From: Desulfobacterales bacterium
GTDB lineage: Bacteria > Desulfobacterota > Desulfobacteria > Desulfobacterales > SpSt-501
Length of the DNA stretch: 64,000 nt
Direction of reading: 5' to 3'
NCBI GenBank assembly: GCA_030834695.1
Contig: JAUQXK010000089.1
Span: 192,174 to 256,173, forward strand
Within the stretch, counting starts at the first letter, position 1; each line of letters starts with the position of its first letter. Below are positions 1-64,000 of the stretch, piece by piece. Position numbers and translations under genes: made by a program. The notes under the pieces were generated by a model, which was not told where the DNA came from, did no database searches, and saw only the letters and a list, made by a program, of their open reading frames with translations.

Positions 1-3000
1 GCCGGCGCGCTTTCGGACGGCGCTTCCATGGCCGTCGGCAGCATGGCCGGCGGTGCGGCTTGGCCGTTCAGGCTGACGGCTTCACCGCCGCGCAAATTGA
101 TTTCAAAATACCCCGGGCTGAACAGGTCGCTGTGCGGGTCCTGTCCGCGTTCGGCGTCCTGGAGGTGATGGACCATGTAGCACCACTCCGCATCCGGTAC
201 GAACCGTCCGCTGCCGGCCACCACGCTCAGCCGATGCTGTGCATCGGGGCAGAAGACAAATCCATGGGGCGCCGGATGGACCGCGGCGCGGAATTGATGT
301 TCGGGGCCGCTGAATGCTTTGGTGGTGTCATGGAAGCTTCGGCTTTCGATGTCCGGCCGCAGGATCAGCCGTACGGGGGTTGCATCCGCCAGCCGGGCGG
401 GATCGTCGACGGCGCGGTGGCGGGTGAAGACCATGCGCACTGCGTTTTGACCGGCAGCCAGTTGAATCTCCACCGTCAGCTGCACATGCTGTCCCTGCCC
501 ACAGGGGATCTTGTAGCGCCACACGGCGGAGTTGCCTTCCCCCAGGGTAAAGGCCTGCAGGCAGTCGAGGTTGATATCCTGTGAAAAGCCCTGGTAAACC
601 AGCCAGGCCCGGCAGCGCGTGAACATGACCCAGCGGTCCTCCGGGACCTCCGGGTTGAAGTTGGCTGCCAGCAAGGCATCGTAGCGGCTGGCCAGCCCGT
701 TCCAGGCCACCGGCGTGCGGAGCATGGCGCCGCGGCCGTTGGTGGACAGAAAACGCATCGGTTCTTTCAGGAATTCGGAACGGCCGAAAATCCGCCGCAC
801 GTAGGCATCCTCTGCGCGCGGCAGCTGGAGCAAGGCTGTCAGGGTATGTTGGGGGCCGGTTGGCGTGTGCACAGCCAGTTTCAGCGACAACGGACGCAGA
901 TGCTTCGGTGATCGTCGTGGAAGAAACAGGCAAAACTGGGTGCCGTCGCTTCCGGGCAGGCTGTTTTCGACCGCTAAGGTGAGGTCCTTTTCCAGCAGGC
1001 ACGCCCGGAATCCGTGCGCGGAGGTGACCATTAAGAAATGGCCGGGGGGAATCATGACCGTCCTCCGCAGGTCGTGCGGCCACCGCCACCGGACGACGCT
1101 GCTTTCCGGGCCCAGCCGGTTGAGTTCGGCGCAGAACGCAGCGGCGTCTTCACGCAGCAGCTCGGCGGAGCGGTGCACATCGATCTGGTCGAGGTCCTGC
1201 GAGCCGCGGTAATAGGTCATGACCTGGAGCGCTTTCGCCTGCAGCCGCTGAAGCTCAATCCGCGGCGGTACGTTAAAGGGGTCGGAAGGCAACGCGGCCA
1301 ACAGGCCCAGGTCGTGCGGATCCGGGCTCAGGCACATTACCTGGCCGGGCTCCAGGGGGCAGGTGCAAAGGCCGTTACGCTCGACCACCGCCACCGTTTT
1401 GCCGGTGAGCAGGTCGGTGAGCCGATCCTGCCGGAAGCCGGCCGCCTCCGGGTTCCAGGCGGCCGTCGTTGGCTGTTCAGGATCGAGGTTGACGGGAACG
1501 ATCAAGCGTTTGCCTGAGGGCAGGTGATGGCGTTGGATCACGATCTGGTTGCCGGCACCCTGTTCGATGAGCCTCACATCGCTGCGGTCATGGAACGCGG
1601 GGTGGTATTTGAGCAGCTGCGACAGGCGGCGGATTTCGGCCACCTGGTTGGTCGCAGCCCCCCAGTTCAGCGGCCGGGCATCATGCACATTGATTTTATC
1701 GGTGGCCAGCCATTCGACACCGTTGGCAAACCCGAAAGCACCCGAATGCGAGGCGAGCGCGCACAAGGCCGTGCGCATCCGCGCGTAGACTGCGGACTTG
1801 GAAGCCAGCCGGAGGTTGTCGTGGGTCTCGGCAAAATGCACCGTGATGCCGTCGCTCCCGGCCATGTCGATCGCCTCCGGCAGGTAGCGTTCAATTTGAC
1901 CGCGGTCGTAGTTTTGAAACAGCTCCGAATAGGCCCAGTTCAAATTGGCGGTGTCGAGCAGCTGGCGGGTGACCGAGATTTTGCCGCCCAACCCCTCCAG
2001 CAGAAAGGTCGTGTCCGGAAACTGCTCCCGCACCCGGGCGACTATGTATTTCCAGGCTGCGTGCGGAACCATGTAGCCCGCGTCGCAGCGAAAGCCGTCC
2101 ACCCCGCGGCGGCACCAGGTGAGAAAAACCTCCGCCATGAACTGCCAGAGCCCCTCGTGGCGGTAGTCGAGCTTGGTGAGATCCTCCCACTGAACCCCCC
2201 AGGCGCCCGGCACCTCGATGCGTCCCTCGGGCGTGCGGGCGAGCCACTCGGGGTGGTTCATATGCAGGTTGGCGGCCCAGCCGGTGTGATTGATGGCGAT
2301 GTCCAGAAAAATCCGAGCGTTGCGCCGGTGCACGGCGTCCACGAGCTCGATGAACTGCTCCATCGGGGTGGCCTTGGGGTCGAAGACGGCGAGAGCCGGG
2401 TCGACTCCGCGGAAACTGAGGGCGGCATAAGGGCTGCCGAAGCGTCCCATCCGACCGTAGGTGGTGGGAGTGGGATGGATCGGCAGCAGCATAAGGATGC
2501 GGCAACCGAGCTCGCCGACGATGAAGTCCAGCTCGGCGGCGAGGTCGCGAAAGGTTCCTGAAGGCGGAATCACGGTATAACAAGCGGTGTCGAGCACCTG
2601 CAGGCACGCTTCGCCGGGCGGCGGCAGAGGCTTAATCCCGGCCTTGTTCGGCCCGAACTGACGCACGAAGGCGTTGTAGATGGTGTTGGCGCAGCAGGAC
2701 TCGGCCGGCTCCACGTTCAATGCCGTGTTGGTGCCGGGCGGCCAGAGGGGGGAGGATTCGCCCTGTCTCAGGAAGAAGCACTTGGCTTCAAAATGGCCGA
2801 CTTCACACAAGGCCAGTCTGGCCTCAAAGCGGTCTTCGGCGACCTGACGCATGGGAGTGTCGAACCAGTCGCGCCCCAGAGGGGTTTCATGAAAATGGAC
2901 GCTGCGGATGATTTCGGTGCGGGTGGTGCCGGCATGGCCGATATTGGTGCGGATCCATGCCGAACCGTTCAATCCGCTCTGCACGGTCAGGGTGAAGCGG

Positions 3001-3077
3001 ATGCTGTCCCCGCAGAAATAAACCGCCCTGCTGCCGGGCGCCGGCTCCTGGATGAGTGCGTCGGAATGCTGCATCAT
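1..3077 (-). CDS. GH13 (alpha-amylase family) catalytic domain fused to a glycogen-debranching-enzyme-like C-terminal region; C-terminus lies beyond window start
   Basis: Hand translation of the minus strand from ATG at 3077 (GGAG about 7 nt upstream) stays open to position 1 (>1025 aa). It is absent from the ORF track because no stop lies in the window. GH13 signatures: LDIAINHTGW, GFRCDAGY, LLEGLGG, FAETHDN. Later FLSTNGRGAM...SRYDALLAA resembles the GDE N-domain. Confidence 0.8.
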   Translation of the reverse strand, partial: MMQHSDALIQEPAPGSRAVYFCGDSIRFTLTVQSGLNGSAWIRTNIGHAGTTRTEIIRSVHFHETPLGRDWFDTPMRQVAEDRFEARLALCEVGHFEAKCFFLRQGESSPLWPPGTNTALNVEPAESCCANTIYNAFVRQFGPNKAGIKPLPPPGEACLQVLDTACYTVIPPSGTFRDLAAELDFIVGELGCRILMLLPIHPTPTTYGRMGRFGSPYAALSFRGVDPALAVFDPKATPMEQFIELVDAVHRRNARIFLDIAINHTGWAANLHMNHPEWLARTPEGRIEVPGAWGVQWEDLTKLDYRHEGLWQFMAEVFLTWCRRGVDGFRCDAGYMVPHAAWKYIVARVREQFPDTTFLLEGLGGKISVTRQLLDTANLNWAYSELFQNYDRGQIERYLPEAIDMAGSDGITVHFAETHDNLRLASKSAVYARMRTALCALASHSGAFGFANGVEWLATDKINVHDARPLNWGAATNQVAEIRRLSQLLKYHPAFHDRSDVRLIEQGAGNQIVIQRHHLPSGKRLIVPVNLDPEQPTTAAWNPEAAGFRQDRLTDLLTGKTVAVVERNGLCTCPLEPGQVMCLSPDPHDLGLLAALPSDPFNVPPRIELQRLQAKALQVMTYYRGSQDLDQIDVHRSAELLREDAAAFCAELNRLGPESSVVRWRWPHDLRRTVMIPPGHFLMVTSAHGFRACLLEKDLTLAVENSLPGSDGTQFCLFLPRRSPKHLRPLSLKLAVHTPTGPQHTLTALLQLPRAEDAYVRRIFGRSEFLKEPMRFLSTNGRGAMLRTPVAWNGLASRYDALLAANFNPEVPEDRWVMFTRCRAWLVYQGFSQDINLDCLQAFTLGEGNSAVWRYKIPCGQGQHVQLTVEIQLAAGQNAVRMVFTRHRAVDDPARLADATPVRLILRPDIESRSFHDTTKAFSGPEHQFRAAVHPAPHGFVFCPDAQHRLSVVAGSGRFVPDAEWCYMVHHLQDAERGQDPHSDLFSPGYFEINLRGGEAVSLNGQAAPPAMLPTAMEAPSESAP

Positions 3078-3318
3078 GATCTCCGATCGGTTGAACCTGA
3101 ACGTCCAAAAATCTCTGCGGACTTGGCCTGAACAGCAGATAATTATTCAGTCTAGATTAGATTAGCTTAAAAATCTAATGGAAAAAAGCGCTAAGAGGGG
3201 GATTTTCTCTTGCAAAATCAAAAAAGGACGCTAAGCTGAAAAAAGGATATGCGGTTTAAAACTGCGCCCAGCGGCAGCCGGAGAGGCGCTCCGTGCGCTG
3301 GAGGGCAGGAGGAATCCA

Positions 3319-3756
3319 TTGGTTCGAAAATGCTGCTTGGTTTTGGGAGTCTGGTGGTTGTTGTCGTTCAGCGGGGCTTGGACGGCTCAGGCTCAGGCCC
3401 CGCCGCGGGGCGGAGCGAACTCCGGCGCTTCCAAGCTGGCGCTGGTGCAGGCGCTGGTCTGCGAGGACGTGAAGGAAGGGATTCCTTCCAATCCGGCCAT
3501 CGCCTTTTCCATCTCCGCCGGCAAGATCTATTGCTATACCCTGTTCGACCAGATCACGGAGGACACCGTCGTTTATCACCACTGGTTCTTTCGAGACAAG
3601 CCCAGCGCCCGGATTCGGCTTTCCGTCAAGCATCCGCGCTGGAGCACGTTCAGCAGTATTCAGCTGCGGGAGGCCGACAAGGGCCCCTGGCGGGTGGAAA
3701 TCATCGATGCCGGCGGCCGCCTTTTAAAAAATCTGCGTTTCAGCGTGACGGATTAG
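3319..3756 (+). CDS. small secreted protein, DUF2914-like
   Basis: TTG start with GGAGG 7 nt upstream. Hydrophobic signal-like N-terminus ends in AWTAQA. Beta-rich C-terminal module (VVYHHWFF...WRVEIID) matches my recollection of DUF2914. Stop lies 6 nt before cdaA. Confidence 0.6.
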   Translation: MVRKCCLVLGVWWLLSFSGAWTAQAQAPPRGGANSGASKLALVQALVCEDVKEGIPSNPAIAFSISAGKIYCYTLFDQITEDTVVYHHWFFRDKPSARIRLSVKHPRWSTFSSIQLREADKGPWRVEIIDAGGRLLKNLRFSVTD

Positions 3757-3762
3757 TTTTTA

Positions 3763-5199
3763 ATGGAAAAAGTGCTCCAATTCTTATCGGGTATCCGCTG
3801 GCAGGATGTGGTCGACATCGGGTTGAACAGCTACATCCTGTTCCGCTTTTACGTTCTGTTCCGTGGCACGTATGTCTTCCGTGTCTTGATCGGCCTGACC
3901 ATGCTGTGGTTCTTCCAGCAGATGGCCTCCTACATGGGCCTGATCGTCACGAGCTGGGTGGTGCAGGGCATCGTGGCTGTGGCGGCCCTGATCATCGTCG
4001 TGGTCTTCCGGAATGAAATCCGCAGCGTACTCCAGGCTAGAAATTTCAGGACCATTCTCTGGGGGTTTACCTCCAAGACCCGCATCGCTCCCATCGACAT
4101 CATCGCCGAATGCGCTTTCGAGCTGGCCCGCCGCCGACACGGCGCCCTGATCGTCATGCCCGGGGATGAGGACATCCAGGAGTTGATCCAGAGCGGCATC
4201 GCCTGGAATGGGGATATCTCCCGAGAGATGATCCTGAGCATTTTCTATCCGGACAACCCTGTTCATGACGGGGCAGCGCTCATCGAAGGCGATCGCGTCG
4301 CGCGGGCGGGGGTCATCCTGCCCCTGTCGCGGCGGGAGGACCTGCCGTCTTACCTGGGCACACGGCACCGGGCCGCGCTCGGTCTCGCAGAAGCCACCGA
4401 TTCCCTGGTGATTGTCGTCTCCGAGCAAAGGGGCGAGGTAAGTGTGGCCAAGGGGGTGCGGTTGCAGACCATCGGCAGTCCGCGGCAGCTGGCCGAAGAA
4501 CTCGAGGAGCATTTCGGGATTGCCGACGAACAGAGCCTGCCTGCGAAGAAAGAGCGCGTGGAGGTCACCACCGCGGCGCTGGTGTCCCTGCTGTTCATCA
4601 CCGGATTCTGGTTCAGCATCTCGCGCGGTCTGGAAACGCTGGTCACCTTCGATGTCCCCATCGAATACCAGAACCGCAATCCCAACATGGAAATCGTGCA
4701 TGCCTCGGTGAACGCCGTCCGCCTGAACTTGAGCGGGTCGGGAACGCTGGTCAAGTCCACCCGGTCGGACCAGGTGCGGGTGCGGCTGGACCTCAGCACG
4801 GCGGCCGTCGGCCAGAACGACTTTGCGATCACCGCCAGCAACATTAGCCTTCCGCCCGGCCTGGTGCTCAAGAATGTCAATCCTCAGAGCATCGTCGTGG
4901 ATCTGGACGTCACAGTGCGGAAAGATCTGCCCGTACAGGTCGACTGGGCCGGGCGGCTTTCGGAAAACCTGATTCTGGCCGAAGCCACGGTGGACCCCTC
5001 GCGGGTGGAGATCGCCGGCGGCAAGCGTATCCTCGAAAACCTCCAGACCATTTACACCGAAAAAGTCCCTCTGGACCGGCTTCGAGAGGGCGTGGGCGTG
5101 ATCGAAGTGCAGCTCGCCATCCAGCCGGCCTCCCTCAAGGTCGCCTCGGGATCGAACGAAAAAGTCGCCGTCAAGTATCTCACCCGCAGAAGGGATTAG
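3763..5199 (+). CDS. cdaA: diadenylate cyclase CdaA fused to YbbR-like (CdaR-type) repeats
   Basis: N-terminal TM helices, then a DAC domain with PVHDGAALI (DGA) and GTRHRAALG (RHR) motifs. A further TM segment is followed by two YbbR-like repeats (VTFDVPIEYQN..., LPVQVDWAG...). Confidence 0.85.
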   Translation: MEKVLQFLSGIRWQDVVDIGLNSYILFRFYVLFRGTYVFRVLIGLTMLWFFQQMASYMGLIVTSWVVQGIVAVAALIIVVVFRNEIRSVLQARNFRTILWGFTSKTRIAPIDIIAECAFELARRRHGALIVMPGDEDIQELIQSGIAWNGDISREMILSIFYPDNPVHDGAALIEGDRVARAGVILPLSRREDLPSYLGTRHRAALGLAEATDSLVIVVSEQRGEVSVAKGVRLQTIGSPRQLAEELEEHFGIADEQSLPAKKERVEVTTAALVSLLFITGFWFSISRGLETLVTFDVPIEYQNRNPNMEIVHASVNAVRLNLSGSGTLVKSTRSDQVRVRLDLSTAAVGQNDFAITASNISLPPGLVLKNVNPQSIVVDLDVTVRKDLPVQVDWAGRLSENLILAEATVDPSRVEIAGGKRILENLQTIYTEKVPLDRLREGVGVIEVQLAIQPASLKVASGSNEKVAVKYLTRRRD

Positions 5200-5479
5200 G
5201 ACGTCAACCATTCCGTTTTAACATTCCATTTTCTGTAAGTTATACCGCCAGCACGTGCAATTTGAGCTGAGGTCAGCCGGGGCGGGTTTTCGGCCGCAGC
5301 GCGCCGCAACCATATGGATCTTCGCTGTTGACAACAACCGCTGAAGGTGATGTTACTGGCTCGGCTGTGGCTGGAGGCGAAGTGGCGTTCCCGATTTGAA
5401 GCAGCCGGTCGGCCGGGGCACTATGATCCCCCGGGGCAACCGCTGCCCTCCCCAAGCGGGCTCTTATCCCTAAACCATC

Positions 5480-6616
5480 ATGGAGACCGAACAAGTGCAC
5501 AACTCATTCAAACCGATAGATAGAGTATTGATGGGACCCGGTCCCGCGAATGTTCATCCCCAAGTTTTAGATGCGTTATCGAAACCCACCCTGGGGCATC
5601 TCGATCCACAGTTCATCGAATTGATGGACGAGATAAAATCACTCCTCAAGTATACATTTAAGACCGAAAGCGAACATACATTTGTTTTATCCGGTCCGGG
5701 ATCGTTGGGCATGGAAGCGTGCCTAGTTAATCTGGTAGAGCCGGGTTCAAAGGTTATTGTTTGCGTTGCCGGGTATTTTGCTAACCGGATGACACAAATT
5801 GTTTCTAAACTTGGTGGACACGTTGTGGTTGTAAAAGATGATTGGGGCAGAGCGGTCGATCCTCAAAAATTGGAGAGCGCTCTGAAAAATAATCCCGATA
5901 CAAAAGTGGTTGCGTTCGTTCATGCTGAAACATCTACCGGCGCTTTATCAAATATAAAGCTGCTTTCAGAAATCGCGCATAAATCGGGTGCGCTATCTAT
6001 TGCAGATGTTGTTACATCGCTCGGCGCTGTAGATGTTTATGTTGATGACTGGCAGCTGGATGCGGTGTACTCATGTTCTCAAAAAGGTTTGGCATGTGTC
6101 GCTGGAATGTCTCCAGTCAGTTTTAGCGAACGCGCGGTTCACTTTGTTAAAAATAGAAAGACGCAGGTCCAAAGCTGGTTTAATGATCTAATTCTTCTTG
6201 GAAGTTATTGGAATGGCCCGGGCAAACGAGCGTATCATCATACCGCACCAAGCAATCATTATTATGGGTTGCATGAAGCGCTCATGATTTTAAAGGATGA
6301 GGGAATTGAAAACGCTTGGAAGCGTCACAGAGAAAACAGCACGCGGCTGATCTCAAAATTAAAATCACAGCTGGGACTGGAACCAATTGTTCCTGACGGT
6401 GAAAGAATTCCGCACCTGCTGGCGATTAAAGTTCCGGAAGGTATTGATGAAGCAAAGGTGAGAAGCGAGTTGTTAGCCAAACATAATTTGGAAATCGGTG
6501 CCGGTTTAGGTGAACTTGCCGGAAAAGTTTGGCGAATCGGATTGATGGGTTACAACTCAAATGAAAAGTTGGTTGATTTTTGTGTGAATTCGCTGAAGGA
6601 TGTATTAAAAAAATAA
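5480..6616 (+). CDS. class V aminotransferase (alanine-glyoxylate / serine-pyruvate aminotransferase type)
   Basis: MGPGPANV start of fold, SGPGSLGMEA, PLP-lysine context YSCSQKGL, WRIGLMGYNS C-terminal motif. Composition is clearly AT-richer than neighbouring genes. Confidence 0.85.
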   Translation: METEQVHNSFKPIDRVLMGPGPANVHPQVLDALSKPTLGHLDPQFIELMDEIKSLLKYTFKTESEHTFVLSGPGSLGMEACLVNLVEPGSKVIVCVAGYFANRMTQIVSKLGGHVVVVKDDWGRAVDPQKLESALKNNPDTKVVAFVHAETSTGALSNIKLLSEIAHKSGALSIADVVTSLGAVDVYVDDWQLDAVYSCSQKGLACVAGMSPVSFSERAVHFVKNRKTQVQSWFNDLILLGSYWNGPGKRAYHHTAPSNHYYGLHEALMILKDEGIENAWKRHRENSTRLISKLKSQLGLEPIVPDGERIPHLLAIKVPEGIDEAKVRSELLAKHNLEIGAGLGELAGKVWRIGLMGYNSNEKLVDFCVNSLKDVLKK

Positions 6617-6680
6617 TTTAGAACGTTGATTGAACGAAGTTATCGGTCGAGAGACCCCCAAAAACCATCCTATTCCTCTC

Positions 6681-8096
6681 TTAAAGCACCAGGTCCCGAT
6701 CGACCACCGTTCCGGCCCTGATGACGGCCGGCTGGCTGCTGCAGTTGCTGATGGTGACCGTACCGCGGATCACCACGTCTTGCTCGAAGCGCACGTCGCC
6801 GTTGATGGTGAGGGCATCGCAGTCCTTGAGTGAGGGCGTGCCCGCCTGAAAGCGCTCTTCCAGCAGGTCGAACTTGCCGTAATACTTGGAATCGAGCTTG
6901 ATCTTGATGGCCTCGCTCCGGCCGGTTGCTTTGCGCGCGGGATTGAGCTTCAACCCCTCGCGTTCGGAATAGACGAAGCAGTCCGAGCGCACGGCCAGCA
7001 GATCGTTGCAGGTCTTGACCGGAAGGAAGCGCGAGCGCGGAACGTTGACCGCGGCTGCGCCCTCGAAGAGGGAGATCCCCGACCCCATGGCGGTTTCGAT
7101 CTGGTAGACGGGCGGGCTTTTATCGTCGCGCGGGTCGAGCGTCTTGGGGTTCACGATCATCGGCAGATCGATGATGCGGTGCTTGACGATCAGGTCCTTT
7201 AAAAACTCCAGATTGACCCAAATGTTGTTGGTGTTGAAGAAGCGGTAGCGCTGGATGTCCTGGAAGGCGGCAATCTCCTCCTTGGGGCACTGGGCCGCTT
7301 CACGCAGAATGAGGCGGCCGTTGCGATGGCGGGCGATATGTCCGCCCTTGATGTCGGATGGGGTTTTCTCGGCGACCTCCATCATGAAAGGCAGCCGCTT
7401 TTCAGCGAAATAGCCGAGCAGAGCTTCGTCGATCCCGGCTCCCAGGTTGTCCGAGTTGCAGATAAAGCCGTAGCGGACCCTCTCGTCCAGAAGTTTCTGA
7501 AGCATCCCGGAGGCATAGAGCGCAGCGTAAACATCCCCGTGGCCGGGGGGATTCCATTCCAGTTCGCGATTGCGCTGCCAGCTGGCTGGGGCCAGCTCCA
7601 CCTGCAGGATCTTGGGAAATTTATGCTGCAGAAAGCAGAGCGGCGGTTGGGGCGGGTTGAGTTTCGTAATTTCCGAAAGCGTCGACGTGTGGGTGTTGAA
7701 GCTGTTCATCAGTGCGATGCGCACCGAAGCGAGCTCGGCCTGGCGCAGGATGATCTGCAAAAACGAAAGCCCCGGCTTTACTTTCAGCAGCGATTTGGGC
7801 CCGACCAGCCCCATGGACGTGCCCAAACCGCCGTTCAGCACGATGCGAACGGCCTGGCTCAGCGCCCGGTGCCCGCCGTCCGCGTAACCGGCCAACTCGG
7901 AGGCCTTGGGGATTTCTCCGAGCTGGATCGGAAGGATGTCCGCATCGTGAATCAGCCCGCTCTCGCCGCCCACCAGCCGGCGGTAGTAATGCGCGAACGT
8001 GTCGATGACCAGCGGCTTCAAGCCCGCCTGGGCCATCTTGGCGGCGAACTCCGCCAGGTGGGGAATCATCCGCGGCTGCGCCATCGGCTGCCTCAT
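6681..8096 (-). CDS. UTP--glucose-1-phosphate uridylyltransferase, UDPGP (eukaryote-type) family
   Basis: LNGGLGTSMG nucleotide-binding loop, NPPGHGDVY, NSDNLGA, FNTNNIWVNL and a C-terminal beta-helix-like tail. All are typical of PF01704-type UGPase and not GalU. Confidence 0.85.
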   Translation of the reverse strand: MRQPMAQPRMIPHLAEFAAKMAQAGLKPLVIDTFAHYYRRLVGGESGLIHDADILPIQLGEIPKASELAGYADGGHRALSQAVRIVLNGGLGTSMGLVGPKSLLKVKPGLSFLQIILRQAELASVRIALMNSFNTHTSTLSEITKLNPPQPPLCFLQHKFPKILQVELAPASWQRNRELEWNPPGHGDVYAALYASGMLQKLLDERVRYGFICNSDNLGAGIDEALLGYFAEKRLPFMMEVAEKTPSDIKGGHIARHRNGRLILREAAQCPKEEIAAFQDIQRYRFFNTNNIWVNLEFLKDLIVKHRIIDLPMIVNPKTLDPRDDKSPPVYQIETAMGSGISLFEGAAAVNVPRSRFLPVKTCNDLLAVRSDCFVYSEREGLKLNPARKATGRSEAIKIKLDSKYYGKFDLLEERFQAGTPSLKDCDALTINGDVRFEQDVVIRGTVTISNCSSQPAVIRAGTVVDRDLVL

Positions 8097-8114
8097 CCTG
8101 AAAGTTCCTCCGTA

Positions 8115-9179
8115 TCAGGCGATCGGGACGACCCAGCCCTTGGGATCTGCGGCGCGGCCGTACTGGATGTCGGTGATGGCCGTGTAAAAACGCTGGGCCA
8201 GGGGGCCGACCCTGCCGTCGCCGACGGTTACCAGCCGATCTGCATACTTGATCTGGCCGACCGGCGAGATCACCGCGGCGGTGCCCGATCCGAATACCTC
8301 CTGAAGCTTTGCGGTTTCCTGCGCCTTCAGCACCTCATCGATGCTGATGCGCCGCTCGGACACCTTCAGACCCCACATGCGCCCGAGCTGCAGGACCGTG
8401 TCCCGGGTGATGCCGGGCAGGATGCTGCCCTGAAGGGCCGGGGTAATGACCTCGCCGTCGATGACGAAGAAAATGTTCATGGCGCCCACTTCTTCGATGT
8501 ACTTGCGCTCAACGCCGTCCAGCCACAGCACCTGAGTGAAACCGGCATCGTGGGCTTTCTGCCCGGCCAAAAGGCTGGCGGCGTAGTTGCCGAGGGTCTT
8601 GGCCTCGCCCGTGCCGCCCGGAACGGCGCGGACGTGGTCTTTTTCGACCAGGATCTTCACCGGGTTGAAGCCTTCGGGGTAGTAGGCACCGACCGGACAG
8701 AGAATGATGAAGAACCGGTAGGTGTGCGAGGCGCGCACGCCGAGGAACGGGTCGGAGGCGAAGATGGTGGGCCGGATGTAAAGGGAGGTCTCGGGCGCCC
8801 GCGGCACCCAATCCTGTTCGATTTTGAGAAGTTCCTTCAACCCCTCCAGGGCGAGGTTTTCGTCCAACCGCGGGATGCACAGAATTTCGTTGCTGCGGTT
8901 CAGGCGCCGGAAGTTGTCCAGAGGCCGGAAGAGCTGGATGCGGCCGGAGGTCGTGCGGTAGGCCTTGAGCCCCTCGAAAACCCCCTGGCCGTAGTGCAGA
9001 ACCATGGTGGCCGGATCCATGGCGATCGACGCGTAGGGCTCGATCCGCAGATGGTGCCAGCCCTGGTCGGGGGCGTAATCCATGTTGAACATGTGATCGG
9101 TGAATTTCGTGCCGAAGCCGAGTTGGGTTTCGTCCGGCTTGGGCTTGAGCTGCTTGGCCTTCGTAATCGACAACTTCAT
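8115..9179 (-). CDS. ilvE: branched-chain amino acid aminotransferase (class IV)
   Basis: Start chosen at ATG 9179 (MKLSITK, GGAGG upstream). FTDHMF, LHYGQGVFEGLKAY, GTGEAKTLGNYAAS, GITRDTV motifs. Confidence 0.9.
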   Translation of the reverse strand: MKLSITKAKQLKPKPDETQLGFGTKFTDHMFNMDYAPDQGWHHLRIEPYASIAMDPATMVLHYGQGVFEGLKAYRTTSGRIQLFRPLDNFRRLNRSNEILCIPRLDENLALEGLKELLKIEQDWVPRAPETSLYIRPTIFASDPFLGVRASHTYRFFIILCPVGAYYPEGFNPVKILVEKDHVRAVPGGTGEAKTLGNYAASLLAGQKAHDAGFTQVLWLDGVERKYIEEVGAMNIFFVIDGEVITPALQGSILPGITRDTVLQLGRMWGLKVSERRISIDEVLKAQETAKLQEVFGSGTAAVISPVGQIKYADRLVTVGDGRVGPLAQRFYTAITDIQYGRAADPKGWVVPIA

Positions 9180-9308
9180 TTCGGTCCCCTCCTTCAGAAA
9201 ACAAACGAATGATGTCAGCGCTGCCGGCAAAAAAAGAGTAAAATTTACGATATAGTAGATCTATTGCTGAAATCAAGACGAAAGTGGCTTCGTTGACTTG
9301 GCCGGCCG

Positions 9309-10142
9309 ATGTGGGATAAGGACAGAGGAAATTTGAAAGGATTCTGCATGGAACAGCTCAAGGAAGGACCGATACAACCCATGCGGCTGGGGCCCGACAG
9401 CCGCTTTACGTTCCGCTGCCACAAGGACGTGAAGTGCTTCACCCAGTGCTGCCGTGGGATCAACATTATCCTGACCCCTTACGACATCATCCGCCTTAAG
9501 AAACGTCTGGGGCTGACGTCCGAGGAGTTTTTGGCCCTTTACACCGAGCCGCAGATGCTCGAAAAAACCGACATCCCCGTCGTCACGCTCAAGCTTCTGG
9601 ACGAAGAAGGGGCCGCCGACGTAAAAAGGGCTTGCCCATTCGTGCGTCCCGAGGGGTGCCTGGTGTACGAGGACCGGCCGACCTCGTGCCGCTACTATCC
9701 GCTGGGGGTTGCGTCGCTGGCCTACAAGGAGGACCCGGACGGCGAGGACTTCTTCTTCATGGTGCGCGAGGCGCACTGCTTGGGGTTTGACGAGGATCGG
9801 TCCTGGACCGTGCTGGAGTGGCGCCAGGATCAGGGGGTCGACACGCACGACCGGATCAACAATCAGTGGACCGAGCTCATCGTCCGCAAGCGGTCCTTTC
9901 CGCCGAACATGCACTGGACCGAGAAGGTCAAGCAGATGTTCTTCATGGCGAGCTACGACATCGACCGGTTCCGCACGTTTGTGTTCGAGAGTTCTTTTCT
10001 CAGGCGTTATCCCGTGGATGAGTCCGCCCTCGCCAAACTGCGCAGCGACGACGTGGCATTGCTGGAATTAGGCCTGAAGTGGCTGAACGGGTTGTTGTTC
10101 AAGGAGAGCGGGCCTCAGGAGGCCGCCGCAAAACAGGACTGA
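9309..10142 (+). CDS. YkgJ/UPF0153 family cysteine-cluster protein
   Basis: CHKDVKCFTQCC cluster plus CPF...GCLVYEDRPTSCRYYP, as in the YkgJ zinc/iron-chelating family. An alternative start at 9348 (MEQLKEG) is possible. Confidence 0.7.
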   Translation: MWDKDRGNLKGFCMEQLKEGPIQPMRLGPDSRFTFRCHKDVKCFTQCCRGINIILTPYDIIRLKKRLGLTSEEFLALYTEPQMLEKTDIPVVTLKLLDEEGAADVKRACPFVRPEGCLVYEDRPTSCRYYPLGVASLAYKEDPDGEDFFFMVREAHCLGFDEDRSWTVLEWRQDQGVDTHDRINNQWTELIVRKRSFPPNMHWTEKVKQMFFMASYDIDRFRTFVFESSFLRRYPVDESALAKLRSDDVALLELGLKWLNGLLFKESGPQEAAAKQD

Positions 10143-10147
10143 GAAAC

Positions 10148-10181
10148 GAGGACTGAGCTGAGACCTCGCCCCTCAGTCCTC
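10148..10181. terminator. hairpin between convergent genes (YkgJ-like and dapA-family)
   Basis: Perfect 10-bp arms GAGGACTGAG (10148-10157) and CTCAGTCCTC (10172-10181) with a 14-nt loop. No strong T-run. Confidence 0.4.
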
Positions 10182-10192
10182 AGCGCTTTCGA

Positions 10193-11227
10193 CTAATATT
10201 CCGCGTAGCAGAGCCCTTCCCGGAATTTGGGATTCTCCAAGCGCTCTTCGATGTTCACGCCGAAGAAGTCCGCGATGGGTTTCAGGATTTCAGGCGCCGT
10301 GCGCTGCATGGTGCGGGCGACCTCCAGAACCTTGTTGAGGCCGTTTGGGGTCATTTTGCCCAGGGGCGGTTTGCAGCCGCCCGACGGCATTCCCAGGATC
10401 GCCATTAAGGTCTTGTAGGCGAGCGGGTTGCGCGCTCGACAGACCACCTCGCCGTAAGGGGTTTTCTCGGTGGTCTTGACCGTGACTAGGTTGAAGAGCG
10501 GTTCGAGCTTGGCGGCCAGCGCCCTGGCCTCGGCCGGGCGTCCGGCCAGAAGCAGGTTGACCATTTCGGTCGTCGCTTTGGGCGCCACATTGGAAGCCAC
10601 CGAAATCACGCCGCCGGCCTTCACCTGGGGATCCGTCATCATCTCGATCGTCAGGGGGTCGTCCCCGGATAGAATGGTGAAATCCGGCCCGCAGCACGTC
10701 CGTGTGCGCCGCATGTTCGCAAGGTCCCCCGTGGCCTCTTTGACGGTGTTGAGGTTGGGGTATTGCTTGAACAGAAGCCCCAGGTCTTCAGGCAGCAGCT
10801 GGGTCCCGGTGCGCCCCGGAATGACGTAAGAAATGATGTCGAGCGTCGGGAACTCCCGGGCAACGGGTGCGATGTATTCGCGGCGGATCTCAAGCGAGCT
10901 GGGCCCGTTGTAATATGGATCCACCAGCAGCACCCCCTGGACTCCGCATTCCATTGCATGCCGGGTGCCTTCCAGGGTTTCACGGGTGTTGTTGCTGCCG
11001 GTGCCGGCAATGCAGGCGCATTTGTTCCGGGCTTTAACCGCTATCTTTTTGGTGACTTCATTGTGCTGTTGCCAATTCAGCACCGGGCTTTCGGCAGTGG
11101 TGCCGGCGGCCAAAATGCCGGTAATGCCGTTTTGAATCTGGAAATCGATCAACCGGTCCAGCCCGGTCCAGTCGATGTCCTCCTCCTTGAAAGGCGTGAT
11201 CAGTGCGGTGTAGCACCCAGCTTTCAT
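10193..11227 (-). CDS. dihydrodipicolinate synthase (DapA/NAL) family lyase, long form
   Basis: Start at ATG 11227 (MKAGCYTALITPF; AGGGGGA SD). GTTAESP, DPYYN, TVKEATGD (Schiff-base Lys context). About 345 aa with a C-terminal extension. Confidence 0.8.
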   Translation of the reverse strand: MKAGCYTALITPFKEEDIDWTGLDRLIDFQIQNGITGILAAGTTAESPVLNWQQHNEVTKKIAVKARNKCACIAGTGSNNTRETLEGTRHAMECGVQGVLLVDPYYNGPSSLEIRREYIAPVAREFPTLDIISYVIPGRTGTQLLPEDLGLLFKQYPNLNTVKEATGDLANMRRTRTCCGPDFTILSGDDPLTIEMMTDPQVKAGGVISVASNVAPKATTEMVNLLLAGRPAEARALAAKLEPLFNLVTVKTTEKTPYGEVVCRARNPLAYKTLMAILGMPSGGCKPPLGKMTPNGLNKVLEVARTMQRTAPEILKPIADFFGVNIEERLENPKFREGLCYAEY

Positions 11228-11238
11228 GGCGTCCCCCT

Positions 11239-11362
11239 GACGGCGCTGCAGTAAACCCAACTTCGGCGTTGCGCTTCATTTCGCTGGTGCTGCGGCGCAC
11301 CGGCGTACGACTTGCAGCACGAAACTCGCGCGCCTTGAATTTGGGCTTACTGCAGCGCCGTC
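11239..11362 (-). promoter_or_regulatory. 124-nt rod-like structured leader immediately upstream of the dapA-family SD
   Basis: 22-nt arms at 11341-11362 and 11239-11260 are reverse complements with one difference. That difference is a G-U pair only in the minus-sense RNA. Inner helices GGCG/CGCC and GTGCTGC/GCAGCAC. Confidence 0.5.
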
Positions 11363-11601
11363 TGTTGTGAGATGGCAAAAATCGAAGTTGCTTCCTGACT
11401 CGCTTGGTAAAGAAAAGCCCAAGTGATGTCAAGCGAAAACATGGTGAAAACCGCTGCCGGAGGCGGCAATTTTACTTGACATCAATTTGGGGTTACCGTA
11501 TCCGCAGAGAATCCCCGGATGATGGGGGCTTCTCTGATAAGAAACAGCCGAAAGCACCAAAGGCTGCAACCCCGTTTGAACGCAATGAGGATTAAGCAGA
11601 A

Positions 11602-12234
11602 ATGAGCAAACCCAAGGATGTCGATGAATACATTTCCATCCAAAAAGCGGCCGTCGGCCAGAACCCCGAGTGCGGCAATTCGCATTACAACCTGGCGGTC
11701 GGATATGTGGGGCAGCGGCGATTTGAAGAGGCGGAACGAGAACTTCATGCCGCCCTGGAGTGCAGCCCCAGCCTGGCCGAGGCCTATGTGCTGCTGGGAG
11801 GGATTTGCATGAGCCGCGGCGACCTGGATGGGTGCCTGGCGTACAACCGCAAGGCGGTCCACGTAAGGCCCGGCTTCTCCGAAGGCTACGGCAATATCGG
11901 ATTCGTCGAACTGCAGCGCGGCAACGTCGATGAAGCCATCAAGAACTTTGAGCGTGCCACCGTCTTCAACTTCCGCTATGTCCAGGCATTCGCCAACCTG
12001 GGCAACGCCTACCTCATGAAAGGAATGGTGGACGAGGCCATCGCCGCCACTCAGAAGGCCGTTACCCTCGCTCCGGATTTCGCCCCGGCTCACAACAACC
12101 TGGCAATTGCTTATCTGGAGAAAGGGGAATTCGCCCTGGCCGTTGAGCATTACGACAAGGCCGTTGCCCTCGGCTTCGATGTGGCGCCGCCGATCCGCCA
12201 GGAAATCGAAGAGCATCGGGCGAAGTTGAAATGA
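11602..12234 (+). CDS. TPR repeat protein
   Basis: About five 34-aa TPR units (AHYNLAVGY..., AEAYVLLGGI..., QAFANLGNAY..., APAHNNLAIAY...). Confidence 0.8.
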   Translation: MSKPKDVDEYISIQKAAVGQNPECGNSHYNLAVGYVGQRRFEEAERELHAALECSPSLAEAYVLLGGICMSRGDLDGCLAYNRKAVHVRPGFSEGYGNIGFVELQRGNVDEAIKNFERATVFNFRYVQAFANLGNAYLMKGMVDEAIAATQKAVTLAPDFAPAHNNLAIAYLEKGEFALAVEHYDKAVALGFDVAPPIRQEIEEHRAKLK

Positions 12235-13451
12235 AGGCGTTGGGAGGTGGCGGGGTCGCAGAGTCAACGACGGCGCCGCGCTTTGAGTATTTTCTCGAAA
12301 CGCTCGGCCAGCCGGTCGCACCGGAACATCCGGCATGGTTGCGCCCCCTTCCGATGAGCCGGCACGGGCTCGCCGAGCCCTCGCCTTCCGGTCTGCGTCA
12401 GGATGCGTCCATATCCGTCCGGGATTATTTTCAAGGGGTTCGGACATTTATCGAAGGGCCCGGACGGAATGCCTTTGTCCGTTCACTCACGAAGTGGGGG
12501 GCGGATGCACCGGCTGCAGAGACCATCCGCATTTTTCTGGCCAAGCACGGGGAGTATTACCATCCGGCCCGGGTGGAAACGGAAATCAGCGGAATCTTAT
12601 TCCGCTGGGTGGTCAATGTGGCGGTGTCCGCCGCCGGAACATCCCTCCTTTTCAAAGAATTCGAGCTGCTGGAAAAGCTGGGGCGGGAATTTTCGGCCGC
12701 CTACGTCCCGGAAGTCTACGGAGCGGGCGAGGTGGATGCCGGACGCGGTCGGATGCTGGCCATGTTCATAGGGCAATGGCTTGCCGATTTTCACGAATTC
12801 CACCTGACCCGGGATACGCCCGAGGGGGGGCCGGCGCTCGTGCTGTGGGACCCCCAAAACGGTCCCCGCCGGCTGGACACCCGTCAGGCCCACGCTATTT
12901 ATCGTCAGGTCGCCCGAATCCTGACCCATTACCTCAAGTTGACGGATTTTGCGGGGATCGGCGCCTGGCACCATGCGGCCGGCGACTTCGTGGTCCACTT
13001 GAAGGAAGACCGGCCCGAGGTTCGCCTGATCACGGTGCGCGAATACCTGCCCCTGTTTCGAACCCGGCCGGTATCCGGCGATTCCACTCAATCCATCAAG
13101 ATTTTCCTGGAAGCGCTGCTGATTTTCCTGCTGAACCTCAGTATCCGTACCCGCCTGGACCGCCTGGACGGAACGGGTGAGCTGGCTTGGTCCGATCCGG
13201 TGGCGGTCCAAGCGACCGTGGCCGGCATGCTGGACAGTCTTGCGGAAAAAACGGTACCCTTCGAGCTGCCGTTGCCGATGGAGCCGCTTTTCAGGCGCTA
13301 CCTTGCGGCCTGCTCCGAAGAAGACCTCCTGTCCCTCTGCATGGCCATTGCCGAAAAAAATTATCCGCCCGGCAGCCCGGAGCCTTCCCTACCGGAAACC
13401 TGCCTGGAAGAACACGCTGCTGAGTTGGCCGCCGTTTTTAGCCAACTTTGA
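12231..13451 (+). CDS. hypothetical protein, possibly protein-kinase-like/APH fold
   Basis: ATGA overlap with the TPR gene and good codon bias. Order of a Lys-containing strand (IFLAKHGEYYHP), acidic helix (EFELLEKLG), hinge-like MFIGQWLADF and WHHAAGDF resembles an APH/ChoK-type fold. Weak inference only. Confidence 0.55.
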   Translation: MKALGGGGVAESTTAPRFEYFLETLGQPVAPEHPAWLRPLPMSRHGLAEPSPSGLRQDASISVRDYFQGVRTFIEGPGRNAFVRSLTKWGADAPAAETIRIFLAKHGEYYHPARVETEISGILFRWVVNVAVSAAGTSLLFKEFELLEKLGREFSAAYVPEVYGAGEVDAGRGRMLAMFIGQWLADFHEFHLTRDTPEGGPALVLWDPQNGPRRLDTRQAHAIYRQVARILTHYLKLTDFAGIGAWHHAAGDFVVHLKEDRPEVRLITVREYLPLFRTRPVSGDSTQSIKIFLEALLIFLLNLSIRTRLDRLDGTGELAWSDPVAVQATVAGMLDSLAEKTVPFELPLPMEPLFRRYLAACSEEDLLSLCMAIAEKNYPPGSPEPSLPETCLEEHAAELAAVFSQL

Positions 13452-13465
13452 TGGACCCGTAAAAA

Positions 13466-13503
13466 GTCCCGCTGTCATGTCATTTCGAGCGAGGCGAGAA
13501 ATC
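13466..13503 (+). repeat. 38-nt repeat, copy 1 (inverted partner at 18917-18954)
   Basis: GTCCCGCTGTCATGTCATTTCGAGCGAGGCGAGAAATC matches the reverse complement of 18917-18954 at 33/38 positions (hand alignment). Confidence 0.7.
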
Positions 13504-13657
13504 AACGCGTTGAAAATATTTCTCCCGGTGGCCGAAATAACAGAATCAACTTCTTACTACATACAGGGTTTATTTTCCTGGCCGCCTCAAGATGAGGTAT
13601 GTTCCGGATACTTCATGGTTTCCAGGCTTCATAACGGCCCGGAAATCTGCTTTTTTA

Positions 13658-13686
13658 TTGACAAGCGCAGCGTTTGATTCTATAGC
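13658..13686 (+). promoter_or_regulatory. candidate sigma70 promoter for dsrA
   Basis: TTGACA (13658-13663), 17-nt spacer, TATAGC (13681-13686). It lies in an AT-rich tract and would give a leader of about 150 nt before dsrA. Confidence 0.35.
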
Positions 13687-13844
13687 TTCACCTTGATTTT
13701 TTTCGCAGATATTCCCAACGGATAAGCATATACCACAACCGAAAAACTCATCGATCGAGAGAGGAGGTGAACCGGCTTTTTCTCTGTTTTATGCGGTCTT
13801 TGCGTTTCAAGGTGCTTACTCATCAACTCAAACGGAGGTAGATA

Positions 13845-15158
13845 ATGGCAAAACACAAAACCCCTATGCTGGACCAATTGGAAAGCGGTCCGTGGCCGAG
13901 CTTTGTGTCGGACCTGAAGGAGTTGGCCGAACATCGCGCGAAAACTGCATCAAAAATCGACTACCAGATTCCGGTCGAAGTGGTTGAAGACGTTCTCGGT
14001 CTCATGGAGCTTACCTACAAGCATGGCCGCACCCATTGGAAGCACGGCGGCATCGTCGGCGTTTTCGGTTACGGCGGCGGCGTTATCGGCCGTTACTGCG
14101 ATATGCCGGAGGAGTTTCCGGGCGTCGCCCATTTCCACACCATGCGCGTCAGCCAGCCCGGCGGCAAGTTCTACACCTCGAAATATCTGCTCGAGCTATG
14201 CGACCTGTGGGACCTCCGCGGCAGCGGCATCACCAACATGCACGGGTCCACCGGCGACATCGTCTTCCTGGGGACCACCACTCCGCAGCTCGAAGAGATT
14301 TTCTTTGAGCTGACTCACAAGATGAACCAGGATCTCGGCGGTTCAGGCTCCAACCTGCGCACCCCTTCCGACTGCATTGGAACAGCCCGCTGCGAATTCT
14401 CCTGCTACGACACGCAGGCGCTGTGTTTCACCCTGACCAATGATTACCAGGACGAGCTGCACCGGCCGGCCTTTCCTTACAAATTCAAATTCAAATTCGA
14501 CGGCTGCCCGAACTGCTGCGTCGCCTCCATCGCCCGTTCCGACATGTCCTTCATCGGTACCTGGCGGGACGACATCCGCATCGACCAGGAAGCGGTCCAG
14601 GGTTACATCGGCGGTGAATTCGCTCCGAACGGCGGCGCCCACAAAGACCGCGACTGGGGCAAATTCGACATCAAGAAAGAGGTCATCGACCTCTGCCCCA
14701 CCGAATGCATGTGGATGGAAGGCAAGAAGCTCAAGATCGACAGCAAGGAATGCAACCGCTGCATGCACTGCATCAACGTGATGCCCCGCGCACTGAGGAT
14801 CGGACAAGACACAGGGTTGTCCATCCTGGTGGGCGCCAAGGCCCCCATTCTCGACGGCGCCCAGATGGGTTCGCTGCTCGTCCCCTTCGTCAAAGTGGAG
14901 GAGCCCTACGACGAGATCAAAGAAGTCATCGAGAAGATCTGGGATTGGTGGATGGAAGAGGGCAAGAACCGCGAGCGCCTCGGCGAGCTGATCAAGCGCC
15001 AGGGCTTCCAGAAGATTCTGGAAGTGACCGGCATTACGCCTGATGCGCGCCACGTCAAAGAGCCTCGGTCCAACCCCTACATCTTCTGGAAGGAAGAAGA
15101 AGTCGAGGGCGGCTGGACGCGCGACGTCAACGAATTCAGAAAATACCATCGCAGATAA
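13845..15158 (+). CDS. dsrA: dissimilatory sulfite reductase alpha subunit
   Basis: MAKHKTPMLDQLESGPWPSFV N-terminus, HWKHGGIVGVFGYGGGVIGRY, siroheme/FeS Cys clusters (CIGTARCEFSC, DGCPNCC) and a ferredoxin-like insert (CPTECMW...CNRCMHC). Confidence 0.97.
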   Translation: MAKHKTPMLDQLESGPWPSFVSDLKELAEHRAKTASKIDYQIPVEVVEDVLGLMELTYKHGRTHWKHGGIVGVFGYGGGVIGRYCDMPEEFPGVAHFHTMRVSQPGGKFYTSKYLLELCDLWDLRGSGITNMHGSTGDIVFLGTTTPQLEEIFFELTHKMNQDLGGSGSNLRTPSDCIGTARCEFSCYDTQALCFTLTNDYQDELHRPAFPYKFKFKFDGCPNCCVASIARSDMSFIGTWRDDIRIDQEAVQGYIGGEFAPNGGAHKDRDWGKFDIKKEVIDLCPTECMWMEGKKLKIDSKECNRCMHCINVMPRALRIGQDTGLSILVGAKAPILDGAQMGSLLVPFVKVEEPYDEIKEVIEKIWDWWMEEGKNRERLGELIKRQGFQKILEVTGITPDARHVKEPRSNPYIFWKEEEVEGGWTRDVNEFRKYHRR

Positions 15159-15170
15159 GGGGGACGAACT

Positions 15171-16316
15171 ATGGCATTTATATCTTCAGGATACGATCCC
15201 AAAGAGCCGATGAAAAATCGCATCACGGACATCGGCCCGCGCAAATACGACGAATTCTATCCGCCGGTCATTGCCAAGAACAAGGGCCAATGGCTGTATC
15301 ATGAAATCCTCAAGCCCGGCGTGCTGGTCCACGTGGCCGAGTCCGGCGACAAGATCTTTTCCATCCGCGTCGGCGGCGCGCGTCTCATGAGCACCCTGCT
15401 CATCCGCGAGATTGCCGAAATCGCCGACAAGCACTGCGGCGGCTATGTGCGCTGGACCACCCGCAACAACGTCGAGTTCATGGTCGACGACGAAAAGAAG
15501 GTCGAGCCCCTGCTGAAGGACCTGGCCGGCCGCAAGTTCAAGGGCGGCAGCTTCAAGTTCCCGGTCGGCGGAACCGGCGCCGGCGTTACCAACATCGTCC
15601 ACACTCAGGGGTGGATGCACTGCCACACCCCGGCCACCGACGCCTCCGGCCCGGTCAAGGCCACCATGGACGTGCTCTTCGAGGACTTCCAGAAGATGCG
15701 GCTGCCGGCCCAGCTGCGCGTGTCGCTGGCCTGCTGTCTCAACATGTGCGGCGCCGTGCACTGCTCGGACATCGCCATCCTGGGCTACCATCGCAAGCCG
15801 CCCATGCTGGACCATGAGTACCTCGACAAGATGTGCGAGATTCCCCTCGCCATCGCGGCCTGCCCGACCGCGGCCATCAAGCCGGCCAAGATCGAAGTCG
15901 GCGGCCAGAAGGTCAACAGCGTCGCCGTCAACAACGAGCGCTGCATGTTCTGCGGCAACTGCTACACCATGTGCCCGGCTATGCCGCTGGCCGACAAGGA
16001 AGGCGACGGCATCGTCATCATGGCGGGCGGCAAGGTGTCCAACCGCATTTCGCCCCCAAAGTTCTCCAAGGTCGTCGTGGCCTTTATCGAGAACGAGCCG
16101 CCGCGCTGGCCCAAGACCACCCAGGTCATCAAGAAGATGGTCGACGTCTACTCGCAGGATGCCCGCAAATACGAGCGCCTCGGCGAGTGGGCCGAGCGCA
16201 TCGGGTGGGAGCGCTTCTTCGAGAAATGCGAGATCCCGTTCACGCACCACCTGATCGATGATTTCCGGGATCCGGCCTATTACACCTGGCGCCAGACCAC
16301 GCAGTTCAAGTTCTAG
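15171..16316 (+). CDS. dsrB: dissimilatory sulfite reductase beta subunit
   Basis: [53 protein letters not shown]-terminal [12 protein letters not shown]. Confidence 0.97.
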
Positions 16317-16333
16317 ACCGTCTGGATGGAATG

Positions 16334-16358
16334 GGGGGCACCCGGAAGGGGTGCCCCC
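16334..16358 (+). terminator. GC-rich intercistronic hairpin between dsrB and dsrD
   Basis: GGGGGCACCC (16334-16343) pairs with GGGTGCCCCC (16349-16358) around a 5-nt loop, followed by TTCACTTT. It could be a partial terminator or an mRNA-stabilising hairpin. Confidence 0.45.
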
Positions 16359-16384
16359 TTCACTTTAAGAAAAAGAGGTAACCC

Positions 16385-16624
16385 ATGGATTACGCGGAAG
16401 CGAAGGTCAGAATAGTTGAAGGACTCACCAAGAAGCTCAAGACCAAATCCAAGTTTTACTTCAACGATCTGGCCGAGATTCTGGAGATGAAGCCCCGCGA
16501 GGCCAAGAAGCTGATCAACGACATGGTGGCCGACGGTACGCTGGAATATTGGTCCAGCGGCAGCACCTCCATGTACGGCCTCAAGGGAACCGGCAAACAG
16601 GCGGCTGCAGAGCACGAAGAATAG
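16385..16624 (+). CDS. dsrD: DsrD, small winged-helix dissimilatory sulfite reductase-associated protein
   Basis: 79 aa directly after dsrB. KSKFYFNDL...KKLINDMVADGTLEYWSSGSTSMYGLKG is typical of DsrD. Confidence 0.92.
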   Translation: MDYAEAKVRIVEGLTKKLKTKSKFYFNDLAEILEMKPREAKKLINDMVADGTLEYWSSGSTSMYGLKGTGKQAAAEHEE

Positions 16625-16671
16625 AACCGTCCGGTTTGCGGCGGTTTTTCGGTCTCTCCCGGCAATTATCG

Positions 16672-18099
16672 ATGCAGCTTCGTGAAGCGGAATTCCCCCG
16701 GCTGATCATCGCCGCCCTGCGCGGCGGTTCGGGCAAGACCATCGTATCGATCGGAATCACCGCGGCGTTGCGCGCGCGGGGAAAATCCGTCGCCCCTTTC
16801 AAAAAAGGTCCGGATTATATCGATGCGGGCTGGCTTGCCCTGGCGGCAGGCCGGCCCTGCTATAATCTAGACACCTTCCTTTTGAACGCGGACCTGATCC
16901 GAAGTTCGTTCTGCACCCATGCCTCCCCCGCGGATGTGGCGCTCATCGAGGGTAACCGCGGCCTCTACGACGGCATCGATCTGGAAGGCGCCACCAGCAC
17001 GGCCGAACTGGCCAAGCTCCTGAAGGCTCCGGTGGTGATGTGCGTCGATTGCACCAAGACCACCCGCACCATGGCCGCCGTCATGGACGGGTGCGTGCGC
17101 TTCGATCCGGAGGTGATGGTGCGGGGGGTGATCCTCAATCACGTGGCCGGTGCGCGCCATGAATCCATCCTGCGGCGCAGCATCGAGCATTTCAGCGGGG
17201 TTCCGGTCATCGGCGCGATCCCCAAACTCGACCGTCCGGTTTTTCCGGAGCGCCACATGGGCCTGGTGCCCACCGTCGAGCACGCTTGGGCCGCAGACTC
17301 GATCCAGGCCATCGGCCGCACCGCCGCTCAGCACATCGATTTGGATGCACTGATGCGGCTCGCGCAAGCCGCCCCTCCGGTCGAAGCGGTATGCGAACCC
17401 TTGGCCATCGAGCGGCCCGACAGAGCGGCCGCAGCCGTCGAACCACCGGTCGCCCGGATCGGCGTCCTGCGGGATTCCGCATTTCAGTTCTACTATCCTG
17501 AAAACATCGAAGCTCTCGAAGCGGCGGGGGCGCAGATTGTTTTCGTCAGCCCGCTGCGGGAAAAAAGCCTGGCGGAAATCGACGCGCTTTACATCGGCGG
17601 CGGCTTCCCGGAAACCCACGCGCAGGAGCTTGCCGAAAACAGGTCTTTCAGCGACAGCATCCGGGCGCTGGCATCGGCCGGGCTGCCGGTTTATGCCGAA
17701 TGCGGCGGCCTTATGTACCTGGGCGAAGAGCTGGTTCTCGAGGGGAAGAGCTATGCCATGGCCGGCGTCCTGCCGCTGGCTTTCGGTTTGTTCAAGCGGC
17801 CCCAGGGACACGGCTACACCGTGGTTTCGGTCGAGCGCACCAACCCCTACTATCCGATAGGGGCTGAAATCCGCGGTCACGAGTTTCACTACTCGCGCGT
17901 GCTGAGATGGTCCGGAGCGGAGGACGATTTCGTTTTCCGCATGCAACGCGGCGTCGGCATACACGGCGACCGGGACGGGCTTCTTTACAAGAATGTTCTG
18001 GCCACCTACACTCACATTCACGCCCTTGGAAATCCAGGCTGGGCAGGCGCACTGGTTCGCAATGCGGTCGCTTTCCGATCCCAGAGATCCCATACCTAA
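16672..18099 (+). CDS. dsrN: cobyrinic acid a,c-diamide synthase homologue in dsr context (DsrN, proposed siroheme amidase)
   Basis: Start at ATG 16672 (MQLREAEFPRLIIAALRGGSGKT P-loop). KKGPDYID, C-terminal GATase domain with AECGGLMYL. Position after dsrABD matches described dsrABDN loci. Confidence 0.85.
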   Translation: MQLREAEFPRLIIAALRGGSGKTIVSIGITAALRARGKSVAPFKKGPDYIDAGWLALAAGRPCYNLDTFLLNADLIRSSFCTHASPADVALIEGNRGLYDGIDLEGATSTAELAKLLKAPVVMCVDCTKTTRTMAAVMDGCVRFDPEVMVRGVILNHVAGARHESILRRSIEHFSGVPVIGAIPKLDRPVFPERHMGLVPTVEHAWAADSIQAIGRTAAQHIDLDALMRLAQAAPPVEAVCEPLAIERPDRAAAAVEPPVARIGVLRDSAFQFYYPENIEALEAAGAQIVFVSPLREKSLAEIDALYIGGGFPETHAQELAENRSFSDSIRALASAGLPVYAECGGLMYLGEELVLEGKSYAMAGVLPLAFGLFKRPQGHGYTVVSVERTNPYYPIGAEIRGHEFHYSRVLRWSGAEDDFVFRMQRGVGIHGDRDGLLYKNVLATYTHIHALGNPGWAGALVRNAVAFRSQRSHT

Positions 18100-18187
18100 G
18101 TTTGAATCTGCGGAAACCCTTCGTCGCCGCTCCTTGAACCGGATCGGCGGGCGCCGCTGCGCTCCCGCCGATCTTATCCGGGGGCTG

Positions 18188-18910
18188 ATGCGCGATCTGA
18201 ACCTATCCCGCGGACAGGTGCAGGCGGGCCTGCATGAGCTGGTGGCCGAGGGAGAACTCGCTTACGTTTTCGAGCACGGACAAACTTTTCTTGAGCCATC
18301 CTTCGATCGGCCGGTGCGCGTGTCCGACCGCGTCGTGTTGACTCCGCCCGAGCGAACCTATCCGGCCGGCCCCGCGGATGTGCTCATCCGGATCATTCCC
18401 GGTGCCGCATTCGGCGCCGGCCGCCACCCCACCACTCGACTGGCGCTGAAGGCCATCGATTTCATTCTGGGGAGCGCCGGCGGATCGTCGGCAGGTGCCC
18501 GCCGCAGGATGCTCGACATCGGTACCGGCAGCGGGGTGCTGGCGATGGCGGGGGTGATGCTGGGTATCGAAACCGGCCTGGCCGTCGATATCGACCCCTG
18601 CGCCGTGGCGGAGGCCAGGGCGAACGTGGAGCTCAACAGCCTGAGCCGGCAGATAGCCGTTTCCGATCAAGCGGCAGAGGCCATCGACGGCAGCTACGAT
18701 CTGGTGACCGCCAACCTGCGCACCCCCACCCTGGCGCGCCTGGCGCCCTGTCTCGCCGGCTGGACGGCACCGCAGGGGGCGCTGGTAATATCGGGGATCC
18801 GCACCGAGGAGTGCGACGAGCTTCTGGGCGAGCTTGAAAAGCGGTTTTTCAATACCGTGTGGCGGGATGAAGAGCAGGAGTGGGTGGGACTTGCGCTCAC
18901 GAGGAAATGA
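18188..18910 (+). CDS. PrmA-like SAM-dependent methyltransferase with N-terminal winged-helix-like segment
   Basis: GRHPTTRLAL, DIGTGSGVLAMAG, DIDPCAV, VTANL motifs of the PrmA class. The start is uncertain: the ORF is open from 17993, and a TTG at 18134 would include more of the helix-turn-helix-like segment. Confidence 0.75.
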   Translation: MRDLNLSRGQVQAGLHELVAEGELAYVFEHGQTFLEPSFDRPVRVSDRVVLTPPERTYPAGPADVLIRIIPGAAFGAGRHPTTRLALKAIDFILGSAGGSSAGARRRMLDIGTGSGVLAMAGVMLGIETGLAVDIDPCAVAEARANVELNSLSRQIAVSDQAAEAIDGSYDLVTANLRTPTLARLAPCLAGWTAPQGALVISGIRTEECDELLGELEKRFFNTVWRDEEQEWVGLALTRK

Positions 18911-18916
18911 CCGGAA

Positions 18917-18954
18917 GATTTCTCGCTTCGCTCGAGACGACATGATAGCGGGTC
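18917..18954 (-). repeat. 38-nt repeat, copy 2 (inverted partner of 13466-13503)
   Basis: Reverse complement GACCCGCTATCATGTCGTCTCGAGCGAAGCGAGAAATC. It starts 7 nt after the methyltransferase stop. Confidence 0.7.
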
Positions 18955-18988
18955 TTGTCCGGGTCCATCAATGAGATGGTACCAATTA

Positions 18989-19024
18989 AAAACGGCGGGC
19001 ATCTTTGGGATGCCCGCCGTTTCA
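18989..19024. terminator. bidirectional rho-independent terminator (cytochrome c3 / methyltransferase)
   Basis: 13-bp arms AACGGCGGGCATC (18991-19003) and GATGCCCGCCGTT (19010-19022). An A-run lies 5' and T residues 3', giving TTTTT on the minus-sense transcript. Confidence 0.7.
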
Positions 19025-19052
19025 ATATTCCGGTCAAATTATCTAAGACACA

Positions 19053-19523
19053 TCAGCTTTTCTTCGGATGGCAGTCGTTGCAGGTCACCGGGGCTTTTTT
19101 GGCCGGCTTGAATTCCTTGTTGTAATCCCGGTGGCAGCCCTGGCAGTTGTCATGGTAGGCCTCGGCGATGAATTCCAGCTTGGCCTTCTTTTCGAGCTTC
19201 GGCGCGTCCTTGCCTTTGGGGGCCTCGCCGCACTTCTTGTGGCACTCAAAGCATTTCTGGACCTTGCTGTCGGCGGTCAGGCCGGCGATGGGCTTGCCCT
19301 TGTCGTCGTGATGGCAGTCGCCGCAGCCGTTGGGGTAAAGTTTGGCAAACTGTTTGGCGTATTCCTCGGAGTGCTTCTTGTGGCTGAACTGAATCTCGCC
19401 CTTGGTGTTCTGGCAGCCCTTGTTTTCGACTTTGACGACATCGGCCACCTTGGCGTAGATCCCGCCAGCAAAGAATAAGCACGCCACCGCAATCATCACC
19501 GCTACCGCCATTTTTTTCCTCAT
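19053..19523 (-). CDS. tetraheme cytochrome c3 (class III), periplasmic
   Basis: Signal peptide plus four CxxCH heme sites (CGDCH, CFECH, CQGCH, CNDCH) and additional axial His residues. Lys-rich. Confidence 0.9.
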   Translation of the reverse strand: MRKKMAVAVMIAVACLFFAGGIYAKVADVVKVENKGCQNTKGEIQFSHKKHSEEYAKQFAKLYPNGCGDCHHDDKGKPIAGLTADSKVQKCFECHKKCGEAPKGKDAPKLEKKAKLEFIAEAYHDNCQGCHRDYNKEFKPAKKAPVTCNDCHPKKS

Positions 19524-19662
19524 AGCCTCTTCCTCCGCCTCCTTTGAGTTATTGGTTCATGCCTGCCGGCAGTACAATGACCCAACTCAATGAATAAGAA
19601 TTTTTATCAAGGAAGCCTCAAGCTGTCAATGGCCATTTGCATCCCGAATCGGGCCCGGCAGG

Positions 19663-20427
19663 TCAGACCGGATGCGATTCGGAGGCCTCTGCCGCGCCTT
19701 TCTTGCGGTTCACAACGTGGGCGCCCAAGATGCCGATTTCATAAAGCACCGTCAACGGAATGGCCATCAGAATCATGGAGACCACGTCCGGCGTCAAGAA
19801 CGCCCCGACCACGAAGGCCAGGATGACGGCGTACTTGCGGTTGCGTTTCAAATATTCAACGGAGACGATCCCCAGACGGGCCAGGCCGGTCAGGGCCACC
19901 GGAAGCTCGAACAGCAGCCCGAAGATGAACAGCAGCTTGGTGCTGAAATCGAGGTATTCGCGCATGGACGGCAAGGTGCGGATAAAATCGGCGCCGAAGC
20001 TCAGCAGGAATTTGAAGCCGGACGGGAACACCACGAAATAACCGAACAGGGCGCCGCCGATGAAAAAGAAGGATGTAACGGCGATGATCGGCCCCAGCAC
20101 CCGGCGTTCTTTCTGGTAAAGCCCCGGGGCCACGAACATCCAGAACTGGTAGAGCAGGACCGGGCTCGCCAGGATGATCCCGGCTAAAAAGGAAACCTTC
20201 AGGTAAGTAAAGAATGCTTCGGGGATTCCCGTAAAAATCAGTTTTCCGCCTTCCGGCATGACCCGGATGAGCGGGTAAAGCAGGATCTCGAAAAGCGTTT
20301 CCTTAAATGCATAGCAGAGGCCGAAGCCGGCGCCGACGGCGATGAAACTCTTGATCAGCCGCGACCGCAGCTCTTCAAGATGGACGGTGAAAGGCAGTTT
20401 TTCATCCTCGTGCATCATCCGCTTCAC
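19663..20427 (-). CDS. tatC: twin-arginine translocase subunit TatC
   Basis: HLEELRSRL start, six TM pattern, FVAPGLY, FGLLFELP motifs. Confidence 0.93.
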   Translation of the reverse strand: MKRMMHEDEKLPFTVHLEELRSRLIKSFIAVGAGFGLCYAFKETLFEILLYPLIRVMPEGGKLIFTGIPEAFFTYLKVSFLAGIILASPVLLYQFWMFVAPGLYQKERRVLGPIIAVTSFFFIGGALFGYFVVFPSGFKFLLSFGADFIRTLPSMREYLDFSTKLLFIFGLLFELPVALTGLARLGIVSVEYLKRNRKYAVILAFVVGAFLTPDVVSMILMAIPLTVLYEIGILGAHVVNRKKGAAEASESHPV

Positions 20428-20453
20428 ACTCGACCTCTGGTCTGGCAGCTCTT

Positions 20454-20924
20454 TCAGCCGGACCGGGGCTTATCCGCTGAAGGTTTCTGGCCCGACTGCG
20501 GCGCCGGCGTTTCGGAGGGCGGCGGGCTAGCCGGTGCCGGCCCGGCATTCCAGGCTTGGAACGCTTTCTTCAGTTCATCCAGCTTGTCGGTCGAAGCGGG
20601 CTCGGCGGGTGCCGGATCGGCCGGGGCCGCCTCCGGTGCCGGAGCGTCAGCGGCGGCCTGGGACGGCCCGGCGGGTTGGGTCTCGGTCTTGGCTTCAGGC
20701 TGGATGGTCTTGTTGACGTCGGATTCAAAGTCGTTGAAGGCCTTCTTGACCTCGTTGAACTCGCCGTCGACCTGCAAGGTCTCCTTCAATTCACTGGTGG
20801 CTTTTCGGAATTCGCGCACGGCACGTCCCATGGATTTGGCCAGGTCCGGCAGTTTTTTCGGGCCGAGGACGATCAACGCCACCACGGCAATCAGAATCAA
20901 TTCCGGCATGCCGATGCCAAACAT
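20454..20924 (-). CDS. twin-arginine translocase TatA/TatB-family protein with long Pro/Ala-rich tail
   Basis: Start at ATG 20924 (MFGIGMPELILIAVVALIVLGPKKLP; AGGGGG SD). 156 aa suggests TatB-like. The upstream part of the listed ORF lies in a repeat element. Confidence 0.85.
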   Translation of the reverse strand: MFGIGMPELILIAVVALIVLGPKKLPDLAKSMGRAVREFRKATSELKETLQVDGEFNEVKKAFNDFESDVNKTIQPEAKTETQPAGPSQAAADAPAPEAAPADPAPAEPASTDKLDELKKAFQAWNAGPAPASPPPSETPAPQSGQKPSADKPRSG

Positions 20925-20987
20925 AGGAGCCCCCTGAAGCATGGACGCCGCTTGCGCCCGCGGTGCGACCTGCCCATACGGACTTAC

Positions 20988-21137
20988 TAATCGTCTCGAA
21001 ATAGTACCGTCATGCCGGACGTGATCCGGCATCCAGAACGGGTTGAATTCACTGGATTCCGGCTAAAAGCCTGCCCCGGAAATCGGTAATCCGGGGCAGG
21101 CCGGAATGACGACGTAAAGACAATTCTGAGACCCTTA
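20988..21137 (+). mobile_element. MITE-like element, copy A (shortest form, about 146 bp plus TA flanks)
   Basis: Imperfect terminal inverted repeats: ATCGTCTCGAAATAG... versus the reverse complement of ...CAATTCTGAGACCCT. TA flanks both ends. Internal hairpins ATGCCGGA/TCCGGCAT and CCTGCCCCGGA/TCCGGGGCAGG. Homologous to 23105-23278 and 37166-37366. Confidence 0.6.
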
Positions 21138-21188
21138 ATACGCGGCGGATAATATCACGGCTTTATCTACTGGTTTCCCGTAAACCTG

Positions 21189-22481
21189 TCAAGGCGAGGC
21201 GTCGGGACGAAGCACCAGGAAATACAGCTTGCCGGGGTGCTTGAGGTGGCCGGCCGCGATTTCGGCGTCAGGGCCGCTGCCCCAGAAGAGGTCCGCACGT
21301 CCCGGTCCCTTGATGGCGCCGCCGGTATCCTGGTTGAGCGTGAACCTGCGGCATGCCACCCAGGACACGATCCGGCCCTGGCCGTCGATCATCGGTTTTT
21401 GCGTTTCCACGTAGCTCAGCGTCGCCGGCGGGAAGGCTGTGCGGTCGAGGGCGATCGACCGTCCCGGAGTCAGCTTGACATTAATGGAGCCCAGCGGGCC
21501 GTCCGGCACCACTTTAAAAAAGATGTAGCTCGGGTTATGGCTCAACACGCGCTGGATCTCGGCAGGGTTTTCGTTGAGATAGGCCCGGATGCGCTGCATG
21601 GACATTTCCTCGCGGCTGATCTTGCCCTCTTCAATCAGCAACTGCCCGACGCTGCGGTAGGGGCGGCCGTTGCTCGTGTCGTAGCCGACGTTGAGCACCC
21701 GGCCGTCCTCCAAAATGATCTTGCCGGATCCCTGCACGTGCAGAAAGAAAACGTCGATTGGATCGTTGACCCAGGCGAGCGCGAGGGCCTTGCCGTAGAG
21801 CGCCCCGCCCTCTTCGATTTCCCGGCGGTCGTGATAAGGGACGATGCTTTTCTCCTGGGTCCGGCCGATGAGCTTCTCGCCGCCAAATTTTTCTGAAAAC
21901 GCGCGCAGGTCGATGGTCAGGAGATCGTCCGGCCGCGCATAGATCGGGTACTGGTACTCAGGGCTGATGGAACGGCGGCCATTGAGCAGCGGCTCGTAGT
22001 AGCCGGTGAACAACACGTCTCGTTGCGGATCCCGGCCAACGGACTGGTAGACCCGGTAAAAGGCGCGGATGTATCTCTGCAGGTCGGATGCGGAGGGCCG
22101 CACCCGGATGAACCCCTGGAAGCGCCGCAGGGAAAGCAGGATGTGGGCCGCTGTATAGCGATCACGGCCGAATTCGAATTCCCGGGAAGGGGGGATGGCC
22201 TGCAAATACCCGATGCTCTGGGCGATGGCCTGCTCAAGGCTTTCGAAGTCGAGATCGTCGCTAAAATTCGGATAAGCGGACGGGTCGATACGGACCAGCG
22301 ACGGTGCGGCCTCCACCGCCGGCGGTGCGGCGGGAGGCGGTTTCGGCGGCGCTGGACAGCCGATCAGCAGAAATGTCACCAAGGCTGCGAAAAAGGGGCC
22401 GCATGGTATTTTTCCAGGAAAGCGATGAGCGAGTTTCAACTGGGTCACGGGTTTCCTTTGAACGGCGATAGACAGGATCAA
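21189..22481 (-). CDS. mltA: membrane-bound lytic murein transglycosylase A (MltA family) lipoprotein
   Basis: Lipobox-like LLIGC. FTGYYEP, VFFLHVQGSG, PYRSVG, LNQDTGGAIKGPGRADLFWG (3D domain). Start could be TTG 22481 or GTG 22448. Confidence 0.85.
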   Translation of the reverse strand: MILSIAVQRKPVTQLKLAHRFPGKIPCGPFFAALVTFLLIGCPAPPKPPPAAPPAVEAAPSLVRIDPSAYPNFSDDLDFESLEQAIAQSIGYLQAIPPSREFEFGRDRYTAAHILLSLRRFQGFIRVRPSASDLQRYIRAFYRVYQSVGRDPQRDVLFTGYYEPLLNGRRSISPEYQYPIYARPDDLLTIDLRAFSEKFGGEKLIGRTQEKSIVPYHDRREIEEGGALYGKALALAWVNDPIDVFFLHVQGSGKIILEDGRVLNVGYDTSNGRPYRSVGQLLIEEGKISREEMSMQRIRAYLNENPAEIQRVLSHNPSYIFFKVVPDGPLGSINVKLTPGRSIALDRTAFPPATLSYVETQKPMIDGQGRIVSWVACRRFTLNQDTGGAIKGPGRADLFWGSGPDAEIAAGHLKHPGKLYFLVLRPDASP

Positions 22482-22559
22482 CCGGATTTAATTTTCAGGA
22501 TGCTTCTCACCCCGTGCAGTCAGTCCATCCTGTTAATCCTGTCTGATGCACGCTTGCTT

Positions 22560-23045
22560 CTATCCATCGGTGCGGCGATGGTAGGTTCCACTCTTGCCGC
22601 CGGACTTTTCGATCAACTCAATGGCGGTGATGGTCATCTCCCGGTCGTGGGCCTTGCACATGTCGTAAATGGTCAGGGCAGCCACCGCCGCCGCCGTGAG
22701 CGCTTCCATCTCCACGCCGGTCTGGTCGACGGCGCGCACGCTCGCCCGGATCTTGATGAGATGCTCGTGCTCGTCAGGCCGAAAGTCGACCTGGACATGG
22801 GTGAGCTTCAGCGGATGGCACATCGGAATCAGATCCGCCGTGCGTTTGGCGGCCATGACGCCGGCGATCCGGGCGGTTTCGAGCACGTTGCCCTTTTTGA
22901 CTTTGTGATCCCGGATCATATCGAAGGTGTCCGGCCGCATGCGGACATCGGCCGAGGCCACCGCTGTGCGCACGGTCGGCGCCTTTTCAGTGACATCCAC
23001 CATGCGCACCCGACCTTCTGCGTCGAGATGAGTGAATTCAGTCAT
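22560..23045 (-). CDS. moaC: cyclic pyranopterin monophosphate synthase
   Basis: [44 protein letters not shown] motifs. Confidence 0.93.
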
Positions 23046-23104
23046 CGGTTTTCCACCTTGAAGCGCGGGAATTGGTCTATGTTATGGTTCCGGCGATAAG
23101 ATAT

Positions 23105-23278
23105 TAATCGTTTCGAAATAGTACCGTCATGCCGGACGTGATAAGCCTGCCCCGTACCACGATACGGGGGCATCCAAAAAGGGTTGAATTCACTGGATTC
23201 CGGCTAAAAGCCAGTCCCGGAAATTGGTAATCCGGGGCATGCCGGAATGACGACGTAAAGACAATTATGAGACCCTTA
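23105..23278 (+). mobile_element. MITE-like element, copy B (about 170 bp; one extra internal hairpin module)
   Basis: Same termini and core as copy A. It has an extra GATAAGCCTGCCCCGTACCACGATACGGGGGCATCC module. TA on both flanks. Confidence 0.6.
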
Positions 23279-23546
23279 ATATGTTCGATGCGGTCATGTA
23301 ACGCCGGACCGCGGATGAAGGTCTACTCATATCTTTTCCGGAGTGATCATGTATCAGGTCTAAATTCTGGCAGCCATATTGTCAAGCCGGCAGCTCACCG
23401 GGGCGAAACGCACCGGAGGGGAGAAATTCCCCAGAGCCGGCTATCCGATCCGAAGTCCCGGTTAACCCCTTGCCAAACTAATATCTCTTATAAAAACAAA
23501 TTGATACTGTTTAATCAGAGACAAACCTAACGGGTGCCGGCCTTCT

Positions 23547-23562
23547 TGGTACGGCGCCTGCA
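23547..23562 (+). promoter_or_regulatory. sigma54 (-24/-12) promoter candidate
   Basis: TGGTACGGCGCCTGCA versus consensus TGGCACG-N4-TTGCA. GG and GC are at the correct 10-nt spacing. It lies about 68 nt upstream of ATG 23630, and a sigma54 activator is encoded at 27218-28603. Confidence 0.55.
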
Positions 23563-23629
23563 TTCAACAGAAACGGGATGAAAACCCCCTGGGGGATTTA
23601 GAAAGCAACCTCGTTGAAAGGAGTCTGAA

Positions 23630-23989
23630 ATGGCAAGCAAGAAATTCAAAGCGACCTCTATCGCCGACCGGAGCGTCGAAGATGAACGTGAGCGCGCACA
23701 ATGGCAAATGGAGCAGCTCCTGCAGGCCAGCTTGTGTGCCAACTGCCGGCATGTCGGCGATTGCGCTTTTCTGTCGAAGGCCTGCGGCCCGATTCAGAAT
23801 TGCGAAATATACGAGTGCGGTCTTCCGGAAAAGCCGCGCCTCGTAGTTGTGAAAAAAGCCTGCGCTCGCGTCGAAGAGGCGGAAAACAAAGCCGCGCCGG
23901 TGGGTCTATGCATCACCTGCGAGAACCTGAGAGGCTGCAACCTGCCCAAGCCGGCCGGCGGGGTCTGGATGTGCGAGGAATACTGCTAA
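23630..23989 (+). CDS. small Cys-rich protein with two tandem Cys modules (unknown function)
   Basis: AAAGGAG SD. Two related modules: LCANCRHVGDC...C...CEIYEC and LCITCENLRGC...CEEYC. No family recognised. Confidence 0.55.
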   Translation: MASKKFKATSIADRSVEDERERAQWQMEQLLQASLCANCRHVGDCAFLSKACGPIQNCEIYECGLPEKPRLVVVKKACARVEEAENKAAPVGLCITCENLRGCNLPKPAGGVWMCEEYC

Positions 23990-24110
23990 ATTTTTTGCAT
24001 TTAGAGAAAAGAAAAGCTAAACTCACTTCCGGTTGCCGACATAAGGCGTCCGCCGATGCCGGTTGATCGTTTTGAAAGCCGCAACCGTTTCCGCCAAGGA
24101 GAAATCGATC

Positions 24111-25394
24111 ATGAGCGAAAATTTCAATGCCTTTGAAATGGCCCAGGCGCAGTTCGATCGGGTGGCCGACATGCTCGGGCTGGACCCCGGCGTGCGCGAG
24201 TTGCTGCGCTGGCCGATGCGCGAGTTTCACTTCACCATCCCGGTGCGCATGGATGACGGCTCGGTTCGGATCTTCCGCGGCTTTCGCGTGCACCACAACG
24301 ACCTGCGCGGCCCATGCAAGGGCGGCATCCGCTTCCATCCCCAGGAGACCGCCGACACGGTGCGCGCGCTCGCGACGTGGATGACCTGGAAGTGTGCCCT
24401 GGCCGATATCCCGCTGGGCGGCGGCAAGGGGGGGGTCATCTGCGATCCGCGCCGGATGTCCGCCCGGGAGCAGGAACAGCTGTGCCGCGGCTGGATCCGG
24501 CAGGTGTTCAAGAATGTCGGGCCGGAGCTGGACGTCCCGGCCCCGGACGTCATGACGAGCGCCCAGCACATGCTCTGGATGCTAGACGAGTACGAAACCC
24601 TCGCCGGCGGCCACTATCCCGGTTTTATCACGGGCAAGCCGGTCGGCATGGGCGGATCGCTCGGGCGCAAGGAGGCCACCGGCTTCGGCGTGATGTTCTG
24701 CGTGCGCGAGGCGGCCAAGCGTCTGGGCCGCGACCTCAAGGGGATGACCGCCGCCTTTCAGGGCTTCGGCAATGTCGCCCAGTATGGGGTGCGCTGGTTC
24801 ACCCAGGCCGGCGGCCGGGCCGTGTGCGTCTCCTGCTGGGACGGCCGCGACAACGCCGCCTATACCTACCGCAGGGCGGACGGCGTCGACCCGGATTTTC
24901 TCGTTTCCATCGCCGACAGCTACGGCGCCATCGACCGGGAAAAGGCCAGGGCGGCCGGCTACGAGGTGCTTCCCGGCGAGGATTGGATCAAGCAGCGCGT
25001 CGACATCCTCGTACCCTGCGCCCTCGAGAACCAGATCAATGCGGACACCGTCAAGCATATCGCGGACAGCGTCGTGCTGATCGCCGAAGGCGCCAACGGC
25101 CCGACCACGCCGGAGGCCGACCCGGTGATCAAGCAGCGCCAGATCTTCGTGATACCGGATTTTCTCTGCAATGCCGGCGGGGTGACGTGCTCCTACTTCG
25201 AGCAGGTCCAGGCCAACATGAATTACTACTGGGAAAAGAAAGAGGTGCTTCAGCGGCTGGACAGTGTCATGACCAAGGCCTTTCACGCCATGGCGGATAT
25301 GGCCGAGCAGCGCGGAGTTTACATGCGGGATGCCGCGTATATGATCGCGGTCGACCGGGTCGCCCAGGCTGCCAGGCTGCGGGGCCGGGCCTGA
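24111..25394 (+). CDS. gdhA: glutamate dehydrogenase (Glu/Leu/Phe/Val dehydrogenase family)
   Basis: Start at ATG 24111 (AAGGAG SD). GPCKGGIRFHP, KCALADIPLGGGKGG catalytic Lys region, GFGNVAQ Rossmann motif. Confidence 0.92.
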   Translation: MSENFNAFEMAQAQFDRVADMLGLDPGVRELLRWPMREFHFTIPVRMDDGSVRIFRGFRVHHNDLRGPCKGGIRFHPQETADTVRALATWMTWKCALADIPLGGGKGGVICDPRRMSAREQEQLCRGWIRQVFKNVGPELDVPAPDVMTSAQHMLWMLDEYETLAGGHYPGFITGKPVGMGGSLGRKEATGFGVMFCVREAAKRLGRDLKGMTAAFQGFGNVAQYGVRWFTQAGGRAVCVSCWDGRDNAAYTYRRADGVDPDFLVSIADSYGAIDREKARAAGYEVLPGEDWIKQRVDILVPCALENQINADTVKHIADSVVLIAEGANGPTTPEADPVIKQRQIFVIPDFLCNAGGVTCSYFEQVQANMNYYWEKKEVLQRLDSVMTKAFHAMADMAEQRGVYMRDAAYMIAVDRVAQAARLRGRA

Positions 25395-25422
25395 TCCAGG
25401 TGTGGAATGCGAACCCTGCGAA

Positions 25423-25453
25423 AGAAGCTGCCGAAGGGCAGCTTCTTTTTTTG
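25423..25453 (+). terminator. rho-independent terminator after gdh
   Basis: AGAAGCTGCC / GGCAGCTTCT stem with GAAG loop, followed by a T-run of about 7. Confidence 0.75.
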
Positions 25454-25484
25454 CTGAAATCTGCCGGCAGCGCTTGGAGCGATC

Positions 25485-27221
25485 ATGAAGACTCGGCCTA
25501 AGCCCGAGGCGCGCGGAGGCCCAGGGAACCCCCTGGCAGGAAAGTCCTACCGGGACTACCGGCGGGTTTTCGACGACATTTTCTCCTCCTCGGCCGAAGG
25601 GCGCATGACCCTCGAAGTTCTGAAGGAGATCACCGCGATCCTGCTGCGGTTTTTCAAATGCCATGCAGCTGAGATCGTATATGAAGAGAAGCGCAAGCGT
25701 TGGCACGCCAAGAGCGTCGCCGGCCCGCCGCGGGCCACGTCCGGCTGGAAAGAGAAGGCCGGCCGAGGTTCGAATTTTTTCGATGTGGTCGAGACCGCCG
25801 CACCGGGAACCCTTGCCCGCCTGAAATCCCGCATCCGGTCCGAAAAACGCCTCGGTCGCACTCCGAAACCGCTGTTCATGTTTCCGGCCGCTCGCGAACC
25901 TCACGGGACCGGCGCCGGGGATGACTTCATCCGGCAGGCCTTTCTCATGATCCCGGCCGGGCGGGCAACGGGCGGGGTTGTGGTGTTGTCCTTTGCGCAC
26001 GGCCGAACCGTGGACGCAGAGGACGCCTCGCGCGAGTTTCTCGGCCGCTTGGCATCGGTCATCGGGCGCTCGCTCAGCCACAACCTTTCGCGCTTCGAGC
26101 TCCGGGAACGGGTCAAGGAGCTGACCTGCATGTACAATATCGCCAATCTGGCGGTCACGTCCAACCAATCCATTGACCAGTTCCTGCAGCAGGCCGCTGA
26201 GCTGCTGCCGCCGGCCTATTTATACCCCGAGGTCGCTTCGGCGCGAATCGTGCTCGACGGGAAAGCCCATGAGACCGAGGGGTTCGCCGAGTCCCGCCGA
26301 TCGCAGCGCGCCGACGTCCTGGTCGGCGGCTTCAAGCGTGGAGCGGTTGAAGTGGTCTATCGCGAACCGCGGCCCGAGCTGGACGCGGGGCCGTTTCTGG
26401 CCGAAGAGCGCCGCCTGCTGGATTCGGTGGCGCGGGAGATCGCCATCATCATCGAGCGGCGGCAGGCCGAGGTCGAGCAGGCCCGGCTGCAGGATCAGCT
26501 GCGGCACGCCGATCGACTGGCCACGATCGGCAAGCTCGCCGCCGGTGTCGCCCATGAGTTGAACGAACCGCTCACGGGAATTCTTGGATTCGCCGAGTTG
26601 CTCAAGGAACTGGCCGGCATGCCGGAGCCGGCTCTCAGCGATCTGGCGCGCATCGAATCCGCAGCGCTGCACGCGCGCGAGGTCGTGCGAAAGCTGCTGC
26701 TATTCGCGCGCCAGATCTCCCCGAAACAGAGCCGGGTCGCCGTCAATCGCCTGGTCCAGGAAGTGGTCGCTTTTTTCCAGGCCCGCCTGAGTCAGCAGGG
26801 AATAGAGGTCCACACACGCCTGGAGGGGGCGCTGCCCCAGATCCTGGCCGATGAGTCGCAGATCCGGCAGATCGTCATGAACCTGACCATTAACGCCATT
26901 CACGCCATGGACAGCGGCGGAGTCCTGGCCATCGCCACCCGCTCCTGCGGGGGCGAAATCGTGCTGTCCGTCCGGGATTCGGGGAAGGGCATCCCGGAGG
27001 AGATCAAGGACAAGATCTTTCTGCCTTTTTTCACCACCAAGGACGTGGACATGGGGACCGGCTTGGGGTTGGCGGTGGTTCATGGTATCGTCAAGTCGCA
27101 CCATGGCCGGATCAAGGTCTTCAGCTCCGCCGGCCGCGGTGCGGAGTTCAAAGTTTATCTTCCACTGATGCAGAACGGCCCCGCCCCCGTCAGCGGGCCG
27201 GACCCCGGGCGGTCAGCGTGA
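25485..27221 (+). CDS. sensor histidine kinase (GAF-like N-terminal regions, HisKA, HATPase_c), cytoplasmic
   Basis: H-box LAAGVAHELNEPL, N-box MNLTINAIHAM, G-boxes DSGKGI and GTGLGLAV. No clear TM segments. 4-nt overlap with the downstream regulator. Confidence 0.85.
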   Translation: MKTRPKPEARGGPGNPLAGKSYRDYRRVFDDIFSSSAEGRMTLEVLKEITAILLRFFKCHAAEIVYEEKRKRWHAKSVAGPPRATSGWKEKAGRGSNFFDVVETAAPGTLARLKSRIRSEKRLGRTPKPLFMFPAAREPHGTGAGDDFIRQAFLMIPAGRATGGVVVLSFAHGRTVDAEDASREFLGRLASVIGRSLSHNLSRFELRERVKELTCMYNIANLAVTSNQSIDQFLQQAAELLPPAYLYPEVASARIVLDGKAHETEGFAESRRSQRADVLVGGFKRGAVEVVYREPRPELDAGPFLAEERRLLDSVAREIAIIIERRQAEVEQARLQDQLRHADRLATIGKLAAGVAHELNEPLTGILGFAELLKELAGMPEPALSDLARIESAALHAREVVRKLLLFARQISPKQSRVAVNRLVQEVVAFFQARLSQQGIEVHTRLEGALPQILADESQIRQIVMNLTINAIHAMDSGGVLAIATRSCGGEIVLSVRDSGKGIPEEIKDKIFLPFFTTKDVDMGTGLGLAVVHGIVKSHHGRIKVFSSAGRGAEFKVYLPLMQNGPAPVSGPDPGRSA

Positions 27222-28603
27222 AAACCAATCCTTCCATTCGCACGGCAAAGATCCTGGTCGTCGACGACTCGCCGGATGCGCTCGAGCTGGTGAAGCGGCA
27301 CCTCGCGCCAGCCGGACACGCCATCGTGACGGCGCCGGGCGCCGAAGAAGCCTCGCGTCTGATGGAGGACACGGCCTTCGATCTGGTGATCACCGACATG
27401 AAAATGCCGCGGGTCAGCGGCCTAGACCTGATCCGCCACATCCGCACCCACTACAAGGCGGTCAGCATCCTCATGGTGACCGGATACCCTTCCATCGGCG
27501 GAGCGGTGGAGGCCGTGCGGCTGGGCGCCGAGGATTATCTGGCCAAGCCTTTCACCAAGAAGGAGCTGCTCGACGCCGTCGAAGCAACCTTGGCGAAGCA
27601 GCGCCGAAGAATCCTGGGCCCGCCGACGGCGCCCGCACCGGCCGGCCTCATCGGCGAATCCGAGCCCATGCAGGCCGTTTTTAATGCGATCGAAAAAGCG
27701 GCGGCGGTCAAGGCCAACGTGCTCATCACCGGCGAAAGCGGCACCGGCAAGGAACTCGTGGCGCGGGCCATCCACTACCAGAGCGCCCGCGCTGCCCACC
27801 CCTTCGTACCGGTCAACTGCGGGGGCATCCCTGAAAGCCTGCTCGAAAGCGAGCTCTTCGGCCGCGTGAAGGGGGCCTTCACCGGCGCCACCGAAACCCG
27901 TGCCGGTTTCTTCCAGACCGGCAACAAGGGCACGATCTTCCTGGACGAAGTGGGCGAGACCAGCCTGGCCATGCAGGTCAAGCTGCTGCGGGTCCTCCAG
28001 GAAAAAGAGATCTGCATGGTCGGCTCCGCCCGTTCCCAGAAGGTGGACGTGCGTATCATCGCCGGCACCAATAAAAACCTGCAGGGACTCATCGCCGGCG
28101 GCCGCTTCCGCGCAGATCTGTTTTACCGCCTGAACGTGATTAACATCGACCTGCCGCCGCTGCGCGCTCGCGGCGGCGATGTGCTCCTGCTGGTGCGCTA
28201 CTTCAGCGCCAAGTACGCCGACGAGATGGACCGGCCGGCGCCGCAGTTCACCGACCCGGCCCTTGAGAATCTGGGGCGTTACTCCTGGCCGGGCAACGTG
28301 CGCGAGTTGGAGAACCTCGTTCAGCGCCTGATGGCCATGACGGACGGCGACGTCATCGACGCGCCGGACCTTCCCGCCGGCATGCGCACGGAGTGCTTTC
28401 CGCAACAAATCGGTCTGAACCGAACCCTGGATCAAGTCGAGGCCGAGCACATCCGGCAGGTGTTAGACCGGTCGGGCGGGAACAAAAGTCAGGCGGCTAA
28501 AGTGCTCGGCATCGACCGCAAGACCCTGCGCGAGAAGCTCAAGCGCTCAGGTAGGCTGTTCAGAAAGGCCCCGGTGCAAGATTTGCGAAATCCCGAGGAA
28601 TGA
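27218..28603 (+). CDS. sigma54-dependent response regulator (NtrC family: REC + AAA+ + Fis-type HTH)
   Basis: REC with phospho-Asp context LVITDMKMP. GESGTGKE Walker A, GAFTGA loop, C-terminal NKSQAAKVLGIDRKTL HTH. Confidence 0.92.
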   Translation: MKTNPSIRTAKILVVDDSPDALELVKRHLAPAGHAIVTAPGAEEASRLMEDTAFDLVITDMKMPRVSGLDLIRHIRTHYKAVSILMVTGYPSIGGAVEAVRLGAEDYLAKPFTKKELLDAVEATLAKQRRRILGPPTAPAPAGLIGESEPMQAVFNAIEKAAAVKANVLITGESGTGKELVARAIHYQSARAAHPFVPVNCGGIPESLLESELFGRVKGAFTGATETRAGFFQTGNKGTIFLDEVGETSLAMQVKLLRVLQEKEICMVGSARSQKVDVRIIAGTNKNLQGLIAGGRFRADLFYRLNVINIDLPPLRARGGDVLLLVRYFSAKYADEMDRPAPQFTDPALENLGRYSWPGNVRELENLVQRLMAMTDGDVIDAPDLPAGMRTECFPQQIGLNRTLDQVEAEHIRQVLDRSGGNKSQAAKVLGIDRKTLREKLKRSGRLFRKAPVQDLRNPEE

Positions 28604-28664
28604 GGCGTACCTACCGTATGCCGCAATGACGAGGGGTGCGCATAGCGCCGCAGATGGGCCTTTA

Positions 28665-29675
28665 TCAACAGCCTAAAGTGGCGATCGCAGCCGCCCCCAG
28701 TAACGCCGTGCGGTCGTTTTGAATGATGTGCAGCGGGGTCATCTCCACGAGCGGCGAGAGGCGGCCCTTGTGGAGATAGGCCTCGACCGTTCCGCCTTCC
28801 TGCAGCTTCGCCGCCACTTTCGGAGGAATCCCGCCGCCTAAAAAAACGCCGCCCGTGCTCAGGTAGGTGAGCACCACATCCCCCGCCTGGGAACCGAGCA
28901 GCCGCGAAAAAATGTCGAGGGTTTTGACACAGATCGCATAGGCGCCGCGCAACCCGTGGGCGGTAACGACGGCGGCCGGAACAGGCGCGGCGGCGATTTC
29001 CTCGTGCAGCGCCCGAGGCTCTTCGCAGTAAGACCGATCCCGCAGGAAGGAATAAATATTCATGATTCCCGGGCCGCTCAGCACCCGCTCGATGCTGACG
29101 CGCTTGCGCAGCTTGTCTCTGAGGTAGTTGAGCAGCTCGAACTCGAGATCGTCCTTCGGTGCGAATTCCACGTGGCCGCCTTCGGAGGGAAACGGATGAT
29201 GGCGGCCGTCGATGCCCAGAACCGAATACGCCTGCCCCAGTCCGGTTCCCGGCGCCAGAATCGCAAAGACCCGGCGTTCCCGCTCCTCCCGGCCCGGATG
29301 CAGCGTGATCAGATCTTCCGGCCCCAGCAGCGGCAGGGCCGCGGCCGTGGCAGCATGGTCGTTTACCAGCCGCACCCTCGGGATGTCCAGCTTTTTCCCA
29401 AACGCGTTTTCGTCGATAACCCACGGCAGGTTGGTGGCGCGGACCGAGCCTGCCACCACCGGTCCCGGAACGCCGATGCACGCAGCCTCCAACCGGTCGG
29501 CGATGGGATGGCGTTCGAGAAACCCCCGGACGATTTCCTCGAGGGACGGGGCGCTGGCGCTCGGCAGCACGTCCACGCAAACCGGCTCGAGCGAGCGGCG
29601 ATCCGTCTTGCCTCTCGTGTCGTGAAGAGCCAGGCGGGTTCGGGTCCCGCCGGCATCGGCTGTCAGAATGGTCAT
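28665..29675 (-). CDS. glk: glucokinase
   Basis: ADAGGTRTRLAL ATP-binding start, APGTGLGQA, GGVFLGGGI. Length and order fit the Glk family (PF02685). Confidence 0.88.
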   Translation of the reverse strand: MTILTADAGGTRTRLALHDTRGKTDRRSLEPVCVDVLPSASAPSLEEIVRGFLERHPIADRLEAACIGVPGPVVAGSVRATNLPWVIDENAFGKKLDIPRVRLVNDHAATAAALPLLGPEDLITLHPGREERERRVFAILAPGTGLGQAYSVLGIDGRHHPFPSEGGHVEFAPKDDLEFELLNYLRDKLRKRVSIERVLSGPGIMNIYSFLRDRSYCEEPRALHEEIAAAPVPAAVVTAHGLRGAYAICVKTLDIFSRLLGSQAGDVVLTYLSTGGVFLGGGIPPKVAAKLQEGGTVEAYLHKGRLSPLVEMTPLHIIQNDRTALLGAAAIATLGC

Positions 29676-29960
29676 GAACGGTGGCTCCCGGTTTTAGAAT
29701 CTGTGTAACATTACGGACCGCCGGGATTCAAGCTTGCTTTTGCAACTCGGGCAATTGAACCGATGTTACGACCGAAAAAATAATAACAATATTGGCATGT
29801 AGATTTTATATTTTCACATATTTGATTTTTGATGTGAACACCATCGAGTAGCGTCCATATGAATATCTATTTAGAATCGTTATAAAACAGCAAATTTTTA
29901 ATGACATGGCACGATTCGTGAAATTTTGTATCCGATGGACCATTCATTACCCATGAGGGA

Positions 29961-30311
29961 ATGCTGGCGAACCGGCACCTCGGCGAGGCAGCTTCCTTTC
30001 AGGTGTGGGGGCGGTCCCCGGCGGGTTACGTCCTGATCGAGACCCGCCAGGCCCCGCAGCCCGGCGGCGGCCGCCGCTGGCTCGCTCTGGCAGAGATCCT
30101 CAAGGACTGCCGGGCGGTGCTGGTATCCGGCGTCGGGGAGGCACCCCGGGCCATCCTGGAGGAATCCGGAGTGCCGCCGGTGGTCATGGAGGGGCTGATC
30201 CGCCAGGGCCTGGCGGCGGTTTATGAAGGCCTCGACCCCGCGGCTTTCGGCAAGCGCCGGCAGCGAGCCTGCCGCCGCAGCTGCAGAGGCGGCGGAGAGG
30301 GATGCGGGTAA
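29961..30311 (+). CDS. NifX/NifB-type (dinitrogenase FeMo-cofactor-binding fold) domain protein, possibly N-terminally truncated
   Basis: HLGEAASFQVW matches HFGxAxxFxI. LVSGVGEAPRAILEESGV matches the family core. The first beta-strand seems missing because an in-frame TGA lies at 29919-29921. Cys-rich tail. Confidence 0.55.
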   Translation: MLANRHLGEAASFQVWGRSPAGYVLIETRQAPQPGGGRRWLALAEILKDCRAVLVSGVGEAPRAILEESGVPPVVMEGLIRQGLAAVYEGLDPAAFGKRRQRACRRSCRGGGEGCG

Positions 30312-30339
30312 CAGCAAAGGGCATAGGAGGGCATGGAGT

Positions 30340-30834
30340 ATGAAGGGCATGGAATACGTCGCTACAGAAAAAGGAAAAATTGCGATCCGGCCGGCCACAA
30401 TATCCGACCTGGACGCTCTAGTGAGGCTTCTCGGCGAGCTCTTTTCCATTGAAGCGGATTTCGAGGTTGACGCCGCTCGCCAGCGCCGGGGGCTTTCCAT
30501 GCTGCTTGATAGCTGCGGGAAGCACCGCTGCATGCTCGTGGCCGAAACGCAGGGGCGGGTGGTCGGCATGGCATCGGCCCAGACCTTGATATCGACCTCC
30601 GAGGGAGGCCTGGCGGCGGTCGTGGAGGATGTCGTGGTGGCCGACGGCCGGCGCGGGGAGGGGATCGGCGGGATGCTGGTTCGCGCCGTCGAACATTGGG
30701 CCGCGGACTGCGGCGTCTTGCGGCTTCAACTGCTGGCCGACCGGACCAACACCCCCGCCCTGCAATTCTACGAAAGCCAGGACTGGAAAAGCACCCGGCT
30801 GATCTGCCTGCGTAAAACGGTCAACCCGCAATGA
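30340..30834 (+). CDS. GNAT family N-acetyltransferase
   Basis: Start at ATG 30340 (AGGAGG SD). VVADGRRGEGIGGML acetyl-CoA motif A (R/Q-x-x-G-x-G/A), ALQFYESQDW. Confidence 0.85.
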   Translation: MKGMEYVATEKGKIAIRPATISDLDALVRLLGELFSIEADFEVDAARQRRGLSMLLDSCGKHRCMLVAETQGRVVGMASAQTLISTSEGGLAAVVEDVVVADGRRGEGIGGMLVRAVEHWAADCGVLRLQLLADRTNTPALQFYESQDWKSTRLICLRKTVNPQ

Positions 30835-30835
30835 T

Positions 30836-32023
30836 TCATAGATCCTGGAATGCATTGCGGTAAATCGACCGGACATCCTCCTCGGTGAGGTCTCGAGGAT
30901 TCGGCAGGAATAAACGCGCCTGAGCCATCCCGCCTTGCACCAGTTTTGGCAGGTCATCCTTGGCGATCCCGTAATCCGAAAGCCACGGTGATGCATTGAC
31001 GGCTTCCATCAGATCAAAAACCGCTTCGACCGCCAAGTCGGCGGCTTCGCTCACGGAAAGACCGTCAACGGGTTGCCCCATGGCCTCGGCGATGTCGGCG
31101 AACTTCTGCAGGTTGCCGACCTTGTTGAAGTCCATAACATGCGGCAGCATGATCGCGTTCGAACGGCCGTGGGACATATGGTATTCGGTGCCGAGCACGT
31201 ATGCCAGGCCATGAACGGCGCCGAGGCCGCCGCTCGCAAAAGCCAGGCCGGAAAGATTTGCAGCGAGCAGCATATTGTAGCGGGCGGTCACGTTACTGCC
31301 CTTGGCATAAGCCATGGGCAGATGGGCGGCGATCATACGGATGGATTGAAGTGCGAGGATCTCGGCATAAGGGGTTGTATTGACCGAAACATAGGTCTCG
31401 ATGGCGTGAACCAATGCATCCATGCCCGTGTCGGCGGTTACTTTCGGAGGTACGGACAGCGTCAGCAGCGGGTCCAGGATGGCCAAGTCCGGCAGCAGGT
31501 AGTCGCTGTAGACCACCTTCTTGGTGTTGACGGCCTCGTCGGTCATGACTAAAACCCGGGTGGTTTCACTCCCGGTGCCGGCGGTGGTAGGGATCAGAAT
31601 GGAGGGAAGGCCGCGCTTGGACACCATATCGACGCCGGCATACTCCAGCACCGAGCCTGGATTCGTGGATAGAACGCCGGCCGCCTTGGCGGTGTCGAGG
31701 GAACTGCCTCCGCCGACGCCCAGGATCAGATCAAAGCCGCCCTTGCGCACCTGTGTGGCGCACTCGTCGATAATCCGGGCCGGGGGCTCGGGTTGGACGC
31801 GACTAAAGACGTCATAGGCCAATCCAGCGTTTTTTAGGGGGGCCAGGACCTTATCGATCAGCCCCGCCTGCAGCACGCCGGGATCGGTAATCACCAGCAC
31901 TTTGGTGGCCCCTAGTTTTTTGGCTTCCCCGCCGACACTGTTGATGGCGTCCTGGCCGATAAGCGTTTTTTTGCAAGACACAAAAGTTCCCATCTTGCTG
32001 ACATCGGTAAAGGTGTTTTTCAT
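30836..32023 (-). CDS. iron-containing (group III) alcohol dehydrogenase
   Basis: Start at ATG 32023 (CAGGAG SD). GVGGGSSLDTAK, PTTAGTGSE, metal His motifs DALVHAIE and HGLAYVLG...HG. Confidence 0.9.
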   Translation of the reverse strand: MKNTFTDVSKMGTFVSCKKTLIGQDAINSVGGEAKKLGATKVLVITDPGVLQAGLIDKVLAPLKNAGLAYDVFSRVQPEPPARIIDECATQVRKGGFDLILGVGGGSSLDTAKAAGVLSTNPGSVLEYAGVDMVSKRGLPSILIPTTAGTGSETTRVLVMTDEAVNTKKVVYSDYLLPDLAILDPLLTLSVPPKVTADTGMDALVHAIETYVSVNTTPYAEILALQSIRMIAAHLPMAYAKGSNVTARYNMLLAANLSGLAFASGGLGAVHGLAYVLGTEYHMSHGRSNAIMLPHVMDFNKVGNLQKFADIAEAMGQPVDGLSVSEAADLAVEAVFDLMEAVNASPWLSDYGIAKDDLPKLVQGGMAQARLFLPNPRDLTEEDVRSIYRNAFQDL

Positions 32024-32140
32024 ATCAGACTCCTGATTGGCTTGGAATTCTTGTCGATCCGGCCCGGAACCGCGCTGCGCCGGAAGCCGGCTTCCGCGGC
32101 GCCGCTTGCCGGGGCAAACCATTGTTCATGAATCAAGATG

Positions 32141-33133
32141 CTAATGCCGGGCGCTGATCCGGTTGAGCCGTTTCGCGACCGCCATGCTCATACTGCCCAT
32201 GATGCCCCTCGGCATAAAGATGATCATCAGCAGCAGGGAGACACCGAAGATAATCTGCGAGAGACCCAAAAAAGAGGTTCCCAGGCTGATCCGGACGTAT
32301 TCTTCGAGCGACACGATAATGGCACTGCCAACGAACGGCCCCAGCACTGCAAACATGCCGCCCAAGATGGCCTTGAAGCAGACGGACAGGGATACGCCGA
32401 CGCCGGCAATGGTATCCGGGCTCACATAGGTTACATATTGGGCATAAAGAGAACCACCCAACGCCGTGAGGGCGGCACTCAAGAGAGTGATCATCATTTT
32501 GTAGCGGATGACACTGACACCCAGCGATGCCGCTGCAATCTCAGACTCCTCGATCGCCGTCAGCGCCAACCGAACCGGGCTTTTATCGATCCGCCGCCAA
32601 ATGTACATCGCGCCGATCAGCAGGATCAGTGCCATGAAATAGAAGACGCGCTTGTCTGCAAATTGCATGTCGGCCAGCCTGCCCGTGGACCGCAGCGTGT
32701 ATCCAAGGGACCCGCCGGTAATTTCGCGCAAGGCCATGATGACCAAAGCCGAAACCTCCGCCACGGCGAGCGTCACCAGTGCAAAATAGTCTCCGAGCAA
32801 GCCGAAACGAAAACAGGTGTAGCCCAAGATGGCGGCTATTACTATGGCCACCACCAGCCCGACGAATATGCCGATCCAGGGCGTCACGCCCCAGTAGTTG
32901 AACATCAGGGTCGGGAAATAGGCGCCGATACCCAGGAAAACACCATGGCCCAGAGAGACCATTCCGAATCTGGCCATGTACGCCCAGGCCGTGGCAACAA
33001 ACGACCACAGCAGGATCAGCGTAACGATATGGGTCAGATAGGATGACGAAATCAAGAACGGCAACATGATCAGAAGGATCAGCAACAACATGAGCCCGGA
33101 TCGCGAAAACTTGCTTATCAGCTGCATCGTCAA
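32141..33133 (-). CDS. livM: branched-chain amino acid ABC transporter permease (LivM type)
   Basis: Polytopic. GMVSLGHGVFLGIGAY motif. ATGA overlap with the upstream permease. Confidence 0.85.
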   Translation of the reverse strand: MTMQLISKFSRSGLMLLLILLIMLPFLISSSYLTHIVTLILLWSFVATAWAYMARFGMVSLGHGVFLGIGAYFPTLMFNYWGVTPWIGIFVGLVVAIVIAAILGYTCFRFGLLGDYFALVTLAVAEVSALVIMALREITGGSLGYTLRSTGRLADMQFADKRVFYFMALILLIGAMYIWRRIDKSPVRLALTAIEESEIAAASLGVSVIRYKMMITLLSAALTALGGSLYAQYVTYVSPDTIAGVGVSLSVCFKAILGGMFAVLGPFVGSAIIVSLEEYVRISLGTSFLGLSQIIFGVSLLLMIIFMPRGIMGSMSMAVAKRLNRISARH

Positions 33134-34005
33134 CTCTCAGTTCCGAAGAGTCCCTGCGGACGGATCATCATCATCCCGATGAACAGGACCAGCGCTAAAA
33201 TGTCGGCAATTTCCTTGGAAGACAATACCGCCGTCACCGAGGTGGCAATTCCGATGATGAAGGCGCTGGCGAACCCCCCCAGAAGATTGCCCATCCCGCC
33301 GAAAACCACGATGACAAAGGCCATCAGGGTGAAACTGGCGCCGAAATGCGGGTGCACCGTGTAAATCGGTATGAAAAAGGCCGCGACGAGACCGGTCAGC
33401 GCACCACCGGTTGCCTGTGTCAAATAGTAGATGACGTTTGGGTTGATGCCCACACCTTTAGCCATTTCCAGGTCCTGAGCCACCGCGCGGATACCCAGCC
33501 CGAGATAGGTGCGGTTGAGAAAAAGGTAGAGAAGCCCGAGTGTTAAGATCGCCCCGATGAACGCTATGAGAAAGGAGCTGCGGATAAATATTTCGCCGAA
33601 CTGGATAATCGGCATGGTCAACGGGATCCCGCGGTAGTCGGCGCCCCATATGACCTGGGCCAGGTTTTCCACCACGATGATGAGGCTGGCCAACGCCAGC
33701 AGTTGATTGAGGCGCGGGGCTTTCAGGAGCGGATTGATAATGACGAGTTGGACGAGAATCCCGATCAGTCCCATGGCCACGATGCCCATGGCCATGGATA
33801 GGAGCAACGGTATGTGCCATGCGGTATAAAAAAAGTAGATGAAATAGAATCCCAGCATCACAAACTGCCCATAGGCCATGTGGATGATCTTGACCACGCC
33901 GAAAATCAGGTTGAGGCCGAAGGCCAGGAGGGCCAGGACCCCTCCGAGGAGGATGCCGTTCAACAACGCCATGATAATTTGTTCAACCATCGGTGCCCCG
34001 CTCAA
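33130..34005 (-). CDS. livH: branched-chain amino acid ABC transporter permease (LivH type)
   Basis: LNGILLGGVLALLAFGLNLIFGV, HMAYGQFVMLG motifs. The start may be ATG 33990. Confidence 0.85.
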   Translation of the reverse strand: MSGAPMVEQIIMALLNGILLGGVLALLAFGLNLIFGVVKIIHMAYGQFVMLGFYFIYFFYTAWHIPLLLSMAMGIVAMGLIGILVQLVIINPLLKAPRLNQLLALASLIIVVENLAQVIWGADYRGIPLTMPIIQFGEIFIRSSFLIAFIGAILTLGLLYLFLNRTYLGLGIRAVAQDLEMAKGVGINPNVIYYLTQATGGALTGLVAAFFIPIYTVHPHFGASFTLMAFVIVVFGGMGNLLGGFASAFIIGIATSVTAVLSSKEIADILALVLFIGMMMIRPQGLFGTES

Positions 34006-34706
34006 ATCCCCAGATAGGCTGTCTTGATATAGGGGTTTTTGTCAAAATCCTCGCTTCGTCCCTCGAACACCAATTTGCCGGATTCAATGAGATAGGCGTA
34101 ATCCGCTACCTTAAGGGCTTTGTTGGCGTTCTGCTCGACCAACAGAACGGTATAGCCTTCCTGCTTCATCGTCAGGACGAATTCAAAGACCATGTCGACC
34201 ACCAGGGGCGCCAGCCCCAGGGAAGGCTCGTCGAGCATGATGAGCCTGGGCTGCGACATGAGGCTTCGCGCGATGGCCAGCATCTGGCGCTCGCCGCCGC
34301 TCAGGGAGCCAGCCCGCTGAGTTTTGCGATTGGATAGAACTGGGAAAAGCTCGAAAATCCGCTTCATCCATTGCTGGGCTTTGGCGCGGGCCGCCTTGTT
34401 GTAAGAGCCCACTTTGAGGTTGTCCAGCACCGACAGATGCGGAAACACGCGGCCGCCCTCCGGGACCAGCGATATCCCGTTTTCCACCACGTGGTAGGCC
34501 TCCATCCGGTCGATGCGCTGTCCCTCGAATGAGATGGTTCCGCGACGGGGCGGGAGAAGGCCGGCGATCGTGCGCAGCAGGGTGCTTTTGCCAGCCCCGT
34601 TCGGCCCGACTACAATAACGGTCTGGCCTTTTTCGATCTTTAAGGCGACGTTGTCGATCGCCTGAAATTCGCCGTAGAAAACGTCAAGATCCTGTACGTT
34701 CAGCAT
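34002..34706 (-). CDS. livF: branched-chain amino acid ABC transporter ATP-binding protein (LivF type)
   Basis: Start at ATG 34706 (MLNVQDLDVFYG). GPNGAGKST Walker A, LSGGERQML signature, MLDEPSLGL Walker B. Confidence 0.9.
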   Translation of the reverse strand: MLNVQDLDVFYGEFQAIDNVALKIEKGQTVIVVGPNGAGKSTLLRTIAGLLPPRRGTISFEGQRIDRMEAYHVVENGISLVPEGGRVFPHLSVLDNLKVGSYNKAARAKAQQWMKRIFELFPVLSNRKTQRAGSLSGGERQMLAIARSLMSQPRLIMLDEPSLGLAPLVVDMVFEFVLTMKQEGYTVLLVEQNANKALKVADYAYLIESGKLVFEGRSEDFDKNPYIKTAYLGI

Positions 34707-34725
34707 GGCTGCCTTTTCACGAAGG

Positions 34726-35454
34726 TTAGTGGCGGCCCAGGTAGGCCTCGATAACCCGTTCATCCTTCGATACGCTGGCCGGGTCGCCGTCGGCGATCAA
34801 CATCCCGTAGTTCAGGACGACCACCCTCTCGACGAGCTTCATGAGCACATGCATCACATGCTCGACCCAAATGATGGTGAGGCCCAGTTCATCACGGGCT
34901 TTCTGGAGTATTCCGGAGGCGTCCTTGAGCTCGTCCCGGTTCAACCCGCTAAGGACTTCATCGGCCAGCAGAACTTTCGGCCGCGTAGCGATGGCCCGAG
35001 CCATTTCCAATTTCCGGAGGTCACCGGCCGTCATCCGGTCCGGATACGACTCGGGATCGAGTTTGAGCCCTACGAAATCGAGCCACTGCAGCGCCTCTTC
35101 GCGAGCCCGGTCCAGGCCGCATGCGGTCCCTATCTGCTGACTGCCGAATATCGTACCCAGCATGACGTTTTCGGCGACGGTCAGCGACTTAATCGGTTGG
35201 GGGATCTGAAAGGTCCGGGCAATACCCTGCCGGCAGATGTGGTTGGGGGGCATTCCGCTGATAGCCTGCCCGTTGAAGATAACGTTTCCCTTGGAAGGCG
35301 GAAAGGCACCGGAAACAACATTGAACAGGGTGGTTTTCCCGGAACCGTTCGGTCCGATCAGCCCGACAAAACTCCCCTCGCCCACCTTGAGGGAGACACC
35401 TGTGAGGGCCAAGATACCGCCGAAAACTTTCGTGACATTTTGGATTTCAAGCAT
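34726..35454 (-). CDS. livG: branched-chain amino acid ABC transporter ATP-binding protein (LivG type)
   Basis: GPNGSGKTT Walker A, LLADEVLSGL Walker B region, VEHVMHV, C-terminal EAYLG. Confidence 0.9.
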   Translation of the reverse strand: MLEIQNVTKVFGGILALTGVSLKVGEGSFVGLIGPNGSGKTTLFNVVSGAFPPSKGNVIFNGQAISGMPPNHICRQGIARTFQIPQPIKSLTVAENVMLGTIFGSQQIGTACGLDRAREEALQWLDFVGLKLDPESYPDRMTAGDLRKLEMARAIATRPKVLLADEVLSGLNRDELKDASGILQKARDELGLTIIWVEHVMHVLMKLVERVVVLNYGMLIADGDPASVSKDERVIEAYLGRH

Positions 35455-35575
35455 GGCGCCTGCACCCCTATCCTGGCCGTTTCAAGCGGCAAGCATTCCG
35501 CTGTAGTGGCTTGGCCACAATGAATCCGCTTTGGGCCGGAAGGTGGAGGCCACCCTCCGGCACCGGGGGGCTGAA

Positions 35576-36880
35576 TTACTTCTTGCCGTAGGGGCTGTCC
35601 GCCGGCAGCGGGATGACCGGCTCGGCGGTCTTCAAGGCATCGGGCCAGGTGATGCGCAGCTTCCCGTTGACCGACTGCGCCACCACCGGGTAGGAGCGGA
35701 TATTCTGGCCGGCGAAAGCGTCCGCCGGCGGGGCGAACTTGACGCCGTAGCCGCATGGGGTGGCGCCATCGGGGAGATCGAGGTCCAACGAGGCCTTGCG
35801 GATCGAATCCGGGCTCAGGTCCCCATACTTCTTGAGGGCAAGGGGCAGGACGTCGTTCAGGAGTATCCAGGCGTGGCCGAACCCCTGGGTCGCATGGGTC
35901 GGGGGATCGCTATCTTTGAACTTTTCTTCGTAACGTTTGAGAAACTCACCCACGATGTCGCCAATCCCCGGGGCCAGCTTTTTGCGGTCCAAGAGCTGGG
36001 CCGGTGCGGGGTCCACGTTGAAGCAGTAGTTCATGAGTTCTCCGCCCGCTGCCTCGGCCAGTTTGGGCAGATTGGCGTGGCCGGCACCGTGGCCTTCAAT
36101 GGCCTTGGTCTTAAGGCCTAGTTCACGTGCCTGGCGGAAGAATAGCACCACATCCGGAAAGTATCCCGTATGCAAGATGGCGTCCGGTTTGGCTGATTTG
36201 AGTTTTAGAATCAGCGACGACAGATCGTTGGTTTTATGGGAGTAAGCCTCTTCCATGACCAGGCTCATGCCCAGTTCCTTGGCCTTGCTCACGTTGGCGG
36301 CAGCCACCGAGGCGCCGTAAGGGCCGTCCTCATAAATTACCGCGACTCTCAAATCGGCGGGGGTTTTGGCGTCGAACTTGCTTAAATTTTCTTTGAGCAG
36401 GCTGACCGTGCTGGTGCCCCACTGGGAGCCCATGGGTTGCACGCGGAACGTGTAGTTGAGGTGGCGATCCTGCAGGACCTTGTCTGAAATGGCGATGACC
36501 ACCCAAAAGATTTTCTTGTGCTGCTCGGCCATTGGAGCCAGGGGAACTGCAATGCCACTTGAAAAAACGCCCAGCACCACCGGCACGTTCTCCACGGTCA
36601 TAAGGCGTTGGCCTTCGCGGATAGCGATGTCAGGGTTGCTTTGCGCGTCCGCCACCACCGGCGCCACCTTATACTGCCCGGCGATTCCACCCCGGGCATT
36701 GATCATGTCGATAGCTACCATGGTGCCCTGATAGCCCGCCAGCGCGCCGGCCGGAGCAAAAGCTCCGGTCAGGGAATATAAGACGCCAAGCTTGAATTCT
36801 TTGTCCTCTGCCAGCACCTGCCCAACGGAACCCACAATCAAAATGCATGCGATCATCATTGCGGCGAGTAGCCTCTTCAT
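35576..36880 (-). CDS. ABC transporter substrate-binding protein (Leu/Ile/Val-binding, type I PBP)
   Basis: Start at ATG 36880 (GGAGGG SD). Signal peptide MKRLLAAMMIACILIVGSVGQVLA. LGVLYSLTGAFAP start of the PBP fold. Confidence 0.88.
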   Translation of the reverse strand: MKRLLAAMMIACILIVGSVGQVLAEDKEFKLGVLYSLTGAFAPAGALAGYQGTMVAIDMINARGGIAGQYKVAPVVADAQSNPDIAIREGQRLMTVENVPVVLGVFSSGIAVPLAPMAEQHKKIFWVVIAISDKVLQDRHLNYTFRVQPMGSQWGTSTVSLLKENLSKFDAKTPADLRVAVIYEDGPYGASVAAANVSKAKELGMSLVMEEAYSHKTNDLSSLILKLKSAKPDAILHTGYFPDVVLFFRQARELGLKTKAIEGHGAGHANLPKLAEAAGGELMNYCFNVDPAPAQLLDRKKLAPGIGDIVGEFLKRYEEKFKDSDPPTHATQGFGHAWILLNDVLPLALKKYGDLSPDSIRKASLDLDLPDGATPCGYGVKFAPPADAFAGQNIRSYPVVAQSVNGKLRITWPDALKTAEPVIPLPADSPYGKK

Positions 36881-37165
36881 GACGTTTTCCCTCCTCTTCT
36901 CATCGAGAATGTCCGATTCGTGTGGTCGCAAATACATCAACTGCAGCAAGGTAGTCTCGCAAGCGAGCTGGATAGGGATAGGTTGGATGGATGGCAGACT
37001 GAGCGGAAATAGGATGAATCACGTTTTTTTTCTGATCAAGCTGAAAAAATATTTTATTTTTAATAAAAAGCAAAACGGTTTCTACATTCTAATTGTCCAC
37101 CTGTCAAGGTCAAGCAGCCAGCGGACCGGCAGCGGCTCCTTGCAAGGAATCGCAGAGTATCATAT

Positions 37166-37366
37166 TAATCGTCTCGAAATAGTACCGTCATGCCGGGCCC
37201 CGGATCAATGATCTCCGGGGCAGGCTTGATAAGCCTGCCCCGTACCACGATACGGGGGCATCCAGAACGGGTTGAATTCACTGGATTCCGGCTAAAAGCC
37301 CGTCCCGGAAATTGGTAATCCGGGGCATGCCGGATTCACGACGTAAAGACAATTATGAGACCCTTA
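37166..37366 (+). mobile_element. MITE-like element, copy C (about 197 bp; two extra internal hairpin modules)
   Basis: Same termini and core as copies A and B. It carries the copy-B module plus GGGCCCCGGATCAATGATCTCCGGGGCAGGCTT. TA on both flanks. Confidence 0.6.
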
Positions 37367-37431
37367 ATAAAGGATTTTGGGATTTGCTTCGGCCCAAAAC
37401 CAAGACCGGAATGCAGGAGGCGAAAGTATCC

Positions 37432-38493
37432 ATGAACGCCAACGCCCAGGATTGGATCCGTCTGATCGAGTCCGCCGGCCGGATCAAGCAGCTTGCCCCG
37501 TGGCAATGGATGAACGAGGACGACGTTTTCGGGATCACCCATCCGCAGACCGGGGAAATCGGGTTCATCAGCGTGATGGGCGCCCTCGGCGAGCACCTGG
37601 CCGTCTCCGTATACCTGGGGGCATCTGCATGGGCCCGGTTCCTTGCGCTGCAGCAGGCGCCCCAGGGCGTTCTCGACGAGCATCCCGAACTGCTGTTGGA
37701 GATCCCCCAGCTTCAGGCGTCCTTCGAAGATCGCGACGAGCTTGAAGACTGGGACCGCCTGCTGCTGCGCGGTTTGAATTTGAAATTCAGAGGCCGCAAG
37801 GCCTGGCCGCGGTTCCAGAGCTTCCGCCCGGGCTTCATGCCCTGGCGTCTGGAGCCGGAGGAAATCGGATTTCTGACGCTGGCCCTCCAGCAGCTCGAGC
37901 AGGTGGCGCCCCGGCTGAAGGAGGACCGTTCTTTTCTGTCGGGAGAAGCGCCCGGTACGTTGTTGATTCGGTCATGCCGGGTCGGGAAAAGAAATACGGG
38001 GGAGTGGAAAGACCGCTACGAACGCGTTCCGCCCCCGGAGTTCCCGCCGGTGCAGCTGGCGTGGGACCCCGGCGACGTGAAAAAGCTCAAACGCATGCCC
38101 CCGCGGGAGGACATTCTCGAAGTGGATTTCTTTCAGTTCCCCGGAGCCATCGGCCAAAAAGGCGAACGCCCGCAGGCCGGCTATATCCTGCTCTCTCTGC
38201 ACGCCCAGTCCAACCTGGTCTTCGGAGCGCAGACCACATGCGCCACGGAGAGCATCGAACACATGTGGGGCCAGATCCCGGGACTGCTTTTGTCCCGCCT
38301 GGTCGAGCCGGGGCTGCGGCCCAGGGAAATCCACGTCCAATCCCAGCTGCTCCAGAACGTCCTGCAGCCGGCCTTCAAGGAGCTGGGCACCAAGATCGTC
38401 CTCAAGCCCGTGCTGAAAAAGCTGCGCGCCGCCAAGCGGGAGCTGCTGGTGCATTTCCAAAAGAAGCCGGTGCCGGATCAAAGGGGTCGGTAG
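37432..38493 (+). CDS. conserved-looking hypothetical protein (no family recognised)
   Basis: Start moved to ATG 37432 (GGAGG 9 nt upstream), because the listed start at 37312 lies inside the repeat element. Coding-like composition over 353 aa. Confidence 0.6.
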   Translation: MNANAQDWIRLIESAGRIKQLAPWQWMNEDDVFGITHPQTGEIGFISVMGALGEHLAVSVYLGASAWARFLALQQAPQGVLDEHPELLLEIPQLQASFEDRDELEDWDRLLLRGLNLKFRGRKAWPRFQSFRPGFMPWRLEPEEIGFLTLALQQLEQVAPRLKEDRSFLSGEAPGTLLIRSCRVGKRNTGEWKDRYERVPPPEFPPVQLAWDPGDVKKLKRMPPREDILEVDFFQFPGAIGQKGERPQAGYILLSLHAQSNLVFGAQTTCATESIEHMWGQIPGLLLSRLVEPGLRPREIHVQSQLLQNVLQPAFKELGTKIVLKPVLKKLRAAKRELLVHFQKKPVPDQRGR

Positions 38494-38696
38494 GCTAGCG
38501 AGTGTCCATCCATAAACGGCGCCTGTCGGTTCATGCCGGCGTTCTCGCTCTTCGCCATCCTCGGCGGTTTTTCTTAGATATAGATGCCCTTGATGTATGT
38601 GAGGTCAGCGGCAACTTCCAGGAGGTCGCGTTCAACCATGATAGGCAACGGCTATTTAGAGGAAATACGTTTCCATATATATCGGCTGTAACATTT

Positions 38697-39356
38697 TTAT
38701 TCCCCTTCTTTTTTCGTTAGACGACACCGAAGTGGCAGGAAGGAAAGAATGGCCTCCCGCTCTGCCCTCACCCTCCTCTGTTCCCGAACGATAAGCCCCA
38801 TTTCATGCAAAGCATTCAGGTCCCGCTGCACGGTCTTTGCGGTCTTGTTCGCATATGCCCTGGCAAGCTGAGGCGTCAACTCCTGGATATCCGCCGTTTG
38901 CATCCAATCGCCCTTAGCCCCAAGATCCAAAGCCAGGTGCCGGCGCCGCGTATCGGTTGCGCTGTTCCGGTTCTTGAAACGTTCATGGACGTAATTGCGC
39001 CACACGACATCCCATTGTTGCTCCCACACAAATTATAGTTGTTCCCGCAGGCCATCGAAAAGGCCGCGCACGGCATCGTTCAGGAAGGAAATCAGGTCGC
39101 CGCCCGATTTGCTCGCACGGTCGAGCTGACGGTAATATTCTGCCCGGGTCCGGTTGTAATGATTGCTGAACAAGTGGGCGGCCGTCGAAGGCACATCAGC
39201 AGGCAGGGTTAAGGGACTTGAGCTTCCGGTCAACCCGGTCCTTGCGGGTTTTCCACTCGAGTTCTTCCGGCATGCACGGATCCTCGATATCTCGTCAACG
39301 AAAAGACGACTCAGGCGCGGGGAATACTTCATTATAGAACCGAAATGCTTCGGCAA
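38697..39356 (-). pseudogene. Fic/DOC-family C-terminal remnant interrupted by an in-frame TAA
   Basis: ORFs 39033-39356 and 38697-39029 are in one frame, separated by TAA at 39033-39035. ...RAEYYRQL...GGDLISFLNDAV then a wHTH-like TAKTVQRDLNALHEMGLI resembles the post-motif half of Fic proteins. No HPFxxGNGR motif is present. Confidence 0.45.
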
Positions 39357-39478
39357 TCAATACGCGGGTGTTTTCTTTAACTGCGAAAGAGATTTTCTTA
39401 ATGCTTCGTCAAGCTTGACATCTATCGCCTCACTCAGCATACTCAATGAAAGCAATCAGCCCTAAAAATCTTCCCTGG

Positions 39479-39525
39479 CCCCTCTTTTTCAAAGAGGGGA
39501 GCTGCCTCCCTTTGAAATAGGGAGG
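39479..39525. repeat. two short palindromic units of the CCCxTTTxxAAAGGG family
   Basis: CCCCTCTTTTTCAAAGAGGGG and CCTCCCTTTGAAATAGGGAGG lie side by side. Related units are at 41069-41208 and 56567-56605. Confidence 0.6.
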
Positions 39526-39549
39526 AAGAGAATTGAAAAAGGAGGCGCT

Positions 39550-39936
39550 ATGATCAGGATTCGAAGAAAAGGGCAGCCGATTTTCATCTTTATGGCTCTG
39601 GTGGCGGTGTCCATCGCGCTGCCCTGCCATTACGCGCTGGCGGCATTGGTGCCGACGGACTCGGTTGCGGATTCTGCAGGTGCAGCGGATGCGCGCGGCC
39701 GGGTGATGCAATCCCTGGCGCGCGAGGACGTGCGCGCGGCGCTGGCCGCCCAGGGGCTGAACCCCGAGGAAGTGCAGGCGCGGGTCGCAGGCCTGACCGA
39801 CGCCGAAGTCCAGCAAATCGCCGGCCAGCTGGACCAGCTGCCCGCGGGCGGCAACGGATGGGCTGCGGCCGTCGTGGTGCTGCTGATCGTCCTGCTGGTG
39901 ATCCTCATCCTGAAGGTGTCCGGACACCTCAGATAA
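39550..39936 (+). CDS. small signal-peptide protein with C-terminal TM anchor, PA2779-family-like
   Basis: Signal peptide. [44 protein letters not shown] followed by a hydrophobic anchor. Family name is recalled from memory and not verified. Confidence 0.5.
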
Positions 39937-39965
39937 GCGGCCAACCAGACTTACAGGAGCCGGCC

Positions 39966-41003
39966 ATGAGCACCATGAACGCACTGGTCAAGGCCAGGCC
40001 GGAAAAAGGGCTTTGGCTGCAGGAAGTCCCGGTTCCGGCGGTGGGCATCAACGACGTGCTCATCAAGATCCAGAAGACCTCCATCTGCGGCACCGACGTG
40101 CATATCTACAACTGGGACGAATGGGCGCAGAAGACCATTCCCGTGCCCATGCATGTCGGCCACGAGTTCGTGGGCCGGGTGGCCGCGGTCGGCAGCAACG
40201 TCCACGATTTCAAAATCGGGGATCTGGTGTCCGGCGAGGGCCATCTGGTGTGCGGGCGCTGCCGCAACTGTCTGGCGGGCCGACGGCATCTCTGCCCGCA
40301 CACGAGCGGGGTCGGGGTGAACCGGCCCGGCGCCTTTGCCGAATACCTCTGCATCCCGGTCACCAACGTCTGGTACTGCGACCCCCACATCCCGACCGAC
40401 GTGCTTTCCTGCTTCGACCCGCTCGGTAACGCCACGCACACCGCACTGTCCTTCGACGTGCTCGGCGAAGACGTGCTCATCACCGGCGCCGGCCCCATCG
40501 GGTGCATGGCGGCGGCCATCGTGCGGCACGCCGGCGCGCGGCATGTGGTCGTGACCGACGTCATCCCGTATCGGCTGGAGATCGCCAAGAAGATGGGCGC
40601 CACCATCGCTCTCGATGCGCGCCAGGGCTCCGTCGCCGACGCCCAGAAACAGCTGGGGATGAAGGAGGGCTTCGACGTGGGCCTGGAAATGTCCGGCAAC
40701 GCCCAGGCCTTCCGCGACATGCTGGCCAACATGTGCCACGGCGGCAAGATCGCGCTGCTCGGCATCCTGCCGCACGATACCCCCATCGACTGGGACACGG
40801 TGATCTTCAACAGCCTGACGCTCAAAGGGATCTACGGCCGGGAGATGTACGAGACCTGGTACAAGATGACCGTCATGATCCAGGGCGGACTGGACATCAC
40901 ACCGGTGATCACGCATCATTTTCACTACACAGAATTCGAGAAAGGCTTCGAGGTCATGCGCTCGGGGGAGTCGGGAAAGGTGGTTTTATCCTGGGAGGAA
41001 TAA
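39966..41003 (+). CDS. tdh: L-threonine 3-dehydrogenase (Zn-dependent MDR family)
   Basis: Start at ATG 39966. [15 protein letters not shown], structural-Zn [24 protein letters not shown] Rossmann motif, KVVLSW end. Confidence 0.93.
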
Positions 41004-41068
41004 CATGCGGATCGCGGCAGCCAGCCTTCACAGGCTGCGGCGGCGGCTGTGCGATGCTCATCCCGCCC

Positions 41069-41208
41069 AAATCCCCCCGGCCCCCTTTTCAAAGGGGGAG
41101 GTGAAAAGCCGAATCTTCTGGCAGGCCCCATTTGCCAGAGGAGAAGCCGGATAACGGCGTGCGGGCTGCATGTTTCCTTCCCTTTGGCAAATGGGGCCGG
41201 GGGGATTT
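41069..41208. repeat. nested palindromic repeat complex in the tdh-kbl spacer
   Basis: Perfect 16-nt inverted repeat AAATCCCCCCGGCCCC (41069-41084) / GGGGCCGGGGGGATTT (41193-41208). Inner inverted repeat GGCCCCATTTGCCA (41124-) / TGGCAAATGGGGCC. CCCCTTTTCAAAGGGG hairpin. Confidence 0.7.
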
Positions 41209-41259
41209 CATAAGACGATTTTAACGTGAGCCGGCTGTCTCTTTCAACAGCGGGCTTGC

Positions 41260-42501
41260 ATGAAGGAGAAAACCATGTCGCTCGCAGCGCTCGAACACGC
41301 ATTGCAGCTGGAGCTGGACGCATTAACGGCCGAGGGGCGGGCCAAGCCGGCGGAGCGGGTGATCGTCGCCTACCTCCCGCCGCAGGGCGACAAGGGACCG
41401 CGATACAAGCTGCAGGGCTCCGACCAGGAGTTCATCCGCATGAACTCCAACAGCTATCTGTCCCTTTCCAATCATCCGGAGCTGATCCGGGCCGCGGACG
41501 AAGCCACCCGAGCGCTCGGCGTCGGCCCCGGCGCCGTGCGGTTCATCGACGGCACGTTCTCCTACCATGCGGCGCTCGAAGCGCGGGTCGCGGCCTTCGT
41601 GGGCAAGCCCGCCGCGAAGATCTTCAACTCGGCCTATACCGCCAACTGCGGGCTGGCGCTGGCCCTGTCCACCCCCAAGACTTACTGGATCGGCGACCAG
41701 CTCAACCACAACAGCATCATCCGCGCCATGCGCATCGCCGGCGTACCCTCCGCCAACAAGGCCATTTACCGGCACAACGACATGGACGACCTGCGCAAAT
41801 GCCTCACGGAGGTCCCGGAGGGCATGGACCGGGTGGCGGTGATCTTCGACGGGATCTTCAGCATGCGCGGCGACTTCGCGCCCATCGATCAAATTGCAAA
41901 AATCACGAGTACCTATCAGGCGAAGTTCAAGGAAGGCCTTTTCACCGTGGTGGACGACTCGCATGGGATCGGCGCCTTTGGGCCGAACGGCCGGGGCACG
42001 GCCGACCACACCGGCGCGCGGCCGGACATCATCATCGGCACGTTCGGCAAGGCCTTCGGCGTCAACGGCGGGTTCATCGCCGCCGGGCCGATTGTGGTCG
42101 AGGCGGTGCGGCAGAAGGCGGACACCTACATCTACACCAACCCCCTGAGCGTCGCCGACTGCGCGGCGGCCGGCCGGGCGATCGACATCTGCGACAGTGC
42201 GGAGGGCCTGGAGCGGCTGGCGCATCTGCGGCGGATGGCCTCCCGCTTCCGCCGCGGCATCGAATCTCTGGGGTGGCAGTCCATCCCCGGGCCGCACCCG
42301 ATCGTGCCTCTGCTCGTGCGCGACACCCCGCGCACCCACCGGCTGGTCCGGCACCTGCTCGAATCAAGCGTGCTGGCCGTCGGGCTGACCTTTCCGGTGG
42401 TGCCCCGCGGGGACGAGACCATCCGCTTCCAGATCAACGCCGCCCACACACCGGCGGACGTGAATTACGTTCTGAAAGCGCTGGGGCCTTACACGACATA
42501 A
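41260..42501 (+). CDS. kbl: 2-amino-3-ketobutyrate CoA ligase (glycine C-acetyltransferase), alpha-oxoamine synthase family
   Basis: NSNSYLSLSNHPE, DDSHGIGAFGPNGRG, PLP-Lys context GTFGKAFG. Adjacent to tdh. Confidence 0.88.
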   Translation: MKEKTMSLAALEHALQLELDALTAEGRAKPAERVIVAYLPPQGDKGPRYKLQGSDQEFIRMNSNSYLSLSNHPELIRAADEATRALGVGPGAVRFIDGTFSYHAALEARVAAFVGKPAAKIFNSAYTANCGLALALSTPKTYWIGDQLNHNSIIRAMRIAGVPSANKAIYRHNDMDDLRKCLTEVPEGMDRVAVIFDGIFSMRGDFAPIDQIAKITSTYQAKFKEGLFTVVDDSHGIGAFGPNGRGTADHTGARPDIIIGTFGKAFGVNGGFIAAGPIVVEAVRQKADTYIYTNPLSVADCAAAGRAIDICDSAEGLERLAHLRRMASRFRRGIESLGWQSIPGPHPIVPLLVRDTPRTHRLVRHLLESSVLAVGLTFPVVPRGDETIRFQINAAHTPADVNYVLKALGPYTT

Positions 42502-42512
42502 GCGCGGCAAGT

Positions 42513-42537
42513 CGCGGCTGGAAAGCCGCTCCCACAG
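42513..42537 (+). repeat. REP-like unit CGCGGCTGGAAAGCCGCTCCCACAG
   Basis: It starts 12 nt after the kbl stop. A near-identical unit is at 46660-46684. Confidence 0.6.
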
Positions 42538-42655
42538 ACAAACTCCTTTGCAGACGTCCGCCCGGCCGTGGAATCGGCGTCATTGATTTCGTCATGGCGC
42601 GGCTTATAGTCTGGACCGCTTGACAGTGAACGGCAAGGGTCGTTGAATAAACTCC

Positions 42656-45600
42656 GTGAGGATTGCGATGGTCATGAATCGGGTCAAGAAAATTGTTTTG
42701 AGCAAGCCGTTCCTGATCGCTGTCGGCGTGGTGGTTTTTTACACATTGGCCGGGTTTTTCCTGGCGCCCTGGCTGGTGCGGCACTATGTGCCGAAGATCG
42801 TCCAGGAACAGCTGCAGAAACAGGCCGCCATCGGCGAGGTGCGGTTCAATCCCTACGCCTTCACCTTCGAGGCCCAGGACTTCCGCATGCAGGAGCCGGA
42901 CGGGCAGCCGATCGTGGGCTTCAAGCGGCTGTTCATCGATTTCGAGCTGAAGAGCCTTTACAATTGGGCGTGGACGTTCCGCCAGATCGCCCTGGCGGGG
43001 CCGCAGGTGCATGCCGTCATTGCCAAGGACGGCGCGCTCAACCTGGCCCAGCTCGCCCCCCCGTCCGCAGCGCCGCCCCCGCCGCCGGAGAAAGATGAAG
43101 CGCTGCCGCGGCTGATCGTCGAAGACTTTTCCATCGACGAGGGCCAGATCGAATTTGCCGACCGGCGTCCGTCAAAGCCCGCCACGATCGAGTTCAAGCC
43201 GCTGCAGTTGCAGGTCAAGAACCTCACCACCCTGCCGGGGCAGGAAGGGCCCAATACCATTACGGCCGCCACCACTCACGGAGAGACCATGCGCTGGAGC
43301 GGCGCCGTCGGTCTGAATCCGATCCACTCGAAGGGGAATTTCGTCTTCGAAAACTTTCGGACCGCCACCTTCTGGGAGTTTGCCAGAGACTCTCTAAATC
43401 TCCAGCCGCCGGCCGGCAAGCTGACCGTCACCGGCGACTACAACGCGGACCTGAGCGGCACCCAGCCCGCGGTGACGCTTTCCAACCTCGCCGTCGCAAT
43501 CTCCGGCGTGGCGCTGAAGCTTCAAGGCGCCGAGGCCGCCTTTCTGGAGCTGCCCGACACCCGGATCAGCGGCGTGCGTTTCGACCTGTCCTCACAGCAG
43601 ATTGACGTCGGGAAAATCGCGGTCAAGGGCGGCCATGCCCGGCTGGCAGTCGATGAAAGCGGCAACCTCAATTTGGCAAATATCGCCAAATCGGCCCCGG
43701 CCCCGGCACAGCCTGCCGCTGCGCCGGGTGCGGGGAGCGGAGCTGCCAAGCCCTGGACGGTCAACCTGGCCGCCTTCGATCTGAACGGGTTGGCGCTCGA
43801 CTACCAGGACCTGAGCCGCACACCCGGCCTCAAGAGCCATATCGGAGGCATCAACGTCGATCTAAAGGCCGCAGCGCAAGCCGGCGGAGAGAAGACCCAG
43901 GTTCTGGTGAACGACATCGCCGTGGCTGTTTCCGAGTTTCAGGCGCAGCTCGACGATTCGACCGAGCCGGTCATCCGGATCAACAAAATCGGGCTTGAGG
44001 TCGGCGCCTATAACCTCGAGCCCAATAGCTTTACGGTGGATAAGATCGCCATCGACGGTGGTGGGATCGACCTGCAGCGCCAGGCGGACGGCGCTGTTAA
44101 CCTGGCGCTCGTGTTTTTGCCGCCGCAGAAAGGGGCAATCGCCAGGGAGCGCCAGGAGGCGGCCACTGAAGGGCACCCATTCCAGTTTTCAGTCAAGACC
44201 GTTTCGATTGCGGGGCTTCAGACTGCCTTCTCCGATCTTTCCGTGCGGCCCGACGGCCCGATCGTGAACCTTGAGGACATCGGCGTCGTCCTGGACAACA
44301 TCGACGGCAAGTCTCCCATGACCTTCGAGGTGGAACTGAAGGTGCGTGAGGGCGGTCAGATCAAGGCCGCTGGCAAAGTCGACCCGTCCGGTCCGACGGT
44401 CGAATCCGAGGTCCAGGTGGCGGATCTCGGGCTGACCGCCTTCCAGCCCTACGTCAACCCGGCGGCGGCCATCGACCTCAAGTCGGGCACATTTTCGACC
44501 AAAGGAAGCCTGCGCCACGGGATCCAGGCTGCCGGAGCGCAGACGGCCTACCAGGGCGGCTTCAAGGTCGACAACCTGCGCGTCACCGAAACCGGCGGGA
44601 AAGAAACGCTGGTGGGCTGGAAGGCTGTCCAGACCGATCAACTGGCGCTGCAGCTCGAACCCAATCGGCTCGAGATCGGAGACCTCCGGGTCGTCCAGCC
44701 GAACGGCAAGTTCGTCATCGAAAAGGACCGTTCGCTCAATGTGGCCAGGGTGATCAAGTCCGATCCGGCTGCGAAGCAACCCGAAAAAGCACCGGCTGCT
44801 TCGGCCGATCCCTTCCCGATCCGGGTGCGGCGCATTCTCGTCAGCGACGGCAAGGTCGACTTTGCCGATCTGAGCCTGATCACGCCCTTCGGCACCAAGA
44901 TCCACGAATTGAAAGGCGTGGTGGCCGGGGTTTCTTCCGCCAAGAACGTGCGGGCTCAGATCAAGCTCGACGGCCGGGTGGACGAATACGGCACGTCCAA
45001 AATCGACGGCGAGCTGAACACCTCCGACCCCAAGGCGTTCACCGACATCAGCGTGGTCTTTCGGAACGTGGAAATGTCCCGGCTCACCCCGTACTCGGGC
45101 AAGTTCGCCGGGCGCAAAATCGATTCCGGAAAGCTGTCGGTGGACCTGAAATACAAGATCGACAAGAGCCAGCTCGCGGGCGACAACCAGATCGTGGTGG
45201 AGCGCCTGACCCTCGGAGAGAAGGTCGAAAGCCCGGATGCGGTGGACCTGCCGCTCGATCTGGCCGTGGCCCTGCTGGAGGACTCCAACGGCGTGATCGA
45301 CCTCGGGCTGCCGGTTAGCGGCAACCTGGATTCCCCCGAATTCAGCTACGGTGCGCTGATCTGGAAGGCCCTCGGCAACCTGATCACCAAGATCGTGTCG
45401 AGCCCCTTCCGTGCGCTCGGCGCGCTTCTGCCCGGCGGCGGGGAGGAGGCATTCAATGCCGTGGCCTTCGAGCCCGGCCGGCCCGATGTGCCGCCGCCGG
45501 AAAAGGAAAAGCTGGCCAAGCTTGCCGGCGCTTTGCAGAAACGGCCCCAGCTCAAGCTCGGCGTGCAGGGCCGTTACAACCCGGAGAGCGATCGGGCGGA

Positions 45601-46075
45601 GCTCAAGTCGGCCGGCTTTCGGCGCGCCCTGGCAACCCGGCTGGGGCAGAAGCCCGATCCGGGCGCGGATCCCGGCCCCGTGGATTTCGGCAGCCCGGAA
45701 ACCATAAAAGCGCTGGAGGCCCTGTTCGCGGAGCGCATCGGCGCCGAAGCGCTCAGGACGTTGAAGGCCGAGCTGAAGGCGGCGGATGAAAAAGCTAAAA
45801 AAGAAGCGGCCGCGAAGGGAAAGGCCGCGGCTGCGGAGGCTGCGGCCGACGACCCCGGGCAGACGGCCAAGATCCTGTTCGACCGCTTGGCGGCGGCCGA
45901 ACCGGTCGATGACGGCGCGCTGGTCCGGCTGGGCGACGCGCGCGCCCAGGCGGTTATCGCAGAACTCAGCGGGCCCGGCCAGATCGCGGCGGAGCGTCTG
46001 GAGGCCAGGCCAGCCGCAGCGCTCGATTCGAAGGATCCTGTGTCTGCGGCGCTGACCCTGGAAGCCGGCCGATAG
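42656..46075 (+). CDS. large DUF748-type (AsmA-like) protein with N-terminal TM anchor
   Basis: N-terminus LAGFFLAPWLVRHYVPKIVQEQL...IGEVRFNPYAFTFEAQDFRMQE matches my recollection of DUF748 proteins. 1139 aa, repetitive beta-rich body. Start could be ATG 42668. Confidence 0.7.
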   Translation: MRIAMVMNRVKKIVLSKPFLIAVGVVVFYTLAGFFLAPWLVRHYVPKIVQEQLQKQAAIGEVRFNPYAFTFEAQDFRMQEPDGQPIVGFKRLFIDFELKSLYNWAWTFRQIALAGPQVHAVIAKDGALNLAQLAPPSAAPPPPPEKDEALPRLIVEDFSIDEGQIEFADRRPSKPATIEFKPLQLQVKNLTTLPGQEGPNTITAATTHGETMRWSGAVGLNPIHSKGNFVFENFRTATFWEFARDSLNLQPPAGKLTVTGDYNADLSGTQPAVTLSNLAVAISGVALKLQGAEAAFLELPDTRISGVRFDLSSQQIDVGKIAVKGGHARLAVDESGNLNLANIAKSAPAPAQPAAAPGAGSGAAKPWTVNLAAFDLNGLALDYQDLSRTPGLKSHIGGINVDLKAAAQAGGEKTQVLVNDIAVAVSEFQAQLDDSTEPVIRINKIGLEVGAYNLEPNSFTVDKIAIDGGGIDLQRQADGAVNLALVFLPPQKGAIARERQEAATEGHPFQFSVKTVSIAGLQTAFSDLSVRPDGPIVNLEDIGVVLDNIDGKSPMTFEVELKVREGGQIKAAGKVDPSGPTVESEVQVADLGLTAFQPYVNPAAAIDLKSGTFSTKGSLRHGIQAAGAQTAYQGGFKVDNLRVTETGGKETLVGWKAVQTDQLALQLEPNRLEIGDLRVVQPNGKFVIEKDRSLNVARVIKSDPAAKQPEKAPAASADPFPIRVRRILVSDGKVDFADLSLITPFGTKIHELKGVVAGVSSAKNVRAQIKLDGRVDEYGTSKIDGELNTSDPKAFTDISVVFRNVEMSRLTPYSGKFAGRKIDSGKLSVDLKYKIDKSQLAGDNQIVVERLTLGEKVESPDAVDLPLDLAVALLEDSNGVIDLGLPVSGNLDSPEFSYGALIWKALGNLITKIVSSPFRALGALLPGGGEEAFNAVAFEPGRPDVPPPEKEKLAKLAGALQKRPQLKLGVQGRYNPESDRAELKSAGFRRALATRLGQKPDPGADPGPVDFGSPETIKALEALFAERIGAEALRTLKAELKAADEKAKKEAAAKGKAAAAEAAADDPGQTAKILFDRLAAAEPVDDGALVRLGDARAQAVIAELSGPGQIAAERLEARPAAALDSKDPVSAALTLEAGR

Positions 46076-46096
46076 ACGGAGAGGACCAACCAATCC

Positions 46097-46582
46097 ATGA
46101 AAAAAATCGTCACAGGCATCGTCGTCGTGCTGGCAATCGTAATCGCATTCGGATGGTGGATCTTCAGCCGCCCTGAACGCGGAACGACCGGCGAGGTCAG
46201 CACGAACTTCCGCTGGCTGGGCCCCAACGACAAGATCGTGGTCGACGGCTTCGACGACCCCAAGGTTCGGGGAGTCGCCTGCCATCTATCTCGGGCGCAG
46301 ACCGGCGGGGTGAAGGGAGCGATGGGCATGGCCGAGGATACGAGCCATGTCAGCATCGCCTGCCGGCAGGTCGGCCCGATCCGGATCGTCGATGAACTGA
46401 AGGACGGCGAACGCGTTTTCGACGAACACCGCAGCCTGGTGTTCAAGACGCTGCAGGTGGTGCGTTTCTTCGACCGCGAGCGCAACGTCCTGGTTTACGT
46501 CGCCTACAGCGACCGGGTTCTGACGGGCAGCCCCCAGAACAGCATCAGCACCGTGCCGATCATGGGCTGGACAACACCATGA
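46097..46582 (+). CDS. creA: CreA family protein
   Basis: TM/signal N-terminus. FDDPKVRGVACHLSRAQTGGVKG, SIACRQVGPI, SLVFKTLQVVRFFD, LVYVAYSD...GSPQNSISTVP. Confidence 0.8.
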   Translation: MKKIVTGIVVVLAIVIAFGWWIFSRPERGTTGEVSTNFRWLGPNDKIVVDGFDDPKVRGVACHLSRAQTGGVKGAMGMAEDTSHVSIACRQVGPIRIVDELKDGERVFDEHRSLVFKTLQVVRFFDRERNVLVYVAYSDRVLTGSPQNSISTVPIMGWTTP

Positions 46583-46631
46583 AAAGCGGGTTATGGCGCG
46601 CAGCGCTACTTTATCGGAAAGAAAGTTTTTT

Positions 46632-46684
46632 TGTGGGAGAGGCTTTCAGCCTCGATCATCGCGGCTGGAAAGCCGCTCCCCCAG
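46632..46684. repeat. REP-like palindromic pair (two inverted units)
   Basis: TGTGGGAGAGGCTTTCAGCCTCG and CGCGGCTGGAAAGCCGCTCCCCCAG are imperfect reverse complements. They lie between the convergent creA and flavoprotein genes. Confidence 0.6.
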
Positions 46685-46804
46685 AAAACAACCCAACTTC
46701 CTTGGAAGGCCAATCTCGTCCCGCCTGTGGCGAGATTCACGCGCCTTGACTTTGTCGTTTTTACGAAGTTGTCGAAGCGTATGGATCCTAAGGAGCCCTC
46801 GACT

Positions 46805-47371
46805 CTATGCGCCGGCGAGCTTCCGACCTAGTTCGCAGGCCGAGTCCATGAGAGCTTTGTTCTTCTTGATCTCCCCGGCCTTCCAGGCGCTGCCATATAC
46901 CGTGCCCACCAGCTCGGCTCCGACAAAGTTGAAAGCGTCTTGGAAGGTTCGCAGGGCGTTCACCGCCCCGGAGGCGAAGGGGTCGGCGTCGGCGTAAGCC
47001 AGGACGACGGCGAATTTTTTTCCCGCCAGCGCATACCCGTCGTCGCCGCCCAGGGCATACCACCGGTCCATGAAGAGCTTGGTCTGAGCCGAAACGGTGA
47101 ACCAATAGATGGGGCTGGCGATTACGATGCCATCGGCCGCTTTGATCTTGGGGTAAAGCGCTTTCATGTCGTCTTTGATGATGCAATCCTTCTTCAGCTT
47201 TTTGCGGCAGGCGTCGCAAGCCGTGCAGGGTTGGATGTTGAGCCCTTGAAGAAAGACGGTCTCCACTTTCGCGCCGTCTTCTTTGGCACCGGCTGCGACC
47301 TGTCTGGCCAAAGCGGCGCTGTTGCCGTTCCTGCGGGGACTTCCGATGACGACCAATATATTTCGTGCCAT
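46805..47371 (-). CDS. iron-sulfur flavoprotein-like NADPH-dependent FMN reductase
   Basis: ILVVIGSPRRNGNS flavodoxin-like start. Compact Cys motif CTACDACRKKLKKDC as in Isf proteins. Confidence 0.82.
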   Translation of the reverse strand: MARNILVVIGSPRRNGNSAALARQVAAGAKEDGAKVETVFLQGLNIQPCTACDACRKKLKKDCIIKDDMKALYPKIKAADGIVIASPIYWFTVSAQTKLFMDRWYALGGDDGYALAGKKFAVVLAYADADPFASGAVNALRTFQDAFNFVGAELVGTVYGSAWKAGEIKKNKALMDSACELGRKLAGA

Positions 47372-47548
47372 AATCCTCCTCCTTTTTTATGAAGTCACCA
47401 CCATTACCCGAGAACCATTGAAATCGCAACGGCATGATCATCCGGGGCCGCCTCGGGCTTAAGCACTGCGCCGATTGTGCCGATGATAAATAAGTGCTAT
47501 CATATTAATTATTTGTGAATTTTCGCTGATCATCGAGGCATCATCGCA

Positions 47549-49861
47549 ATGCCCTTATTTTTCAAAAAGTTATGCCAAGCCATCGGGCGGTTGAGCGCCT
47601 CAGCCAAAGCATTCTTCGATAAGCGGTACACCCGCAGCGAGCCCGGCCCGGCCATGGACGGCCTGACCTATTGGCGTGAGCGCATCCTGTTCTCGGTGCT
47701 CGCCGTCAGCACGGCCTTCTGCCTGATCGCCCTGGCGCCCGCTCTCTACATGGCTATCGGCGAGGGCCTGTGGTTATTGGCCATTTTCGATATTATCGCA
47801 TGTCTGGGCTGCAGCGGCCTGCTGTTCTTTTACCGAATCCGGCTTGCCATCCGCGCGGCCCTCACCCTGCTGATCACGTTTCTGGTAGGAATTTTTATCA
47901 TCGCCCAGGCTGGGTTTCTGAGCGGAGGGCCGGCCTGGCTGTTTTGTTTCGCGGTGTTGTCCGGCATATTGCTCGGGCTGCGGGGGGCTCTATCGGCAAC
48001 TTTTTTAAACGCCGCCGCCATCGTTATCCTGGCCTGGCTGTCCTCGCAGGGATACGTGGCAGCCCCGCCGGCGTCGATCAACCTTTTACGCGGGCTGACC
48101 GCCAGCATCAATTTCATCTTTTTAAATGGAGTTTCCGCCGTTTCAGTTGCCGTTCTGGTCAACGGTCTGCAGGCGCTGAATCGTAAAACCGAGGCGGCGA
48201 CCGCCGCCCTGCAGCAGGAACGGGAGAACCTGATCGAAGCCAAGGACCAGCTGAAACAAGAAGTCCAGGTGCGGCGCCAATCGGAGAAGGACCTTCAGCA
48301 AAGCGAGCGGAAGTATCGCCTGTTGGCCGAGAATATCCAGGACGTCATCTGGACAATGGATCTGAAGCTGTGCTTCACCTATCTCAGTCCGGCGATCGAA
48401 CGACTGCTGGGCTGGAGTTCGGATGAATACATGCAGTTCAAGCTGGAAGAACTGCTGGCCCCCGAATCGGCGATCAGGGTGCTGAATGAGTTCAAAGAGC
48501 AATACCGCCGTGCTCAGCATTCGGGCTCCTTTCAGCGCTCCACCACCCTCCAGCTGGACATGCTCCGCAAGGACGGCGCCCGCGTTAAAGTCGAGGTCAC
48601 GGCGTCTTTTCTCTTGGACGACACCGGCCATCCCATCGGTATCCTCGGAGTCACCCGTGACATCACCGAGCGATACAAGGCCGAACAGGAAAAGGCGGAA
48701 CTGCGTGAGAGCCTGGCCCGATCCAAGAAAATGGAGGCCCTGGGCACCCTGGCCGGAGGGGTGGCTCACGACCTGAACAACGTGCTGTCCGGGATCGTCA
48801 GCTATCCGGACCTCCTGCTGATGGACATACCCAAAGAGAGCCCTTTGCGAAGGCCCATCGAAGTCATTCAGGAATCCGGAAAAAAGGCGGCCGCCATCGT
48901 TCAGGATCTGCTGACGCTGGCCCGCCGCGGGGTTCCGGTTGAAGAAATCGTGAACCTGAACGATCTGGTGTCCGAATACCTGCTGAGCCCTGAATATAAG
49001 CGCCTAAAAACCTTTCACCCGTTCGTTGACCTCGAAAGCCGTCTGGCCCCGGACCTGTTGAACGTCAAGGGATCCCCGATCCATCTTTCGAAAACCATCA
49101 TGAACCTGGTGTCCAACGCCGCCGAAGCCATGTCGGAAGGCGGAACCATCAAAATCGTCACCGAGAACCGCTACCAGGATGCGGCCATGAAGAGGCCCCT
49201 TGAGAACGGGCCGGATGAAAGCGTGGTGTTGCAGGTTTCGGATTCAGGCGTCGGCATTCCTCCCGAAGACCTGCAGCGGATTTTCGAACCCTTCTTCACG
49301 AAGAAGAAAATGGGACGCAGCGGCACCGGCCTGGGCATGGCGGTGGTATGGGGCACGGTGCAGGACCACAAGGGACGCATCGATGTCCGCAGCGTCGAAG
49401 GCCGCGGCACCGAAGTCACGGCCTTTTTCCCGGCCACGCGCGAGTCATTCTCCAAGGCGGCGATGGAGCCGTCCCTGGATGCGTACAAAGGCGCCGGTGA
49501 AACGATTCTGGTGGTGGACGATATGAACGAGCAGCGTGAAATCGCAGCCAAGATCATCACCCAGCTCGGTTATGTCGCCAAGTCCGTTGACAGCGGCGAG
49601 CAGGCGGTCGAGTTTCTCAAGCGCGAAAAGGCGGACCTGTTGATTTTGGATATGATCATGGACCCCGGCATCGACGGTCTTGAGACCTATCACCGCGTCA
49701 AGGTATCCAATCCTCGCCAAAAGGCCATCATCACCAGCGGCTATGCGGAAACCGAACGGGTTCGAACCGCCCAGCGACTCGGCGCGGGCGGCTACCTCCG
49801 AAAGCCTTACACGGTTCAGAACCTGGCGGTGGCCATCAAAGCCGAACTGAACCGAAGCTGA
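47549..49861 (+). CDS. hybrid sensor histidine kinase (multi-TM N-domain, PAS, HisKA, HATPase_c, REC)
   Basis: About six TM helices. PAS (YRLLAENIQDVIWT). H-box LAGGVAHDLNNVLS. G-boxes DSGVGI and GTGLGMAV. C-terminal REC (ILVVDD...LLILDMIMD). Confidence 0.88.
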   Translation: MPLFFKKLCQAIGRLSASAKAFFDKRYTRSEPGPAMDGLTYWRERILFSVLAVSTAFCLIALAPALYMAIGEGLWLLAIFDIIACLGCSGLLFFYRIRLAIRAALTLLITFLVGIFIIAQAGFLSGGPAWLFCFAVLSGILLGLRGALSATFLNAAAIVILAWLSSQGYVAAPPASINLLRGLTASINFIFLNGVSAVSVAVLVNGLQALNRKTEAATAALQQERENLIEAKDQLKQEVQVRRQSEKDLQQSERKYRLLAENIQDVIWTMDLKLCFTYLSPAIERLLGWSSDEYMQFKLEELLAPESAIRVLNEFKEQYRRAQHSGSFQRSTTLQLDMLRKDGARVKVEVTASFLLDDTGHPIGILGVTRDITERYKAEQEKAELRESLARSKKMEALGTLAGGVAHDLNNVLSGIVSYPDLLLMDIPKESPLRRPIEVIQESGKKAAAIVQDLLTLARRGVPVEEIVNLNDLVSEYLLSPEYKRLKTFHPFVDLESRLAPDLLNVKGSPIHLSKTIMNLVSNAAEAMSEGGTIKIVTENRYQDAAMKRPLENGPDESVVLQVSDSGVGIPPEDLQRIFEPFFTKKKMGRSGTGLGMAVVWGTVQDHKGRIDVRSVEGRGTEVTAFFPATRESFSKAAMEPSLDAYKGAGETILVVDDMNEQREIAAKIITQLGYVAKSVDSGEQAVEFLKREKADLLILDMIMDPGIDGLETYHRVKVSNPRQKAIITSGYAETERVRTAQRLGAGGYLRKPYTVQNLAVAIKAELNRS

Positions 49862-49916
49862 TCAGCCATCTCCTGTCGCAATGCCCGCTCACCGTCAAGG
49901 AAGAAGGAGGAGACCC

Positions 49917-50960
49917 ATGAAGTATCGATTTTTGGGCAAGTCCGGACTGCTGGTTTCACGAATCGCATTGGGAACCATGACTTTTGGAACGGACAACTGG
50001 GGCTGCAGCGAATCGGAAGCCCATGATATCCTCAGGGCCTACCTGGACGCCGGCGGCAACTTCATCGACTGTGCGGACGTTTACGCGGGTGGGCGATCGG
50101 AGGAGATCGTCGGGTTCTTCCTGCCGCATGTGAACCGGGACGACCTGGTCATCGCCTCGAAGTGCTACTTTCCCATGGGCCCGAAGCCCAACCAGTCCGG
50201 TCTGTCGCGCAAGCACGTCATGGCCTCCTGCGAGGCCAGCCTCAAACGGCTGAGGACCGACTATCTGGATCTTTATTATATCCACGGTCCGGATCCGGTC
50301 ACTTCCTATGAGGAAACCCTGCGGGCCATGGACGACCTGGTGCGGCAGGGCAAGGTCCGCTACCTGGGGTGCAGCAACCTCTTCGGCTGGCAGGTTGCAA
50401 AGGCGGCCGGTGTGGCCGACCGGATGGGACTGGAGCCATTGGCGGCCGGTCAGTACATTTACAGTCTGATCCACCGCGAGCTGGAGCGCGAGCTCATTCC
50501 GGCGGCGGTGGACCATGGGATCGGCCTGACCGCCTACAGCCCGCTGGGGGCCGGGCTGTTGACCGGAAAATACAAGGGCATGAGCGATCCGGCACCGGGC
50601 ACGCGGCATTTCTTTCGCACCCAGGTCGACGGCCCGCGCTTCTGGAATGCCCAGGGCTTCCGCATCGCCGAACTCCTGGAGCAAGTGGCTCTGGAGTCCG
50701 GGGTTCCCATGACCCGGCTGGCCATCGGCTGGCCGCTGGGCCGCAAATTCGTCAGCGCGGTGATCATCGGCGTCAAGAGCGTCGACCAGCTCAAAGCGAA
50801 CCTGGAAAACGCAGATTGGGACATGCCGGCGGGCGTCTGGAAAGTGCTCGAAGAGCGCACGCGGCCGGACGATGATTACCTGGGCTGGTTCAACCGTCGA
50901 AACTACGAGCGTTTCTTTGCGGCTGCGGAGTTCCACGGCGAGCGGACGGAGCCGCTGTAG
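49917..50960 (+). CDS. aldo/keto reductase
   Basis: Start at ATG 49917 (GGAGG SD). MKYRFLGKSGLLVSRIALGTMTFG, DCADVYAGGRSE, YLDLYYIHGPD. Confidence 0.9.
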   Translation: MKYRFLGKSGLLVSRIALGTMTFGTDNWGCSESEAHDILRAYLDAGGNFIDCADVYAGGRSEEIVGFFLPHVNRDDLVIASKCYFPMGPKPNQSGLSRKHVMASCEASLKRLRTDYLDLYYIHGPDPVTSYEETLRAMDDLVRQGKVRYLGCSNLFGWQVAKAAGVADRMGLEPLAAGQYIYSLIHRELERELIPAAVDHGIGLTAYSPLGAGLLTGKYKGMSDPAPGTRHFFRTQVDGPRFWNAQGFRIAELLEQVALESGVPMTRLAIGWPLGRKFVSAVIIGVKSVDQLKANLENADWDMPAGVWKVLEERTRPDDDYLGWFNRRNYERFFAAAEFHGERTEPL

Positions 50961-50996
50961 CGCAGCGCCCGTTCCCGGCAGAAAACGGAAAAAAGC

Positions 50997-51647
50997 ATGT
51001 CATCGCGTCAAAAATACAAGGCCTTGATACCCGTCACGCCGCAGGAGCAGCTGATCCAGGAACTGTACGGTCGCATCGATGCCGCCGCGGACCGCGAACT
51101 CGGCCGTCTGCGGCGTGAGGCGGGCGTCGTTTCCAGCTGCAAACGGGGCTGCTGCAGCTGTTGCGGGCAGCATATTCAAACGAACCCTGCCGAGGCCCAC
51201 GCCCTGGGACAATACATCAAGCGCACGTTCTCCGTGCAGCAGATCGGCGGCCTCCAGCGACGGACCCGGCAGTGGTTTGCATGGGATAGCGGGCGGCGGA
51301 AGGAAGACCCTCCGGCCGACCGTTCCAGCGGCCTTGAGCTTTTCGGCTACGAGCCCTGCTGCCCTCTGCTGGTGGACCGCGCCTGCAGCGCCTATCCGGT
51401 CAGGCCGGTCATCTGCCGGACGCACTACGTCAGCTCGGATCCTGCCGCCTGCCGTCCCTCACATGATCATCGGCCGGTCGAGCATGCGCCCGTGGCGCTC
51501 ACATCCATTTTGGACGCGACCCAGCCGCTGTCGCAGCTTCTCAGAGCCGAGATCGAAGGCGCCGGACTTGATTTTTGCAGGTCCATCATGCTCCTGCCGC
51601 ACTGGCTGGCGGTTGAAATGGGCTGGGAGTTTGCCGAAGACGAATAG
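50997..51647 (+). CDS. YkgJ/UPF0153-like cysteine-cluster protein (second copy in window)
   Basis: CKRGCCSCCG cluster and CCPLLVDRACSAYPVRPVICRTH as in the YkgJ family. Confidence 0.65.
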   Translation: MSSRQKYKALIPVTPQEQLIQELYGRIDAAADRELGRLRREAGVVSSCKRGCCSCCGQHIQTNPAEAHALGQYIKRTFSVQQIGGLQRRTRQWFAWDSGRRKEDPPADRSSGLELFGYEPCCPLLVDRACSAYPVRPVICRTHYVSSDPAACRPSHDHRPVEHAPVALTSILDATQPLSQLLRAEIEGAGLDFCRSIMLLPHWLAVEMGWEFAEDE

Positions 51648-51660
51648 CGCTTCGCGAGTT

Positions 51661-52878
51661 CTATGCCAGCAGCCGGGAGGCCTCGGCCATGAGATCGGCG
51701 ATGGCCAGACCCTGCGGGCAGGCTTTTTCAGCCTTGGAGTAATCCAATTCGGATAGCTGGGACCGCGCCGCCGCCGGCAGCCCGGCAAAGACATCCCGGG
51801 CCATCTCGCGGTCGCCGTAGTCCCGATAATACATCAGGCAGCGCATGACATCGTTTACCGGCACCTTCCCGCCCACGGCCGTCTGGCAGATGCGGCCGCA
51901 GCCGGCGCAATAGCCGGACCGGGTTTCATGGGCGAAACGCTCGAGCATCTCGCGATCGGTTTCTGAGAGCGTCGTCAGGTCGCGGGCTGCCGCCACGTTG
52001 GCCGAAAGATAGGCCAGGTTGGGCATCTGCGAGCAGATGCCGGCGATGTGCGGGTTTTCCCACACGGCTTTGAGCTTGGCCTGCTTGTCGGTGAAGCCTC
52101 TATCGAGGAATTTCTGGAGCAGCTTGAATTCGGTTTCGCTGTCCGGCTTGACCTGTCCGCCGGCCTGGGTCTTAAAGGAGGTCAGGCCGATTCCCGCCTG
52201 TGCGCACGCATCCACGGCCTCCTTCATCTTCGGAGCGTTCATGAGCCGGAAGTTGTAAGTGAACATGATCGAGTCGATCCACCCGGACGTTGCGGCGGCC
52301 AGCAGGCAGTCCTCCATGTTCGTGTGCGTGCTGAATCCGAACCACTTGATTTTGCCGGCCTTCTTCATCTGCTCCGCCCAGCCGCGGACCCCTGCGATCT
52401 GGCTGAAATCGCTGATGCCGTGGGTGAAAAACGCGTCCACGTAGTCCGTGCACAGCCGCTTCAGCCCCTTGTCCAGAGCTTCGCTCAGTTTGTCGGGCGG
52501 CGAGGTGCGGAACTTGGTCACGAGGAAGATGTTCTTGCGGGTTTCCGGATAACGGGTGAAAAAGCGGCCGAACCCCTCCTCGCTGAGGCCGTTGCCGTAG
52601 CCCTCGGCCGTGTCCCAGTAGGTCACCCCCCAGTTGTAGGCCTGCCGCAACAGCAATTGGTTGTTGATCGTGTCGAACATGCCGCCCAGGCACAGGATCG
52701 ACACCTCGGCCCCCGTTTTTCCAAGCTTGCGCCTGGGCATGGCTGCAGCCTGTGCGGCGGCCGGCGCTTGGGCGTCAACGCCTCCCGGGATGCCCAGGGC
52801 GGCGGCCGCTCCGCCGAATCCGACGGTTCTGATAAACCCGCGGCGCGTCAATCCATTTTGTTTCGTGGTCTGATCCAT
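51661..52878 (-). CDS. Tat-exported aldo/keto reductase with C-terminal Cys cluster (AKR-FeS type)
   Basis: Start at ATG 52878 (GGAGG SD). Twin-arginine signal TRRGFIRTVG. AKR core (GVTYWDTAEGYG). C-terminal CAGCGRC...C motif. Confidence 0.85.
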   Translation of the reverse strand: MDQTTKQNGLTRRGFIRTVGFGGAAAALGIPGGVDAQAPAAAQAAAMPRRKLGKTGAEVSILCLGGMFDTINNQLLLRQAYNWGVTYWDTAEGYGNGLSEEGFGRFFTRYPETRKNIFLVTKFRTSPPDKLSEALDKGLKRLCTDYVDAFFTHGISDFSQIAGVRGWAEQMKKAGKIKWFGFSTHTNMEDCLLAAATSGWIDSIMFTYNFRLMNAPKMKEAVDACAQAGIGLTSFKTQAGGQVKPDSETEFKLLQKFLDRGFTDKQAKLKAVWENPHIAGICSQMPNLAYLSANVAAARDLTTLSETDREMLERFAHETRSGYCAGCGRICQTAVGGKVPVNDVMRCLMYYRDYGDREMARDVFAGLPAAARSQLSELDYSKAEKACPQGLAIADLMAEASRLLA

Positions 52879-52926
52879 CACGATTTCCTCCAGCAATAAA
52901 AGGGCCAACGTCCGGCTCGTTTCGGG

Positions 52927-53535
52927 TTACTTGGCCAACGCCTGGTTGTTTTTGAGATCGTAGATCGGCTTGAATTTCAGATCGCCGACCAGAATGTTCT
53001 CCGGTCGTTTCAGCAGCAGGTCGCCGTTGAGCGCCACAAAACGCAGCTCCGCCTCGACCGTAAAACCGTTCTGGGCGGCCTGATCCAGGCTGGCCTTGGC
53101 CGCCTGGTAGTGAGGTTCGGCTTTTGTTCGATGGAACGGCCGGCGCCATTCCAGCCATTGGTCGGGATTGAAAGAGCGGTCGACGAAGATGTAGTAGGCA
53201 ACCTTGCCCGGGCAGTCCGCCTCCAGGTAGATGGAATACTCGACCGGGCCCGGCTGCTGGGTCCGGGCCTCGATGCGCTTGCGCTCGGCCCCTTCGATCA
53301 GCCAGGTAACCGGGCAGGAGAGCGATCTGGCGAAATCCCTGACGTTGCCGAAGATGTAAGCCGGATCGGTCTCGTCTGCCAGGAAATTGCCGGCCAGGAA
53401 CCTCTCCGGGGGAGTGAACTCGGACAACTCGTTCTGACTGCGGAGCTTAATGGCCTGTTCGCTGCCCGCGGCGGCGGCTCCGCATAGAGCCCATAGAAGA
53501 ATGACTCCCCATAGTGTGGAACGAAAGCAGTGCAT
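52927..53535 (-). CDS. secreted hypothetical protein
   Basis: GGAGGGG SD, signal peptide ...LCGAAAAGS. 19 nt upstream of the AKR gene on the same strand. No family recognised. Confidence 0.6.
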   Translation of the reverse strand: MHCFRSTLWGVILLWALCGAAAAGSEQAIKLRSQNELSEFTPPERFLAGNFLADETDPAYIFGNVRDFARSLSCPVTWLIEGAERKRIEARTQQPGPVEYSIYLEADCPGKVAYYIFVDRSFNPDQWLEWRRPFHRTKAEPHYQAAKASLDQAAQNGFTVEAELRFVALNGDLLLKRPENILVGDLKFKPIYDLKNNQALAK

Positions 53536-53584
53536 GGCTCCCCTCCTTTCTCTGATAGGTCAATGGAATCGCTTCTCAGTTTTT

Positions 53585-53875
53585 CAGCGAGAACGGGAAA
53601 AGAGAGAGGATCTGCCGCAGCCAATCTCCGTTGCGCTGATTCTTGGGCGTGCCCACTAGCAGATTCTCCTGGACCGTGAGCGAAGGAAAGACATTGGCCA
53701 CCTGCGGGACATAGGTGATGCCGGCCTCCCGCAACGCTTCCGTCGATCTTCTGCTTGTGTTCCACCACGACCAGTGAAAGCCCGCGCTGTTTCAACTCGA
53801 ACCGGCGAGCGATGATCTGAACCATTGCCGAAAATTCCGGCGGGGATTCTGCCGCCCCGAAAACCTGCGGTCGCT
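53585..53875 (-). pseudogene. decayed fragments of LivG/LivF-type ABC ATPase genes
   Basis: One frame reads PPEFSAMVQIIARRFELKQRGLSLVVVEHK (ATPase C-terminal region). A shifted frame reads EALREAGITYVPQVANVFPSLTVQENLLVG...LFP (mid-region). No Walker A, signature motif or intact ORF. Confidence 0.45.
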
Positions 53876-53881
53876 GGAAGC

Positions 53882-54736
53882 TCATCCGATGGCCAGCGCC
53901 ACCACCCCGCAGACGATAGCGACGGCCGCTGGGATGCGGCGGCGGGCGTCGCCCTCGGAGAGCCAGCGGGTGCCCATGACCGTTCCGATGAGGATGCTCA
54001 CTTCGCGGGCCGGGGCGATGTAGCTGACCGGGGTGCTGACCAGCGCCGTGAGGACCAGGATGTAGGACAGCGGGCAGAGGATTCCGATGGCGACGATCTG
54101 CCGTCGATGGCGACACCACTCCCGCTGCGCCTCATTCCAGCGGCGCCATGCGATCGGCGCGAGCAGGAGGACGCGGCCGACGTCGATGGCATAGACCAGC
54201 AGCAGCGGCGGGATCCGATAGGTGCTGACGCCCAGCTTGTCGACCAGGGTGTAGGTGGCGATGGCCACTCCGGTCAGCAGGCCGTAGCCGACCGCTTTGC
54301 GGTTGCGCAGAGGGGATGCTGAGCCGCCCGCCAGCGCGAAAACCCCGCTGGCGACGAGCAAGCCGCCGACGATGGCCAGCATCGTGGGCCGCTCCTGGAA
54401 CAGCACGATCGCCAGCACCATCGACAACGCGGGGCCGGTGCCGCGCGCCAAGGGATAAACCAGGGACAGGTCGCCCACCCGGTAGCCCCGTTGCAGCAGC
54501 AGAAAATAGATCAGATGAACGACGATGGTCGCGACGACGACCCCCAGCTCGGGCAGTCCGATGCTCGGCTGGGACCCATAGAAGACCATAACCGCCAACG
54601 GCGCATAAGCCAGCGAAGAAACTCCGGCAAAGAGCCAGACGAACACCGGCCCGCCCCCGGCCTGTTTGGCCAGGTAGTTCCAGCCGGCATGGACGAAGCC
54701 GGCCGCCAGCAGCAGGGACAGGGCAAAGGCGGTCAT
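53882..54736 (-). CDS. EamA/DMT-family transporter
   Basis: Ten predicted TM helices in two EamA-like halves. 284 aa. Confidence 0.82.
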   Translation of the reverse strand: MTAFALSLLLAAGFVHAGWNYLAKQAGGGPVFVWLFAGVSSLAYAPLAVMVFYGSQPSIGLPELGVVVATIVVHLIYFLLLQRGYRVGDLSLVYPLARGTGPALSMVLAIVLFQERPTMLAIVGGLLVASGVFALAGGSASPLRNRKAVGYGLLTGVAIATYTLVDKLGVSTYRIPPLLLVYAIDVGRVLLLAPIAWRRWNEAQREWCRHRRQIVAIGILCPLSYILVLTALVSTPVSYIAPAREVSILIGTVMGTRWLSEGDARRRIPAAVAIVCGVVALAIG

Positions 54737-54778
54737 GTTGAAAATTCCCTTGCGGCCATGCGTGTTGCCATTACGGAG

Positions 54779-56515
54779 TCATTTCTTCGAAGCCAGCTTG
54801 AGGTAGTTGGCATAAAGCCGGGGGTGGACCCGGGAGTGGCGATCGAAATCGGCCAGGATTTCCATACCCGGCACGATCGCACGCACCACCGGCAGCCCGA
54901 TGTCGCTGCGGGTGAGATCGGCGTAGATCAGGCGGAATCCGTTGGCGAGCAGAAGCGTTTCCATCGTCCGCAGATCCTCTTCGGGGGCACCGCAGGCATA
55001 ATTGGGCAAGGCTTCGACCGGCACGCGTACCAGCCCCTCCATGGCCGGCTGCGACGACGGTCCGCCGGGATATGGAAAAGGGGTTTCGGTGAGCGCTGCG
55101 AGCAGGGCCCGCCGAGCGTCCAGGTGTGCGCCCGTGCCCTTGGCGATCCGGCCGTCGGCGGCCGCTACGAAACATTTGCAGCAGGGCATCCCCATGGCGG
55201 GCGTCAGGTCCTGGAACTGGAGGTGGATCCCGTTGGTGCGATAGCTCTCCAGCAGGGCCGCCAAACGCTCATCCCGGGTTTCGATTTCAAAACAAAGCGC
55301 ACGGTCGAAGGGGGTCGTTCCCTCGCAGTCCCTCTCGACAACCTCGCTCAGCGCGCTGAGCCTGGCCCCTGCCATCGTCACGCCGGCGCCCAATCCGGTG
55401 GAACCCAGGGCCGAGAAAAGCTTGATCTCGTCCAGGTTGCAGAAAAGAAACACGCACTGGGCCGGGATGAATACCGATCGGGATCCGGCCAGGGTCTGCT
55501 CCTGGGCTTCCAGCCAGTAAAGCGGCTCGTCCCGGTATGGCGCCTCCAGGGCCAGGCCGTTGGGGTCGAGCGCCGCCACCTGATCCCTGCGCAGGTCCGA
55601 GAGGCGGCCGTGAACCACGTTCGGGGGATCGGCGTATCCGGACGGGCCCCGGCCATCGAAGCTGGCGAAGGATGAGCAGCGCTCGACCACCTCCATGGCA
55701 CAGGCCGCCCGCGCCGCCTCGAAATCGATCCCCCGGCCGTAGGCCGTGAGCTCTCCCGAGAGCGCCAAATCATGCCGGCCGCTGCTGACCGCGGTTTTCA
55801 TCTGCCAGCGTCTCAGCAGAGCGATCGGACTGAGCGAAGCGGTGTGGCGCATCTCGTTTCCGACGGTTACACCGGCCTGGCGCAGCCGCTCCAGGGCCAG
55901 GGCGTGCACTTGCTCCGGGCCGAGCGCCGGCGCAACGGCCTTCTCCGAAAGCGGCCGGGATTGCTCAAAGAGCTGCTTCAACGTCGCACGCGGTTCCAGG
56001 AGCTTTTTGATGCTGGTTTCGGAGACCGGCGCCGCCCATCCGATGGCCGCCGAGTCCGGCAGCGGCCGGTGTTCAAGAATGTTTTCGCGGAAAAGCGCGA
56101 TCCAGTTTCGGTGTCGGCCGCGATCCCTGAGGAGATGCGATTTGAGGTCAATCAGGGGAGTGTGCGCTGCAAGCGACTTGAGCTTTTTCAGGGGAAAATT
56201 CCGCTGATATTTCTTCGGATGGGGGAGGACCTGGGACGCCTCCCACAGCAGCGCCTGGAGAAACCCGTCCTCCGGGTCGAGCTCTGCAACGCACTGTTTC
56301 AAACGAAGCTCGTCCCATCCCCGAATGATGCGCAAAAGATGCCTGCGCATGAACTCGTCGTTGGGGCGGCGGCGAGCGTAAGCCAGGAAGTTCTCATAAC
56401 CGAGATCCATCCCGGGGATGCACCCAAAATACCCCGTTGCCGACTCCGTGGTCAGCAGGCGCAGCTCATAAGTTATTTTTTGGGGACCGGGTTGTACCAT
56501 ATCAGCCGGAAGCAA
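54779..56515 (-). CDS. YcaO-domain protein with about 195-aa N-terminal extension
   Basis: YGRGIDFEAARAACAMEVVERCSSF and STGLGAGVTMAGARLSALSEVVERD correspond to YcaO ATP/Mg motifs (compare E. coli NGKGATKKAALASALGEYFER and SEVFERY). RAIVPGME near the C-terminus. Start is TTG 56515 or ATG 56500. Confidence 0.85.
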   Translation of the reverse strand: MLPADMVQPGPQKITYELRLLTTESATGYFGCIPGMDLGYENFLAYARRRPNDEFMRRHLLRIIRGWDELRLKQCVAELDPEDGFLQALLWEASQVLPHPKKYQRNFPLKKLKSLAAHTPLIDLKSHLLRDRGRHRNWIALFRENILEHRPLPDSAAIGWAAPVSETSIKKLLEPRATLKQLFEQSRPLSEKAVAPALGPEQVHALALERLRQAGVTVGNEMRHTASLSPIALLRRWQMKTAVSSGRHDLALSGELTAYGRGIDFEAARAACAMEVVERCSSFASFDGRGPSGYADPPNVVHGRLSDLRRDQVAALDPNGLALEAPYRDEPLYWLEAQEQTLAGSRSVFIPAQCVFLFCNLDEIKLFSALGSTGLGAGVTMAGARLSALSEVVERDCEGTTPFDRALCFEIETRDERLAALLESYRTNGIHLQFQDLTPAMGMPCCKCFVAAADGRIAKGTGAHLDARRALLAALTETPFPYPGGPSSQPAMEGLVRVPVEALPNYACGAPEEDLRTMETLLLANGFRLIYADLTRSDIGLPVVRAIVPGMEILADFDRHSRVHPRLYANYLKLASKK

Positions 56516-56566
56516 TTTTGGGCGTGTTGCGCCGCATTATCGGAAACGAAGTCGATCGGCGCCATT

Positions 56567-56605
56567 CCTCCCTTTTCCGCCCTTTGAAAAAGGGGGCCGG
56601 GGGAT
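56567..56605. repeat. short palindromic unit of the CCCTTTxAAAAGGG-CCGGGGGAT family
   Basis: CCTCCCTTTTCCGCCCTTTGAAAAAGGGGGCCGGGGGAT. Related to the units at 41069-41208 and 39479-39525. Confidence 0.55.
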
Positions 56606-56762
56606 GTTGAAATCGGCCTTTTCGGAAATTAGCAGACTCAATCCATTAAAGCCAATTCTTTCAACACCTCGCAAACAGGTCCGGCTGCATTGGCGCGTCC
56701 CGGTTGGATGGTTATCTTCGATCCGAATCGGCTTTGTTTCATCTCGACCCAGGAGGAATACC

Positions 56763-57527
56763 ATGAAGAACCGATCCGCAGTTTTCCTGTTGGCATTGCT
56801 GGGAGTTCTTGGCTCCGGCCGGCTGGCGGATGCCCAGCCGGGAGCGCTTTCATCGGGCGCTCCCCTGCCACCCGAGAAGGGGGTGCCGCCCATCGACGCC
56901 GTCGTGCCGGATCATCTGGCGACGGCCACGTTTGCTCTGGGCTGATTTTGGGGCCCGGACTCCAGGTTCGGAGTCCTGGACGGCGTGGTCCGGACGCGGG
57001 TCGGGTACGCGGGCGGAACCCGCGAGAACCCGACTTACCATCATCTGGGCGACCACGCCGAAACCCTTCAGATCGATTATGATCCCGAGCGCATCAGTTT
57101 CGAAAGACTGCTTGAGTACTTTTGGAGCGAGCACGATCCGACGAGCAGGGCCTGGTCCACGCAGTACAAGGCGGTCGTCTTTTACCACAGCGACGATCAG
57201 AAACGCCTGGCCGAGGAATCCCGGGACCGCCTGGCGGCGAAGCTCAAACGGCGCGTGTTCACCGAGGTGACCCCCTTCAGCCGGTTCTATCCGGCCGAGG
57301 CCTATCACCAGAAGTACTACCTGCGCCAGAACAGGCGACTGCTGCAGGAAATGCAGCGCTACTATATGCAAGACGCCAAGCTGATGAACTCCACCGCCGC
57401 CGCCCGCGTCAACGGATATCTCGGCCGCTTCGGAACGGCCGAGGGGCTCAAGGTCGAGATCGATCGGTTGGGCCTCTCCGAAGACGCCAGGCGGGAATTG
57501 CAGGAAACGGTTGGGGCCGGAAGCTAA
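56763..57527 (+). CDS. msrA: peptide-methionine (S)-S-oxide reductase MsrA with signal peptide and in-frame TGA (probable selenocysteine) at the catalytic position
   Basis: ATG 56763 with GGAGG SD. Same frame as ORF 56985-57527. TGA at 56943-56945 falls in ATFALG-U-FWG, the GCFWG catalytic motif. Downstream RVGYAGGTRENPTYHHLGDHAETLQIDYDP...YHQKYY is colinear with MsrA. Confidence 0.8.
56955..56979 (+). promoter_or_regulatory. SECIS-like hairpin downstream of the msrA TGA
   Basis: GGACTCC (56957-56963) / GGAGTCC (56970-56976) stem with AGGTTC loop. It can be extended by CC/GG with a bulged T. It begins about 10 nt after the TGA. Confidence 0.55.
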
Positions 57528-57636
57528 TTGCCGTGCGGAATGTGCTCGGGATTGGACGAAGGATTTGTTTTCGCAAGGTCGATCCGGCCGGTTCGGCGTC
57601 GGTGCCTCTGCTGGCCCGAACCTCCGGCAGAGCGAC

Positions 57637-58374
57637 TCAGGGACTCGCGGCGAATAGCGGATAGGCATCGATAGGCGTCATGTCCCTCGCCCGGAGCAGC
57701 ATGAAATGCAGGTGGGTGGGGGATCGGGCCGGGTAGGCATTGGTTCCGGTGCGGCCCAGGGCTGCGATCAACGAACCGCCGCGCACGTTTTCGCCCAAGC
57801 CGACGCGGATGTCCTGAAGATGGGCGTAGTAGGAGAATATCTCGAGGGCGGGGTGATAGATCCAGACATAGTTGCCGCCCCGGATATGCCGGTGCGCTTC
57901 ATCCGGCGCCCACTCCTCGAAAACCGAGAGGACCACGCCGTCCGCCAGGGCCAGGACCTCTGCCGGCCGGCCGGTGCGGTCGTCCAGCCCGTCCTGATTG
58001 CGGTCACGAATGAAAATGTCCTGGGCCGGGTGGCCCTTGTGGCGGTTGCCGCCTAAAAACTCATAGCCCCCCGGCTGGTAACCTTCCCCGTTTTTGCCTC
58101 CGATCGACGGAACCCCATGGCCTCTTAGCGGGAAAAAGATCCGTCGGCCAAACCGTTCGGAGTCGTAGAGTTGCTCCAGGGCCTCGGCCCAGTGCGAGAT
58201 TTGGGCTCGGCCATCAGCCAGGCTCATCTCGCCGTCCCGCACGCGCCGCTCGAACTGCTGCCAGCCGCCGCTGCCATGAGTATCGTCGGCGAGGCAACGG
58301 CCGTGAGTGATCAGTAAAAGGCAGAGCACTGCCAGCCGGCACATCCGGCGTTGGTTCCAGGAACAGCGCTTCAA
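57637..58374 (-). CDS. M23 family metallopeptidase, secreted
   Basis: Signal-like N-terminus. HKGHPAQD (HxxxD) and SPTHLHF (HxH) motifs. ATGA overlap with the upstream gene. Confidence 0.85.
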   Translation of the reverse strand: MKRCSWNQRRMCRLAVLCLLLITHGRCLADDTHGSGGWQQFERRVRDGEMSLADGRAQISHWAEALEQLYDSERFGRRIFFPLRGHGVPSIGGKNGEGYQPGGYEFLGGNRHKGHPAQDIFIRDRNQDGLDDRTGRPAEVLALADGVVLSVFEEWAPDEAHRHIRGGNYVWIYHPALEIFSYYAHLQDIRVGLGENVRGGSLIAALGRTGTNAYPARSPTHLHFMLLRARDMTPIDAYPLFAASP

Positions 58375-58994
58375 GCGAAGATGCTTTCAGCCAGTTCCCG
58401 GCGCAGCCGCCGGGAGTGTTCTTCGATGGTGGCGAGGATCGCCGCAGCGCCCTCGGTGGCGGCCATTCGGGGTTTCAAGGCGGTGTAGAAGTCTTTTTCG
58501 ACCGTATTCAGCCGATTGAGGGTCAGCAGCAGGTTGGTGCGGTTGCGGTAGGCCGAGCGCACCAGGGTTTCAAAGCTGTCGCCGTTTGCGGCCAACAGGT
58601 CCGTGTAGTGGTCGACCAGCGCCTTCAGCCAGCAGGCGTAGGGCCGTTCCAAGTCATCCGCCAGGCCGGATTGCCGGGCGATTTGATCGATGTTCGGCTT
58701 GACCTCCGCCGTCAAGGCCTCGACCGCCAAGTCCACGGCTTTCCGACGGGTGGTCATGAACTCCCGGTCGAAGTTCATGCGGCCGGTCTTGTACCTCTGC
58801 ATACGGTAAACGAAGTATAGGAACAGCAGCGGGACGAGCACCATCCAGAAATTGACCTTGGGTTTCTCGAACACTGCGGCGCCAATGGCGTTGGCGAACA
58901 GCAGCTCGTGCTGGAGGATCCACTCTTTTTTGCGTTCCAGGCCCTTCATGGGTATCCGGTGATGGTTAAGAATCGGGTGCGATCGGGCGACCAA
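58371..58994 (-). CDS. hypothetical membrane protein
   Basis: One TM hairpin region (NFWMVLVPLLFLYFVY) then a helical domain. Start uncertain (TTG 58994 or ATG 58949). Confidence 0.55.
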   Translation of the reverse strand: MVARSHPILNHHRIPMKGLERKKEWILQHELLFANAIGAAVFEKPKVNFWMVLVPLLFLYFVYRMQRYKTGRMNFDREFMTTRRKAVDLAVEALTAEVKPNIDQIARQSGLADDLERPYACWLKALVDHYTDLLAANGDSFETLVRSAYRNRTNLLLTLNRLNTVEKDFYTALKPRMAATEGAAAILATIEEHSRRLRRELAESIFA

Positions 58995-59015
58995 CCGGGG
59001 TTCGCAAGACGGCGT

Positions 59016-59243
59016 CTATTTTCCACGAGGCGCGTAATCGAGGCTGTCGCGGATGCGTTCCGATCCTTCGGCCGGCTCTTCGAAGTCCGTATAATAAACG
59101 GCGGTGGCCCGCAGGCCGCGTTCGTCGATCACCCGGGCCATGTGCCTGGCGCCGGGCAGGAGCTGGGCGAGCGACCCGCCTACGAATATCAGCGCCCAGA
59201 TCAGGACAAATCCGACGATCAGTTTAAGCCAGGGCGAAAACAT
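59016..59243 (-). CDS. small hypothetical membrane protein
   Basis: MFSPWLKLIVGFVLIWALIFVGG TM then an acidic tail. An alternative ATG at 59303 would place a 16-bp perfect palindrome inside the CDS. Confidence 0.4.
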   Translation of the reverse strand: MFSPWLKLIVGFVLIWALIFVGGSLAQLLPGARHMARVIDERGLRATAVYYTDFEEPAEGSERIRDSLDYAPRGK

Positions 59244-59307
59244 CGGCTGCGGAGCCGAGGCCCCGCAGCCGATGTTTTCAGCGGTTGCGCATTTTACGCT
59301 CATGCCG

Positions 59308-61065
59308 TTAGATGGCGGCGGTGATCTCCGGGAACACGATATAGAACATGATATAGCCGACCAGCAGCGTGAAGGCGAGCTGGAAGGTCTGCCCGAAGAC
59401 GTAGAGGGTGATGGGCTTGCCGCCCTTGAAGTACTGGCCGAACTCCCTGAAGTTGGTCTCGAGACCGATGCAGGTGAAAGCCAGGGCGAAGAACCACTCG
59501 CGCGCAATGCGCGTGAAGCCGCGCAGCACGCCGTGGTCGATCATGACATTGCTCATATCCTTGCCCACGCTCTGGTCGATGATGGAGAAGACGATCGAAG
59601 CGATGATGAAGCCGATCACGAACTTCGGGAAGCGGTACCAGATTTCCCACCAGCTCACGGTGGCGCCGGCTTTGCAGTCCACTTTGGTGCACCAGTACAC
59701 GGCTACGCAGAAAGCCACGACACCGATCAACACGTTCTGGATCATCTTGATGGTCGCCGCGACGTAGAGGGCCTTGGGGCCCAAGAAGGCACCGGCCGCA
59801 GCCACGGCGCCCGTCGAGTCGATGGTGCTGCCCATCCAGGAGCCGGCCAGGATCTCGGGCATTCCGACCGCCTTGGCGAAGGCCGGCTGGCCCACCATGC
59901 AGATGGCCGTGAAGACCATGGACAAGCCGATGGCCAGCGTCAGCTCCTCCTTCTTGGCCCGGCAGGCCGCGGCGGTGGCGATGGCCGCCGAAACGCCGCA
60001 GACCGACATGTCGGAGGAGATGGTGATGTTCAGAGTCTTGGAAGGCATCTTGACGATCTTCTGGCCGAACCAGTAGGTCAGGATCAGGGTGACCGGCGTG
60101 CAAATCCAGGCGATGAAGATGCCCGGTTTGCCGATGGCCAAAATCTTGTTGAAAAGGATCTCGGCTCCGAGCAGAACGAGGCCGGTCTTGATGTAGAACT
60201 CGGTGCAGACCGCGGGCTGGATCCATTTGGGGGTGCCGATCGTGTTGCTGATGAGCAGGCCGAAGGCGATGGCCCACAGCGGGAAGCCGAAGCCCCAGTA
60301 CTTCATCAAGGCCTGGGTTTCGGCCATGTAGGCCAGGATGGCCAGAATGAAAACCGCCGGGAACCCGACGACGAACTGGCCGAACGGGGTGCCCATGATG
60401 GCTTTGCCGATGCCGAAGAAAACGGCCAGGATGACACATAATCCGATCAGGTAGGGGATTCGGTTGTAGGCTTTTACTTTGAACTTGCCCTCGGCCTTGG
60501 AGGCGGCGTCCTTGGCCTTCTGCCAGGCATTGACCTCTTTTTCGGCCGCCGCGTTGAGGGTTGCGTCCTTGAACCCGGCGGCCGCGGCTGCGGCCTGGGC
60601 GGTCTTGGCGCTCGCCAGGGCAGCGTCTGAAGCGGCTTTGGTCTTGTCCGCCGCCTCTTTGAACGGCGCGCCCATGGCCTTGGCGGTTTCCTCGCTGCGA
60701 TAGAGTGCGTCGATCGGGTTGGTATCCCAATCGCTGGGCGCGGACAGGAAGTTCTGGATGGTCTTGGCAAAATCCTGATTGGTGGCCCGGACGCCGCGTT
60801 TGGCGGACGAGGCGTTATGCCACTCGATGGTCTTGAACGGCGCCTTGGCGGCTTCCTCCTTCATGGTGGCGTTGTATTTTGGAATTTCGGCCGCTTTTTC
60901 CGGCGGCCGCGGCAGGTAGATGAGCAGTCCTACGATGAGAAGGAAGAAGCCCATCCACACGGCCATCCAGTCTTCTTTCTTGTAGAGGTCGCGAAGCGTG
61001 GTCTTGCCGCTTTCAATGACCACGTAATCCGGTTCCGCTTGCGGCTGCGTCTTGATTTCAGCCAT
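59308..61065 (-). CDS. YeiH/UPF0324 (putative sulfate exporter) family transporter with a long N-terminal TM + Ala/Lys-rich extension
   Basis: Start at ATG 61065 (AAGGAGG SD). The C-terminal region of about 370 aa is polytopic with GLVLLGAEI and SVCGVSAAIA, as in PF03601. The N-terminal 215 aa has one TM and an A/K-rich coil. Confidence 0.8.
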   Translation of the reverse strand: MAEIKTQPQAEPDYVVIESGKTTLRDLYKKEDWMAVWMGFFLLIVGLLIYLPRPPEKAAEIPKYNATMKEEAAKAPFKTIEWHNASSAKRGVRATNQDFAKTIQNFLSAPSDWDTNPIDALYRSEETAKAMGAPFKEAADKTKAASDAALASAKTAQAAAAAAGFKDATLNAAAEKEVNAWQKAKDAASKAEGKFKVKAYNRIPYLIGLCVILAVFFGIGKAIMGTPFGQFVVGFPAVFILAILAYMAETQALMKYWGFGFPLWAIAFGLLISNTIGTPKWIQPAVCTEFYIKTGLVLLGAEILFNKILAIGKPGIFIAWICTPVTLILTYWFGQKIVKMPSKTLNITISSDMSVCGVSAAIATAAACRAKKEELTLAIGLSMVFTAICMVGQPAFAKAVGMPEILAGSWMGSTIDSTGAVAAAGAFLGPKALYVAATIKMIQNVLIGVVAFCVAVYWCTKVDCKAGATVSWWEIWYRFPKFVIGFIIASIVFSIIDQSVGKDMSNVMIDHGVLRGFTRIAREWFFALAFTCIGLETNFREFGQYFKGGKPITLYVFGQTFQLAFTLLVGYIMFYIVFPEITAAI

Positions 61066-61282
61066 GAGAATCCTCCTTTGTTCTATTTGTGCGTTCTTGA
61101 TTTGCCGCTGATTCGTTATGCAGTGCAATTGAAGGATGACGCATCAATTTCATCCTGAGACGTTCGCAAATAATCGATGGCATGTCAAGCTTTTAAGAGC
61201 CTACGCTGTGGCAACTGCCGGCGCTGAAACCCCAGGGGTTTTCAAGAGAGGGTGTAAATCATGATGAACTCGTAAAAAGCCA

Positions 61283-62725
61283 TCAATCATGATTCCGGCA
61301 TGATTCCGGCAATAAGTCTGATACGGGAAGCTCCACCCGAAAGAGCGCGCCGGATGAAGGGGCGTTTTCAACGGTGATGTCTCCTCCGTGGGCACGGGCC
61401 ACGGCGCGGGCAAAGCTCAGGCCCAGGCCGGCGCCGGTCTGAGAGCGGCTGGGATCGCCGCGGTAGAAGCGCTCGAAAATGCGGGGTCGATCCGTTTCGG
61501 AAACGCCTGCGCCGGAGTCCCGGACGGCAATGCAAACGGAGCGGTCCGGATTCGGCTGAAGCGACACGCTCACCGCGCCGCCTTCAGGGGTGTACTTGAT
61601 GGCGTTGTCCAGGAGGTTTCCCAGCATGCGCTGGATGAGACGGACATCTCCGGAGATCTCAAGCCGCGCCGGGGCTTCCCAGGTCAATGCGATCTGTTTG
61701 TCTTCCGCCAGGGACTGGAAAAGCCCGCAGGCGTCCCGAACCACCGCGGCCAGGTCCAACTGCTTGGACTCCGGCCGGGTCACTCCGGCCTCGCTGCGCG
61801 AGATGAACAGCATGGTGTTGATCATTTCAAGCAGGCGGTCGCACTCCTCGATGGCGCTAGCCGCCATGGTCTCGTATTCATCGGCCGTCCCGCGGGAGGT
61901 GAGTGCGACCTCGGCCTGGCCGCGGATGCGCGTGATGGAGCTTTTCAGGTCATGGGCGATGTTGTCGGTCATCTCCTTAACGCCGTTCACCAGGGCCTGG
62001 ATGCGGTCCAGCATGCGGTTGAAGGTCGCGGCCAAGCGGTCGATTTCATCCCCGCCCCTGCCGGCCGGCACGCGTTCGGCCAGGCGGCCGTCGGCGGCGA
62101 TCCGCCGTGCCGTCCGGGTGACGGTTTCGACTCCGGCCAACGCCCGCCGCGCCATGAACCAACCGAACGCCACCGCCAAGGCGAACAGGCCGGCCATGGT
62201 CAAGACGAAGATCCGTTGAAAGGCCTCGATGAAGCGGGTCAAGTCGTCCATGGACTGGCCGAGATGGATGATCAGCCCCGGTCCGAGCAGCGCATAGACC
62301 ACGCGGATCTCGTGGCGGTGGTCGGGGGAACTGACCGTAGCGAAAAAAGGCTCTTTCTGCTCGAGCATGCGGCCGATGGCTTCGATCGAAACCGGGATGT
62401 TGTGAAAATAGGACATGTTGGACGATGAAAACAAGCGGCCGTCAGGGTATAGCAGCTGCACGAATATCTTTTTCTCGCCTGCTGCGCGGGATTCGAGCAG
62501 GGCCTGCCGTTTGGCCGCTTCGACCCCCTGCAGGGCCATCACCGAGGAAAAGGTGCGGACTTCAGCCAGGAGGTCCTGGTCGGCGCGGCCGCGGATGGTT
62601 TCGGTGATGAGATAATAGAAAAAGGCGAAGGCGACCGCAGCGGAAAAAAGAAAAATGCCCGCATACCAGAGGGTCAAGCGGAAAGCCAGCGTGCGGCGGA
62701 TTTCAATCAGACGCTTTAAGAACAT
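61283..62725 (-). CDS. sensor histidine kinase (two TM, HAMP, HisKA, HATPase_c), CusS/heavy-metal-sensor-like
   Basis: H-box MTDNIAHDLKSSIT, N-box GNLLDNAIKYT, G-boxes DSGAGV and GAGLGLSFA. Overlaps the regulator gene. Confidence 0.88.
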   Translation of the reverse strand: MFLKRLIEIRRTLAFRLTLWYAGIFLFSAAVAFAFFYYLITETIRGRADQDLLAEVRTFSSVMALQGVEAAKRQALLESRAAGEKKIFVQLLYPDGRLFSSSNMSYFHNIPVSIEAIGRMLEQKEPFFATVSSPDHRHEIRVVYALLGPGLIIHLGQSMDDLTRFIEAFQRIFVLTMAGLFALAVAFGWFMARRALAGVETVTRTARRIAADGRLAERVPAGRGGDEIDRLAATFNRMLDRIQALVNGVKEMTDNIAHDLKSSITRIRGQAEVALTSRGTADEYETMAASAIEECDRLLEMINTMLFISRSEAGVTRPESKQLDLAAVVRDACGLFQSLAEDKQIALTWEAPARLEISGDVRLIQRMLGNLLDNAIKYTPEGGAVSVSLQPNPDRSVCIAVRDSGAGVSETDRPRIFERFYRGDPSRSQTGAGLGLSFARAVARAHGGDITVENAPSSGALFRVELPVSDLLPESCRNHD

Positions 62726-63380
62726 ATCCCACTCCGCGCACGGTGTGGATCAACTTGACCGGGTGGTCCTTGTCGATTTTCTCCCGCAGTTTGTAGATCC
62801 GGGACTCCACCACATTGGTCTGGGGGTCGAAATGGTAGTCCCATACGTTTTCCATGATCATGGTTTTCGAGACCACCCGGCCGGCGTTCCGCAGCAGGTA
62901 CTCTAACAGCGAGAATTCCAGAGGTTGCAGTTCGATCCGGCGGTCCTCCCGAAAAACCTCGCGGGTGAGCAGGTTCATGGAAAGGTCGGCCAGGGAAAGC
63001 CTTGTGGGTTCGGGCGCTTCGGTGTGGCGTCGGATCAGGGCCTGAATCCGGGCCAGCAACTCGGAAAAAGCGAAGGGCTTGGCCAGGTAGTCGTCCGCTC
63101 CGGTCTGAAGCCCCTTCACCCGGTCTTCCACCGTTCCCCTGGCACTCAGAACAATCACCGGCGTATTCACCTTCTCCCGTCGCAGGGTCTGGATCAGATC
63201 GAGACCGTTCAACTTGGGCAGCATGACGTCCACAACGACGGCCGCGTAGGGCTCGGTCAAGGCGAGGTCCAGGCCCTGCTCGCCGTCGGCGGAATGGTCT
63301 ACGGCAAAACCCTCGGCCCTCAGGCCCTTCAGGATAAACGAGGCGATCTTGGGGTCGTCCTCGACGAGGAGAATGCGCAT
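62703..63380 (-). CDS. OmpR/PhoB-family response regulator (CusR-like)
   Basis: MRILLVEDD, VVVDVMLPKLNG, GADDYLAKPFAFSELLAR, winged-helix C-terminus TVRGVGYVL. Confidence 0.93.
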   Translation of the reverse strand: MRILLVEDDPKIASFILKGLRAEGFAVDHSADGEQGLDLALTEPYAAVVVDVMLPKLNGLDLIQTLRREKVNTPVIVLSARGTVEDRVKGLQTGADDYLAKPFAFSELLARIQALIRRHTEAPEPTRLSLADLSMNLLTREVFREDRRIELQPLEFSLLEYLLRNAGRVVSKTMIMENVWDYHFDPQTNVVESRIYKLREKIDKDHPVKLIHTVRGVGYVLKASD

Positions 63381-63448
63381 GGTCCTTGGTGGTTGGGTAG
63401 TAGGTTTTTAGGTGTTTGTGTCTGGTGTTGAGCTTTTTGCTTCGGCGA

Positions 63449-63547
63449 CAAGATGCTGGATACGAGATACGGGATGCTTGATGAAAAACCATGCCCCCTT
63501 ATTTTTTATCCAGTATCGCGCATCCAGTATCCCGTATCGCTTCATCC
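63449..63547. repeat. cluster of 10-nt GATACNGGAT-type words in opposite orientations upstream of the response-regulator gene
   Basis: GGATACGAGATACGGGAT (63458-63475) on one strand. ATCCAGTATC x2 and ATCCCGTATC (63508-63538) on the other. Confidence 0.5.
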
Positions 63548-64000
63548 GTTGCATCGCCCGGCCATCGCCACCCAGCCCTCTTTCTGCCGGATTTCGAGAA
63601 TATCAAAACCCTTGCCCATCATATGGTCGATGACGAGGTCCTTGCCTTGTTCGATGATCCCCGAGCAGATGAATATGCCGCCGGGTTTGAGCAGGCGCGC
63701 GACGTCGCCGAGCAGTTCGATGACGACATGGGTGAGGATGTTGGCGGCCACCAGATCGAACCGGCCCCGGAACGGTGCGGCCAAGGATCCCTGGGCCAGG
63801 CAGACCCGGCGCCGTTCGATCCCGTTGCGCCGCAGGTTTTCGGCCGCAACGCGCACGGCCATCTCGTCGCGGTCTCCGCCGCACAGCTGCCCTGCTCCGA
63901 GCTTGGCCGCGGCCAGCAGGAGGATGCCCGAACCGGTGCCGATGTCCAGAAACGAGTCGCCGGTTTTCAGGTGGCGCTCGATCAACTGCACGCAGAGGGC
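63542..64000 (-). CDS. prmA: ribosomal protein L11 methyltransferase (PrmA), N-terminus beyond window end
   Basis: The frame is open to position 64000 (ALCVQLIERHL...). DIGTGSGILLLAA, VAANIL, LKPGGIFICSGI, C-terminal GWVAMAG. Confidence 0.8.
   Translation of the reverse strand, partial: ALCVQLIERHLKTGDSFLDIGTGSGILLLAAAKLGAGQLCGGDRDEMAVRVAAENLRRNGIERRRVCLAQGSLAAPFRGRFDLVAANILTHVVIELLGDVARLLKPGGIFICSGIIEQGKDLVIDHMMGKGFDILEIRQKEGWVAMAGRCNG

Follow-up and report, generated by a model that had tools for sequence, protein, structure and literature searches.

The gene at positions 56763–57527 on the forward strand of the analysed DNA, a stretch of 64,000 nucleotides of a Desulfobacterales contig that is called the window below, is almost certainly a genuine selenocysteine (Sec)-containing MsrA, as judged from its sequence, with an in-frame TGA that would encode the catalytic residue. 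Very likely it is one functional gene for a 254-residue MsrA precursor of the "1-Cys/1-Sec plus helical domain" type, similar to CoMsrA, the enzyme of Clostridium (Alkaliphilus) oremlandii OhILAs, and the encoded protein is probably exported. The selenoprotein family and the recoding mechanism are already established, and the gene itself is no surprise. Meanwhile, exported forms appear, to go by their N-termini, to be the rule and not the exception within the Sec-MsrA clade of this gene, and no description of a predominance of exported Sec-MsrA was found in the literature.

Translation of the window gave a single reading frame at 56763–57527 (+) with one in-frame TGA at 56943–56945. The open reading frames 56604–56945 and 56985–57527 lie in the same frame and this TGA is their sole separator, which confirmed the initial annotation, where the two had been joined through the TGA into one protein of 254 amino acids. 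The product of 254 codons that starts from the ATG at 56763 reads MKNRSAVFLLALLGVLGSGRLADA...TATFALG-[TGA]-FWGPDSRFGVLDGVVRTRVGYAGG...AEAYHQKYY...GAGS. The signals that surround and divide the frame are as follows:

56690–56718, forward strand: putative promoter, TTGGCG (56690–56695), a 17-nt spacer and TATCTT (56713–56718), from upstream conservation
56751–56756, forward strand: Shine-Dalgarno sequence AGGAGG, 6 nt 5' of the start codon, read from the sequence
56943–56945, forward strand: TGA codon 61, predicted catalytic selenocysteine (counterpart of Sec16 in the C. oremlandii MsrA), from alignment and conservation
57525–57527, forward strand: TAA stop codon of the full-length gene, from sequence and translation

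The Shine-Dalgarno sequence is kept in the relative L161 (CAGGAGGAATACCATG) and in further relatives. The putative promoter sits inside a conserved TGGCGC...ATGGTTATCTT block; relatives keep both of its own blocks upstream of the gene but differ in the spacer. From this conservation we infer a promoter function for the TTGGCG/TATCTT pair, whose match scores under the threshold of the consensus scan. The ATG at 56604 was rejected as a start, the stretch 5' of MKNR not being conserved as protein in relatives; in L001, a stop is located just upstream of the region matching the MKNR start.

The read-through protein was compared with Pfam, NCBIfam, and PDB entries, and two domains were assigned:

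56922–57338, forward strand: MsrA catalytic domain (PMSR), residues 54–192, with the G-U-FWG active site, from Pfam, TIGR00401, and PDB
57369–57482, forward strand: C-terminal helical domain (PF20939), residues 203–240, from a Pfam match

PF01625 matched residues 54–192 with 153.5 bits (cut-off 23.7, E 6.6e-45) over profile positions 1–150 of 153, and the read-through protein scored 133.6 bits with TIGR00401, for which the cut-off is 108.1. The alignment with the CoMsrA structures 4U66, 4LWJ, and 7C13 is colinear over 195 residues (E 7e-55), extends to CoMsrA residue 200 and has about half of its positions identical. These comparisons bear out the colinearity with MsrA that had been noticed in the initial annotation, and the Pfam and PDB alignments agree with its placing of the TGA on the active-site Cys of GCFWG. 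The active-site motif FALG-[TGA]-FWGPD occupies codons 57–66. U61 corresponds to residue 16 of CoMsrA (Sec16) and aligns with Cys16 in the Sec-to-Cys crystal forms, and E100 corresponds to E55, the catalytic Glu of CoMsrA (PMC4479559). The match to PF20939, the selenoprotein MsrA helical domain, is marginal (24.7 bits against a cut-off of 23.7); by the CoMsrA alignment, this domain, which was defined for the selenoprotein-type MsrA in PMC4479559, spans about residues 190–254. There is no Cys codon among the 254 codons of the window gene, and 60 of 68 Sec-type relatives have no Cys downstream of Sec, which fits the 1-Cys class of CoMsrA (PMC4479559). The activity predicted from the sequence is that of a methionine-S-sulfoxide reductase.

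The part of the protein that precedes the catalytic domain consists of two segments:

56763–56834, forward strand: predicted signal peptide, residues 1–24, with a predicted signal-peptidase I site between ADA and QP, from hydropathy and the AxA rule
56835–56921, forward strand: variable Pro/Ser/Gly-rich linker, residues 25–53, ending in a conserved (V/L)PPID motif, from the upstream peptide alignment

The signal peptide, already proposed in the initial annotation, is made up of MKNRS (positive charge), AVFLLALLGVLG (hydrophobic core), and SGRLADA. Close relatives share its n-h-c layout and the small residues at −1 and −3, as judged heuristically by eye and from hydropathy, and by heuristic assessment an N-terminal hydrophobic, export-like segment is present in 65 of 70 assessable Sec-type relatives. 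The latter count speaks against the expectation of the initial annotation that an exported Sec-MsrA would be unusual. Some Sec-type relatives have RRxFxK plus LxAC N-termini. The differences in the upstream peptide, distributed by codon position as 396/332/795, fall mostly on third positions, and this bias in the upstream 60 codons indicates coding constraint. If the N-terminal 24 residues act as a Sec-type signal peptide that is cleaved between ADA and QP, the mature selenoenzyme would most likely be periplasmic.

It is unlikely that the Sec-MsrA is left unreleased, with the hydrophobic segment serving as an uncleaved anchor on either membrane face or as a non-functional signal. Such a reading draws on the facts that export was judged from only hydropathy and the AxA rule, that CoMsrA, the sole characterised member of the type, is cytoplasmic and reduced by glutaredoxin (PMC4479559), that no gene for a periplasmic reductant is linked, and that L159 and the MsrB-MsrA fusion L157 are without a signal. 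However, the n-h-c layout is classical, with the small −3/−1 residues conserved across relatives, more distant Sec-type members use twin-arginine and lipobox-like N-termini that lead to the same destination, and the Cys-type homologues of the clade also have signal or lipoprotein N-termini.

For the gene neighbourhood, about 50 genes of the window were scanned against Pfam and NCBIfam. No Trx, DsbD, CcdA, Grx, or MsrB was found near the gene, and within 2.5 kb no gene for a redox partner (Trx-like, DsbD/CcdA, or Grx) was found conserved; the clustering of neighbours over 82 loci likewise gave no partner that is kept. At 17 of the 82 loci there is a Tat-signal aldo/keto reductase, and its convergent orientation to the gene indicates synteny and not an operon. 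The Pfam and NCBIfam scans showed no SelA, SelB, or SelD domains, and Rfam at gathering thresholds together with ARAGORN returned 0 matches in the window, so that neither a tRNA-Sec nor a curated RNA family was detected there. Thus, domain scans and tRNA and RNA searches found none of selA, selB, selC, and selD in the 64-kb window. A crude in-frame TGA screen of the window, which is insensitive to Sec codons near gene ends, returned solely adjacent same-frame genes and no further selenoprotein gene. The source organism is a dsrAB-carrying sulfate reducer of the Desulfobacterota. The presumed Sec competence of the host rests on the features of the gene itself and on the fact that Sec is known to be widely used among sulfate-reducing Deltaproteobacteria (PMC1794560, PMC5109826).

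The initial annotation had suggested aligning MsrA orthologs at the Cys/Sec column and had named, as the case against a selenoprotein, relatives with TGC and further disruptions in this copy. The alignment gave the opposite picture. The motif was present in the window, in L001, and at 76 of 80 metagenome loci; of these 78 sequences, which are 53–89% identical, 77 have TGA as codon 61 and one locus has TGC, and the frames are intact on both sides. The flanks TATFALG and FWGPDSRFG are conserved either side of the TGA. L001 and L161 are among the sequences with TGA. The closest genome match, an uncultured Desulfatibacillum sp. MAG with 83% identity over residues 1–246, has TGA, and the syntenic locus on a 429-kb contig has the same TGA, Shine-Dalgarno sequence, and signal peptide. 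The more distant Cys forms (L002–L080) have TGC or TGT at codon 61. This pattern of TGA on the catalytic codon is far beyond chance. A scan of the genome collection used the pattern TFALGCFW and returned almost solely Cys forms, so that it is unusable for a Sec/Cys ratio.

Folding of the sequence that follows the TGA, together with the relatives, gave a hairpin of the SECIS type:

56955–56979, forward strand: predicted SECIS-type hairpin, a 7-bp stem GGACUCC/GGAGUCC with two outer pairs, from folding and relatives
56964–56969, forward strand: apical loop of this hairpin, AGGUUC, 6 nt, from folding

The hairpin (−14.8 kcal/mol, z −2.6) has its stem from 12 nt and its loop 18 nt downstream of the UGA; its apical loop, 22–27 nt from the U of the UGA, exposes G-G-U. 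It lies within all of the published bSECIS criteria quoted in PMC13188914, namely a loop of 3–9 nt, a stem of 4–16 bp, a UGA spacing of 16–37 nt, an MFE of −7.5 kcal/mol or lower, and a G at loop position 1 or 2 with G or U next to it on the 3' side. Taken as a whole, the 74 nt that follow the TGA had an MFE z of −1.46, which is not significant, and the MFE of nt 10–45 against synonymous shuffles separated the Sec and Cys forms weakly, because GC-rich sequence folds in many ways. The whole-region MFE was therefore replaced by a test of the specific hairpin enclosing GU. Such a hairpin is present in all 43 unique Sec-form segments, with a mean of −10.5 kcal/mol against −5.6 in synonymous-codon shuffles and 32 of the 43 at p ≤ 0.05. 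The Cys-form homologues, in contrast, have a mean of −6.4 against −5.3 in shuffles (9 of 80 at p ≤ 0.05), and GU stands at the hairpin-loop place in just 36 of the 80. Hairpins that follow TGC/TGT in Dehalococcoidia homologues may be remnants of a change from Sec to Cys. Between two and five different standard pair types occur at matched ranks of the stem among relatives; the pair types were counted by rank from the loop because the register of the hairpin shifts by 1–3 nt between subclades. Owing to the same shift, RNAalifold, when given 33 Sec-form segments aligned without gaps, did not recover the hairpin; its weak consensus had −2.1 kcal/mol and lacked compensatory pairs. These sequence comparisons indicate that the SECIS-type hairpin is kept by selection, the relatives retaining the fold through changed stem sequences, and that it is specific to the TGA forms. 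SelB and Sec-tRNA(Sec), recruited by this hairpin, would then decode the UGA of codon 61 as selenocysteine.

Three other explanations of the TGA were considered. The gene could be a pseudogene in which a TGC/TGT-to-TGA nonsense mutation killed an ordinary Cys-type msrA, as the lone in-frame stop falls on the catalytic codon and no Sec machinery is visible in the window; but this is extremely improbable and effectively refuted by the persistence of the TGA down to 53% identity with no other disruptions, by the third-position substitution bias in the upstream 60 codons, by the selected hairpin after the TGA, and by the conservation of the Shine-Dalgarno sequence and the upstream promoter-like motif. 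We also give very little credence to UGA being read as Cys, Trp, or Gly through near-cognate decoding or a reassigned code. The database entries P0036, P0043, P0044, and P0046 do have W in the codon-61 column, but the most likely origin of this W is that an alternative code table was used in calling the genes. Moreover, TGA ends 24 of 45 domain-supported genes of the window and is an ordinary stop there, which indicates the standard code; an enzyme with Trp or Gly as the catalytic residue would be inactive; and the hairpin is specific to the TGA forms.

Hardly tenable, finally, is the notion of two products, a 60-residue secreted peptide ending at the TGA and a 180-residue truncated MsrA-like protein from the GTG at 56985: Prodigal-type callers give precisely such a split (P0001; ORFs of 60 and 180 aa), but the 180-residue form would have neither the catalytic residue nor the beta-strand/GxFWG motif with which the PMSR fold begins, the invariant FWGPDSRFG is encoded in frame by the 39 nt that separate TGA and GTG, and Cys-type homologues run colinear across the TGA point.

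Gene callers commonly split this gene. That they would miss it had been foreseen in the initial annotation, and 91 of the 120 best database matches are indeed fragments of 155–184 aa whose start lies downstream of the TGA; the syntenic 429-kb contig has ORFs of 60 and 180 aa called in place of the gene. This gene and hundreds of relatives stand in public databases as fragments of 175–180 residues that lack the catalytic residue, or have Trp in place of Sec. As a consequence, the selenoproteomes and the periplasmic oxidative-stress defences of sulfate reducers are under-counted.

In the proposed catalysis, the selenolate would attack methionine-S-sulfoxide, releasing methionine and forming a selenenic acid, and the periplasmic enzyme would repair oxidised envelope proteins after exposure to oxygen or oxidants. 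Since there is no Cys in the protein, an external reductant would have to regenerate the enzyme. Regeneration by glutaredoxin, a trait of CoMsrA (PMC4479559), is doubtful for the window enzyme if it is periplasmic. By our estimate, the arguments are evenly balanced as to whether the main natural Sec-MsrA is an extracytoplasmic clade common in anaerobic sediment bacteria and not the cytoplasmic clostridial enzyme. This clade would have Sec-type signals as found here and twin-arginine or lipoprotein-type signals in other subclades. As its members are mostly Cys-free, no periplasmic glutaredoxin or GSH is expected, and no Trx, DsbD, or CcdA is linked, a novel extracytoplasmic reduction of the selenenic acid would be needed. 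Candidates for this reduction would be a thioredoxin-like selenoprotein that stands alone, a cycle through diselenide dimers, or, in sulfate reducers, sulfide. The apparent export of nearly all Sec-type members of the clade raises the question of which reductant recycles a Cys-free selenoenzyme in the periplasm of strict anaerobes.

The initial annotation had considered Sec-MsrA to be known in only a few organisms, a view that does not agree with the literature, where it is a recognised bacterial family, or with its abundance in sediment and wetland metagenomes. A survey of 2006 lists Sec-MsrA for Syntrophobacter fumaroxidans (PMC1794560, Table 3) and one of 2007 for the delta symbionts of Olavius algarvensis (PMC1976440), and a review gives its motif as GUFWG/H (PMC13188914). 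The deltaproteobacterial Sec-MsrA of these surveys belong to the same family as the window gene and, in broad terms, to the same lineage, that of sulfate reducers and syntrophs living anaerobically, and they were predicted by the same logic of a Cys/Sec pair plus SECIS. They were reported solely as table entries, without discussion of export (PMC1794560, PMC1976440).

CoMsrA (4LWJ, 4LWK, 4LWM, 4U66, 7C13; PMC4479559) shares with the window protein the Sec position in GUFWG, the catalytic Glu (E55/E100), and the C-terminal helical domain PF20939. Both proteins are Cys-free and belong to the "1-Cys/1-Sec" class without a resolving Cys. However, CoMsrA has 209 residues with Sec at residue 16, is cytoplasmic in a Gram-positive host, and is recycled by glutaredoxin, whereas the window protein is longer at the N-terminus by about 50 residues (the signal peptide and the Pro/Ser-rich linker with the conserved PPID) and comes from a diderm sulfate reducer, in the periplasm of which a glutaredoxin/GSH route is not expected.

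The Trx-MsrAB (PilB) of Neisseria, MsrAB of Haemophilus influenzae, and MsrAB2 of Streptococcus pneumoniae are likewise proteins of the MsrA fold that act in extracytoplasmic methionine sulfoxide repair and bear a signal or a lipoprotein signal (PMC13488963). These enzymes are of the Cys type, mostly MsrA-MsrB fusions, and their electrons come via DsbD/CcdA from thioredoxins that are either fused or dedicated (PMC13488963), whereas the window gene encodes a lone MsrA domain with a predicted Sec, has no resolving Cys, and is not linked to Trx, DsbD, or CcdA.

Except for the loop G-U, the window hairpin does not resemble the fdhF element of E. coli in sequence; SelB binding is predicted. With the bSECISearch consensus (PMC13188914, Fig. 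2A) it shares the location of the hairpin within the coding region directly 3' of the UGA, and its loop of 6 nt, its upper stem of 7 bp, and the G followed by G/U at loop positions 2–3 fit this consensus.

The initial annotation had described window positions 56763-57527 as a 254-codon msrA gene with an in-frame TGA, and re-reading of the frame confirmed both the coordinates and the description. The read-through product is MKNRSAVFLLALLGVLGSGRLADA QPGALSSGAPLPPEKGVPPIDAVVPDHLATATFALG-[TGA]-FWGPDSRFGVLDGVVRTRVGYAGG..., and its translation revealed no cysteine codons. The features of the gene are as follows:

56751-56756 (+), Shine-Dalgarno (SD) sequence AGGAGG, 6-nt spacing to ATG 56763
56763-57527 (+), msrA frame from ATG 56763 to TAA 57525-57527, its sole interruption being TGA 56943-56945 (codon 61)
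56955-56979 (+), SECIS-type hairpin, 7 bp GGACUCC/GGAGUCC and two outer pairs
56964-56969 (+), hairpin loop AGGUUC

ATG 56604 was rejected as the msrA start, as the segment ahead of MKNR shows no protein-level conservation in relatives. Upstream of the gene, the motif TGGCGC - 12/13 nt - ATGGTTATCTT (56690-56718) is kept in relatives with a varying spacer. Readable as -35 TTGGCG / 17 nt / -10 TATCTT, it is probably msrA's own putative promoter, with a match scoring under the consensus-scan threshold.

For profile matching, Cys was substituted at the TGA. The protein matched Pfam PMSR (PF01625; 6.6e-45, residues 54-192) and PF20939, 'Selenoprotein methionine sulfoxide reductase A, helical domain' (24.7 bits, cut-off 23.7), and exceeded the cut-off of NCBIfam TIGR00401 (msrA). 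The top solved structures (7C13, 4U66, 4LWJ, 4LWK, 4LWM; E about 1e-54) were those of Clostridium oremlandii MsrA (CoMsrA), which is natively a selenoprotein (PMC4479559). As query residues 51-245 aligned with chain residues 6-200, the TGA codon (residue 61) corresponds to the native selenocysteine, residue 16, of CoMsrA. E100 aligns with its catalytic E55.

The initial annotation had called for a comparison of MsrA orthologs at the TGA column. A set of 80 metagenome loci was collected with the C-terminal part alone as bait; the active-site motif was present in 76 of them, with TGA as the catalytic codon in 75 and TGC in one. Among the 120 best database matches, 91 were fragments of 155-184 residues starting just past the TGA position, which suggests the same stop in relatives. 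The TGA also occurs in the nearest genome of the species-representative collection, the MAG of an uncultured Desulfatibacillum sp., whose protein is 83% identical over residues 1-246. On a 429-kb contig, the syntenic locus L161 (81% identity) has the SD, signal peptide and TGA all as in the window. There, the gene caller's output cuts msrA into 60- and 180-residue ORFs, which, like the fragments, bears out the expectation that gene callers miss the full-length gene. It should be noted that four JGI protein entries called 'full-length' (P0036, P0043, P0044, P0046) read FALGWFWGPD, with W at the Sec column. This is best explained by translation of TGA with an alternative code table in gene calling, a second type of mis-annotation beside truncation.

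Substitutions 5' of the TGA among ten close relatives fall 396/332/795 at codon positions 1/2/3, the pattern expected of a translated region. The genetic code is standard, because TGA terminates 24 of the 45 domain-supported genes in the window. Together, the fragments, the TGA of relatives, the upstream coding constraint and the stop usage rule out that the locus is a pseudogene or two genes, and that the code is reassigned.

The hairpin agrees with the bacterial SECIS model (review PMC13188914, Fig. 2A) on all four of its criteria: its apical loop is 6 nt (model 3-9 nt) with G at loop position 2 followed by G at position 3 (model G within the first two positions, then G or U), its upper stem 7 bp (4-16 bp), its UGA spacing 18 nt (16-37 nt) and its MFE -14.8 kcal/mol (<= -7.5 kcal/mol). 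Out of 200 dinucleotide shuffles, 4 were equally stable. Since this region doubles as code for the conserved peptide PDSRFGVL, the structure was tested against synonymous codons resampled for each relative from its own gene's usage.

Table. Hairpin segments of relatives with TGA (Sec forms) or TGC/TGT (Cys forms) at the catalytic codon
Unique segments: Sec forms 43; Cys forms 80
Mean hairpin energy (kcal/mol): Sec forms -10.5; Cys forms -6.4
Mean of synonymous shuffles (kcal/mol): Sec forms -5.6; Cys forms -5.3
Segments with p<=0.05: Sec forms 32/43; Cys forms 9/80
GU at loop position: Sec forms 43/43; Cys forms 36/80

A hairpin with an apical loop around G-U at nt 24-25 was found in all 43 Sec-form segments. 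Every loop contains GUU, and its first nucleotide lies at nt 22-24, counted from the U of UGA. The stems (GGACUCC/GGAGUCC, GAUGCCC/GGG(G)C(C)AUC, CUCCC/GGGAG) vary among subclades, with 2-5 standard pair types per rank from the loop. The whole-region MFE test 3' of the TGA gave little signal, and RNAalifold did not recover the hairpin from an ungapped alignment of relatives because its register shifts among subclades.

The closest Cys-type homologues (L005-L009, L011, L021 and L155, from Dehalococcoidia, Desulfobacterales and Syntrophobacterales MAGs) retain a strong SECIS-like hairpin at codons 4-12 past the catalytic TGC/TGT; that of L007 reaches -19.5 kcal/mol, with 0 of 300 synonymous shuffles as stable. 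One possibility is that a recent change from Sec to Cys left these hairpins behind; another is that they serve a second role.

The conserved TGA, the alignment with CoMsrA Sec16 and the SECIS-type hairpin support the proposal that TGA at the catalytic Cys codon encodes Sec, and the window gene very probably encodes a genuine selenoprotein.

Residues 1-24 have a classical Sec-type signal peptide layout by heuristic (MKNRS, a 12-residue hydrophobic core, SGRLADA|QP). In close relatives this layout is preserved, as are small residues at -3 and -1, while the linker after it varies. Sec-type relatives provided 70 unique N-termini that could be assessed; 65 of them contain a strongly hydrophobic 12-mer, 23 of these 65 also having an RRxFxK-like twin-arginine motif and 16 a lipobox-like LxAC. 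The exceptions are contig-edge truncations, the short, cytoplasmic-looking L159 and the MsrB-MsrA fusion L157. Signal or lipoprotein N-termini also occur on the clade's Cys-type homologues. The window MsrA, judged by heuristics, is therefore probably extracytoplasmic. Export is likely the rule in its clade, so the view that an exported version would be unusual does not hold there. The overall reading is an exported 1-Sec MsrA in which SelB/SECIS-dependent insertion would place Sec at codon 61; it appears highly probable.

More distant Sec-type MsrAs (L117-L143 and others) have N-termini like MDSNRRVLVKGLG...FLNAC; as these combine twin-arginine-like and lipobox-like motifs, Tat may export the folded selenoenzyme in these lineages, where a lipid anchor may also hold it. 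In the MsrB-MsrA fusion of L157/L158, the TGA lies in the MsrA half (FAMG-TGA-FWGPD), and the frame 5' of it terminates in the MsrB C-terminus (HLGHVFTDGP...RYCINSAALRF).

The window (G+C 60%) contains a dissimilatory sulfite reductase cluster with cytochrome c and tat genes (13845-21032), and msrA stands alone between a divergent and a convergent gene:

13845-15158, dsrA (TIGR02064 above cut-off)
15171-16316, dsrB (TIGR02066 above cut-off)
16549-18099, CobB/CobQ-like (dsrN-like) gene
19053-19523 (-), class III cytochrome c
19663-20427 (-), tatC
20454-21032 (-), tatA/B
54779-56515 (-), YcaO-domain gene (578 residues), upstream of msrA and divergent from it
57637-58374, M23 peptidase gene, downstream of msrA and convergent with it

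From this cluster, the organism must reduce sulfate or sulfite; the host is a sulfate-reducing Desulfobacterota near Desulfatibacillum. The YcaO gene is a lineage-specific insertion or loss, since it is missing from the otherwise syntenic L161, where an EamA gene lies directly 5' of msrA. A 207-residue protein (58371-58994, -) has no Pfam domain and matches the uncharacterised NCBIfam NF038143 ('HYxxLL', 192 bits); its gene lies between the M23 peptidase gene and that of a 606-residue YeiH-family transporter, an order kept in L161. Genes for PrmA-like proteins (ribosomal protein L11 methyltransferase family) occur twice, at 17993-18910 (+) and 63542-63991 (-), the latter extending past the right window end.

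No selA, selB, selC or selD was detected within the 64-kb window by tRNA, Rfam and domain scans, nor were Trx, DsbD, CcdA, Grx or MsrB genes, and no conserved partner gene adjoins msrA across 82 loci. Sec machinery and several selenoproteins are common in sulfate-reducing Deltaproteobacteria (PMC1794560) and present in Desulfococcus multivorans (PMC5109826); from such bacteria we infer Sec machinery in the window's organism.

The window gene belongs to an established family of bacterial selenoproteins, the Sec-containing MsrAs, and the earlier statement that this family is known in only a few organisms fails. It is listed for Syntrophobacter fumaroxidans (PMC1794560, Table 3) and two deltaproteobacterial Olavius symbionts (PMC1976440), CoMsrA is characterised in biochemistry and structure (PMC4479559), a GUFWG/H motif is given in a 2026 review (PMC13188914), and one Pfam domain bears the name of the selenoprotein form. 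The searchable literature yielded no discussion of a predominance of exported Sec-MsrA or of extracytoplasmic recycling of a cysteine-free selenoenzyme. The finding usefully corrects an annotation and offers a lead on how periplasmic selenoenzymes are recycled; the type of system is a known one.

Positions 144-249 of the NCBIfam model NF041383 ('VPGUxxT family thioredoxin-like (seleno)protein, type 2') match the MsrA domain (E 3e-10, far under cut-off), so this family apparently joins a Trx-like selenoprotein to MsrA. For exported Sec-MsrA, a stand-alone relative is one conceivable reductant.

Other families contain predicted exported selenoproteins (bioRxiv 10.1101/2022.07.06.499078), and most of the exported Msr enzymes that have been characterised are MsrAB fusions of the Cys type, which receive electrons from Trx and DsbD/CcdA (PMC13488963). 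CoMsrA is cysteine-free ('1-Cys type'), and Sec raises its activity about 20-fold over Cys. It is recycled by glutaredoxin and not thioredoxin, and joins a catalytic domain (1-144) to a helical domain (145-209) absent from other MsrA structures (PMC4479559). The window protein has this architecture and the lack of Cys in common with it.
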